NCBI GenBank assembly: GCA_964016885.1
Contig: OZ024751.1
Location: forward strand, 47,616,001-47,680,000
Reading direction: 5' to 3'
Length of the DNA: 64,000 nucleotides
Source: Eledone cirrhosa
Lineage: Eukaryota
Numbering within the stretch: the first letter of the stretch is position 1; each line of letters begins with the position of its first letter. Positions 1-64,000 of the stretch are shown piece after piece. The position numbers and the translations under genes were made by a program. The notes below the pieces were generated by a model. That model saw only the letters and a list, made by a program, of their open reading frames with translations, did no database searches and was not told where the DNA came from.

Positions 1-913
1 TCAGTAAATCATGCATACACATACATACTTACCCTTACACACATATATATATAAACACACACACACACGCATACACATATATACATATACATACACACAC
101 ACATATATATATATGCATATATATGTGTGTGTATATATATATATTCTTCCAATTATTCTACGAATTCCAGTACACTCGCGCTCCAAACAAGATATTCTAG
201 ATAACGTTTTATATATATATATATATATATATGGTGGCTGCCAACTCGTTTTCGAGTACGGCCACTACTTTATATCCATGTAGGAGAACCCCCTACCGAT
301 GCGCTGAACAAGTGTGACTTTTTAGTCCAGCCAGTGACTTGAAAACTCTGGTACAAACACTACACCTGTGACAATTATTGACACATAGTGCTGGGCCCAT
401 GGTACCATGTGACGACAAGTGCAGAGATATCTCCAGATATAAAGCAATGCCTGTGCCGTGAAGCTTTTATAGTGAGCAAAGGCACTGCAAGAAGGCAGTC
501 CCACTCTCTTAACCAAGATGATATTTACCAAAAAGAAGAACAAGTCAACATCATTGGATACCATCAGGGTTGCAGGTGTTATATCAGAGTTTTCCTTCTC
601 TTAGAATTCTGCCTTGATAAAGGCTAAGGGGTCATCTCTCCCGGATATATATATACACACATACATACATATATATATATACACACATACATACATATAC
701 ATATACATACACACATACATACATATATATACATATACACACATACATACATATATATATATATGCACACATACATACATATAAATATATATACACACAT
801 ACATACATATAAATATATATACACACATACATACATATAAATATATATACACACATACATACATATAAATATATATACACACATACATATATATATATAT
901 ACACACACATACA

Positions 914-949
<36 letters not shown>

Positions 950-1319
950 CAGTCCCTCAGTGAAATAAAAACCCAACCAGGAACTGGGCATATCAGAGTA
1001 CAGAGTATTGACAAACCGCAACAAAAATGGGGAAAATGAAAACCACACGTAAAAACACAAAACACACAAGCTACGAACTGTATAGAAATGGAAGAAAAAA
1101 TATTACAAATTAATATTAGATGTAGTTAAGTGACGAGGATATTCATTCTCTTACTCGAGTTAGAGTAATATATTCATTGTCTTAAAGGAGCCGTGTTTCT
1201 GTTTGATGAATATTTTCATTTCTAGTGTTTCAAACATAATTAGATGGAGAATTAATTTACAGAAGAAGAAAGCAATTATTGTTTTCGGTGTATGACATTA
1301 AATGTTGTTTTTATATATA

Positions 1320-1408
<89 letters not shown>

Positions 1409-1410
1409 TA

Positions 1411-1455
<45 letters not shown>

Positions 1456-1599
1456 TTACATACATATATTTTCACATATCTATATTATTCTGCCCCCTCT
1501 CTCTCTGTATCTGTCACTCTCTCTCTCTCTCCCTGTATTTCCTTCGGTTGCAACGTTTTTCGAAATATTTACTTCTGCGTTCACAGATTGATTTTTTTT

Positions 1600-1650
1600 A
1601 GTTTCAGAAGATCCCATTAAGGGTGAAAGCAACGATTCTTTGCTTAAACT
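1600..1650 (+). ncRNA. Type I hammerhead ribozyme-like motif, family B (variant core CAGAAGA)
   Basis: AGTTT-CAGAAGA-t CCC attaa GGG t-GAAA-GCA acgattctt TGC-TT-AAACT: stems I, II, III pair around an HHR core with U4->A; lies in a dispersed ~220-bp repeat (1531-1750). Confidence 0.6.
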
Positions 1651-1754
1651 TTAATCTGTTATTTTAATAAATATTTGCTATATATTTGATATATATTTAT
1701 CCTTATCGAGCCCTCTTTGGATTTTAGTCTTCAAATTTATTATTATTACTTTTA

Positions 1755-1787
<33 letters not shown>

Positions 1788-1959
1788 AAAAAATTCAGGA
1801 GCACGACGGCTAAGCTCCCGTTGTTTCAATATATTACCAATTCTACTACCCCAAGTATTGAGAACTCCGTTGAGTAATGGTCTAACTGGTTTTTACCGCC
1901 TCCACTCTGATATATATATATATATATATGTCTATATATTTATTAAAATAACAGATTAA

Positions 1960-2010
1960 AGTTTAAGCAAAGAATCGTTGCTTTCATCCTTAACAGAATC
2001 TTCTGAAACT
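1960..2010 (-). ncRNA. Family B HHR-like motif, inverted copy
   Basis: Reverse complement of 1600-1650 with a few substitutions; repeat spans about 1935-2093. Confidence 0.5.
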
Positions 2011-2091
2011 AAAAAAATCAATCTGTGAACGCAGAAGTAAATATTTCGGAAAACGTTGCAACCGAAGGAAAACAGGAAGACGATACTTTGG

Positions 2092-2156
<65 letters not shown>

Positions 2157-2639
2157 GAGCATTATCATTATTATTGATATTCGTATTATTATTATTGTTA
2201 TTTATGGTTTATTCATGGAAATATATCGAGCGATTTCTATTGAGAGTCCGTTAGATATTGGCGAACATGTATTGAATTATTTACGGCTCACAAAGTTGAT
2301 GTTCAAAGTTGAACGAAAGTCTGAAACGTGTAACTATCATTGCTACTAGTACTATTATTACTACTTATTGTTGCTGTTGTTGTTGTTATCATAACTGTTG
2401 TTGCTGTTGTTTTTGTTATCATAACTGTTGTTGCTGTTGTTGTTATTATCATAACTGTTGTTGTTGTTATTGTAACTCTTTGTTACTGATGTTGTTATTA
2501 TCATAATTGTTTTTGTTGTTATTATAACTGTTGCTGTTGTTGTTATCATAACTTGTTGCTATTATATAACTGTTGTAGTTACATAACTATTAACTGTTAT
2601 TAGTATTATTATTATTAGTATTATTATTTTTATTATTAT

Positions 2640-2671
<32 letters not shown>

Positions 2672-2994
2672 TGTATGTATTAATCGTTATGCACATTTGC
2701 ACAAACATGTTTACGTACAGGTAAGCACGTATGTGATCTGCTGTGAAATTCTGGTGCACAGAAGAAAGAAACAATAAAACCACGCATGTCTACACCAACA
2801 TGCAACAAGACGCTCTCACACATACTGCCGTGAGCATGTAATCACTCACATACATACACACTGACATACACAACATGGCCGTATTGATCTATGAAGGAAC
2901 TCAGACATACACTTACATATATATATATGCAGCACATACAATATACACACAATATATACAACACAGCAATATTAGTGAACAAAGGAGCCAAACT

Positions 2995-3042
<48 letters not shown>

Positions 3043-4140
3043 TGTGTGTGTGTGTGTGAGAGATAGAGGGGGATGGAAGATAGAGAATCAACCCCAGTAC
3101 TTGACTGGTACTCGAGAGGGTGAAAAGCAAATTTGACCTCGACTTAACTTGAACTCAGAACGCCGAGAGCAAATTTCAATTCTGACAGAGTTGATCACAG
3201 CCGATCCACTGAGAGAGAGAGGGGGGGGGGGGGTATGAGAGAAAGAGAGAGAGAGGGGGGGGTATGAGAGAAAGAGAAAGAGTGGGAAGGGGGTAAAACA
3301 ACCAATTTCGGTATTTTGATTAGTAATTTCTTTGTCGACTCCGAAATGAAGAAAGGCAAAGCTGACCTTGGCGGGATTTGAACTCCGGGAGCAGAGAGCT
3401 GGAACACATACCAAACAAAACATGTTTAATCAGACGCTCTACCGACTTCTTAGAATTTATAGAAGCCATTAGAAGATCAGCAACAAACAAACAAACCCTT
3501 TTGTCTCAGAACAGAAACAACCAAAATAGGAAGCCATTTTATTAAAATATACAACACATGATTCTATGACTTGCTGTTATTTTATTTTTAGTATATGTAA
3601 TGGTTGTTGTTATTGTTGCAGTTGTAGTTGTTGTTGTTGTTGTAGCTGTTGTTGTTGTAGTTGTTGTAGATCTGGTTGTTGTTGTTGTAGCTGTTATGGT
3701 TATTGTACATGTAGCTCTTGTAGTTGTTATGGTTGTTGTTGTTGTAGCTGTTGTTGTTGTTGTTGTTGTTGTTATAGCGATTGTTGATGTTGTTGTTGTT
3801 GTTGTTGTTAGCGTGGTTGTTGTTGTTGTAGCGTGGTTGTTGTAGCTGATATGGTTGTTGCTGTAGTTATGGTTGTTGTAGTTGTTGTAGCTGTAATGGT
3901 TATTGTAGTTGTTGTAGCTGTAATGGTTGTTATAGTTGTTGTTGTGGTGTTACAGTTATAGTTGTAGTTGTGGTGTTACAGTTATAGTTGTAGTTGTGGT
4001 GTTACAGTTGTTGTTCTTATTGTTGTTGCAGGTAATTCAGTATTTAATTAGACACCAGTTATATTTCCATTTTTCAAATATATTTTATTTACTTTTTGAT
4101 GTAAGAGATTTAAGTGAAACACTGACTACATATGCACTTG

Positions 4141-4205
<65 letters not shown>

Positions 4206-4235
4206 GCACATATATATATATATGCACTCGCGCAC

Positions 4236-4324
<89 letters not shown>

Positions 4325-4484
4325 GTCTGCGTGTGAATGTGTTTATGTATGTTTATATATATATATATATACATACATCCACACACCACGCATATATATG
4401 TGTGAGTGTATATATATATGTATATATATATAGATATATATCTGTGTATATGTATGTGTGCGCGCGTGTGTTCGTGTGTATATA

Positions 4485-4558
<74 letters not shown>

Positions 4559-4777
4559 TACATATATACATATATATTTATACATATATATACATATATA
4601 TATACCTATATATATATATATATATACATATATACATATATATACATATATACATATATATTTATATATACATATATAATTATATATATATATATATATT
4701 TATAATTATATACATATATATTTATACATATATACATATATATTTATACATATATACATATATATTTATATATATAT

Positions 4778-4816
<39 letters not shown>

Positions 4817-5140
4817 TACATATATATATACACACACACACACATATATATATATATGTGTGTGTGTGTGTGTCTGCACATGTGTGCGTGTGTGTACATT
4901 TATATGAATACAAATATGTTTATGTATAGTGTACACGATATATGCAATAATAAATGCGTTTAAGAATAGATCGACTTTCCCATGAATACCTACACAGACA
5001 TGCATGCAAATATATATATATATATATATGAATATAATATATATATATATATGTATATATATATAATATATATGTTTACATATGTATTTATACATTTGTG
5101 TATATATATCACAACAGAAACACAAACTCTCCATCTTAAT

Positions 5141-5184
5141 TTTACTTTTGAAAAGCATAAGAACTGTGAAACCGGTAAAGTAAA
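5141..5184 (+). ncRNA. Minimal type I HHR, family D (U3-A8 core)
   Basis: TTTACTT-TTGAAAA-gcat aagaa ctgt-GAAA-CCGG-TA-AAGTAAA: perfect 7-bp stem I, palindromic ACCGGT stem III. Confidence 0.65.
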
Positions 5185-5246
5185 TTAATAAATATTCTTA
5201 AAAGACTCCAATTCCATTTTCAATTTATTTTCCTTATACACACACA

Positions 5247-5384
<138 letters not shown>

Positions 5385-5552
5385 ATAGATGTATACACAT
5401 AAAACCACACATATAGTCCCACATAAAACAATACGAGCAGATTTAAATTAAAAAATATAATAAATTTAAGACTTAGTTAAAAAGATAACCACTTTATTGT
5501 TTGGATGAATAATCACGTTTGAAGACGATGTACATTTTCATATATATACATT

Positions 5553-5618
<66 letters not shown>

Positions 5619-5646
5619 TATATGTTTATATATGTATATATACATT

Positions 5647-5692
<46 letters not shown>

Positions 5693-6169
5693 TATATATG
5701 TATATATACATTTGCATATATGTATATATACATTTGTCTATATATATATATATATATGTGTGTGTATATATATATATATATGATAGAATAAAACACTTTA
5801 TAAGCTACAAACTGTACACACAATAGTATATGTAAATAGGGTTAGGAAGTGTGAGAGAGTGAGAGAAGAGGTTGAGAATCACAAGGATATACAAGATATG
5901 TGGTAATATGTAGGGTGAATGACATTGTGTCGTCTTATAATATGAAACTTATATAGAAGAAACTACAGCATCAACTAAGACAATAATAATTATTTCTACT
6001 TTCGGCACAAGGCCAGCAATTAAACCAGTACATTACTGCTACTTTATTTTATTGACCCGTATAATGTGAACAATTGGGATTTTAAATTTACATTTAAAAA
6101 AAAAAATATGAATAACTATACTTGGCGTATGTTAGGCATTTTTGATCATAAAAAAAATATACAGTACAT

Positions 6170-6356
6170 ATAATTGTTTCTACTTTTGGCACAAGGCCAG
6201 CAATTTTTCCAGTGTATTACTGGTACTTTATTTTATCGACTCCGTAAGGATGAAAGACAAAGTTAACCTCGGCGGGACTTGAATTCAGACCATAAAGGGT
6301 CGTAACTCTTTGCTGCAAAGCATGACGTCCGACCCTCTACCGATATTGCCAATCCA
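6170..6356 (-). mobile_element. tRNA-derived SINE, (ATT)n-tailed family
   Basis: Reverse complement of the consensus GGATTGGCAGTATCGG...GAGTTCAAATCCC...GCCTTTCATCCTTACGGGGTCGATAAAATAAAGTACCAG...GGCCTTGTGCC...AGAAACAATT; degraded relatives at about 3087-3450, 5990-6060, 6460-6690, 7000-7160. Confidence 0.8.
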
Positions 6357-7324
6357 GTATATATAATAAAAAATATAATAGAAAAAAATAATCTATAATA
6401 TCTTAAATGCAGTAGTGTTTGCAAGATGCGCGTTCATTCCTCCTACCCTATGAAAAGAATTGTTTCTAACATAGGTACAGGGCCTGATATGTGGGAAGGG
6501 CCCGAAAGGCAAAGCTAATCTCGACAGAGTCTGAAGTTGGAACAAATACTAGCAAGGATTTGTCCAACGCTCTATCGATTCTGCTAACTCATTGCCCTAT
6601 AATAATTGTTACTACTTTGGCACAAGGCTAGGAATTTGAAAGACGGGGAAATTCGATTAAATTTACCCCAGTTTGTTACTGGTACTACATGGTTAGTGCT
6701 AAAATAAAACTAAACAAAAACGTCGATTACATGAACTTGGGAATTTCTATATTACCGTCTTAAAAAAAAAAGAATTCACATACTAAAGAATATATTCCTA
6801 GATAGACTGTGGTCATGGATGGAACAATTTGGATTATATATTTGCTTGGTCAGCATTGACCTGTCGCTAAAGGGTGGTAACTCTGCGGTGGCGTCGAGTC
6901 GATAAAATAATTAGTAGAACGTTCTCAGTTCTATCGACTATATCTCTTCAACTTATCTCTATAAACTTATGACCTTTTCTCCAATATATGATATCGATTA
7001 CTGACTTAGACACAAGGTCACATATTTGTGGTAGTGTTATAATCGATTACATCGATCTCTGTATTTCATTGAGGTTTTCTCGACATCGGAAAGATTAATG
7101 GAAAATTTGGTGCTTGATGACACTTGGAGTCGTCACTTTGTCTGACACTCGACCGATTTTACCACCATTCTACCACCATCGCCATTTTGTAATATTTAAT
7201 AGCAATATCTAAGATAGGTACAATGCTACCGATTCTGTCAACAAACTGATATTTACCAATATATAATATCGATTACTGATATAGGAATACTACCGAAAAT
7301 TTAAGGGCTGAGGTATTGATAATT

Positions 7325-7620
7325 ACCACATGACAACTGTAAACTGTTCGTCGTCGACAACGACGTATGACCTATATTCATTACGACCAACAAGTGAATA
7401 TATATATATATATATATATATAAATATATACATACCATGTGACAACTATGAACTGTTAATAGGCGACAATGACACTAGACCTATCTTCATCATTACTATC
7501 AATAAGTGAAAGTATTTAACACGTTACAATTGTAGACTGTTCATCGTCGACAACGACGCAAGACCAGTCTACATTATTAATCAATAGATAAACATATTTA
7601 CCACACGACAACTGTGAACT
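7325..7620. repeat. Degenerate tandem repeat, 3-4 units of roughly 85-110 bp
   Basis: Recurring ACCACATGACAACTGTAAACTGTTC..GTCGACAACGAC..GACCTAT..CATTA motif. Confidence 0.6.
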
Positions 7621-7868
7621 AAATATAAATAGTATATTACAACAACAGCAAACAAGAAATAAAAATATTATATATATAACTCCTAACATACTTTATTATG
7701 GAGACATTTTGGAAAAAGTTTTATATGACACTTGAGCCGAACTTATTCGGATGTCTCCCACGAAAATTGCGTAAATTACAAGAATTATTTACAAGTAAGG
7801 ATATCATTTAGAAGAGAGAAGAAAATTTACTTCCGGTTGTTGTCAACTTATCATCGAGAATTTTTCTG

Positions 7869-7900
<32 letters not shown>

Positions 7901-8029
7901 TGTTGGCTGGTTCTTGGTCATTATTATTTCATCTTATATAGTATCTATGTATCTATATATCTACTTATTTCTTCCCAGACTGGTGTTCTCGTGTTTATAT
8001 ATATATATATATATATAAAATATAGAAAT

Positions 8030-8080
8030 GGCTTCTACAGGACTAGAACTGTTTCATTCGGGAGAAATCATCAGAAAGCC
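8030..8080 (-). ncRNA. Type I hammerhead ribozyme, family A
   Basis: Minus strand GGCTTT-CTGATGA-t TTC tccc GAA t-GAAA-CAG ttctagtc CTG-TA-GAAGCC: canonical core, 6-bp stem I, GUA cleavage triplet. Confidence 0.8.
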
Positions 8081-8137
8081 GACTGTCCAAGTTATATGGT
8101 GGTATTTATCCATTTTCTGGTGGTAGAAGAGGGTGGT

Positions 8138-8221
<84 letters not shown>

Positions 8222-8289
8222 GAAAGTTAGAGTTAATTACTCATACTGAAACCCTGTAATCAACAAGCTCAAAGTATAAATACTGAGCA

Positions 8290-8660
8290 TTAGTTACGTC
8301 CCTTTACGATCTGAGTTCAAATCCCGCCGAGGTTGACTTTGCCTTTCATCCTTACGGGGTCGATAAAATAAAGTACCAGTAATGTACTGGGTAATTGCTG
8401 GCCTTGTGCCTAAAGTAGAAACAATTATAATAATATATGTAGTGGATTGCATTATAATAATATATGCGGTGGATTGGCAGTATCGGTAGAGAGTCGGGCA
8501 CCATGCTTTGAAGCATAGAGTTACGTCCCTTTATGATCTGAGTTCAAATCCCGCCGAGGTTAACTTTGCCTTTCATCCTTACGGGGTCGATAAAATAAAG
8601 AACCAGTAATGTACTGGGTAATTGCTGGCCTTGTGCCTAAAATAGATACAATTATAATAA
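8290..8660 (+). mobile_element. Two head-to-tail SINE copies, first one 5'-truncated
   Basis: Match to SINE consensus incl. B-box-like GAGTTCAAATCCC and tail GGCCTTGTGCCTAAA.TAGA.ACAATTAT. Confidence 0.85.
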
Positions 8661-8892
8661 TATATGTAGTAAGACACACAGTAAATCGTGTGTCTAATAT
8701 TACGAGGGTTGAGGAACCACATTTGTTTGAAATATTTAACCATGAAGCAGACAGAATGATAAAATAAAATAAAATTATATTATGCAAACCGCCTCAATAA
8801 CAATTAAATCTTTTGACTTACGGCACACAAGATGATGAATTCATTTTTGTGTGTGAACGTTAGTACTAGGTGTTTGTGGCATTTAATTAGAT

Positions 8893-8974
8893 TCTGTCGC
8901 TGATGATGCCCGTGGATTATCTGTTACAAACACACTCAGGGCGAAACAGATTAATCCCTAATCTGTCCGAGAGA
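8893..8974 (+). ncRNA. Type I hammerhead ribozyme, family H
   Basis: TCTGTCG-CTGATGA-t GCCC...GGGC-GAAA-CAGATTA atccc TAATCTG-TC-CGAGAGA; GUC triplet at 8965-8967. Confidence 0.8.
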
Positions 8975-9207
8975 TTTAATTGTTATTGAGGTGGTTTGTA
9001 TAATTTAATTTAATTTTATTTTATCATTATGTCTGCTTCATGGTTAAATATTTCAAACAAATGTGGTTCCTTAACCCTCGTAATATTAGACACACGATTT
9101 ACTGTGTTTCTTACTACATATATTATATATATATATTCATATATATATGTATATATATGAATATATATATATATATGTACATATATGGATATATATATAT
9201 ATATATA

Positions 9208-9400
9208 TAACGAAGGAAATGTGGTAAGGAACCAGATGGACCATAACGCACCAAAGTACTCAATACTTAGGGTAGTAGAGTGGGTAATAGGAACGAGTAG
9301 GACCCCGACGGGTGAGCTCAAGCCGTTTCGACGGCTGAATTGTCCAGAATTAGCCGTCGAAACGGCTTAAGCTCAGCCGTCGGGGTCCTACCTACTCGTT

Positions 9401-9402
<2 letters not shown>
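9208..9402. mobile_element. Family C short repeat, fold-back containing the 3' half of an HHR
   Basis: GAAA-CGG cttaagctcag CCG-TC-GGGGTCC on both arms of a palindrome; same family at 17685-17815, 40658-40810, 43833-44027, 51545-51645, 56843-56996 and diverged at 1790-1910, always next to (TA)n. Confidence 0.65.
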
Positions 9403-9457
<55 letters not shown>

Positions 9458-9614
9458 TAGGTTTAATGTAGATGTTAAAGAGTCTTTCATCAACAAAGCA
9501 GTGATACATATCTCAATGATGGTCATGGCTACGGGATTGTTCAATCACGGAACCGGTTACGAGATATCATCAGACTGCATCTTTATGTTATACATACATG
9601 CACACATGCATACA

Positions 9615-9690
<76 letters not shown>

Positions 9691-9749
9691 AACATTTCTC
9701 TCTACATGGCTGAATACAATAAATGTAATCTGAGTTTTTCGAATATTAA

Positions 9750-9905
9750 TAATTGTTTCTACTTTTGGCACAAGACCATCAATTACCCCGTAAGGATGAA
9801 AGGCAAAGTTAACCTCGGCGGGATTTGAACTCAGACGGCAAAGGGACGTAACTATGCTGGAAAGCATGGCGTCCGACCCTCTACCGATACTGCCAATCCA
9901 CCGCA
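9750..9905 (-). mobile_element. SINE copy with internal deletion
   Basis: Reverse complement of SINE consensus. Confidence 0.8.
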
Positions 9906-10033
9906 TGCATGCCAACACAAGAGCAAGAATGAAGTGTTCATTCTACTGACAAGGCTATACAATTGAGGCTTGTTTGCATAATCGCAAACGAATCGAATGT
10001 TATTATTAATATTCGAAAAACTCAGATTACATT

Positions 10034-10166
<133 letters not shown>

Positions 10167-10309
10167 TAACAGATTAAAGTTTAAGCAAATAATCGTTGCT
10201 TTCACCCTCAACGGTATCTTTTGAAATTAACAAAGTCAATCTGTGAACGCAGAAATGAATATTTCAAAAAACGTTGCGACCGAAGAAGACAGGAAGACGG
10301 AACTTTGTT

Positions 10310-10360
10310 AGTTTCAGAAGATCCCGTTAAGGGTGAAAGCAGCAATTATTTGCTTAAACT
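10310..10360 (+). ncRNA. Family B HHR-like motif within an inverted pair (10160-10470)
   Basis: AGTTT-CAGAAGA-tCCCgttaaGGGt-GAAA-GCA..TGC-TT-AAACT; opposite-strand degraded copy at about 10179-10230. Confidence 0.6.
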
Positions 10361-10470
10361 TTAATCTGTTATTTTAATAAATATTTGTTCTACGGTCCTT
10401 AAATATTTGATATATATTTATCCTTATCGAGCCCTCTTTGGATTTTAGTCTTCAAATATATTATTATTAC

Positions 10471-10535
<65 letters not shown>

Positions 10536-10851
10536 AGATAAGCAGAACAAGTAAAATTCAACCAATTTTTCAAAATAAATCAAAATTAATTTAAAATTAA
10601 AATTAATCAAAATTAAAAAATATAATATAAATATTTACCTATTCAAATGGCCCTAGAGAACAAATCTGTCGTTCTATCTAGCTGCTATTTTTTTAGTGGC
10701 GACTATAGACAACAAGTCTGTGATTTCCCGCCTTCACTTCACACCGGCGTACATACGGGTCACTTTTACGACCTTTCAGGCCTGTGTTAGCTGGGGACGA
10801 GGTCATATATTTTATCGTTCCTGGGGTTTTTTAACCCTAGGAAAGGAAAAT

Positions 10852-10933
10852 GCTTCTCTGATGATCTTTGTTTTTCCATTAATATCCATGTGATATCTAA
10901 TGTTTTGCAAAGTGAAACTGTACAGTAAGGGCC
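10852..10933 (+). ncRNA. Type I hammerhead ribozyme, family F
   Basis: GCTTCT-CTGATGA-t CTTTG...CAAAG t-GAAA-CTGTACAG-TA-AGGGCC; palindromic ACTGTACAGT stem III; GUA triplet 10925-10927. Confidence 0.75.
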
Positions 10934-11273
10934 ATTTGAATAGGTAAATATTTATATTATATTTTTTTAATTTTGATTAATTTTAATTTTAAATTAATTT
11001 TGATTTATTTTGAAAAATTGGTTGAATTTTACTTGTTCTGCTTATCTTGATATTAAGTTCTGGTATATCAAATTATTACCATAGAACCACCTTGAATCAT
11101 AGACGACCTATGTATTTCTGGGGGTACCTTGTACCCTTAGATATATTAACTTTATATATATATATATATATATAAAGTAGAGTTGAGATGGAGGGTCTGT
11201 GGTTTTTCTCACATGTGAGAAAAACCACGGACACTCCATCGTGAGAAAAACCACAGACCCTCCATCTCAACTC

Positions 11274-11314
11274 TACTTTTGAAAAGCAGAAGAACTGCGA
11301 AACCGGTAAAGGAA
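11274..11314 (+). ncRNA. Family D minimal HHR
   Basis: TACTT-TTGAAAA-GCAG aagaa CTGC-GAAA-CCGG-TA-AAGG; further copies on the minus strand at 41812-41852 and 44979-45019. Confidence 0.65.
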
Positions 11315-11379
11315 CCAAATAAATATATATATATTTTTTAAAATAAGACTCCAGTTGCATTTTCGATTTCATATTTTAC

Positions 11380-11519
<140 letters not shown>

Positions 11520-11939
11520 TACATACATTTATATATGCATGCAATTATATATATATATATACATATAAATATGGACATATATAAGGATAGATGCACGTAT
11601 GAGAAAGCAATGGAAAGTATTCAGATTCTATTGTTTTACAAATTAGGGGAGAAATATATTCAATCTCTCAACAAATTTAATCGGAATGTAAATTAAGGAA
11701 ATCTGAAGTAAAAATCATTATTGGATATATACATACGTTTACAGACAGACTTTCTTTTTACACATAACATGACATATCTGCCCATGAATGTTTTACGCGT
11801 GCACTTATATGTCTGACGCCTTCACGAATCCTCTGGACTTCAAATAGTTGTATATATGTGTATATATTCATGTAAATCAACATTCGTACATACGCACGCA
11901 CAGACAGATATATACATACAAACACACACACTCACACAC

Positions 11940-11971
<32 letters not shown>

Positions 11972-12054
11972 TTGTACCGACATTCATACGTACACACACC
12001 CACCCACCCACAGAAACATACACGCACACAGATATGTATGTATGTATGTATATG

Positions 12055-12154
<100 letters not shown>

Positions 12155-13590
12155 AGTGTAACTTAGTGTTACTGCAGGTTCACCCGGGGGTGAGCACTCG
12201 ATGTTTAGTTTCACTTCTGTGTTGAGGTGTAGCTATACAGAGTGTAATATATATATATATATATATATATTATTATCTATAAAAGGCAAATTTTTGTGTC
12301 TGTATGTATGTTTCAATTTTATACATTTACACAATTCCAAAAATATTGAATGAATAATTAAGCAGAATGTTTACAAATATTCTAACTTGGGTCATGGGCG
12401 AACTTATTGGGTAAAAAATGCCACAATTACGGAAAAATCGTTTTATTTCAACAATAGATGATTTCTCCTCTCTCATATGATATACGTTTCCTATATCTAC
12501 TCCCTTCATCACCTCCCCTTAAAATTGCTACCTTCTCTTATAAGTGTTTGTGAAAAAGAGAAACATTGAAAAAAAACATATACACACATATATGTGGGTG
12601 CATACACACACATATATGTTGGTATGGTTACGATTGACGTCATAGAAACAGGAACGCGGGAATTTCAATCAATCAACGCATACACAGTTTGTTTTAGAAA
12701 TAACAATAGCATATAATGATAAAGAGGGATATAATGATAAAGAGGGAGTGAGAAACAAACAGACACACTAAAAGACGGATATATGTGTGTGTGTTTGTAT
12801 TAGCGCGTTCAAAATCCATTTCGAAGCTGACTTTCATTTACTAAACTGTAAGTTTTTCAATCGGCCTTACACTTTCAAACTATATTTTTCTGTATAAGTA
12901 ACTTTAACCCTTTATTTTCGACATAAAAATACACACATACATACAAATACCTGTAAATTTTTTTTGGGGGGCCTTTCTTATCAATCTTTTTACATTCAAT
13001 TATCAGCCTTATACTTTCAAAGTCAATTTTTATGTTGAAGTAACTTTCAACCTTTAATACATACATACATACATACATACAAACATACATACATACATAC
13101 ATACATATACACACATACATACATATACACACATACATACAAATACCTGTCACTTAATTTACACACACATCGGCCTTACACTTTCATACACACATACATA
13201 CATATACACACATACATACATATACACACATACATACAAATACCTGTCACTTAATTTACACACACATCGGCCTTACACTTTCAAACTAAATTTTTCTGTA
13301 GAAGTAACTTTTAGCCTTTCTTTTCGACATAAAAATACACACATACATACAAATACCTGTAAATTCTTTTTTGGGGTCTTTCTTATCAATCTTTTTACAT
13401 TCAATTATCAGCCTTATACTTTCAAAGTCAATTTTTATGTTGAAGTAACTTTCACCCTTTATTTTTCGATACCCATTTACTTACTAACATTTGTATCACA
13501 ACAACAATAACAATATTCATAAACAGACAGTAGACTTTCAAAGTCAATTTTTCTGTAGAAGTAACTTTCACCCTTTCTTTTGGACATAAA

Positions 13591-14290
13591 ATGCCACCTA
13601 AAAAGAGAAGTCGCTTCAGTCGACATACCGCGTCAGCAGTGGCGCAAAAGGCTACTATAGCAAACGAGTCCTCTGAGGAAAATGCTTCAAGACTTTCACA
13701 GACAGCCTTACGTTCAGCAGAATGTCGAGCCGCTGAAAGTTTCCAACAGCAAACCGCACGCCTAGCCAAAATGGCTTCATACCAGGCTTCTTCCAGGGCT
13801 TCAGAGAGCCGTGAACAAAGGTCGAAGCGCCTGGCTAGAAACGATGCGACTAATGCTGCTTCCAGGTCTTTGGAACGTTTAAAACAACGGACGGCTCGCC
13901 TTCCTATGAACGCTGTGGCTATGACTACTTCCATGGCTTCTGAAGATGCAGACGCGCGGTCCATTAGCATTGCAAATGTTGCTTCTGCTATTGCTGCCAG
14001 ACCTTCCCACCAACCACACGACCAATGTTCTACGTTCAAGCGTAACAGTCGACGACGAGAAGCTGCACGCGGTGTGACGAGCCCCAACAGCCCTTACTGG
14101 CACCTACGGGCTTTCAAGTATGAGCAAAACGTTAATTACTCGATGCGCTCTGACATAAATATAGGCGAGATGCGCTTCAATTGCCAATTCTGCAATGCTA
14201 CAAAGTGGGCTGGGGAGTCACCTTGCCCCCTCTTCCGGAACCGCCAGAGCCTTTGAAGGAACTACTGACTGGTTATACCTCAAGGTCAAA
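13591..14290 (+). pseudogene. Helitron RepHel N-terminal region (Arg-rich repeats, zinc-finger-like motif)
   Basis: ORF MPPKKR...RLARN.. repeats then CQFCNATKWAGES; frameshifted continuation LPPLPEPPEPLKELLTG typical of RepHel N-termini. Confidence 0.75.
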
Positions 14291-14321
14291 AAAAAAAAAA
14301 CCCTGATCCCCCCAATAAAAA

Positions 14322-15565
14322 CGCTCCTGGGGGTACCGGAAAAACTTTTGTAACGAATTTGATTCTCGCTAAGATTCGTCAGGAGAAAAAAGTTGCGTTG
14401 TCCGTTGCATCGTCCGGGATCGCTGCTACTTTGCTGCCGGGAGGCAGGACAGCACATTCAACCTTTAAACTCCCCTTGGATTTAATAAAAACTGAGACAC
14501 CAACATGCAATATCAGCAAGAGTTCACACAAAGCTCTGGTTCTCAAAAGATGTTGCCTCATTGTTTGGGATGAGTGCACAATGGCACACAAGGGTGCCCT
14601 TGAGACATCGGATAGGGCCCGGAAAGACATTAAGGATTCTACGGCTCCTATGGGTGGCGTAACCCTTCTGCTATCAGGGGATTTTCGGAAAACGCTGCCT
14701 GTCATCCCCAAATGGACAAGAGCTGATGAAGTGTGTGCCTGTCTTAAGTCGTCCATGTTGTGGCTCCAGGTGAATAGTTTGTACCTGAGCACAAATATGC
14801 GTGTTCATTTGCATGATGACAACATGTCTGCAGCACAGAACATTTTAGCACTTGGTGAGGGCAAGATCCCTGCGGATGACAAGGGCGGCATAGCAATCGA
14901 CACCCTGTGCAACATTGTGAGCAGCCCTTCTGACCTTTGGGAAGCAGTTTTTCCTAATGTCTCATCTAACTTTAAAAACCTCGATTGGCTCAGCGAAAGA
15001 GCCATCCTTGCTCCGAAAAATACCATGGTTAATTTTATTAACGAGCAGCTGATTGAGAAGATTCCCGGTAAAGAGCACATCTTCAAATCAGACCCCGACG
15101 ATATCGTTAATTATCCGATTGAGTTATTAAATCTCCTTGAGCCCCCAGGGCTCCCACCTCACATTATTAAGCTTAGGGTTGGCTGTCCCATTATGCTAAT
15201 AAGTAACTAAAAAGCAGTGCAACGGTACTCGCATGGTCGTCAAGTCACTGACACCCACTTGATTGAGGCCACCATTGTAACGGGGTGCGGAAGAGGGGAG
15301 AATGTTTTCATTCCTTTTCCCCTCGGCGTCAGATATCCCGTTCGATTTCCGGCGATCCCAATTCCCGGTGAGACCATGTTTTGCCATGTACATTAACAAG
15401 TCACAAGGGCAAACATTGTCGGTGGCGGGCATCCATTTGGGGGAGCCATGCTTCTCCCATGGCCAACTTTATGTTGCCTGTTCCCGCGCAGGGAGCAGGA
15501 ATGGACTTTTTGCTTACTCTCCTCAAGGGATGACACGCAATATCGTCTACAAAGAGGTGCTATAG
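14322..15565 (+). pseudogene. Helitron PIF1-family SF1 helicase domain, frameshifted
   Basis: APGGTGKTF (Walker A), ASSGIAATLLPGGRTAHSTFK, LIVWDECTM, GDFR, GLPPHIIKLRVGCPIML, QFPVRPCFAMYINKSQGQTL, FSHGQLYVACSR, TRNIVYKEVL. Confidence 0.92.
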
Positions 15566-15846
15566 ATGTTGGTGCCGTCTGGAACACTATTTCCTGGAAG
15601 TGTCCATTGACACCCAGCGGCATCAGGGTCACCATCTTGCAACTTTGGTCTACTAAATTCGCTATTGTAAGATTATTAACCCATCATTGATTGACCAAAA
15701 TGCTAATTGGTTCGTAACTTTTAATAACCGGTTCAACTGCTTTATGCACTTAATTGATAAGCTTATTCGCTTTCAAACCACGTTTAACTGTATGTAACTT
15801 TTCATAGCAAATGAACAAACCCGAGCAACGCCGGGCTAAACTGCTA

Positions 15847-15924
<78 letters not shown>

Positions 15925-16054
15925 TGTGTGTATATATAGAGAGAGAGTGTATATATACGCGGAGTAATACCCTCCTCAATTTCGTTAAGTTGCCTACTTC
16001 TACTGCAAGTGCAACAACCCCACTACCACCACCATCACTGCCACCAACAACAAA

Positions 16055-16086
<32 letters not shown>

Positions 16087-16209
16087 TGCCCAATTGCAAC
16101 TTTTTCCTATCTTTACCCTCTTCTCTATCTTTTTAACTGGTCCTTTTAATTACAAGACCCCACACACCGTTCAGACGTGTTCAGTCACTATCTCTCATAA
16201 CACATTTTA

Positions 16210-16252
16210 TCATAAGACGTTTCATGCTCTAACTCGCATCATTCAGCGCATC
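16210..16252 (-). ncRNA. Degenerate minimal HHR-like motif
   Basis: Minus strand CTGAATGA-TGC gagttaga GCA t-GAAA-CG-TC; stem I does not pair well. Confidence 0.3.
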
Positions 16253-16547
16253 TTTCTAGTTTTTAGTCTCAATAAGTCTAACGAAACCGTTCTGTTCTGT
16301 TCTTCGTTCTATTATAGTCGACATAACTATTGCTCACAGTTATATTTATTTTGTCGTTGAAATGTTTCATCAGTTAATTTTTTTTTAAAATTCTATCTTT
16401 CCAATCTTGTTTAAAGTTTCTTTATTTTATCATTCTTCTAATGATATTTCCTCTCACAACTATCACATGTGAATATAGTTATCAGCTTTGTGGCGACTAT
16501 ATTCTCAAATTTTCAATTTTCTCACTGCTTTGTAAGTGAATAAAGTG

Positions 16548-16660
<113 letters not shown>

Positions 16661-16723
16661 CAGATTTTAGTCTTCTCGTTTATTATTATTACTATATATA
16701 TATATATATATATATAAACATAC

Positions 16724-16754
<31 letters not shown>

Positions 16755-16786
16755 TTAGAATTTAGAATTGGTGCTCTGAAATAGCG

Positions 16787-16818
<32 letters not shown>

Positions 16819-16876
16819 TATGTATGTATATATTTATATATGCATACACACACATGTATATATCTATCATATATAT

Positions 16877-16943
<67 letters not shown>

Positions 16944-16968
16944 AGTGTATGTATATATAAATATATAC

Positions 16969-17033
<65 letters not shown>

Positions 17034-17037
17034 CATA

Positions 17038-17259
<222 letters not shown>

Positions 17260-17596
17260 GTATGTGTGTGCGTTTGTTCTTTAGATCCTTGATTCGTTTA
17301 GGGCATTGCAGCTAAAGGCCATTCCTTTAATTTAGGTAATATATCAAACCAATTATTCCTGCCAAGTGGGCGTCTCATAACATCTTGAATACTTTTTTTT
17401 TTTTTTTTTCTCAAAATGACATCTAATTAATAAGTAAGATTTCTTGAAGCAACTAAACTGAAACTTCGAAGTCACTGGTACACTCCTCTTCAGAAAATAA
17501 GATTTACACCCTTCTTGCATATATTGAGTGCTTATTCAGTTCATGTTTGAATGTGGGAATGTTCTCAGTACAAAGGTATTTTAAATTCCTACGTTA

Positions 17597-17687
<91 letters not shown>

Positions 17688-17812
17688 CTGTCGAAACGGC
17701 TTAAGCTCTCCCGTCGGGGTTCTGACTCTTTTCCTATTACCCACTCTACTACCCTAAGTATTGAGTACTCTGGTGGGTTATGGTCCACCTGGTTCCTTAC
17801 CACACTTCCTTC

Positions 17813-17902
<90 letters not shown>

Positions 17903-17904
<2 letters not shown>

Positions 17905-18226
17905 TATCTCGCGTTCAGTTGGGAGTAACCACAGTAAATACATAGAAGTGTATACATATTTAATATAGAAATGGCTTCTACAGGACTAGAACTGTTTCAT
18001 TCGAAGGAGTTACTCTGAAATATTAGAATATAAATGCATATTAAAACACTTTTTTCTCAGCCGTTAATCACATATGGATATATATATATATATATATATT
18101 CTGATGATTTCTAGCGAATGAAACAGTTCTAGTTCTGTAGAAGCCTTTCTATATTAAATATTTATACTCTGCTTTTTATTGAGTACCTTACTTACAGTGG
18201 TTACCCCCGATTGAACCCGGGATAAA

Positions 18227-18228
<2 letters not shown>
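17903..18228. mobile_element. Family A HHR element as an inverted pair
   Basis: 17903-18003 (minus, truncated in stem II) and 18099-18228 (plus, CTGATGA at 18101, GAAA 18120, GTA 18137-18139); other family A copies at 34702-34745, 40916-41033, 52926-53050. Confidence 0.7.
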
Positions 18229-18265
<37 letters not shown>

Positions 18266-18266
18266 G

Positions 18267-18356
18267 CAGGGTGTCCCCAAAAATGTATACATACCTGTCC
18301 AGGCAATACTTATTAGAATGCACAGCCTGTGTATGTACATTTTTTGGGACACCCTG
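18267..18356. mobile_element. Tc1/mariner-type MITE, ~90 bp
   Basis: TIRs CAGGGTGTCCCCAAAAATGTATACATAC / GTATGTACATTTTTTGGGACACCCTG followed by TA; related copy at 53383-53480. Confidence 0.75.
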
Positions 18357-19059
18357 TATATATACAGGGCTACTAATCATCAGGCAAGATTCAAAATCTG
18401 GCTTACGTGAGAATTGGTGAGAAAGGGATACGAGAATTTAGAAGATGTGAGACTCTCAAAGGATCTGTAATTCATTGAATGTTTTCAATACGAGTCTATA
18501 TTGCATGAGGCGGTTTTATAAAAATTATTATATAATTAGATTGCTTGATTGTATAATTAGTTAAGAAATTAATTTTGTTGTTTGACTAATTGGTGTAATG
18601 AGAAAATTGAATTAATACTATCGAGTAATTATTGAACAGTAACACTTAACGACGTTGCGAGTCGCATCAATGGATATATTTCGTGTATATTGTATAATGG
18701 TTAATAGGATTGAAAAGTTTACAGTTGAACAACAATTCATGTCAAATGTAATAAATCTATTGTTGCCATAGAGAGCAGGATTACTTTAATACGTAATAAT
18801 TATGGTTTCTTACATTTCTAAGACAATGGTACCGCATCTTCCAACATAAGAGAGCTGTAGTAGTAACTGATATGAACAATGGTAAATTGAGCTGTATTTC
18901 TTTTTTTTTCCTTATTGATTCTGATAAGATGAAAGAAATGGTTGGTTGGTGTGATCTGGATTAGAACTCAGAACATAAAAGGGATTTAACTAATTATCAC
19001 AAGGTATTTTACCTGTTGCTTTACGAATTCTCCCACAATAAGAATTTCTAATTTAAGCA

Positions 19060-19330
19060 AATTGGCAGAGTTGTTAGAACGTCGAATAGAATGGCAGAGT
19101 CGTGAGAACGTCAGATAGAATGACAGAGTCGTTAGAACGCCCGATAGAATGGTAGAGTAGTTAGAACGTCCGATAGAATGGCAGAGTCGTTAGAACGTCG
19201 AATAGAATGCCTTGCGGTATTTGTTCCAGCTCTCTGCTCTCTGAGTTCAAATCCCACCGAGGTCAACTTTGTCTTTCATCCTTTCAAGGTGGATAAAAAA
19301 AAGTACTAGTCTAGTTCTGGTGTCGATTCT
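19060..19330 (+). mobile_element. Older SINE subfamily copy with tandemly amplified 5' end (~29-bp unit, about 5 copies)
   Basis: GAATGGCAGAGTCGTTAGAACGTC.GATA repeats followed by TGAGTTCAAATCCCACCGAGGTCAACTTTGTCTTTCATCC. Confidence 0.7.
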
Positions 19331-19611
19331 TCCTCTCTCTGGAAGAAATGTGTTGTACTCAAGCCTGGAGAAGGATAGGCTCCGCCAGGCTTTGAATGTC
19401 CAAGAAACGCTTTATGTCAATACGGTGCCCCTACGACGCTATCAGGAGTTACGGTACCATACCAATTTAGACTAAATATAAGCAGCTTCGTGCGAAGGAA
19501 AAGGGCCAATACATTGACTCAAGTACTTTTGTGGTGAGACTCTACATTCTGTCTATACTGCCTTTTCACAGACCTTTCAAATTATTAGGAGCTACATATA
19601 TGTGGCAAAGG

Positions 19612-19681
<70 letters not shown>

Positions 19682-19908
19682 TTGAAATGGGCTTAGTGTT
19701 TGTAATAAATCTTTGAAGGGATTTCACCAGCCCAGCCTCCTGTTATTTTACTCAATAATAATTAACTCCGTTCTCGCACCACCAACAAGGTTCAACATAA
19801 ACTAAGATGGATGAGTTGCATTGCGTCGAATGCTTTTCCTAATATTACATCACGGTTGACTATGCGGAATGACCAGTTCTATCCAGTGGTGAACCAACAA
19901 ACCTAAAC

Positions 19909-19954
<46 letters not shown>

Positions 19955-19957
19955 ACG

Positions 19958-20058
<101 letters not shown>

Positions 20059-20100
20059 ACACACACACACACACGCGCACGCACACACACACACACACAT

Positions 20101-20140
<40 letters not shown>

Positions 20141-20287
20141 TACATATCATAGAAGTCGATTCTTGAAGTGAATGGGATTAACCAAAGCCGGCCATTAATA
20201 AAAGATATCCGATTACGCCTCATAAATACACAGGCTACACCACCCCACATCAGCCATATCTATCTATCTATATATATATATACACAC

Positions 20288-20345
<58 letters not shown>

Positions 20346-20616
20346 TACATACACATAATAATATATGAGGTTAATTGTCTCTATTTACCAGACAGACGTG
20401 AGATAAATAAACATCAATACGATACGTTGATTGGTTCATTGATTAAAGCAGCTGTTCACTTCACTAACGGCAATGACACGTGACCAATTTGCTAAATATC
20501 AGAATAAACACATGAACGGAATTGGTTTCGATGTCTTCTAGCAAATACACGATGTCTTCCATTAAATATATAAGGAAACATGGCTGAGTGACACGTAATG
20601 AATAATACTTCCAATG

Positions 20617-20687
<71 letters not shown>

Positions 20688-20833
20688 GTATATATATATA
20701 CATATGTAGGAGGTGAGTTTTATTGTAGTACAATAAAGCAATGCAGATATCGGATAAGAAGCACTCTACAGTTTGTAGGACTGGAGTATACATAATATAT
20801 AAGAACAAAAGATGGTTAAAGGAGTTCCATATA

Positions 20834-20900
20834 TTTTATTATGCGCATTTCAAAAACAAATATCATCATGCAATAATATTTGTGTTTTCATCAGATAAAA
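20834..20900 (-). ncRNA. Type I HHR in the PLE pLTR, family E
   Basis: TTTTAT-CTGATGA-long stem II-GAAA-TGCGCA-TA-ATAAAA; palindromic ATGCGCAT stem III. Confidence 0.8.
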
Positions 20901-21914
20901 CAGGAGGACATGATATGAAGGTTAAAAAACACTTGTGGATAGTTCAGTTTTAAATCAACATATGAGAAGTATTTTTAGATTGATGTGTGATATTGGGAAA
21001 AATATTTTATTTAGAGGGGGGGGGGAGGATGAAAAAAGAAGGAGATGAGAGTGAAGGTGGAGAGGGAGGAGTATAGTGAGGAAGGATGAGATAGGAGGAG
21101 AGATGGGTGATAGAGAGAGAGAGATAGTTTTTATAACTGAGAAAGATATATTGTTTTACATAGAGAGGTTGAAAACCGTTGGAAGATAATGTATAAATTA
21201 AAAGAATTTGAAAATTAACGAAGAGAAAAATATGTGCGAAGAAAAAGAAGGAGTTAATATGTATTGAGAATAATGAGTTAGATGATAGGGAGAAAGGAAT
21301 AATGAATTGCGGATGAATATTCTAACGTCAAAAAAAATGTATATGTTTACGAAGGATTTTTACAAGGTGATATAGAGTAAGAATGTGTTGTATTATGTAA
21401 TAATTGATTCTATGTTAGGCAAGAGTGAGAAAAGGTACAGATTAGGGGTTAGATATTAGAAGAGAAGAAAAGGAAGTGATAAATATGGGTGATGTAGAAA
21501 GAGTAAACAAGTATTATAGAAATTTGAAAATTAACGAAGAGAAAAATAATGTAAAGTTAAGGTTTGTATATTGAAGGATTTGAGAAAAATAATGTAAAGT
21601 TAAGGTTTGTATATTGAAGGATTTGATAATATGTGCGAAGAAAAAGAAAATGTTAATATGTATTGAGAATAATGAGTTAGATGATAGGGAGAAAAGATTA
21701 ATGAATTGAGGATGAATAATCTAGCGTCAAAAAAAATGTATATGTTTACGAAGGATTTTTACAAGGTGATATAGAGTAAGAGTAATGAGTAAACAAGTAT
21801 TATAGAATGTATAATAACCTTTGAAATAAGGTAGAAAGATGGGTATATTTTTAAAAGAAGTGTATATATATGTGCCTTTGAGAAAAAGATTCTAAATTGA
21901 TAAAGAATTGAATA

Positions 21915-23440
21915 TTAGCTGTATACTTTGTGAAATGTTTTATGGAATTTATGCAAGCAGATAGAAAACAAGTCAGTGCGTCTATTTATTATAGAATCTA
22001 GATTAGAGATAATGGTAAATTTTTCATTTAGACAGAGATTGCAGATTTTAGATAGAGAACTGTTCAAGTGTGGAGACGCAGAAGAAACCTTCTTCCAAAA
22101 GATGCTATATTTAATGTTTTTGTCTTTCAAGGACCATATGAGTTCTGAGAGAGCCGTGTTGGTTCTTTTAAGTTTGTATTTAAAAGACGAATGATGGTTA
22201 TAAAGACGAGCTTTAAAAGAGGTGGAAGTGGAGCCAAAATAGGTGAAGGAATTGGTGTCAGTTATAACTTTACATTCGCAAATTAAGTTTTTATCAAGGC
22301 AATGGTTGTTGAGAGGACATTTATTTTTAATAGGGCAATTGCAATTGCAATTGCAATTAGAGAGATTATTAATGAGTGACCTAGTGTTATCTATAGAAGG
22401 AATTGGATTGGAGAAGTTGTTTGCGATAGGAATAATAGTTTCTTGATTTAGAATGGGATTATGAACATTTAGCGAAGTTGTGTTTGACGTTGTATTTGGG
22501 TTTGTAGATATTAGCCTAGGGTTTACAATGGCGTCGGGAGTACTATTATTATGAAATTCAGTGTTGGAAGGAAGAGATTTAGTATTTAGTATTTTATTGT
22601 TGTGTTTAGAGATAATGTTGGAAATGTTGGAGGATGTAGAATAAGAAAATTTTATGGTGTGTTTGTTAAATATTTTACTATAGATATGTGAGGGAGGGAA
22701 GCATTTATTTAAGGTACTAAAGAATAATTTAGGAATATTGTTATTAATAGAGATGGAGAAAGGAGCATTATACCAGATTATGTTTTTGTATCTAGGTCTT
22801 TTATTAAAGTTATTGGAATGATCATGATTAATTATTCTACTGTAATTTCTTCTAGAATTTGTTTCTTTACTATATTTGATTTTATCAGGATAGCCGGCTT
22901 TAGAAAGCGCGTTATTATAGTAATTGGCGTTAGCATCAAAGATGTTTTTATTAGAAGATAGGTTAGATATTCTTTTTCCAATATTACTAACTATAGCATT
23001 CTTGATATTAGTAGGATGGTTAGATTTAAAGTTAATATAATTTAGGTTCTCATTGTTTTTATGGTAAGGGTAATATAGGCCAGTGTCAAGATTAAGAGAT
23101 ACATCCAAGAAATTAGCTAGTTTGATACTGTTATCAAATTCAATTTTTAGGTTATGTTGGTTAAAGAGATTACGTATATTGTTCTTAATAATATTAAGGT
23201 TAACTATATTGCAAATTAAGATAGTAAAGAGTCCATCGTCACGATAAATTCCACCGCGAAGTTGAGGAATTTTCCGACTCAAAGAGTTCAAAATAAAGAT
23301 ACCAATTAAATCAGTCAATTGGGATGAATCGGATGCTCCAATTGTGATGTCGAAGTTGTTAGAGGTATCGGCTCTGGTCCAATATTCGTTGTTGAACTCT
23401 AGGATGGTTTTACGTGTGGTGAGAATGATGTGAAGTTCAT
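21915..23440 (-). CDS. Penelope-like RT C-terminal half, linker and GIY-YIG endonuclease (5'-truncated; frame stays open upstream of the listed ORF start)
   Basis: FDITIGASDSSQLTDLIG, GIYRDDGL, NFLDVSLNL, SNHP, WYNAPFS, CNCPIKNKCPLNNHCL, YFGST..FKARLYNH, CNLCLNEK: pattern matches Naiad-clade PLE proteins as recalled. Confidence 0.85.
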
Positions 23441-23817
23441 CTAACTCATTATTCTCAATACATATTAACTCCTTCTTTTTCTTCGCACATATTTTTCTCT
23501 TCGTTAATTTTCAAATTCTTTTAATTTATACATTATCTTCCAACGGTTTTCAACCTCTCTATGTAAAACAATATATCTTTCTCAGTTATAAAAACTATCT
23601 CTCTCTCTCTATCACCCATCTCTCCTCCTATCTCATCCTTCCTCACTATACTCCTCCTTCTCCACCTTCACTCTCATCTCCTTCCTTTTTTCACCCCCCC
23701 CCTCTAAATAAAATATTTTTCCCCATATCACACATCAATCTAAAAATACTTCTCATATGTTGATTTAAAACTGAACTATCCACAAGTGTTTTTTAACCTT
23801 CATATCATGTCCTCCTG

Positions 23818-23884
23818 TTTTATCTGATGAAAACACAAATATTATTGCATGATGATATTTGTTTTTGAAATGCGCATAATAAAA
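23818..23884 (+). ncRNA. Type I HHR in the inverted pLTR copy, family E
   Basis: CTGATGA 23824-23830, GAAA 23867-23870, UA 23877-23878; reverse complement of 20834-20900. Confidence 0.8.
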
Positions 23885-23941
23885 TACATGGAACTCCTTT
23901 AACCATCTTTTGTTCTTATATATTATATATACATATATATA

Positions 23942-24345
<404 letters not shown>

Positions 24346-24396
24346 ATTCCATCATTTGATCTTATATATATATATATTTATATATATACATATATA

Positions 24397-24495
<99 letters not shown>

Positions 24496-24497
24496 TA

Positions 24498-24543
24498 TAT
24501 TAATAAAAGGAATTCCAACTTTGTCTGATTTACTCGTTTTATT

Positions 24544-24585
<42 letters not shown>

Positions 24586-24586
24586 G

Positions 24587-24617
<31 letters not shown>

Positions 24618-24792
24618 TATTAGAATGAAGTAGTATGGTAGAATATTAAATGTTAAGTGTTAATTGAACAAGTTCAATTAACACTTAACATTTAATATTC
24701 TACTATACTATTTCATTCTAATACCATTATAATTTTAAGGGATTGTAAATAAAACGAGTAAATCAGACAAAGTTGGAATTCCTTTTATTAAT
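24498..24792. repeat. Nested inverted repeats
   Basis: Near-perfect hairpin 24615-24727 inside an outer IR (24498-24550 vs 24741-24792). Confidence 0.8.
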
Positions 24793-24862
24793 ATAATCTT
24801 CTATACACAATCATACACACCCGTGTATATATTTATATATATATACAGTATATATATATATA

Positions 24863-24934
<72 letters not shown>

Positions 24935-25086
24935 TGTATACATATATATATATATTGTTGAAGGTATGTATAGTATATTTGGCAATATACCGTATGTTTA
25001 ATTAAAAACATTTAGAAGACCATACGCTATCGGTTTTAAAGTAGTGACTATGTCATTTACTTCTTTTCGGCGAAAGAAGGGAGACA

Positions 25087-25128
25087 AGCTGGCAGTCTGT
25101 TTCGCGCTGGTTGGTGTTCATCAGAGCC
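25087..25128 (-). ncRNA. Degenerate HHR-like motif
   Basis: Minus strand GGCT-CTGATGA-...-GAAA-CAG a CTG-CC-AGCT; U16.1 replaced by C and stem II decayed. Confidence 0.35.
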
Positions 25129-25321
25129 GCGGAATCCCTTGCTTCCTTTATGTATTGTTATACTTGGGGAGGGTCATATTGTTATAATATTGCCAGAAAT
25201 AATAAAAGAACACACTCACTGTTTGGTTTGGGTTGGTTTTCGCTTCTGTATCTTTTATATCTCCATATATATATATATATATATATATAAACAAAGTTCG
25301 TGCCTTTTCACTTTTACTCAT

Positions 25322-25361
<40 letters not shown>

Positions 25362-25596
25362 GATATATATATATATGTAATGAGTAAAAGTGAAAAGGCA
25401 CAGAACTTTGTTTAAAGAATGTTTTTTCTTTAAGCGACAGAGTAAATATTTTTATATTTCTTTCATTAAAAGAATTTAAGTTGTATCAAATATATTTCCT
25501 GAATATATACATATATATATATAACAAAGGTATATATGGAGTTAGAAACTCAAAATAATCTCTTACAATAAAAGAGATTTTTCCGAGCCGTATATC

Positions 25597-25898
25597 ATAA
25601 TTGTATATAAAAGAGAGATAAACACAGACATATACATATTTGTGTTCAAATCGTAAGGGACTAGGTTCGCTAAGGTGAAAAGAATACTAACTATGGACAA
25701 TAGGGTTTGCCAGACTCAATTTAAGAATAAATCAAGAAAATAAATACAAACCGGAATTGTGGTAACTACTGATCACCCATACAGCGTTTGGCTATGTTGT
25801 TTCATAGTTAGTATTTTTTTCACCTTAGCGAACCTGGTCCCTTACGATTTGAACACGTATATGTATATATCTGTGTTTATCTCTCTTTTATATTCAAT

Positions 25899-25901
<3 letters not shown>
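25597..25901. repeat. Inverted repeat, ~100-bp arms around a ~107-bp spacer
   Basis: 25597-25695 is the reverse complement of 25803-25901 with a few mismatches. Confidence 0.8.
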
Positions 25902-25980
<79 letters not shown>

Positions 25981-26159
25981 CATGTGAGTATTATTGTTGT
26001 TGTTGATTATGTTGTTTAGCACCAGTTCGGCTCTAATGAAGTAGAGTTATGTGATCCATAGCTCTGATTGATCTCTAAATTGCATTATTTAATGTATCCC
26101 CCATATTCTTTTTTTTTTTTAAAGATGTAGTTTGAGAGAGAGATTTTGGTGATATATCT

Positions 26160-28100
26160 AGTAGGTTGATCTACCAGTCAGAGACTCGATCGAGGGATTA
26201 AATAGGTGTACATGGTGAACGTGGTAGTAGGTTGATCAGTCAGACAGATGTTTGATCCAGTGTTTAAATATGTACATGTGGTGAACGTAGTTGTAGGCTG
26301 CTCTACCCGTCAGAGACTTGATCGAGGGATTAAATAGGTGTACGTGGTGGAGTAGTTATAGGTTAATCAACCAGGTAAGGACTTGATCCTATGCATGAAT
26401 ATGCGTACGACGTGAGTCCGGTAGTAGTTTGGTCAACCAGGCAGACATGATCCAGTGATTATATAAGTGTACGTGATGAACGTGGTAGTAGGTTGATCAA
26501 ACAGTCAGAGACCTGATCCAGTGATTATATAAGTGTACGTGATGAAAGAGGTAGTAGTTTGGTCAACCAGGCAGACATGATCCAGTGATTATATAAGTGT
26601 ACGTGATGAACGTGGTAGTAGGTTGATCAAACAGTTAGAGACCTGATCCAGTGATTATATAAGTGTACGTGGTGAACGTGGTAGTAGGTTGATCAAACAG
26701 TTAGAGACCTGATCCAGTGATTATATAAGTGTACGTGATGAAAGTGGTAGTAGGTTGATCAAACAGTCAGAGACCTGATCCAGTGATTATATAAGTGTAC
26801 GTGATGAAAGTGGTAGTAGGTTGATCAAACAGTTAGAGACCTGATCCAGTGATTATATAAGTGTACGTGATGAAAGTGGTAGTAGGTTGATCAAACAGTC
26901 AGAGACCTGATCCAGTGATTATATAAGTGTACGTGGTGAACGTGGTAGTAGGTTGATCAAACAGTTAGAGACCTGATCCAGTGATTATATAAGTGTACGT
27001 GATGAACGTGGTAGTAGTTTGGTCAACCAGGCAGACATGATCCAGTGATTATATAAGTGTACGTGATGAATGTGGTAGTAGGTTGATCAAACAGTCAGAG
27101 ACCTGATCCAGTGATTATATAAGTGTACGTGATGAACGTGGTAGTAGTTTGGTCAACCAGGCAGACATGATCCAGTGATTATATAAGTGTACGTGATGAA
27201 TGTGGTAGTAGGTTGATCAAACAGTCAGAGACCTGATCCAGTGATTATATAAGTGTACGTGATGAACGTGGTAGTAGTTTGGTCAACCAGGCAGACATGA
27301 TCCAGTGATTATATAAGTGTACGTGGTGAACGTGGTAGTAGGTTGATCAAACAGTTAGAGACCTGATCCAGTGATTATATAAGTGTACGTGATGAACGTG
27401 GTAGTAGGTTGATCAAACAGTTAGAGACCTGATCCAGTGATTATATAAGTGTACGTGGTGAACGTGGTAGTAGGTTGATCAAACAGTTAGAGACCTGATC
27501 CAGTGATTATATAAGTGTACGTGGTGAACGTGGTAGTAGGTTGATCAAACAGTTAGAGACCTGATCCAGTGATTATATAAGTGTACGTGGTGAACGTGGT
27601 AGTAGGTTGATCAAACAGTTAGAGACCTGATCCAGTGATTATATAAGTGTACGTGGTGAACGTGGTAGTAGGTTGATCAAATAGTTAGAGACCTGATCCA
27701 GTGATTATATAAGTGTACGTGGTGAACGTGGTAGTAGGTTGATCAAACAGTTAGAGACCTAATCCAGTGATTATATAAGTGTACGTGGTGAACGTGGTAG
27801 TAGGTTGATCAAACAGTTAGAGACCTGATCCAGTGATTATATAAGTGTACGTGGTGAACGTGGTAGTAGGTTGATCAAACAGTCAGAGACCTGATCCAGT
27901 GATTATATAAGTGTACGTTGTGAACGTGGTAGTAGGTTGATCAAACAGTTAGAGACCTGATCCAGTGATTATATAAGTGTACGTGGTGAACGTGGTAGTA
28001 GGTTGATCAAACAGTTAGAGACCTGATCCAGTGATTATATAAGTGTACGTGGTGAACGTGGTAGTAGGTTGATCAAACAGTTAGAGATATGATCGAGTGC
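26160..28100. repeat. 66-bp tandem satellite/minisatellite, about 29 units
   Basis: Unit TTGATCAAACAGTTAGAGACCTGATCCAGTGATTATATAAGTGTACGTGGTGAACGTGGTAGTAGG (period 66, e.g. 27541 to 27607); 64-bp variant units; stop codons in all six frames. Confidence 0.95.
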
Positions 28101-29099
28101 AAAAACAGGTGAACGAGGTGAACGAGGCCTGTGGGTGATGTGTGCTGGCAGGTAAATTAATTTGAAAGGTTTTCAACATTTATCGATATTAGATTCAAAG
28201 AAAGGTTCTTTTAACTTCATTCAACTGATACCATCAATGCTGTTCAATACTTGAGTGGTTTGGCACTAATGGGTTTTGTTGAATCGATTCATTATCTTCG
28301 AAAAGCTCTCTGCTAATGGATTTACTAAATTTAGATAGTATTTTACCAACACCTGTTGCGACAGTAACCCGCAGTTGACCATTCATATTATAAGCTACCA
28401 GGTGATTCTTACCTCTTTAAAATAAGTGTTTTGGGACAATTCCAAGCAGCAGTTTTCTAGACATCATTCTTTATAACATAATTCTCCAAACATTAATTTT
28501 TCTTTCGTAACGCTGTCTCCTCTTTTCGGTCAATTTCAGCCTACACAAATCTTTCAACCAACGAAGAAGCCACTGCATAGTCTTCCGATCTACGAGAAAT
28601 AACTGGGAAATGCCCTCCTACCCCTTTAAATCCCAAACCATTGTTTTAAATACGTAAATAACATATGGGATATTGTAGTATTTGATATAAAGATCGGGTG
28701 GTTACAATGGAAACTACTTCAAGGATAAGTTCGCTTGATCATGACATCATGACTAAGGTGGGACGGTACATTAAAAATGAAAACCAATCATTTTCAATTG
28801 AGATGTTTACACGATATCAACATCATCATTTTCCTGCAACTGGTACAGCCAGTCGTTTTAGGCGCTTTCGCAGTCAGCCGTCACCAATGGTCTCTATTCT
28901 CTGTCATGTGTAGAAGTAGCTGATATTAATTCAAAGCACCTCAAAGACCAAATGTTTCTGTCAGTGTTACCGAAAGGTGATATACAAGTTCGAGATAAAT
29001 TCTACAGGTATGGCAGTTCCATCTTGCTGAGCTTGTCCAAGATTCTTGGAGTAAGACGAAACCGTGTTTATATCTCTTCGATAGAGTCCGAATGTAGTT

Positions 29100-29700
29100 G
29101 AATTAAGGAGTTACGTAGAACGGATGTCTCGGCATTTTACATTCCTAGTTCAAAACTCGATGACGTAAACTTTGTCTTCCATCCTTCCGGATTCGATAAA
29201 GTAGAGTACCAGTCAAATACTAGGGTTGATATAATCGACTCCCCCCCCCCCCCCATTGTTGGCCTTGTGCCTATGTTAGACACCAGCGTTATTATTATTA
29301 GGGCGGCGGATTGGCAGTATCGGTAGAAGGTCGGACACCAAGCAATGACGCATAGAGTTACGGCCCTTGCCATTCTGAGTTCAAATCCTGCCAAGGTTAA
29401 CTTTGCCTTTCATCCTTACGGGGTCGATAAAATAAAGTACCAGTAATACACTGGGGTAATTGCTGGCCTTGTGCCAAACAGTAGAAACAATTATTATTAT
29501 TTCTGTGGATTGGCAGTATCGGTAGAAGGTCGAACGCCATGCTTAGCAACATAGAGTTACGCCTCTTTACGGTCTGAGTTCAAATCCCGCCGAGGTGAAC
29601 TTTGCCTTTCACCCTTACGGGGTCGATAAAATAAAGTACCAGTAATACACTGGGGTAATTGCTGGCCTATTGCCAAAAATAGAAACAGTTATTGTTATTG
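29100..29700 (+). mobile_element. Three head-to-tail SINE copies
   Basis: Older copy about 29100-29290, then 29301-29500 and 29505-29700, each beginning right after the ATT tail of the previous one. Confidence 0.85.
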
Positions 29701-30195
29701 ATAGAATGGCTGCTGTTACTGTTGTTGCTCTCACTGCTGATGTTGCTGTTGCTGTTGTAGTTGTTGCTGAATATCAGTCAAAATCATACCGGAAGTCGAG
29801 TAGTAGCCATAAAAGCATGTTGTAAATTGTTTGTATAAGTACAAATGTCAATACATTAGGGGAAAGCAACAGTGGAATGTTGTGTATATGCATGTGTGTT
29901 TAGGTGGGGTTGTATGGTGGTATAATGCTCAAGGACGGTGTTTGTATGTATATGTGTGTTTAGGGGGGTTGTATAGTCGGATTTTACACAAGGATGGTGT
30001 TTGTATGTATATGTGTGTTTAGAGAGGGTTGTATGGTCGGATAGTGTTCAAGGATTTTCCCCCATTCAGGAACGTGTTGGTGGTGGGGCTGGTGTTGCTG
30101 TGATATTGTGTTTGGGAAGTTGTGGAGTTACTGAACAAATATTTATTTCAATCTCGAAAATCCTATCGTTTCCTCTTCGAGATACTTCATTGCTG

Positions 30196-30254
<59 letters not shown>

Positions 30255-30289
30255 TTGACCTTGTGCCTAAATCAGAAATCATCATCATT

Positions 30290-30910
30290 AACATTACTAT
30301 TAAGGCCATCAATTTTGAAGGAGGTGAATGTCGACTAAACCATCAAAATCATCAACTCCAGTGCATTACTGGTACTTTATTTTATAGACCTCGTAAGGAT
30401 GAAAGGCAAAGCTAACCTCGGCGGGATTCGAACTCAGAACGTAAAGGTCCGTAACTCTATATCACGAAGCAGGAGTCGGCATAGAGTGACGGACAGAATT
30501 TCTGGCCTTGTGCCTATAAAAGAAACCATTGGATTGGCAGTATCGGTAGAGGGTCGGACACCATACTTTGCAGCAAAGAGTTACGGCCCTTTATGGTCTG
30601 AGTTCAAATCCCGCCGAGGTAAACTTTGCCTTTCATCCTTACGGGGTCGATAAAACAAAGTACCAGTAATGCACTGGGATAATTGCTGGCCTTGTGCCAA
30701 ATGTAGAAATAATAATTATTATTATTATAAGAACAGTGAAGGAGTATAAAGCATTGGGACATAATACCTTGCAGTATTTACTTTCGTACATTTTCTTTCC
30801 AGCTGTGTTTAAATCCCACCGAGGTCGAGTTTGTTCTTTAACCTTTTCCCGACGAGATGTAGGTTGATAAATTAAATGACAGTCAAGTGCTGAGATCGAT
30901 TAAATATCAA
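30290..30910. mobile_element. SINE cluster (minus 30290-30470, plus 30530-30730, degraded 30760-30910)
   Basis: Matches to SINE consensus. Confidence 0.75.
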
Positions 30911-31204
30911 ACGTTTCCTCATTAGAATTATGATTAATTCCATAGCTATTGATTTCTACTTTAGCGATAAAGTATTGGAATTATATCCAGCCAGAAACGA
31001 GACAGCAACAACAACGATAAGAACAAAATAAGAGCAACAATAAGAGAGCAACAATAACAACAACAACAACAACAATAAGAGCAACAATAACAACTAAAAG
31101 AGATTATGATATTACGGGAATAATAAGTTAAAGTGGGTGAATTCAAGAATACGAATGAAGAATGATTAAAATAGAACGATATGCTGTCTTGCTGGAGGAC
31201 GTGT

Positions 31205-31521
31205 AGGTGTAGTAGTGGTGGTGGTGGTAGTAGTAGCAGTGGTGGTGGTGGTGGGTGTGGTGGTGGTAGTGGTAGTAGTAATAGTGGAAGTGATGGTGGT
31301 GGTGGCGGTAGTAGTGGTGGCGGTGGTAGTAGTAGTAGTGGTGGTGGTGGTGGTGGTGGGTGTGGTAGTTGTAGTAGTAGTAGTGGTAGTGGTAGTGGTG
31401 GTGGTAGTAGTAGTAGTAGTGGTGGTGGTGGTAGTTGGTGGTAGTGGCGGTGGTGGCAGTAGTGGTAGTGGTGGTGCTTATAGTAGCAGTGGTGGTGGTG
31501 GTAGTAGTAGTAGTGGTGATG

Positions 31522-31567
<46 letters not shown>
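31205..31567. repeat. (GGT/AGT)n trinucleotide low-complexity tract
   Basis: Directly visible. Confidence 0.9.
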
Positions 31568-31701
31568 ATCTTGTTCCTATTTTCATCTCATGAATATTGT
31601 TTCTATTATCATGGCTTTTTTTTTCTTATCCCCCCCTCCCCACCCCCCCCTCCTCCCCCTACTACTATTAATAATAATAATAATAGTAGTAATAATTGCA
31701 C

Positions 31702-31792
<91 letters not shown>

Positions 31793-31835
31793 TGCCCAAG
31801 ACACGCTTACGACTGAACCTAGCATTAAAAGTGCA

Positions 31836-31870
<35 letters not shown>

Positions 31871-31903
31871 TTGTGTGTCTATGGATGTATTCATGTACGT
31901 AGG

Positions 31904-31941
<38 letters not shown>

Positions 31942-31946
31942 GTGCG

Positions 31947-31984
<38 letters not shown>

Positions 31985-32023
31985 GTGCGTATATATATAT
32001 ATATGTGTGTGTGTGTGTGGTGC

Positions 32024-32076
<53 letters not shown>

Positions 32077-32346
32077 CGTTTGTATGTATATGTTTATGTA
32101 TGCATACCTAAAAGAGTTCATATCATTGCCAGTGAAAAGGTCGGAAATGATTGCACAAGGAACACATTAAATAAAACAGACACGAAAATATAAAAATGAT
32201 AGTTTGAAGGACTGGTAGATTACAACTAACGAGAATACTCCAGAATACTACATTGTGAACGACCGAATAAAATTGAAGGAAAACGATTGGTGGAAAGCTC
32301 TGATCTCTGGTACATAGTGTTTGAGATGATGATGATGATAATCATG

Positions 32347-32396
<50 letters not shown>

Positions 32397-32399
32397 GAG

Positions 32400-32583
32400 G
32401 GCGGTGGATTGGCAGTATCGTTAGAGGGTCAGGCACCATGCTTTCCAGCATAGTTACAACCCTTTACAATCTGAGTTCAAATCGCGCCGAGGTTGACTTT
32501 GCCTTTCATCCTTACGGGGCCGATAAAATAAAGTACCAGTTATACACTGGGTGATTGCTGGCCTTGTGCCTAAAGTAGAAACA

Positions 32584-32620
<37 letters not shown>

Positions 32621-33082
32621 GGATGATCAAGGGGCAGTCGATTTGCAAGGGACGGTGGATTGGCAGTATCGGTAGAGGGTCGGACGCCATGATTGGCGCA
32701 TAGAGTTACGGCCCTTGACATTCTGAGTTCAAATCCAGCCGAGATTAACTTTGCCTTTCATCCTTACGGGGTTCGATAAAATAAAGTACCAGTAATACAA
32801 TGCGGAATTGCTGGCCTTGTGCGAAAAGAAGAAACAATTATTAGGATAATATTAATAATGTATTCTTATTTAGGCACAAGGCCAGCAATTTTTTTTTGGG
32901 GGGGGAGGCGAAAGTCGATTAAATCGACCCCAGAGCGTGACTGGTACTTTATTTTATCGACCCCTTAAGGATGAAAGGTAAAGTTAACCTTGGCGGGATT
33001 TGAAGTCAGAACATAAAGGGCTTGAACTCTATGCTACCAAGCATGGCGTCCGATCCTCTACCGATATTGCCAATCCACCGCC
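32400..33082. mobile_element. SINE cluster (plus 32400-32620, plus 32650-32840, minus 32870-33082)
   Basis: Matches to SINE consensus; first copy is preceded and followed by (ATT)n. Confidence 0.85.
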
Positions 33083-33971
33083 GTAGGATAATATTAATAA
33101 TGATGATAGAGAGGATGATAATTATGATGATGCTGATGATGATGATGATAGTTGTGAGGGTGGTAATTGAGATAATATTAATAATGAGGCTAGTGATGAT
33201 AATAATAATGATGATGATACGATGATGATGATGATGAGAATTAATATGAAGAATAAGGAAAATATTGCGAAGAAGGTGGAAAAAGAAAGGAAGAAAGAAA
33301 GAAAGACAGAGATAACAAACACATGAATTAAAACAAAAACAAAAACAAAAAAAAAAGAAAATGAAGAAAACAAACGCAAAAACAAGAAGAAAAAAAACTC
33401 GACGACTATAAAGAAATAAAGAAGAAGAAAGAAACTAGAAAAAGACGAGAAGAAAGAAATATAAAACAAATAATAAAGAAAGAACCATCACAACAACAAC
33501 AACAACGTCAAGAACATTGTTAGTTGAATACTTCAAAAAGACTATAACCATCCATTTGCAATCACATGTCACGGTTTCTATGTATCCTATCGTTATTATC
33601 TCCCCCTTTTTTTAACGCCTGGAGCCCTTAAAAGGATTCATCAATCAAACACAGTGAAGAGAAGAACATCACTTATCACGACATGTGCTGACACCTGGCG
33701 ATACTTCAACTATAAAGTCAAGCCGATCACTGCACTAAAATGGCGGTTGGTTGGGTTTTTTTTTTTTTTGGGGGGGGGGGGGGGGGTTGTTATATCTTGT
33801 TACATATTAATATATTTTTGTATTATATTGCTGTTCTTGTTGTTGTTGTCGCTTGTTATTTATTATATATTTCAATTAGTGAAGCATAGCGTCGTTGGTT
33901 TCATTTGGTCAATTAGTGGTTCTCTGCATATCTAATGACCAGAAGGGTGACAAGGGATTCTCTAGAGTGAA

Positions 33972-34024
<53 letters not shown>

Positions 34025-34454
34025 CGTTTATTTTTCATAATTACGTACGAGGTGAACTAGTCTGTCTTTAAATTCCCTTTTTGATATATTCTACAGTGTT
34101 TTTAGGGTTACCGTGTTTGAGCTCAGCTGATGAACGATTCCAGCCGTGACCATCCCCACTGAAAGTTTCGCGAAATAGTCTTTTTAAGACTATACAGAGC
34201 ATTTGTAGTTTTTCCAAATTGAAGGATGAGTATTTAGACTTTATTTTATTTTGAGTTAAGGCTCTATTGATTTTTCCCTGGATATCACAAAATTCTATGG
34301 ATTAATCTATGTCTTGATTTTTTTTTAATTGAGTTTGAATTATTTCCCCACATCTTACGTTAACTATTTTTCCATTTTGACGTTATAGTCACTTATCTAT
34401 TATATAATTATGAAATACTGTTGGCTTCACGGTCACAATAATTTCTATACTTTA

Positions 34455-34560
<106 letters not shown>

Positions 34561-34765
34561 ATATATATATATATGTATGTATATATAAAATTATATGTAT
34601 GTATATATGTAGGATTCGAATGTAAATCGGGAGGCGACCAGAGTCAATAAGTGACTCAGTACGTTAGTAGAAATTTAGTATATTCATTTTATTATAGAAA
34701 TGACTTCGACAGGACTAAAACTGTTTCATTCGTAAAAATATCATGTCATGTATAATAAAATAAAC

Positions 34766-34807
<42 letters not shown>

Positions 34808-34975
34808 GTATATGCATATATATGTATATATATATATGTATATATATATGTATGTATAAATATATATATATATATGAAGTAATTCCGTCGGAAAAGTCCA
34901 GGAAAAAAGAGTGCTCTATGTAGGTAACATAGCTTAATAGTTATTCTCTATGTAGGTAACAGAGCTTAATAGTTA

Positions 34976-35022
<47 letters not shown>

Positions 35023-35812
35023 GACTTTACTTTTGTTGTCACATTGCTATGTTAATCACGCTCGTGTATAACAAAATTATGAATAACACGTTTCTCTAAT
35101 CTAAATTTTCTCAAATCTTTAAAATATATTATTTTTTTCAATCTGTGGTATAATTAGATACCTCATGCAGTGTATCGTTTTGGCACCGCTACATTAGAGG
35201 TAGCTATTATATTAACCCGAGATAAGATCAGTACAGATACATTAAGAAGGATTCATGGTTCAATAAGTGAACAAATTAAATAAATGAGTTATAAAGTAAG
35301 GGTCACGATATTTAGTATGTGTCGTGATGGCAGACATTTTAATAAATTATTTCGTTTCTTTTTCTGTGGTTTAAAAATTGATTGCTTTACGTTGTATATA
35401 AAGAACGGAAAGAAGCGGATACTAAGGTAAAAAACTGAGAAAAACTATATTTCCAGTGGTCTTTCCATTGCTGATACTAGCTGACGGTTGATGCATCTAG
35501 AAAAATCTTCGAAAATTTTCCGATGACAGGAAGTGAGAACTGAATTCAGAAAACCACACAGAAGCGAAGCAAGCATGGCTTCCCATTCGATGTTTTAATA
35601 ATTCCTCAATCCATCAACCCCAGGTTCATGATATATATATTTATCGATTCCGATATGTCTGAAAATATATACACTCCAATGAATGTACCAATTCGCTGTA
35701 TATGAAAAAATGACATAAACTGAGTCATACGCTATATATTTAGAAACTGCCATCTATAACTAAAAGAAGCCGTTATCATGAATATATATATATATAAAGA
35801 TATATATATATA

Positions 35813-35883
<71 letters not shown>

Positions 35884-35884
35884 T

Positions 35885-35969
<85 letters not shown>

Positions 35970-36054
35970 TATATACATATATATATATATACATATATAC
36001 ATATATATATATACATATATACATATATATATATACATATATACATATATATAT

Positions 36055-36089
<35 letters not shown>

Positions 36090-36126
36090 AATCTCTCTCT
36101 CTCTCTTTATATATATATATATATAA

Positions 36127-36205
<79 letters not shown>

Positions 36206-36295
36206 TCTCTATATATATAAAGATATTTATATATATATAAAGATAAGATATATATATATATATGTATAAATATCTCTCTCTCTATATATATATAA

Positions 36296-36328
<33 letters not shown>

Positions 36329-36361
36329 AAAATATATATATATATATATAATTATCTATAA

Positions 36362-36440
<79 letters not shown>

Positions 36441-36690
36441 TCAAAATATGTAAAGATAAAATCATTGTTTAAAACAGTTATCATATATGAAATCTCCAGT
36501 ATGTTTTCGATAAAAGCAGAAAGAACAAAAGCAATGACAAATAAATTCTGAAGATCAAAACAATACAAAACAGGGCATAAAGACAAAATATCTGAAAACT
36601 CCAGTAAAATTCCCCATGAAAAATGTGTTTGTTCAGTCGTGCTAACACCTTACATTTAGCGGAAAATTAAACTCTTTCTCTTCCACGTAC

Positions 36691-36841
<151 letters not shown>

Positions 36842-36843
36842 TA

Positions 36844-36899
<56 letters not shown>

Positions 36900-36916
36900 C
36901 ATTTTTGTATGTATGC

Positions 36917-36964
<48 letters not shown>

Positions 36965-37179
36965 GCATACATACAAAAATGTTTGGTATGTGTATATATA
37001 TATATATATATACATACCAACACAGATATATATGTATATATACATTCATATAAGCAGAAACAAATATTTATATTTGTACAAGTATGCATACACAACATAT
37101 ACAGGCACAGGTGTGTGTACCCCGCCCCCCCCCCTACACACACGAACACACTACGCAAAGACAAAATATAATAATAGTA

Positions 37180-37527
37180 GTTTTTACTTTAGGCACAAGG
37201 CCAGCAATATAAAGGGGAGGAGAGAGTCTATTAAATAGACCCTAGTGCATTACTGATACTTTATTCAAGTGTCGGCGGTATTTGAATTGAGAACACAATG
37301 GAAGTTAACTTGTTAGGTTGATATTAGTACTTCTTCTTCTGCCTCCAATCTAATGTTAATAATAATAATTGTTTCTACTTTAGGCACAAGGCCAGCAATT
37401 CTCCTAGTGAATTACTGGTACTTTATTTTATCGACCTCGTAAGGATGAAAGGCAAAGTTAACCTCGGCGAGATTTGAACTCAGATCATAAAGAGCCGTAA
37501 CTCTTTGCTGCAAATCCACCGCCTTAT

Positions 37528-37566
<39 letters not shown>

Positions 37567-37677
37567 TGTTTCTACGTTAGGCACAAGGCCAGCAATTACC
37601 CAGTGTATTACTGGTACTTTATTTTATCGACCCCGTAAGGATGAAAGGCAAAGTTAACCTCGGCGGGATTTGAACTT
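37180..37677 (-). mobile_element. Three tandem SINE copies, partly truncated
   Basis: Reverse complement of SINE consensus separated by (AAT)n. Confidence 0.8.
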
Positions 37678-37714
37678 GTTAGGTCGATATTAGTACTTCT
37701 TCTTCTGCCTCCAG

Positions 37715-38186
37715 AATAATAATAATAATAATGATTTCTTTATTAACCACAAGGGTTTACATAAAGTAGACATTAAGGACAGTGCAGGACAATACAGGAC
37801 AGGTACAAATGGGCATTTCTGCGTGTAAAAAACAAAAACAGAGGGTGTAACAAAAAATAACAATGAAAAATTCCCCAATAGCGGGGAGACTTCGGAGGGA
37901 CATTTGTGGAGAAAGCCCAGTAAAAGGCCACAATGACACTGACCACCAAGGCAAGTGCCCTCTCCCAGTTTTCCACCTTTAATTTACAGATATATACTCA
38001 GAGTAGGCCCATTCACTCGGGCCATTCTTGCTTCTCTCACCCATCTTTCAACAAAATGCTGGGAAGAGAGCACTTCCCTCTCTACTCTGATTTTCCTTTT
38101 CAAATGAAATTTGAAAAAGTCAATCAGGGCATCACCGAAGAGGTAAGTGCTCGTCTTCAGCCCTTTCAAACGTGTCCACCATACTA
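37715..38186 (-). mobile_element. 5'-truncated copy of the Tx1 LINE (ORF2 C-terminus, 3' UTR, (ATT)n tail)
   Basis: Highly similar to reverse complement of about 62739-63200; encodes ..KGLKTSTYLFGDALIDFFKFHLKRKIRVERE.. Confidence 0.92.
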
Positions 38187-38249
38187 CTACTAATAATAAT
38201 AATAATAATAATAATAATTTTTTTTACTTTTGGCACAAGGCCAGCAATT

Positions 38250-39150
38250 ATGATGACGGTGATGGTGATGATGATGATGATGATGATTATGATGATGATG
38301 ATGATTATGATGATGATGATGATGATGACGTTGATGATGATAATTATGATGATGATGATTATGATGATGATGATGATTATGATGATGATGATGATTATGA
38401 TGATGATGACGACGATGATGATGATGATTCTAATATAAATAATAATAATAGATGTAATTATGATAAGAATCTGTGGAAGAGAACTTCTGGATTAGATTTA
38501 TCCAAGTTACATCTGATGGGAAATACTGGAGTTTGAATTCCGTGATTTTCCTGTAATAAAGATGATGTAAACAAAGGTAATGGTGGTGGTGATGGTGGTG
38601 GTGGTGGTGGTGGTGGTGGTGGTGGTGATGGTGGTGGTGGTGGTGGTGATGGTGGTGGTGGTGGTGGTGGTGAATGGTGGTGGTGGTGGTGGTGAATGGT
38701 GGTGGTGGTGGTGGTGGTGATGGTGGTGGTGGTGGTGGTGGTGGTGATGGTGGTGGTGGTGGTGGTGATGGTGGTGGTGGTGGTGGTGGTGGTGATGGTG
38801 ATGATGGTGATGGTGACGGTGGTGGTGATGGTGGTGGTGGTGGTGGTGGTGGTGGTGGTGGTGGTGATGGTGGTGGTGGTGGTGGTGGTGAATGGTGGCG
38901 GTGGTGGTGGTGGTGGTGGTGGTGGTGGTGGTGAATGGTGGTGGTGGTGGTGATGGTGGTGGTGGTGGTGGTGATGGTGATGATGGTGATGGTGGTGGTG
39001 GTGGTGGTGATGGTGGTGATGGTGGTGGTGGTGGTGGTGGTGATGGTGGTGGTGGTGGTGGTGGTGATGGTGGTGATGGTGGTGGTGGTGGTGGTGATGA
39101 TGATGGTGATGGTCATTGTGAGGATGATGATGATGGTGATGATGATGATT

Positions 39151-39186
<36 letters not shown>

Positions 39187-39215
39187 GTTATGATGGTGAT
39201 GGTGATGATGATGAT
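38250..39215. repeat. (GAT)n and (GGT)n trinucleotide tracts
   Basis: Directly visible. Confidence 0.9.
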
Positions 39216-39679
39216 AATGTTAAACATTATTTATCTTATTCCACATGGATGACGAGAGAGGGGACCTCACAACACAACCAAGACAAATAAATCTAATATA
39301 GAGGACACTACAAATATATATAAATTACTTCGTACTTTCGTGATTACTACAACCTTTATACAGCTTTATAAAGACATCTGTTATGTATTTACTTGCGGTT
39401 ATTTGATGTACATATTCTCTGATGAAACCCCCAATTACAATCGATAATCAAATAAGAATATTTGTCAATTTTCTTTTCAATTTTCAAAGAAATACTTAAT
39501 TTGTCATGTTCACATGTGTATATCCCCAATACATATATTTATATACACATTTACGGAGACTTAAGTTAACCTCTGTGCTGTATTCCACCACCCCAGCTTC
39601 AAAATAATGAGCCAACTCATGCTAGCTTTCCTTTCTGCTGCTCACTCCTTCTGTACAATGAAATACACAACAGCATATA

Positions 39680-39875
39680 CGAGGGTCGACTGAAAAGTTT
39701 ATAGACAGACTAAGATACTCTCCTGGAATGACCAAATGAGGCTTATTTTTCAACATAATAACTGCATTGTTTCTAGCCAGAGACTAATAAGAAGAATTGA
39801 AATTAATGCATGCAAGATTTTTCCGAGCTTTAACATCACTCCTTCATAGTCAGCCTATGACCTTTTATTCATACA
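39680..39875. mobile_element. Mariner-type MITE remnant
   Basis: TA-CGAGGGTCGACTGAAAAGTTTATAGACAGAC ... AGTCAGCCTATGACCTTTT imperfect TIRs; a related end at 53486-53520. Confidence 0.55.
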
Positions 39876-40292
39876 TTGATAAGCGGGGTCAGATTTGATC
39901 GTCATTCTCATGGAGGGGGTGGAATGAGCTAATGGTTAGAATGTGGTAATGATATCATCATTAACTGAACCCTAGTTTGAGACCTTGTGGCTGCAATAGA
40001 AATCAATAACTACTATTTGGATAAGAAGTGACGCAGGCTAGTAAATAGTTTCACTTATAACATGATAAATAGAGACAGCTATAGATAGGTATAGATAGAT
40101 AGATATAGAGATAGCTAGATATGGGTATAGTTAGATATAGATATGGATATAGTTATATATATATATATATATATGGATATAGTTATATAAATATAAATAA
40201 AGCTAAACAGATATAGATAGATAGAGATGAATAGAGATAGATGTAGATATATATAGATATAGATATAGATAGATAGATAGATATATAGATAT

Positions 40293-40429
<137 letters not shown>

Positions 40430-40808
40430 TATATTAAATATGCACATATCTAATGTGGAGACTGAGACGTTGTTGCAGATAGAATCTCATTTGTAATAAT
40501 AGTGCTAACATTAATTAATTTCTTGCATGGTATAAATATATATATATATATATATTGATGTATATATATATATATGTGTGTATATATGTATATATATGTA
40601 CACATGTATATATATATATAAATATAAATATTGATATATATATATATATATATATATAGGAACGAGTAGGACCCCAACGGCTGAGCTCAAGCCGTTTCGA
40701 CGGCTAGCCGTTAGGGTCCTACTCGTTCCTATTACCCACTCTACTACCCTAAGTATTGAGTACTTTGGTGCGTTATGGTCCACTTGGTTCCTTACCACAT
40801 TTTCTTCG

Positions 40809-40844
<36 letters not shown>

Positions 40845-40925
40845 GTTATTCCGGGTTGAATCGGAGGTAACCACAATAAGTAAGGTACTCAATACATAGC
40901 AGAGTATAAAAGTTTTAATATAGAT

Positions 40926-40978
40926 GAGATTCTACAGGACTAGAACTGTTTCATTCATTAGAAATCATCAGGAATCCC
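40926..40978 (-). ncRNA. Family A HHR within a near-perfect palindrome
   Basis: GGGATTC-CTGATGA-tTTC taat GAAt-GAAA-CAG ttctagtc CTG-TA-GAATCTC. Confidence 0.8.
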
Positions 40979-41024
40979 TGATGATTTCTAATGAATGAAA
41001 CAGTTCTAGTCCTGTAGAATCTCA

Positions 41025-41055
<31 letters not shown>

Positions 41056-41962
41056 GGCATAATTACATTTTCAAGAATACATATTATGCAAATAATATGC
41101 ATATATTCCACTGCAAAGGATAACTATAGCTTTCTTTAACACAATGCATGGGAGGGTATCGCCTTTATCTCTGTATATCTATCTCGGTGCGTGTGTTCCC
41201 TGCACCACGCCATCTTTCTTGTGGTCCACTAATGAACTGCTCTAATGAAACTGTATGTATACACATATATTAACTTTAAATGTGGAAGTAAATTTGCTGT
41301 CTATAGTAAAACCTCGAGACTATTCTTGAATAAGTATATGAATAGACACAGATATGTGTGTGGGGTGGTGGTGGTAGATAAATGCGCTCAGATACGGGTG
41401 GGTGAATATATATATATATATAAAATATAAGAATCAAAGCACTGTTCAAAACATAATGTTTTGAACAGTTCTTTGATTCCTATATCTCATATAACTGCTC
41501 TGTAAATCATCTGATGTTTTTACATTGAGCTACTTAACTTACTGGTAATAAGGTAGTAATACATTACTGCCTACCACTATTTAGGGTTTGTATAAAAAAT
41601 ACATATAACTGCATAAGGTTTTTGTATTTACATAACCATAAATAATATAATTAATACTATATATATATATATTAGAAAGTGAGGTTTTTTTTACAAAATG
41701 AAAAATAACCGAGGTGTCCTACACGAGTGAAAGTATAAAGAAAAAAAGATGAAATCGAAAATGCAATTGGAGTCTTATTTAAAAAAAAAACATATATATT
41801 TATTTATTTGGTTCCTTTACCGGTTTCGCAGTTCTTCTGCTTTTCAAAAGTAGAGTTGAGATGGAGGGTCTGTGGTTTTTCTCAGATAAAGGAACCAAAT
41901 AAATATATATATTTAAAAAAAAAAATAAGACTCCAGTTGCATTTTCGATTTCATCTCTTTTT

Positions 41963-42029
<67 letters not shown>

Positions 42030-42106
42030 AGATATATACATGTGTGTGTATGCATATATAAATATATACATATATATATATATATAATATATATATATAT
42101 ATATGT

Positions 42107-42180
42107 ACATATACATATATATATATTTTATATTTATATATATAAGAATATATATATACATATATATATATATATAAGTT

Positions 42181-42218
<38 letters not shown>

Positions 42219-42430
42219 TAAAATAACAGATTAAAGTTTAAGCAAAGAATCGCTGCTTTCACCCTTAACGGGGTCTTCTGAAGACCCCGTTAAGGGTGAA
42301 AGCAGCGATTCTTTGCTTAAACTTTAATCTGTTATTGTAATAAACATTTGCTCTACGGTTCTTATATATTTGATATATATTTATCCTTATCGAGCCCTCT
42401 TTGGATTTTAGTCTTCAAATTTATTATTAT

Positions 42431-42513
<83 letters not shown>

Positions 42514-42891
42514 GACTTTGATAACTTTGATAACTTTGATAGGTTTCGGCCAGTATTGGCCCAGGCCATGTCTAACTTAATAGTACCACCTGGCGAAGTC
42601 TTACAAATCAGTGTTTGGGCACCATGGCCCACTCGAGCAGAGAGTTATTGGTTACGGAGGCATATCCGGGTGTAGGAGGCTTATCCGGGATTTCTTGAAG
42701 GAATTTATCCAAAGACTTCTTGAACTTGATGGGGTGTGTCTCTGCTTTGATGTGTTTTGGTGTAATGTTAAAGAGTGCAGGGCCAATTGAGGTGAAATAA
42801 TTGTGCCGTATTGTTGTATATATACATATATATATATTTTATATTTATATATATAAGAATATATATATACATATATATATATATATAAGTT

Positions 42892-42929
<38 letters not shown>

Positions 42930-43141
42930 TAAAATAACAGATTAAAGTTTAAGCAAAGAATCGCTGCTTTCACCCTTAACGGGGTCTTCTGAAGACCCCG
43001 TTAAGGGTGAAAGCAGCGATTCTTTGCTTAAACTTTAATCTGTTATTGTAATAAACATTTGCTCTACGGTTCTTATATATTTGATATATATTTATCCTTA
43101 TCGAGCCCTCTTTGGATTTTAGTCTTCAAATTTATTATTAT

Positions 43142-43226
<85 letters not shown>

Positions 43227-43530
43227 GACTTTGATAACTTTGATAACTTTGATAGGTTTCGGCCAGTATTGGCCCAGGCCATGTCTAACTTAATAGTACC
43301 ACCTGGCGAAGTCTTACAAATCAGTGTTTGGGCACCATGGCCCACTCGAGCAGAGAGTTATTGGTTACGGAGGCATATCCGGGTGTAGGAGGCTTATCCG
43401 GGATTTCTTGAAGGAATTTATCCAAAGACTTCTTGAACTTGATGGGGTGTGTCTCTGCTTTGATGTGTTTTGGTGTAATGTTAAAGAGTGCAGGGCCAAT
43501 TGAGGTGAAATAATTGTGCCGTATTGTTGT
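42107..43530. repeat. Near-identical tandem duplication, period about 713 bp
   Basis: e.g. GACTTTGATAAC at 42514 and 43227; each unit has a family B palindrome and a LINE 3' end. Confidence 0.85.
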
Positions 43531-43745
43531 TATGTGATGCGAATAGGATTTTTGTCGTGGGTGGATAGCATGGGGCTCAAGCCTTGGGTGTACACTAAAG
43601 GTGATGCCAACATCATTTGGGTTAAGCTGATGGAATATTTTCCACATCATACAGATAATGTAGCGCTCACGGCGACGTTGAATAGAATAAAGTTTGAGCT
43701 TTTCTAAACGACCCCAATAGTCAAGGCCTGTCATGCCAACTATCT
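43227..43745 (-). mobile_element. 3' end of a CR1/Jockey-group non-LTR retrotransposon with (TATCAAAGT)n tail; shorter duplicate at 42514-42816
   Basis: ORF 43321-43734: YWGRLEKLKLYSIQRRRERYII...GPALFN...FKKSLDKFLQEIPDKP..NSLL, a typical LINE ORF2 C-terminus; short tandem-repeat tail. Confidence 0.8.
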
Positions 43746-44199
43746 TTTTTGTAATTGACCTTTGTATATATATGTGTTATATATATATATATATATTTGT
43801 CTGTATATATGTATATGTTTTATATATATATATAGGAACAAGTAGGACCCCGACGGCTGAGCTGATGCCGTTTCGACGGCTAATTTTTAGTCCAGAATTA
43901 GCCGTCGAAACGGATTGAGCTCAGCCGTCGGGGTCCTACTTGTTCCTATTACCCATTCTACTACCCTAAGTATTGAGTATTTTGGTGCGTTATGGTCCAT
44001 CTGGTTCCTTACCACATTTCCTTCGTTATATATATATATATGTATATGTGTTATATATATATATATAAATATATATATATATATTTGTATGCATATATGT
44101 ATATGTGTTATATATATATACATGCATATATGTTATATATATATGTTATATATATATATATATACATATATATATTTGTATATGTATATATATAAGGAA

Positions 44200-44410
44200 C
44201 GATCGACTTTGGTCAAATAGGACCGAGGGAACAATGTTTCCGTTGGTCTTTCCAATTGCTAATACTATCTATCGGTCGCAACTCCAGGTAGAAGGAGCAA
44301 CGTGAAATAAAGTGTCTTGCTGAAGGACATAACGCATCGCCTGGTCCAGGAATCGAACTCACAACCTTACGATTGCGAATCCAATTCTCTAATTACTCAG
44401 CCACACGCCT
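44200..44410 (-). mobile_element. Second tRNA-derived SINE family (GTCCTT.AGCAAGACACTT central domain)
   Basis: Minus strand has B-box-like GAGTTCGATTCC then GTCCTTCAGCAAGACACTTTATTTCAC; relatives at about 47030-47090 and 49600-49830. Confidence 0.65.
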
Positions 44411-44446
44411 TCACATATGTATATATATATGTTATATATATATTTT

Positions 44447-44611
<165 letters not shown>

Positions 44612-44796
44612 AGGTATGTATGTATACACTAAACGACACTATAAAGGGAATACAACCAAATTTGCGTGTTTGATATATTACTTTGAACCACCGGAGGTGA
44701 TAATCAAATATGAATGACAAGTAATTAGTGAGAGAGAATGATCCTTTGGTTTTGTCACACCCAGATGATACATTTTCTGGGCTTATTAGTACAATT

Positions 44797-44888
<92 letters not shown>

Positions 44889-45552
44889 GATGAGGTTTTT
44901 TTTTTTTTTAGAAAATGAAAAATAACCGAGGTGTCCTACACGAGTGAAAGTATCAGGAAAAAATATATATTTATTTGGTTCCTTTACCGGTTTCGCAGTT
45001 CTTCTGCTTTTCAAAAGTAGAATTGAGATGTAGGGGCTGTGGTTTTTCTGACATCTGGTTGGTCATTTGAATGTTATTTCTGTTTTATATGGAAAAAAGT
45101 GACTCGAAATGCGAGGTTTTTAGAGAAGTAATTTGGTTGGTTGTTGAATAAGTATAATTAATTTCGCGCCAGTTCGCGTTACAAAGTTCTTTAAACAAGG
45201 GGGAGGGGCCCTGTTTTTTTTTCATATATGAGTGAAGTTTGGTTGGTTGATGCAGTCACGCGAATAAGCACATCAGCTTTCGCGCCAGTTTGTTTTTGAA
45301 TTTCTTTTTACTTAAAAAAAGGATGGCTCACGAAGGCTATTTTTTATGAATGCAATTTGATTGGTTATAAATGAAATTATGACTGTCACGTGAACAAGTA
45401 CATTAAATTTCGCCTCCGTATTTTGGAATTTTTTTATAGCTCGTTAGAGAATTTTGTGCCAAACAAAAGATAATGGTCAAGAAAAAGGGATGGAGAGAGT
45501 TGTTCTGAGTTATTAAACATTTAAACAATTAAACTTCAGTGTTAAACATTTT

Positions 45553-45597
<45 letters not shown>

Positions 45598-45977
45598 GAA
45601 AATGAAAAAGATCGAGGGTTAGGATTAAAGTTTCTGTACTTAACTTTGAAAATAAAAAAACAAACAAACATAATATACAAGGAATGAATTAAGATATTAG
45701 AGATTATATTCAAGATTACGAGAATGATATATATATATATATATACACTTATTAATACAGCTAATAGCTTATTATTCAGTATAAACGTATCTAATGCTTA
45801 GAAAGTTTAACTTTATGTCAATCAGAACATAAGGAATATCCAAAATCTTAAAAAATACAGGTATATCATAGATAATCAATAAATTATAGCGAACAAATTG
45901 TAATTAAGTCTTAATATGGTTAATATGAAGAAAGAAATTAACTTTAATATGATATTCAAATGTATAAATTCTAAGTC

Positions 45978-46162
45978 GATTGGCAGTATCGGTAGAGGGT
46001 CGGACGCCATGCTTTTTAGTATAGAGTTACGGCTCTTTATGATCTGAGTTCAAATCCTGCCGAGGTTAACTTTGCCTTTCATACTTACGGGGTCGATAAA
46101 ATAAAGTACCAGTAATGCACTGGGATAATTGCTGGCCTTGTGCCAAAAGTAGAAATAATTAT
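45978..46162 (+). mobile_element. SINE copy
   Basis: Full match to consensus. Confidence 0.85.
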
Positions 46163-47249
46163 TTCACATGTAAGAGCAAGCACATATCTGTAATTAATCA
46201 ATATTAGTTTACTAAGTATAACAGATTTAAAGGAGTTTAATTATAGAGTATTTGAGTATTTTAATAATCCCCTAAAATAAATAAATTATAATCTATTCTG
46301 TGTTCTTTGTGGAAAGAAAATAATAATTTTGTGTTTACGATTTAAAAGAGGTTTATCAAATATTGCTATTTCAAGAGCTTCAAACGAACAAAGGGTAAAA
46401 AGACCGTCATCTCTATATAAACTGCTTCCAAATTGAGGTATATGTCCATTAGTTTATATAAAAAATACAAATCCATAACATCCGTAAGCTGGGAAAGGTC
46501 ACTAGATCCTATGGTTATATAAAGATCATAATCTCTAACTTTCGGAGTTCAACAAAATCTTTCAAATTCTATCATAGCACGTTTAGCAACAATGATGATA
46601 CCGATTTCTGTTTAGATAAATTAGTAACTTTTCTACGTATATACATACATAAATATATACATACATGCATACATATATACATACACACATACATACATAT
46701 ATAAGTATAAGTACAATCCATTAATGGAACAGTAAAAATATGTAAAACATTCCAAAATTTTGCATCTAATAACTGCATATACACATGTACAGTTACAAAG
46801 CATATACACATGCACACATACAACTCAAAACATACACATCCACACATACAATAACATACATATCTACCTAGTTGATGTTGTGTAAATTCCAATGAGAGAG
46901 CCTTGTGTCTATGTTAGAAACCGACACTGGCTCTATTGGCAAACATTTGTAAAATTATAAAACCAGAAGAACATACATACATACATACATATGTTTGTAT
47001 AGTCAGTTTTGCTGTTAAACAGCAAAACCGACTATAATGTCTTGCTGAAGGACACAATACGTCGCCTTGGATGGAAGTCACAAACTTATGAACCTCTATT
47101 GGTAAAAATTTGTGACATTATACATGCATATATATATATATATATTTTCCCCATATCTTATGTTAACTATTTTCCCATTTTGACGCTATAGTCGCATATA
47201 TGTTATGGAATACTGTTAGCTTCTCGCTACAACAATTTCTATACTTTTC

Positions 47250-47290
<41 letters not shown>

Positions 47291-47516
47291 CACATAATCT
47301 ATACCTAGTTAAGGATTTCCAGCAACCTGTATGTGTCAGCGAAATCCCAGATTTGAAAATTAACATCACATGTTCAACGTTTCAGCGAAATTAACTCAAG
47401 TTCCGCCACCCACGATTTTCATTAACGTCACTCTTACAACTTCATCTAATTGTTGGCACTAATACAATACGAAACAACTTTTACACCTTGGTGCGTATAA
47501 GTGTGCGGTGCGTGTG

Positions 47517-47670
<154 letters not shown>

Positions 47671-48294
47671 ACCCGAGAAAATATCTGTGTGTGTCATCAA
47701 ATGATGTACACACATAGATATTTTTTCAATTTCCAATTGAGTTCTTAGCACGTGGCCTGAATTCCTTTCAGAGTTCATTGTCACGCGCATGTATTGTTTT
47801 TTTTTTTGGCGGTAATTCACTTCCTCATTTTTTTAATCAGTTCGAGCACTTCATTCAGAACTGCTGGACTGGCAACCTGACAGATACCTCAGGCACAGAA
47901 AGTGATTATCGCTAAATGCTGATGTTGGTTAGATTATCAATACTACTATTATTGGGGCACCCACTGATGAATTATAGGAGCGCACTTGAATATATATCTA
48001 TTGATGGTATACAAGCTCCTACATTAATTGGTATAATTTCACCCAAATTGTAGGAATCCTATAATGAAACGAGACGTCCGTCTGGGAAGAGATATATTAG
48101 ATATGTCTCATTTGAAATAATACAGCCAACTTTCCACGCAATACTTTTAGTTAGCACCCCGAACACATAATTGGGAATATAATCACCTATTTCCTAATGT
48201 TTGTTCAGTGAGTTGGAATTTGGCCGGAGTATCGCTAAAAAGCTTTCTCCGTTATTGTATTTATATATATATATATATTTATATATATATGTAC

Positions 48295-48345
<51 letters not shown>

Positions 48346-48482
48346 CACATATATGTATATATATATGTATATATTTATATATATATGTATATATATTTAT
48401 ATATATGTATATATATTTATATATATGTATATATATATACATGTATGTATATATATATATATATACATATATATAAATATAT

Positions 48483-48543
<61 letters not shown>

Positions 48544-48904
48544 CGCGTGTGTGTGTGTATATATGTATGTATGAAACATATATATATATATACATATACA
48601 TATACATATATACATACATAAAGTATCGAGTACATGTATGTGACTTAAAGTAAAGTCACACGTGAAGAAGGAAATCGATTTCAAGTCAATCGGTAATTAC
48701 ATCTACCGGTCAACTCAAAGTCACGTTTAACAAATTGCCATATCATATACTAATGGTAATCAAGAAACACTTATGAAAACGCCACACACGTGTACGTCAG
48801 TACCAGGCTGTAAAACCCACCTTAGGAAGCTACTATATCTTAGGAAGAAGGAAAGGGAAGCCACGTGGTGGTCATATTCAGTAATCTTTTGACAATTACT
48901 CAAT

Positions 48905-48974
<70 letters not shown>

Positions 48975-50103
48975 TAAGAGAGAGAGAGAGAGGGAGAATG
49001 ATACATACATACGAGCAGAATAAATAAATGGTGGATTACACCGAGTTGACAGCTTTCTATGGTGGATTATAACGAGATGACCAGCTTTTATGTCCACACT
49101 ACAGCGCGAATACCAGATTTCTATGGGTAAACGATGCTGCATTTATACAATTCGTGTATATAGGATTACGCAGAAGAAATATAAGCTAATCAACCAGGCA
49201 TACAAAACCTCAGACTGGCTTATAGATTCTTACAAATATTGTTTACTCCGCAGCTGGTTTGTGAAAGAACGTTTTCAATCATAAAATTCATCAAGAATAG
49301 GTTAAGAAGTACTTTGATTTCTGATTAGTGGGAGGTATTTCTTCTGATGCCGTTGAAAAAAATTATTTCTTCGTAGTATTGATCACGATATTATTGTCAG
49401 TGATACGCCGACGAAAGGTTTGACACTAGCAAAAGAAATGTATTATTTGTAACATCATTCTGCAAAGCCAATAAATTAGGATTTCTAATATCCTTTTATC
49501 AAAATAGACTTGTATGTTAAATTTCTTTCATCAAAATAGACTGGTATGTTAAAATACTCTGTATAAGTATTTAGTTCAAGTTAAAGTCTCTTCTAAGCTG
49601 AAGCCTTATCAGGTCGGTTGTTTATCCCTGGTTTCTTTGGCGTTAAACAACTAAGAATGGAGGACTCTCCCTGGACAAGGCGCTGATATATCGCAGGATT
49701 AACGTCCCAGCTTCCTTTGGTATTCATTCAATCAGCTGAGTGTACTTAAGCAACGTGAAATAAAGTGCTTTTCTCAGGAACACAACACAGCACCTTAGCT
49801 AGGAATCGAACCGACGACGTACACTAAGCATCCTAGGCATTATACCTAGTAATATTACAGCTACAGCCTGACGAAGATCGTCGCCTCCGTACCAGTAATT
49901 TGTAGGGGATTGGTTGTTGTTAGGCTGAGTGTGTTTTAGATATAATTATGAAGGATGTGTGATTAGGTTTACTTTATGTCTATTGTGGTATGTTTCTGCT
50001 AGGTAAATTTGAATGTAAATATATGGACAATATTTGCATAAGTTCATGGATAGCAAGGATTTGGAATCACTTTGTTTGAATTTATACTATGGCTATTAAC
50101 GTT

Positions 50104-50172
<69 letters not shown>

Positions 50173-50379
50173 ACAGTTTAAATGTTCAATTTGCTAACCA
50201 ATCAATTATTTTTCAATGAAGCAATGTTTATTTGGCTTGTTATTCTAAAAACTTGTGTTAAAATATTCTACTTTCTCTAAAATACACTGTCTAGCTATAT
50301 TGTATTGTACAGTATATCTTATATATCACACATGTTTGATTTTCGTAAAGGGACAGTGCTTATGTTGTATTATTATTAC

Positions 50380-50920
50380 GCGGTGGATTGGCAGTATCGG
50401 CAGGGAGTCGGACAACATGCTTTGTAGCATAGAGTTACGGCCCTTTATGATCTGAGTTCAAATCCCCCCGAGGTTAACTTTACCTTTCATCCTTACGAGG
50501 TCGATAAAATAAAGTACCAGTCACGCACTGGGGTCGATTTAATCGACTTTCCCCTCCCCCCAAAATTGCTGGCCTTGTGCCTATATAAGAAACCATTACA
50601 ATTACGCGGTGGATTGGCAAGTATCGGTAGAGGGACGGACGCCATGCTTTGCAGCAAAGAGTTACGTCCCTTTATGGTCTGAGTTCAAATCCCGCCGAGG
50701 TTAACTTTGCCTTTCCTTACGGGGTCGATAAAATAAAGTACCAGTAATACACTGATATAATTGCTGGCCTTGTGCCAAACAGTAGAAACAATTATTGTAC
50801 ACTCTGATTATTAAATCCCACCGATGTCACATTTGCCCCTTCATAATTCTGGGGAAGTGGTCGATAAAATAAAGTTCCAGTTTAGAACCAGGGTCGGTAT
50901 GATTGACTGTCCCTTACCCA
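50380..50920 (+). mobile_element. Head-to-tail SINE copies (50380-50600, 50606-50795, degraded 50810-50920)
   Basis: Matches to consensus; the first keeps an extra GTCGATTTAATCGAC hairpin segment. Confidence 0.85.
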
Positions 50921-50926
50921 CAAATA

Positions 50927-50966
<40 letters not shown>

Positions 50967-51082
50967 TTGAAATAAAATGAAAACGAAATTTCATTTCTCA
51001 CTCTTAGTATGGCACTTACTTAAATGTAAGTATGTATGTATACGTACATACATATATGTATACAGACGTACAGTAGCATGCA

Positions 51083-51126
<44 letters not shown>

Positions 51127-51289
51127 TACATACAGGTACACATACATAGTACATCGTTCCTGTGTCAGTGTTGAACAAAAAGGTGACGTGGTTGCCTTAA
51201 CACCGTATGGCATAAATTCAGGCTGTTCAGTTTGTTTACAAACGAACAAAGCGGCGTTATAATAAGTGTCCGCTAAATTGATGCGTGCA

Positions 51290-51353
<64 letters not shown>

Positions 51354-51432
51354 TGCTACTGTACGTCTGTATACATATATGTATGTACGTATACATACAT
51401 ACTTATATATATATATATATATTAATCTGTTA

Positions 51433-51500
<68 letters not shown>

Positions 51501-51642
51501 TAACAAATTAAAGTTTAACATTTATTATTATTACTATATATATAACAAAGAAAGTGTGGTAAGGAACCAGGTGGACCATAACGCACCAGAGTACTCGATA
51601 CTGCAACGGCCAGAGCTCACCCGTCGGGGTCCTGACTATTTT

Positions 51643-51691
<49 letters not shown>

Positions 51692-51831
51692 GATAAATCT
51701 ACCAAGAGTTTACGGTAGTAAATATACATGCCAATTCTAACACATATATATCCCAGAAACGATCGTTAAATAATGAACTTTTTTTGTTTAATATAAGGAA
51801 CTGTTTCATTGTTTTATTCATTATTTTTTTA

Positions 51832-51905
<74 letters not shown>

Positions 51906-51933
51906 CATATATACATAGAAATGCATATATTCA

Positions 51934-51996
<63 letters not shown>

Positions 51997-52184
51997 TATA
52001 CATATATATATATATATATATTTTATTTATATATATATATATATATATATTTATAACGATATTAACAAATGGAAAACTATATTTATAAAACCATATTTAT
52101 TTTATTATACATATTTCAAGGACACCACGTTAAATTATGGTGTGCTTTCATCAGACAAAATACAATATAGATCAGTTTTATAAA

Positions 52185-52322
52185 TAATTGTTTCTACTTT
52201 AGGCACAAGGCCAGCAATTACCCAGTGCATTACTGGTACTTTATTTTATCGACCCCGTAAGGATGAAAGGCAAAGTCAACCTCGGCGGGATTTGAACTCA
52301 GATCGTAAAGGGACGTAACTAG
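52185..52322 (-). mobile_element. 5'-truncated SINE copy
   Basis: Reverse complement of consensus; bracketed by a direct repeat of ATCAGTTTTATAAATAAT (possible TSD). Confidence 0.75.
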
Positions 52323-52504
52323 TAATCAGTTTTATAAATAATACCCTTAAATAATACCCTTAAAAAATGCAACCATTACTGTTGGAAGCTCCCGGATAGT
52401 GGAGTTGTTTACTTATATTATTATTAGTATTGGATATTTTTATTTTTAAAATAAGCCGTTGGGTTACAGAGAAAGAAAAAGGAGAGAGAGAATAAGAGAG
52501 AAAG

Positions 52505-52614
52505 AAATAAAAAAATAAAAAATAAAAAATAAAAAATAAAAAATAAAAAATAAAAAATAAAAAATAAAAAATAAAAAATAAAAAATAAAAAATAAAAAAT
52601 AAAAAATAAAAAAT

Positions 52615-52651
<37 letters not shown>

Positions 52652-52870
52652 AAATAAAAAATAAAAAATAAAAAATAAAAAATAAAAAATAAAAAATAAA
52701 AAATAAAAAATAAAAAATAAAAAATAAAAAATAAAAAATAAAAAATAAAAAATAAAAAATAAAAAATAAAAAAGAAAAAAGAAAAAATAAAAAAGAAAAA
52801 AGAAAAGATAAAAAAGAAAAAAGAAAAAAGAAAAAAGAAAAAAGAAAAAAGAAAAAAGAAAAAAGAAAAA
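52505..52870. repeat. (AAAAAAT)n grading into (AAAAAAG)n heptamer repeat
   Basis: Directly visible. Confidence 0.95.
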
Positions 52871-53047
52871 AGAGAGAAAATAGAGAGAGATACCAAAACA
52901 ACAGAGAGAGAAAAATATAGAAATCATGATGATTTCCTCCGAATGAAACAGTTCTAGTCATGTAGAACCATTTCTATATTAAATTACTTTTACTCTGCTA
53001 TGTATTGAGTACCTTACTTACTGTGGTTATTCCCGGTTTAACTCGGG

Positions 53048-53134
<87 letters not shown>

Positions 53135-53945
53135 TGCATACGTAGACATAGACATGCATATATGCAATATATATATACACATACATACAATCTTACTAAT
53201 GTCTACCTCTTACTTTAAACTATATTTACTTCCATCTGGTACATTTACATATGTAAGTGATATTTATTTATTTGGTTCTAGCTATCTGATTCTTCAGTAA
53301 TGAACTGTCTTTCCTTGATAGATTAGTGACACGTAAGTAAGTCGATTAAAATTACTTAATACACTAATACTTTGTATATATACAAAGCATCCCCAAAATG
53401 TATACACACCTCAACAGCATTCTAATAAATATTGACTGTACAGGTAATCAAAGTGTGTATACAATTTTTGGGACATCCTGTATATACGAGGTTCGACTAA
53501 AACGTTCATAGGCTGACTATGTCCAGCATATATATGTGTAGGTATGTATATTCCCTCTGATAGTTTGTAAAAATTTTACATAGATCTATATGATATACAT
53601 ACCAACACACACATATATATCCTAGAAACGATCGTAAAATGATGAATTTTTTAATATAAGGAACTGTTTCTTTGTTTTTATTCATTATTTTTATTAATTT
53701 ATTTAGACTCTGTTTTCCTGTGTTTTTCATCGAAAAAATTTTGAATACATCTTCTCTTTTCATGATATTTGGATTACATTGAGTTCTTCTACGGATTGGA
53801 CACTACCGTATATTTTGGTAGATTTATCTACATACTTTGCTCCTAATTTTATAAAGGTATTCATATATTTATATATATATATATAATTTTATAACTCCCT
53901 ATATATATAGTTGAGCTCTTTTTCTTGTCCATTATCTATATCACA

Positions 53946-54059
53946 ATGGAAAAACAATACTTGGGAACTTCTTTAAAGAATATACCAATACCTTCTAAGG
54001 ATGAATTCTTACTTCTTATGATACAAAGAATTCAAAATACTCTTTCCATTCAAAACTGA
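53946..54059 (+). pseudogene. N-terminal fragment of a Naiad-like PLE ORF
   Basis: MEKQYLGTSLKNIPIPSKDEFLLLMIQRIQNTL resembles the SLKNIPIPS N-terminal motif recalled for Naiad PLE proteins; lies downstream of a GAAACGATCGTA HHR half-motif in a segment duplicated at 54403-54707. Confidence 0.55.
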
Positions 54060-54227
54060 AGTCTGCTTTCCTCTACCCCTAAATTAAATTTCTATTACTA
54101 CTATTCTATCATCTTGACCACTTACTACCTTTCTATTGGTCAATTCAAAACCTGTTCCCAAACAGACCTATTATATTAAATCTTTGTTGTTTTTTTTCAA
54201 TAAACAAATATCATTATTTCTATCGAT

Positions 54228-54392
54228 GGAGGGTCGGACGCCATGCTTTCCAGCATAGTTACGTCCCTTTACGATCTGAGTTCAAATCCCGCCGAGGTTG
54301 ACTTTGCCTTTCATCCTTACGGGGTCGATAAAATAAAGTACCAGTAATGCACTGGGTAATTGCTGGCCTTGTGCCTAAAGTAGAAACAATTA
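54228..54392 (+). mobile_element. SINE copy
   Basis: Match to consensus. Confidence 0.85.
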
Positions 54393-54702
54393 TTTCTGAA
54401 GACAGCATATATATGTGTAGGTATGTATATTCCCTCTGATAGTTTGTAAAAATTTTACATAGATCTATATGATATACATACCAACACACACATATATATC
54501 CTAGAAACGATCGTAAAATGATGAATTTTTTAATATAAGGAACTGTTTCTTTGTTTTTATTCATTGTTTTTATAAATTTATCTAGACTCTGTTTTCCTGC
54601 ATTTTTCATCGAAAAAAATTTGAATACATCTTCTCTTTTCATGATATTTGGATTACATTGAGTTCTTCTACGGATTGGACACTACCGTATATTTTGGTAG
54701 AT

Positions 54703-54901
<199 letters not shown>

Positions 54902-55564
54902 TATATATATATATATATATATATTATATTATATATATATTATATGTTATATTATATATATATATGTGTGTGTTTGTGTGTGTACAGAGAGAGGGGGAAA
55001 GTGACGTGGAGGATGTTAGCGAAAAGAGGTGAATTAAAACCAATACGTCATAGAAAGAAATCGATATGAACTGTTTTGGTGTGTTCTTAAAGAATAAACC
55101 TATCTGCTTTTGTTGATATGATTGTCATTTCTATTATTATCATTATTATTATTATTATTATTGTTGTTGTTTATTTATTGTGTTTGTTGTTTTGTTGCCT
55201 TTTTTCTCCTCCTCAAAATCCCAAATCGTGATTATTCAAAACATATTCCATGGTTACAAATATTCTAACAGGTTTCCTTCTGTAATAGGCTGACAAAGAT
55301 TCGTAAGCATTTGTTTACCAATATGGAATTTTTTTTATATATTTACACGCACACACACACACATCGACACACAACCACACTCACACACACACACAGAGAT
55401 GACACAAAGATGTATCATATATGTATGGATGTGCGTCGTGTGCATTTGTGTGTGTATATCTATATCTATATATATATATATATATATATGTATATGTGTG
55501 TGTGTGTATATATATATATATAAATATATATGTATATGTATATAAATATATATGTATATGTATG

Positions 55565-55597
<33 letters not shown>

Positions 55598-55774
55598 GTG
55601 TTTATATATATATATATATATATTTTCACAAGTCACTCCCACTCATTCCGTCTATATATATATAGTAATAATAATAAATTTGAAGACTAAAATCCAAAGA
55701 GGGCTCGATAAGGATAAATATATATCAAATATATAAGAACCGTAGAGCAAATATTTATTAAAATAACAGATTAA

Positions 55775-55825
55775 AGTTTAAGCAGAGAATCGCTGCTTTC
55801 ACCCTTAACGGGATCTTCTGAAACT
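55775..55825 (-). ncRNA. Family B HHR-like motif in the longest family B copy (55665-55940)
   Basis: Minus strand AGTTT-CAGAAGA-tCCCgttaaGGGt-GAAA-GCAG..CTGC-TT-AAACT. Confidence 0.6.
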
Positions 55826-56475
55826 AACAAAGTCAATCTGTAAACGCAGAAGTGGATATTTCAAAAAACGTTGCAACCGGAGGAAGACAGGAAGACGATA
55901 CTTTGGTTCGTGGAAACGTTCGCTGGCAAAGAACGGGAATATATAAATGTGTGTGTGTATATATATATATATATAAATATATATGTATATGTATATAAAT
56001 ATATATGTATATGCATGTATATATATATATATGTTTATATATATATATATATATACACATATGTTGTATATATACATATCTTTTTGTATATATATATATA
56101 TACAGTTTTATCTATTTATCTACATCTTTTCCTCTTTACTTCTCTCTCGCTCCCTTTATAAGTGCGTGCGTGTGTGTTTGTGTGTGTGTATGTGTGTGTG
56201 TGTGTCTCACATGTCTCTGTCCCATAACAGTGATAAAATGACACTAGGCATGAAAAAAATACGTATTGACCATATCAAGTCAGGAGTCCATCTTGACCTC
56301 AGATTAGTAACAGAAAACTGCAGATTGGTGAAAGACTACATATCATACATCAATTCAGTACAATTATGAAATATATTATTATAGTTTAATGCTTATATGT
56401 GCTAGTAAAATAATTTTAATGTTTCGGACATTAATCCTTCATTAAAAGATGGAAGGAGAGGTAGAAGAAGAAATA

Positions 56476-56667
56476 TAATTGTTTCTACTTTTGGAACAAG
56501 GCCAGCAATTACCCAGTACATTACTGGTACTTTATTTCATCGACCTCGTAAGGATGAAAGGCAAAGTTGACTTCGGCGGGATTTGAACTCAGAATGGAAA
56601 GGGCCGTAACTCTGTGCGTCAAAGCATGGTGTCTGACCCTCTACCGATACGGCCAATCCACCGCCCT
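56476..56667 (-). mobile_element. Full-length SINE copy
   Basis: Reverse complement of consensus; flanked by direct repeat GAAGAAGAAATATAAT (probable TSD). Confidence 0.85.
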
Positions 56668-56796
56668 TGAAGAAGAAGAAATATAATGATAGACAAGAAT
56701 AATAAAAGAAAGAAAAAACAAACAGGTAGAAAAGACTTTCAGTAAGAAATCCCCGGTGTAGTCATTCAGCTGCTTAAGAACCCCCCCTCCACTCTC

Positions 56797-56844
<48 letters not shown>

Positions 56845-57107
56845 CGAAGGAGTTGTGGTAAGGAACCAGATGGTCCATAATGCACCAGAGTACTCAATAC
56901 TTAGGATAGTAGAGTGGGTATAGGAAAAAGTATGACCCCGACGGTAGAGCTCGTCGAAACGGCTTGAGCTCTGCCGTCGGGGTCAGACTCTTTCCTATAT
57001 ATATATATGTATATATATTGTATTTTGTCTGAAGAGGGCATACTATAAATTAGTATCCCTGAAATATATAACGAAATAAATTATGATGTTTTAGTGATAT
57101 ATTTTCC

Positions 57108-57309
57108 ATGGATTGGCAGTATCAGTAAAGGGTCGGACGCCATGCTTTCCAGCATAGTTACGTCCCTTTACGATCTGAGTTCAAATCCCGCTGAGGTTGA
57201 CTTTGCCTTTCATCCTTACGGGGTCGATAAAATAAAGTACCAGTAATGCACTGAGTAATTGCTGGCCTTGTGCCTAAAGTAGAAACAATTATTATTATTA
57301 TTATTATTG
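57108..57309 (+). mobile_element. SINE copy whose (ATT)n tail abuts the Tx1 LINE
   Basis: Match to consensus. Confidence 0.88.
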
Positions 57310-57523
57310 AATGCCATGGTTGACGGAGGCTCGGCTCTGTAAGGTATTGTAAATCTTGACCGCTATAACAATTGTAAATTGTTTTAAATTTTAACCAAAT
57401 TGTAGACATAAACACCCTCCTCTTCGTGAGAGGGGTCTTTCAGCCCGTTATTTGTCCCTTCGGGGTTAAATAACCGCTTATTGGGGTTTTGTGCCCAATA
57501 TTTATTTTAAACCAAAAAAAAAC

Positions 57524-59697
57524 ATGGCTACGAAAAAGAATTTTCACAAGTCACTCCCACTCATTCCGTCTTCTTCCTCAATCGTCACTACAGCAGGAGA
57601 AGATTGTCTCTCTCCCTCCCTTCTCTAAATGTGTCTCTCTCCCTACCTTCTCTTTCGCAAGTGACGCCAATAAAGAAAAATAGTTTACAAAATCACGTGA
57701 AAAACATGGAACATTTCTCCACGACGACGACAACGACGAAAAAGGTGTGCGGTTAATACGAAAACCCATTTCATTCGTCTGACGTCATGAATAATAGCAG
57801 TAGCAGCCGTAATAACAGCAGCAGCAGTAACAGTGACAAGGAAAACAACAGTAGCAGCCGCAACAGCATCAGCATCAGCATAAACAACAACAGCATTAGC
57901 AGCAACAGCAACAACAACAGCAGCAGCAGCAACAACAACAACAACCACAGCAACAGCGGCGGCGGCAGTAGTCGTAGTATCTGCAGCAACAACAAAAGTA
58001 ACAGCAGCTCTGACGACAACAACAACAACAGCAGCAAAGAAAAACCAATTTCGTTTGCAGGTATCGCAAAGAACCTGGAAACCATCCTCATAACAAATGA
58101 GGAATTACAGGAAGCGAAGAAGATGGTGGCGAAAACCGGACACCGAGCAATCTGCAAGGCAGCCGAAACATTTTTCGAAACCCAACAGCACTGTACGGTC
58201 ACGTACCGTACAGTAAGCACAAAATCCCGTAGGGTTGAAAGAGCCACAGAGGCTCAAATACAAAAAGCCTTAGGGTCTGTGTGGCAGCGGAAAACGCATA
58301 TCACCCGAGGCAAGAAATATGCCACCGTAGACGTCCTTTTTGCCATACCCCAGGAGGCAAAGGCTCAATCCTTAGTGACCCTAAGGAGCGAGGAAATAGT
58401 GTTGGTGCCCTCCTACTGCGGGCAAAACATTGTGAGGGTCAAACTAACCCACGTCCCTCCTGGGATGGCCCCTTCTTGGCTGGCCGTGTCTGTCCTCGTC
58501 GGAATCGAGGACAAAACAACTGTACTGCAAGTACAGAAAAAAGTAAGAGAAGATTGGGTCGGCACCTCCATTGAGATGTTAATCCAAACCAACCAGGAGT
58601 GCATCGAAGCTATCCCGGATGTGATAGACTTCGATAACGGCACTCAACTGCCCATAAGTGTTGAGGGCAAACGCCCGAAATGCTTTCGCTGTGGATCGAA
58701 GACTCACCTCAGGGCCTTCTGCAACGAGAAGACCCTGAGAGAGGAGAAAACCCCCTCCTTCTGAAACCGGCTCCACGGCTACCAGCAACAGGACAAGCGG
58801 CAACAAGGAACGATAGGTCCGTGGCACCCATACCCACACCACGGAAATCAAGAACAGCAGCAACAATGGAAGTATTAACAACAACAACAGTAATACCAAA
58901 TGCAGCTGAAACAGAGACTCCACTGCAAACATCACCAACAACAACAAGTGAAAGAGTGGAGCTGGTACCCCTCCCTGACCTCACAGAATCAGACATGGAG
59001 TGTGAGGTGCGAGAGGGATGGCAAAAGGTCGCAAGAAGGCACAAACGAAGAAGCAGCGCATCGTCGCCTTCGAAAAGGGAGGAAAGAAATGAAAAAAGGG
59101 TAAAGACTACTGCAAAGAGAATCACAGCAGCAACACCACCAACACCATCACCACCCACACTAGCACCACCATCACCACCGGCGACAACCCCACCGCCAAC
59201 AACAACAACACCTTCAACACCACCACCACAAGCACCAACATCGCAAACACAACAACAAAACACACACACCCAGCAACAACGACAAGAAAATAGCAGAACC
59301 ACACCCACCCCAGAAAAACAAATGCACGGCAATAAATACACACAACAAGAAACTAATGACTTACATAATTGAACACTCAGACATTTCACAGCACGACTAC
59401 ATAATACCAGCACCAATAAAAACGCCAACGAACATAAGACTGGTAAAAATAGCACAGAAACAATACACAAACGTTAAAACGAAATTCCCCAACGCAGTTG
59501 GTGATTTCAGAGACCTAGGAGGGACTCTCAACCGGAGAGTATATTCGGACATACTCATAGAAGAGCCGACGACCAGCCGAAGGGACGATTCAACGGTCCC
59601 TTCACCAGACGATCAAGTGAAAAGGATGGAGAAACCATCCTTCCTCTACGAAAAGTACGGTAAGTGGTCTTTCCCATCTTTTCCACTCCATTTCAAT
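57524..59697 (+). pseudogene. LINE ORF1 (gag-like, CCHC knuckle), broken into several frames
   Basis: Probable start MATKKNF at 57524; Ser/Asn-rich tract; SFAGIAK; CFRCGSKTHLRAFC at 58681-58722; EGWQKVARR and Pro/Thr-rich tail in the next frame. Confidence 0.75.
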
Positions 59698-62600
59698 ATG
59701 ACCTCACTCAGAATAGGCAGCATAAATGCGCGTGGCTTGGGGTCGTCATGGAAGCAGGGCCACCTGCTCAACAACCTCAGGTCACTAAACATAGATGTAG
59801 TGGCCATCAGCGAGACCAGAATCTCCGAAGCACGGGCCTTTGCACCGATCTTCGGCGGCTACGATGTGTACGCATCTCCCAGCCGTCCTGGATCGAAGGG
59901 AGGAGTTGCTGTGCTTTTTCGGAGAGGTTTGGATCTCGCCATACGGGCCATCTTCCTGGACCCAGAGGGTAAGTTGGTGGTGCTGGACGTGACCAGCAGA
60001 GACGGGCAAGCTTTCAGGCTAGTGGCCGTCTATGCCCCGACGGGAGCAGGGCGGCCTGATTTCTTCCGGCGTCTGGAGACCTTTCTTGGAACGTTCCACT
60101 CTTTAGTGTTAGTGGGCGACTGGAACGGGATCTTAGATGAACGCTGGGACTGTGTGGGATTAGCGGATAGGGGAGGAGGGTGCAAGAGCCTCACCAACCT
60201 GTTCAGGCGTTTTGAACTGTCTGACAGGTACCGATTGGATTTCCCGAATGTGCCAATGTGGACTTGGACAAATCTCATAGGGTCATCCAGATCATATCTA
60301 GATAGAGTATATTGTAGGGAAATAGATAGGTCTAGCATAGGCTGTCCACAATTCAAGATAGTCAGCTACACGGACCACAAATTCGTGATCTGTGTGCTTG
60401 ACTTAGATAGGCTTCATAGACGAGGACCCGGCTACTGGAAGCTAAACGCGTCCTTACCAGCAAACAAGGCCTACAGAGACCGGATTAAGGAACTAGTTAA
60501 GCGGGCGTTGACGGGGGCCATCGTCAACAACAAGTGGTGGTTTGCTCTGAAAAGAGCGATTAGAATAGAGTCCATTAGGTTTAGTAAGGCTTTAGCAATA
60601 GAGAAAAATAGAGCAGAGGGAGAACTAGTTAGAAAATTAGACGAGGCGCTTAGCAAAGGCATCGCGACCGACGTACTTGCGGCAAAATTGGCCCTTGACC
60701 AATTCTTCAATGCAAAGCACGAAGGCTGCGTTGTCAGAGCTAGGGTGCGTGCTCTCAGACACGAGGGAACGAAAGCCGTTCAATGGGCTCGAGTGGCGGA
60801 GGCGCGTCGTGGCAACAAAGCCACGATCCGGTCATTGGTGGACCACGACGGGCGCATGCTACTCGATCCCGGGCAAATGTGTGAAGCTTTTCAGCGACAC
60901 TTCGCTCAGCTGTTCGGGGGCAGCGGTGGGCCGGGTCGAGGGATGGACTTTAGTGTCTACCTCGACGGACTGCCGCGGCTCTCGGCCACCGAGGCCGAGT
61001 GTTGCGAAAAGCCGATAACAGCCGCTGAAGTACGGGAGGAAATGACTGGCTGCACAAGGGGTAAATCGCCTGGTTTGGATGGTATGCCCTATGAACTTTA
61101 CGTACAGATGCCAGACTTGTTCGGAGGCCTCTTGGCGGACGTCTACTGCAACTGGCAACAGAACGGGAGAATTCCCAGCTCTGTGTGCCGAGGAGCGGTG
61201 GCACTGCTGAGAAAGGATCCGAACAAGCGGGATAACATAGATAATTTCAGGCCCATAACTCTGCTAAACACAGAGTTCAAGATTTTGGCCAAGGTGCTAG
61301 CAAAGAAGTTGGCGCTTGTCGTTGGTGGTCTGGTGGGAGAGGCGCAGACATGAGCCATTCCCGACAGATCCATCCACGACAACCTCCACCTCATGCGATA
61401 CATCGTAGAGAGGGTAACTAGGGAACCTGGCACGGGTGGGTCCTTAATCAATTTAGATCAGTCGAAAGCTTTCGATAGGGTCGACCATCGTTACCTAGCG
61501 GCAGTCCTGAAGGCGGCTGGCTTTGGGCCCGTCTTCAGAGGCTGGATCGCTGCCATGCACAGCGACATCTGCTCTGTGGTGAGAGTGAACGGTCACCTTT
61601 CGGAACCGTTCAGCATCATGCGCTCGGTCCGCCAAGGATGTCCCCTCTCGTCCCTCTTGTACGTATTGACTCTCGAGCCATTACTGCACAAACTGGAGAC
61701 GTTGAGGGGCGTCCCGCGCGAACTAGGATGCGGAAGATCCGTGTCAGCATATGCCGACGATGTCACCGTAGTGGTGTCGAACGCCAAACACATCGAGCGA
61801 TCGGCACTACACTAAGAGAATACGAAGCGGTGACAGGAGCAATGATCAACCAGGAAAAGTCAGTGGGCCTGCAGCTCGGCACCTGGAGAGGCCGGTCCAT
61901 GCCGTCCAACAGCGTCGTCGGACGCTGGACAGACGGACCGGTTAAATTGCTAGGGGTCTGGTTCGGTCCGGACCTCCAGACGGACAAAAACTGGGACGAG
62001 ATGATGAGCAGGGTGGCTTCTCTCACCCAGAAAGGTCGAGCGGAGGTGGCTAACGCGTACATCGCGTCTGTCATCTGCTACCGCCTGACCGTCGTACCTT
62101 GTCCTAAGCCCCGCCTGACTGCGCTGGAGCGTTTGCTCTTTCGCTTTTTGTGGAAGGGACGCGCTCCGATGGTCAGGCTGTCCATCTGTTGTCAACACCC
62201 GCTACGTGGAGGGCTGGGCATGCCGTGGCTGATGATGCGCAGACACGCGCTCAGGCTACGACATCTCCACCTCTTCCTCGACGGTGATCAGGTGTGGTCG
62301 CCGTTTGCTAGACACGTATTTCCCCAGCTCGTTTCCTTGACGGAGCTGCAGTCCTGGATCAAACTCTAGGCGTCGACGAAAATCAACTAGCCAATCTCTT
62401 CGGAAGAACTTTAGGGCCGGGGCCTATGGACAACTTCCAGAAATCTCTGGCCTGGCAGTGCTACCGAGGAGCCTTGCCAGTTCGGGATAAACTCTACAGG
62501 CATGGAGGTGCCGTCAGCCGGGCATGTCCGAGATGCGCGCAGGGCGACGAAACTGTCCTGCACGCACTCGTCCAGTGTCCGAAAATTGCTGACCTGTGGG

Positions 62601-62935
62601 TTTATGTCGAACACCTGCTGTCGCGTGTAGGACGGATCCGGCTATCATCTGAGTCCATCGTGAGGATTGCCCCGCCCTCTTCCTTTAGCCGGGAAGGGCA
62701 GGCAGTTTTTATCTGCCTGGTGGCCATGGCGAAAGAGATAGTATGGTGGACACGTTTAAAAGGGCTGAAGACGAGCACTTACCTCTTCGGTGATGCCCTG
62801 ATTTACTTTTTCAAATTTCATTTGAAAAGGAAAATCAGAGTAGAGAGGGAAGTGCTCTCTTCCCAGCATTTGGGTGAGAGAAGCAAGAATGGCCCGAGTG
62901 AATGGGCCTACTCTGAGTATGTATCTGTAAATTAA
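59698..62935 (+). pseudogene. LINE ORF2: AP endonuclease, reverse transcriptase, zinc finger
   Basis: SINARGL, ISET, GDWN, SYLDRVY, TDHK (APE); KSPGLDG, FRPITLLN, LDQSKAFDRVDH, SVRQGCPLS, YADD at 61750; CPRC..ETVLHALVQC; in-frame TGA at 61351 and frameshifts near 61800, 62370 and 62870. Confidence 0.93.
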
Positions 62936-63176
62936 AGGTGGAAGACTGGGAGAGGGCACTTGCCTTGGTGGTCAGGGTCACTGTGGCCTTTTACTGGGCT
63001 TTCTCCACAAATGTCCCTCCGAAGTCTCCCCCCTATTGGGGAATTTTCATTGTTATTTTTTGTTACATCCTCTGTTTTTGTTCTTTACACGCAGAAATGC
63101 CCATTTGTACCGTCCTGTATTGTCCTGCACTGTCCTTAATGTCTACTTTATGTAAACCCTTGTGGTTAAAAAAAAA

Positions 63177-63232
<56 letters not shown>

Positions 63233-63337
63233 TCCGTTGACTTCCTTTCAGTATTATATATATATATATTTATAATATAAATACATATATATATATATAT
63301 ATAAATACGTATATTCATATATATACACATAATATGC

Positions 63338-63368
<31 letters not shown>

Positions 63369-63380
63369 CATACATATATA

Positions 63381-63444
<64 letters not shown>

Positions 63445-63778
63445 GTGCTTAATTGTTCACCTTCTGCGAATGTAGGACACTTGTATGGATTCCAGTCCGC
63501 CTGTTAATGATTGTCACGATTATGGTGTTGAAAATAATACCCCCGTTTTTTATATTTTTCCGCTTCCTACCGCTTTTCTAAATATCGCAGTAGTTGATGC
63601 AATTTACGGGGAGAATAATCACGAGTAGAAGTCGACATTATAAAATATAACTCTCAGAATATAAAAGAAGCAGGTGAATAAAATAACTATAAATACTACC
63701 CATACACTCACACACAAAATGATATATACACACACACACACATATATATGTGTGTGTATATATATAATTAATATGTAA

Positions 63779-63813
<35 letters not shown>

Positions 63814-63867
63814 GATAGGTAAATATACACGTGTGTGTATGATTGTGTATAGAAGATTATATCAATA

Positions 63868-64000
63868 AGGCGGTGGATTGGCAGTATTGGTAGAGGGTCG
63901 GACGCCAAGCTTTGACGCAAAGAGTTACAGCCCTTTCCATTCCGAGTTCAAATCCCGCCGAGGTTAACTTTGCCTTTCATCCTTACGGGGTCGATAAAAT
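63868..64000 (+). mobile_element. SINE copy cut by the window end
   Basis: Match to consensus 5' part. Confidence 0.85.

Follow-up and report, generated by a model that had tools for sequence, protein, structure and literature searches.

Inverted arms are a known feature of Penelope-like elements (PLEs), whose anatomy is described in PMC8557442. According to the accessible part of that account, insertions of EN+ Penelope-like elements comprise partial tandems and an inverted, 5'-truncated copy joined at its 5' end, with a tail at one end only; they occupy microsatellite targets without a clear target-site duplication and carry a hammerhead in the repeat, and non-autonomous head-to-tail forms are described for the Chlamys elements. 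The tail, 30–40 nt long, is ascribed there to endonuclease resolution, and that part of the source states neither a rule of one arm per site nor ribozyme-cut ends. For the PLE Poseidon_Ac, both target strands were nicked and extended in vitro at AT-rich DNA, and the tail is defined by two internal start sites of the reverse transcriptase (RT). Cleavage was unnecessary for insertion in vitro, and the accessible sections of the paper report no RNA-seq reads beginning at the cut (PMC11167929).

Two further systems are close. Metazoan non-LTR retrozymes are non-coding tandem units of low GC content with one type I hammerhead each, for which a circular RNA template and mobilisation by PLEs have both been proposed (PMC7229834; bioRxiv 10.64898/2026.07.22.740005); junctions are not analysed in the available portions of these accounts. 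The 5' ribozyme of R2 provides a precedent for a ribozyme cut that sets the genomic 5' junction, and R2 junctions vary through chance microhomology in cases where the ribozyme cuts at the very end of the element; this ribozyme is, however, HDV-like, and R2 uses one fixed rDNA target and a linear template, unlike the family analyzed here (PMC3774820, as far as its accessible text goes).

The locus lies in a 64,000-nt stretch of the Eledone cirrhosa genome (contig OZ024751.1, positions 47,616,001 to 47,680,000), hereafter the window, and belongs to a repeat family designated F. Self-BLAST and local alignment show that positions 10530-10654 are the reverse complement of 11053-10928, with 125 of 126 columns identical and a single difference between the arms, an extra T within a T-run. 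T10654 pairs with A10928, while A10655 and A10927 remain unpaired. Since the unit itself has a T just before 10655, T10654 is shared with the partner arm, and the short arm ends at +1 or +2, in a numbering relative to the predicted cut (+1 = 10928). The features of the locus are as follows.

10472..10533, no strand: (TA)n target repeat, left flank
10530..10654, minus strand: short arm, unit +1 to +125/126; its 5' end lies at the predicted cut (+1 or +2), and its 3' end, at priming site A, passes into (TA)n
10654..10655, no strand: joint of the two arms, head to head (5'-to-5'); microhomology of 1 nt (T)
10655..11155, plus strand: long arm, unit -272 to +228 (501 of ~520 nt); it spans the intact hammerhead, and its 3' end, at priming site B, passes into (TA)n
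10848..10937, plus strand: type I hammerhead motif, predicted cut 10927/10928
10848-10857/10928-10937, plus strand: hammerhead helix I, 9 of 10 pairs
10858-10864, plus strand: hammerhead core CTGATGA, followed by a long helix II
10914-10917, plus strand: hammerhead GAAA
10917-10926, plus strand: hammerhead helix III, a 10-nt palindrome ACTGTACAGT
10925-10927, plus strand: hammerhead triplet GTA
11054..11155, plus strand: "tail" between the two fixed 3' ends, ~100 nt, present in one arm only
11152..11173, no strand: (TA)n target repeat, right flank

The earlier note on this DNA had described near-perfect inverted arms at 10531-10654 and 10928-11052, with complementarity ending at the first base past the scissile bond after GTA (10925-10927), and both statements are borne out by the alignment over 10530-10654/10928-11053 and by the arm end at +1 or +2. 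The element extends beyond the span given there (10531..11052), as the right arm continues for ~100 nt to 11155. No target-site duplication is discernible in the (TA)n flanks. The window copy lacks 19 nt of the unit (+229..+247), which are present in tandem copies and as a joint in DNA reads. In RAD-seq data of other samples and in fragmented contigs, none of the reads or contig pieces listed spans the junction.

Judged from its sequence, this is a type I hammerhead motif with a predicted cut site: it has the CUGANGA/GAAA core, an NUH triplet and three helices, and its core columns are near-invariant among the ~155–160 copies compared. Position 10.1-11.1 is U/U, where G-C is usual. An Rfam search of the locus gave no match at the gathering score, and the minimum-energy fold of the motif in RNAfold is not the hammerhead (z +1.76). 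The triplet is GTA or GTT, depending on the subfamily, GTT being found in more than half of the read-through copies. Variants on the 3' strand of helix I turn G-U into A-U pairs, and the 5' strand is constant. Hammerheads with a short palindromic helix III are described as poor ribozymes when monomeric and better ones as dimers (PMC4209133, accessible part), and GUC and GUA are given as the fastest triplets (PMC3138052, likewise).

A DNA search of the 3.0-Gb genome yielded 1763 first-look candidates for family F, of which 40 were scored, and two exact-anchor searches gave 336 and 624 matches. The unit of ~520 nt (units of 510–533 nt) is non-coding, circularly permuted and tandem, and arrays of three and eight units carry one hammerhead per unit, as expected of a non-LTR retrozyme. 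No ORF of at least 120 aa is present over the locus, which thus lacks the RT and GIY-YIG ORF of an autonomous Penelope-like element. Family F shares with metazoan retrozymes the tandem non-coding organization, the single type I hammerhead per unit and the low GC; its unit compares with 170–400 nt in PMC7229834 and 51–972 bp in bioRxiv 10.64898/2026.07.22.740005, within the accessible text of each. Unlike them, it consists mostly of dispersed partial copies.

The 3' ends of family F are fixed at two internal positions that give rise to the tail, as in an element mobilized by PLEs. Priming site A corresponds to +125, where 146 of 283 arm records end, and priming site B to a second cluster of 3' ends at +227..+236, ~100 nt away; both run into (TA)n. 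Tandem and inverted 5'-truncated copies lie in microsatellites, so that the family resembles EN+ Penelope-like insertions in its partial tandems, its inverted copy joined at the 5' end, its one-sided tail, the hammerhead in the repeat and the absence of a clear target-site duplication. It differs from them in lacking an ORF and in the length of the tail, ~100 versus 30–40 nt (PMC8557442, accessible part). Family F is in all probability a non-LTR retrozyme with PLE-type integration.

Among 66 head-to-head pairs, 51 combine one A end with one B end, one is A+A and none is B+B; in the remaining 14, at least one end lies at neither A nor B. The start sites at the two ends of an insertion are therefore different in 51 of the 52 assignable pairs. 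The pair sample is enriched for +125 ends, so the absence of B+B is weak evidence, and the scarcity of A+A is not affected. In L1 twin priming, two target-primed cDNAs are likewise joined head to head via microhomology, one primer lying on the poly(A) tail and the other at variable sites, and the two segments do not overlap. In family F, by contrast, both priming sites are fixed and the arms overlap. Poseidon_Ac resembles family F in that its tail is delimited by two internal start sites of the RT, whereas no strand difference in start site was seen for it in the accessible part of PMC11167929. This A/B pairing rule is a more solid new point than the ending at the cut site. It was not found in print, supplements aside, and those of PMC11167929 may bear on pairing.

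The two arms of an insertion, and the successive passes of one arm, come from one template sequence, because they belong to the same subfamily and share rare variants. Paired arms have 291 common and nine rare variants in common against 140 differences, with 0.3 rare variants expected by chance, and successive passes of tandem arms have 12 rare variants in common versus 0.4 by chance. The latter fits a circular template, but local homogenization as well. Arms longer than 560 nt account for 42 of 121 and those longer than 1000 nt for 7 of 121 among the matches listed. An extreme case is a head-to-head insertion at 4565-8800 of L290 (G000:C3:352303000-352312999), with both outer ends at fixed sites and one arm of ~4.1 kb that passes eight hammerheads with intact cut sites in units 14–23 differences apart, which suggests rolling-circle reverse transcription.

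The family F locus is very probably a twin-primed insertion of the PLE type. According to the proposed scheme, a Penelope-like RT/GIY-YIG protein acting in trans would nick both (TA)n strands, and one cDNA would be primed from each cut target end, one at each of the fixed sites A and B. The template RNA would be a circle or a multimer, because arms pass up to eight intact cut sites. The cDNA ends would then lose a few bases and join via 0–5 nt of microhomology. In the window copy, one cDNA would have run 125 nt to the cut and the other 501 nt through the intact cut, the short arm perhaps stopping at +1 because the enzyme ran off the 5' end of self-cleaved RNA.

The window also contains an autonomous-type Penelope-like element (20618-24081) with 670-nt inverted repeats carrying a hammerhead of another family, D. 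Between these repeats lies a minus-strand ORF of 531 aa (21915-23510), in which we see by eye RT (YRDD) and GIY-YIG-like motifs and which we take to be Neptune-like; a Pfam search of this ORF gave no match. Self-BLAST found no sequence in common between this element and family F. RT/EN fragments occur near some family F copies, none of them shown to be contiguous, and no autonomous partner specific to family F was identified around the copies examined. Other features of the window include, by eye from translations, fragments of Helitron-like helicases and a LINE whose ORFs encode endonuclease and RT (13534-15210 and 57757-62935), as well as a 716-nt direct duplication with 99.6% identity (42104-43530), which is either a recent tandem duplication or an assembly artefact.

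To count 5' ends at the predicted cut across family F, an anchor at +11..+30 was used and mismatches were required further upstream. All 25 + 58 rows were examined, and 12 internal indels or jumps, two complex rearrangements (L037 and one L052 arm), two out-of-range rows and duplicates of one place were dropped; L275 and L276 were entered as two separate ends. In 624 anchored passes, with the window excluded, 42 ends fall at 0..+10 and nine at -1..-18, a 7.6-fold excess per base (p=1e-10). At an estimated capture of 0.85, the stop rate is ~0.72% per nt at 0..+10, 0.10% per nt 5' of the cut and 0.23% per nt unit-wide, and ~7–8% of passes stop in the 0..+10 zone. The modes are at +10 and +6/+7, and exact +1 endings form no peak: six of the 42 zone ends fit the exact cut, without enrichment over +2..+10 (p=0.69), and at +1/0/-1 the excess over the unit-wide rate is not significant (p=0.13). 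The dense stretch continues to ~+33, and the pile-up is thus a plateau with an edge rather than a spike; in a hand count, ends away from TA repeats number ~10 in the 30 positions +12..+41 and 6 in the 12 positions 0..+11, almost the same density. Apparent peaks at +11 and +18 were discarded with the use of subfamily references, the former being partly a helix I subfamily variant and the latter alignments running into TA repeats.

In a second family F sample, comprising 98 of 100 listed rows of 336 matches with one duplicate dropped, the step was not reproduced: only 3 of 121 arms among the matches listed end at 0..+12 (0.18% per nt), under a filter that loses short arms and with one case merged. 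Head-to-head arms mostly end elsewhere in the unit than at the cut. In a hand count of 22 head-to-head junctions with an end in the zone, both arms terminate within 0..+15 in seven (p=0.004 if 10% is assumed). Junctions fall twice on a 4-nt palindrome located 3' of the cut, and none falls on the 10-nt palindrome located 5' of it. Zone stops were found in 21 of 214 GUA copies versus 16 of 396 non-GUA copies, mostly GUU (p=0.007; p=0.04 if all five unassigned ends are GUU). Part of this excess arises because GUA arms are shorter everywhere (0.27 versus 0.20% per nt) and more often belong to head-to-head insertions (36/56 versus 15/65). In one of the rows dropped from the end count, L055 (G000:C24:3199893-3202946), a deletion from the cut removes helix III and GAAA, possibly by a template jump from the cut.

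The same design of end counts, with internal indels, duplicates and edge rows removed, was applied to five other hammerhead families from the flanks (D, K, E, P and G). The hand counts covered the first 100 of 1031 (D), 2156 (K), 550 (E) and 1449 (P) matches, and 31 of 31 for G. The step is mild in D (downstream/upstream 1.7-fold per base, p=0.03) and absent, in these same sets, from K (27 versus 33, 1.3-fold per base), E (21 versus 28, 0.95-fold), P (24 versus 24, 1.0-fold) and G (6 versus 15–16). A script check of the first 30 rows gave 6 versus 9 for K, 15 versus 5 for D and 6 versus 15 for G. Families E and G had been predicted to have the strongest step on the basis of a stable helix III, and the prediction failed in both. 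Ends at +1/0/-1 exceed expectation only in family E (11 versus 5.9, p=0.03, first 100 of 550 matches). Family P contains a symmetric junction on its own helix III palindrome, 5' of the cut. In the window and loci L001-L209, (TA)n serves as the target of at least 10 distinct families of type I hammerheads. In several of them a short stem containing ACTCC/ACTCT follows immediately 3' of a fixed 3' end and is possibly a shared recognition signal.

Among the 13 hammerhead cut sites in the window, an inverted arm stopping just 3' is present only at the family F locus (+1) and at 8967 (+5). The latter belongs to a head-to-head insertion of family G (8653-9131; GUC, long stable helix III), whose short arm would stop at ~+1 if two transitions were allowed. 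The same geometry had been claimed for families H and D, and possibly at 25803, as a sign of a general integration route. With the labels H and D mapped tentatively, these counts do not confirm it: the arm at 25803 ends ~20 nt from the cut at 25780, and four of the five other families show no step. What stands of the cleavage fossil proposed in the earlier note is the joining of two cDNAs of one template sequence head to head, one of them through the intact cut, and, in the genome-wide comparison of endpoints with cut sites, a family F pile-up in the 11 nt 3' of the cut; the exactness at +1 does not. The ending at the cut in the window copy is thus genuine, as is the pile-up specific to family F in which it lies, but such endings are not exact, nor do they extend to the other families in general.

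Run-off from cleaved RNA is our leading explanation for this pile-up, although we stop just short of calling it probable. In its simple form it is disfavoured by the flat profiles of families E and G, and the same edge would be predicted if, during twin priming, the RT stalled on uncleaved or circular RNA at the folded, possibly protein-bound ribozyme. The latter explanation, which we consider possible but rather unlikely, fits the span of helix I (+1..+10), which coincides with the pile-up zone and its modes away from +1, as well as the passage of most arms through intact cut sites, including the eight in the ~4.1-kb arm. It also fits the step in GUU copies (16 versus 7, p=0.002). However, helix I is weak in F (~-3 to -4 kcal/mol) and stronger in the stepless K (~-5 to -8), which argues against a simple stall, and, at coarse resolution, no similar accumulation of ends is seen at stronger hairpins located elsewhere in the unit.

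Base composition is a less likely explanation still, and we find it doubtful. The AT-rich stretch +7..+90 would promote fraying and, through microhomology, joining to either (TA)n or the other arm, the +1 end of the locus being a matter of chance. The extension of the plateau to ~+33 and the flat or nearly flat profiles of the five other families agree with it, as do the pooled +1/0/-1 ends of the six families, 44 against 34.3 expected among the matches listed (p=0.06), and the fact that the locus was picked from the 13 hammerheads of the window. Nevertheless, the GC-rich stretch 0..+5 is enriched too (11 ends versus 9 upstream, p=0.004), and 29 of the 42 zone ends do not adjoin TA repeats. 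An assembly artefact or a subsequent local inversion of DNA as the source of the fold-back is highly improbable. The locus does lie between long TA runs, where assemblies can fail, but one 3'-end rule holds across 66 distinct head-to-head junctions, and the arms of the locus are distinguished by a single indel and by the fixed site at which each ends.

Under twin priming of the PLE type, the end of the short arm is a possible trace of self-cleavage in the cell, and only possible, because family F copies often stop at the cut while those of four related families do not. A single locus does not prove cleavage in vivo, since the ending at the cut site is family-specific and ambiguous. A search directed mostly at openly available literature found no publication on PLE arms ending at a hammerhead cut or on twin priming in PLEs. 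The role of the hammerhead in Penelope-like elements and the origin of their tandem and inverted structures and one-sided tail are described as open in the accessible parts of PMC8557442 and PMC11167929.

Family F is young and offers junctions that can be counted, and the pairing rule, together with a PLE-type signature on a retrozyme, bears on both the role of the hammerhead and the origin of the tandems, inverted copies and tail. More tentatively, and in our view with the probabilities against it, the junctions may record, in the genome, self-cleavage of the hammerhead in germline cells: a PLE dimer would prime one cDNA from each of the two fixed sites on a rolling circular RNA, and upon self-cleavage of the circle both cDNAs would run off at the cut and be joined head to head. 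If this were true, the one-sided tail of PLEs and their inverted pLTRs would both be explained.
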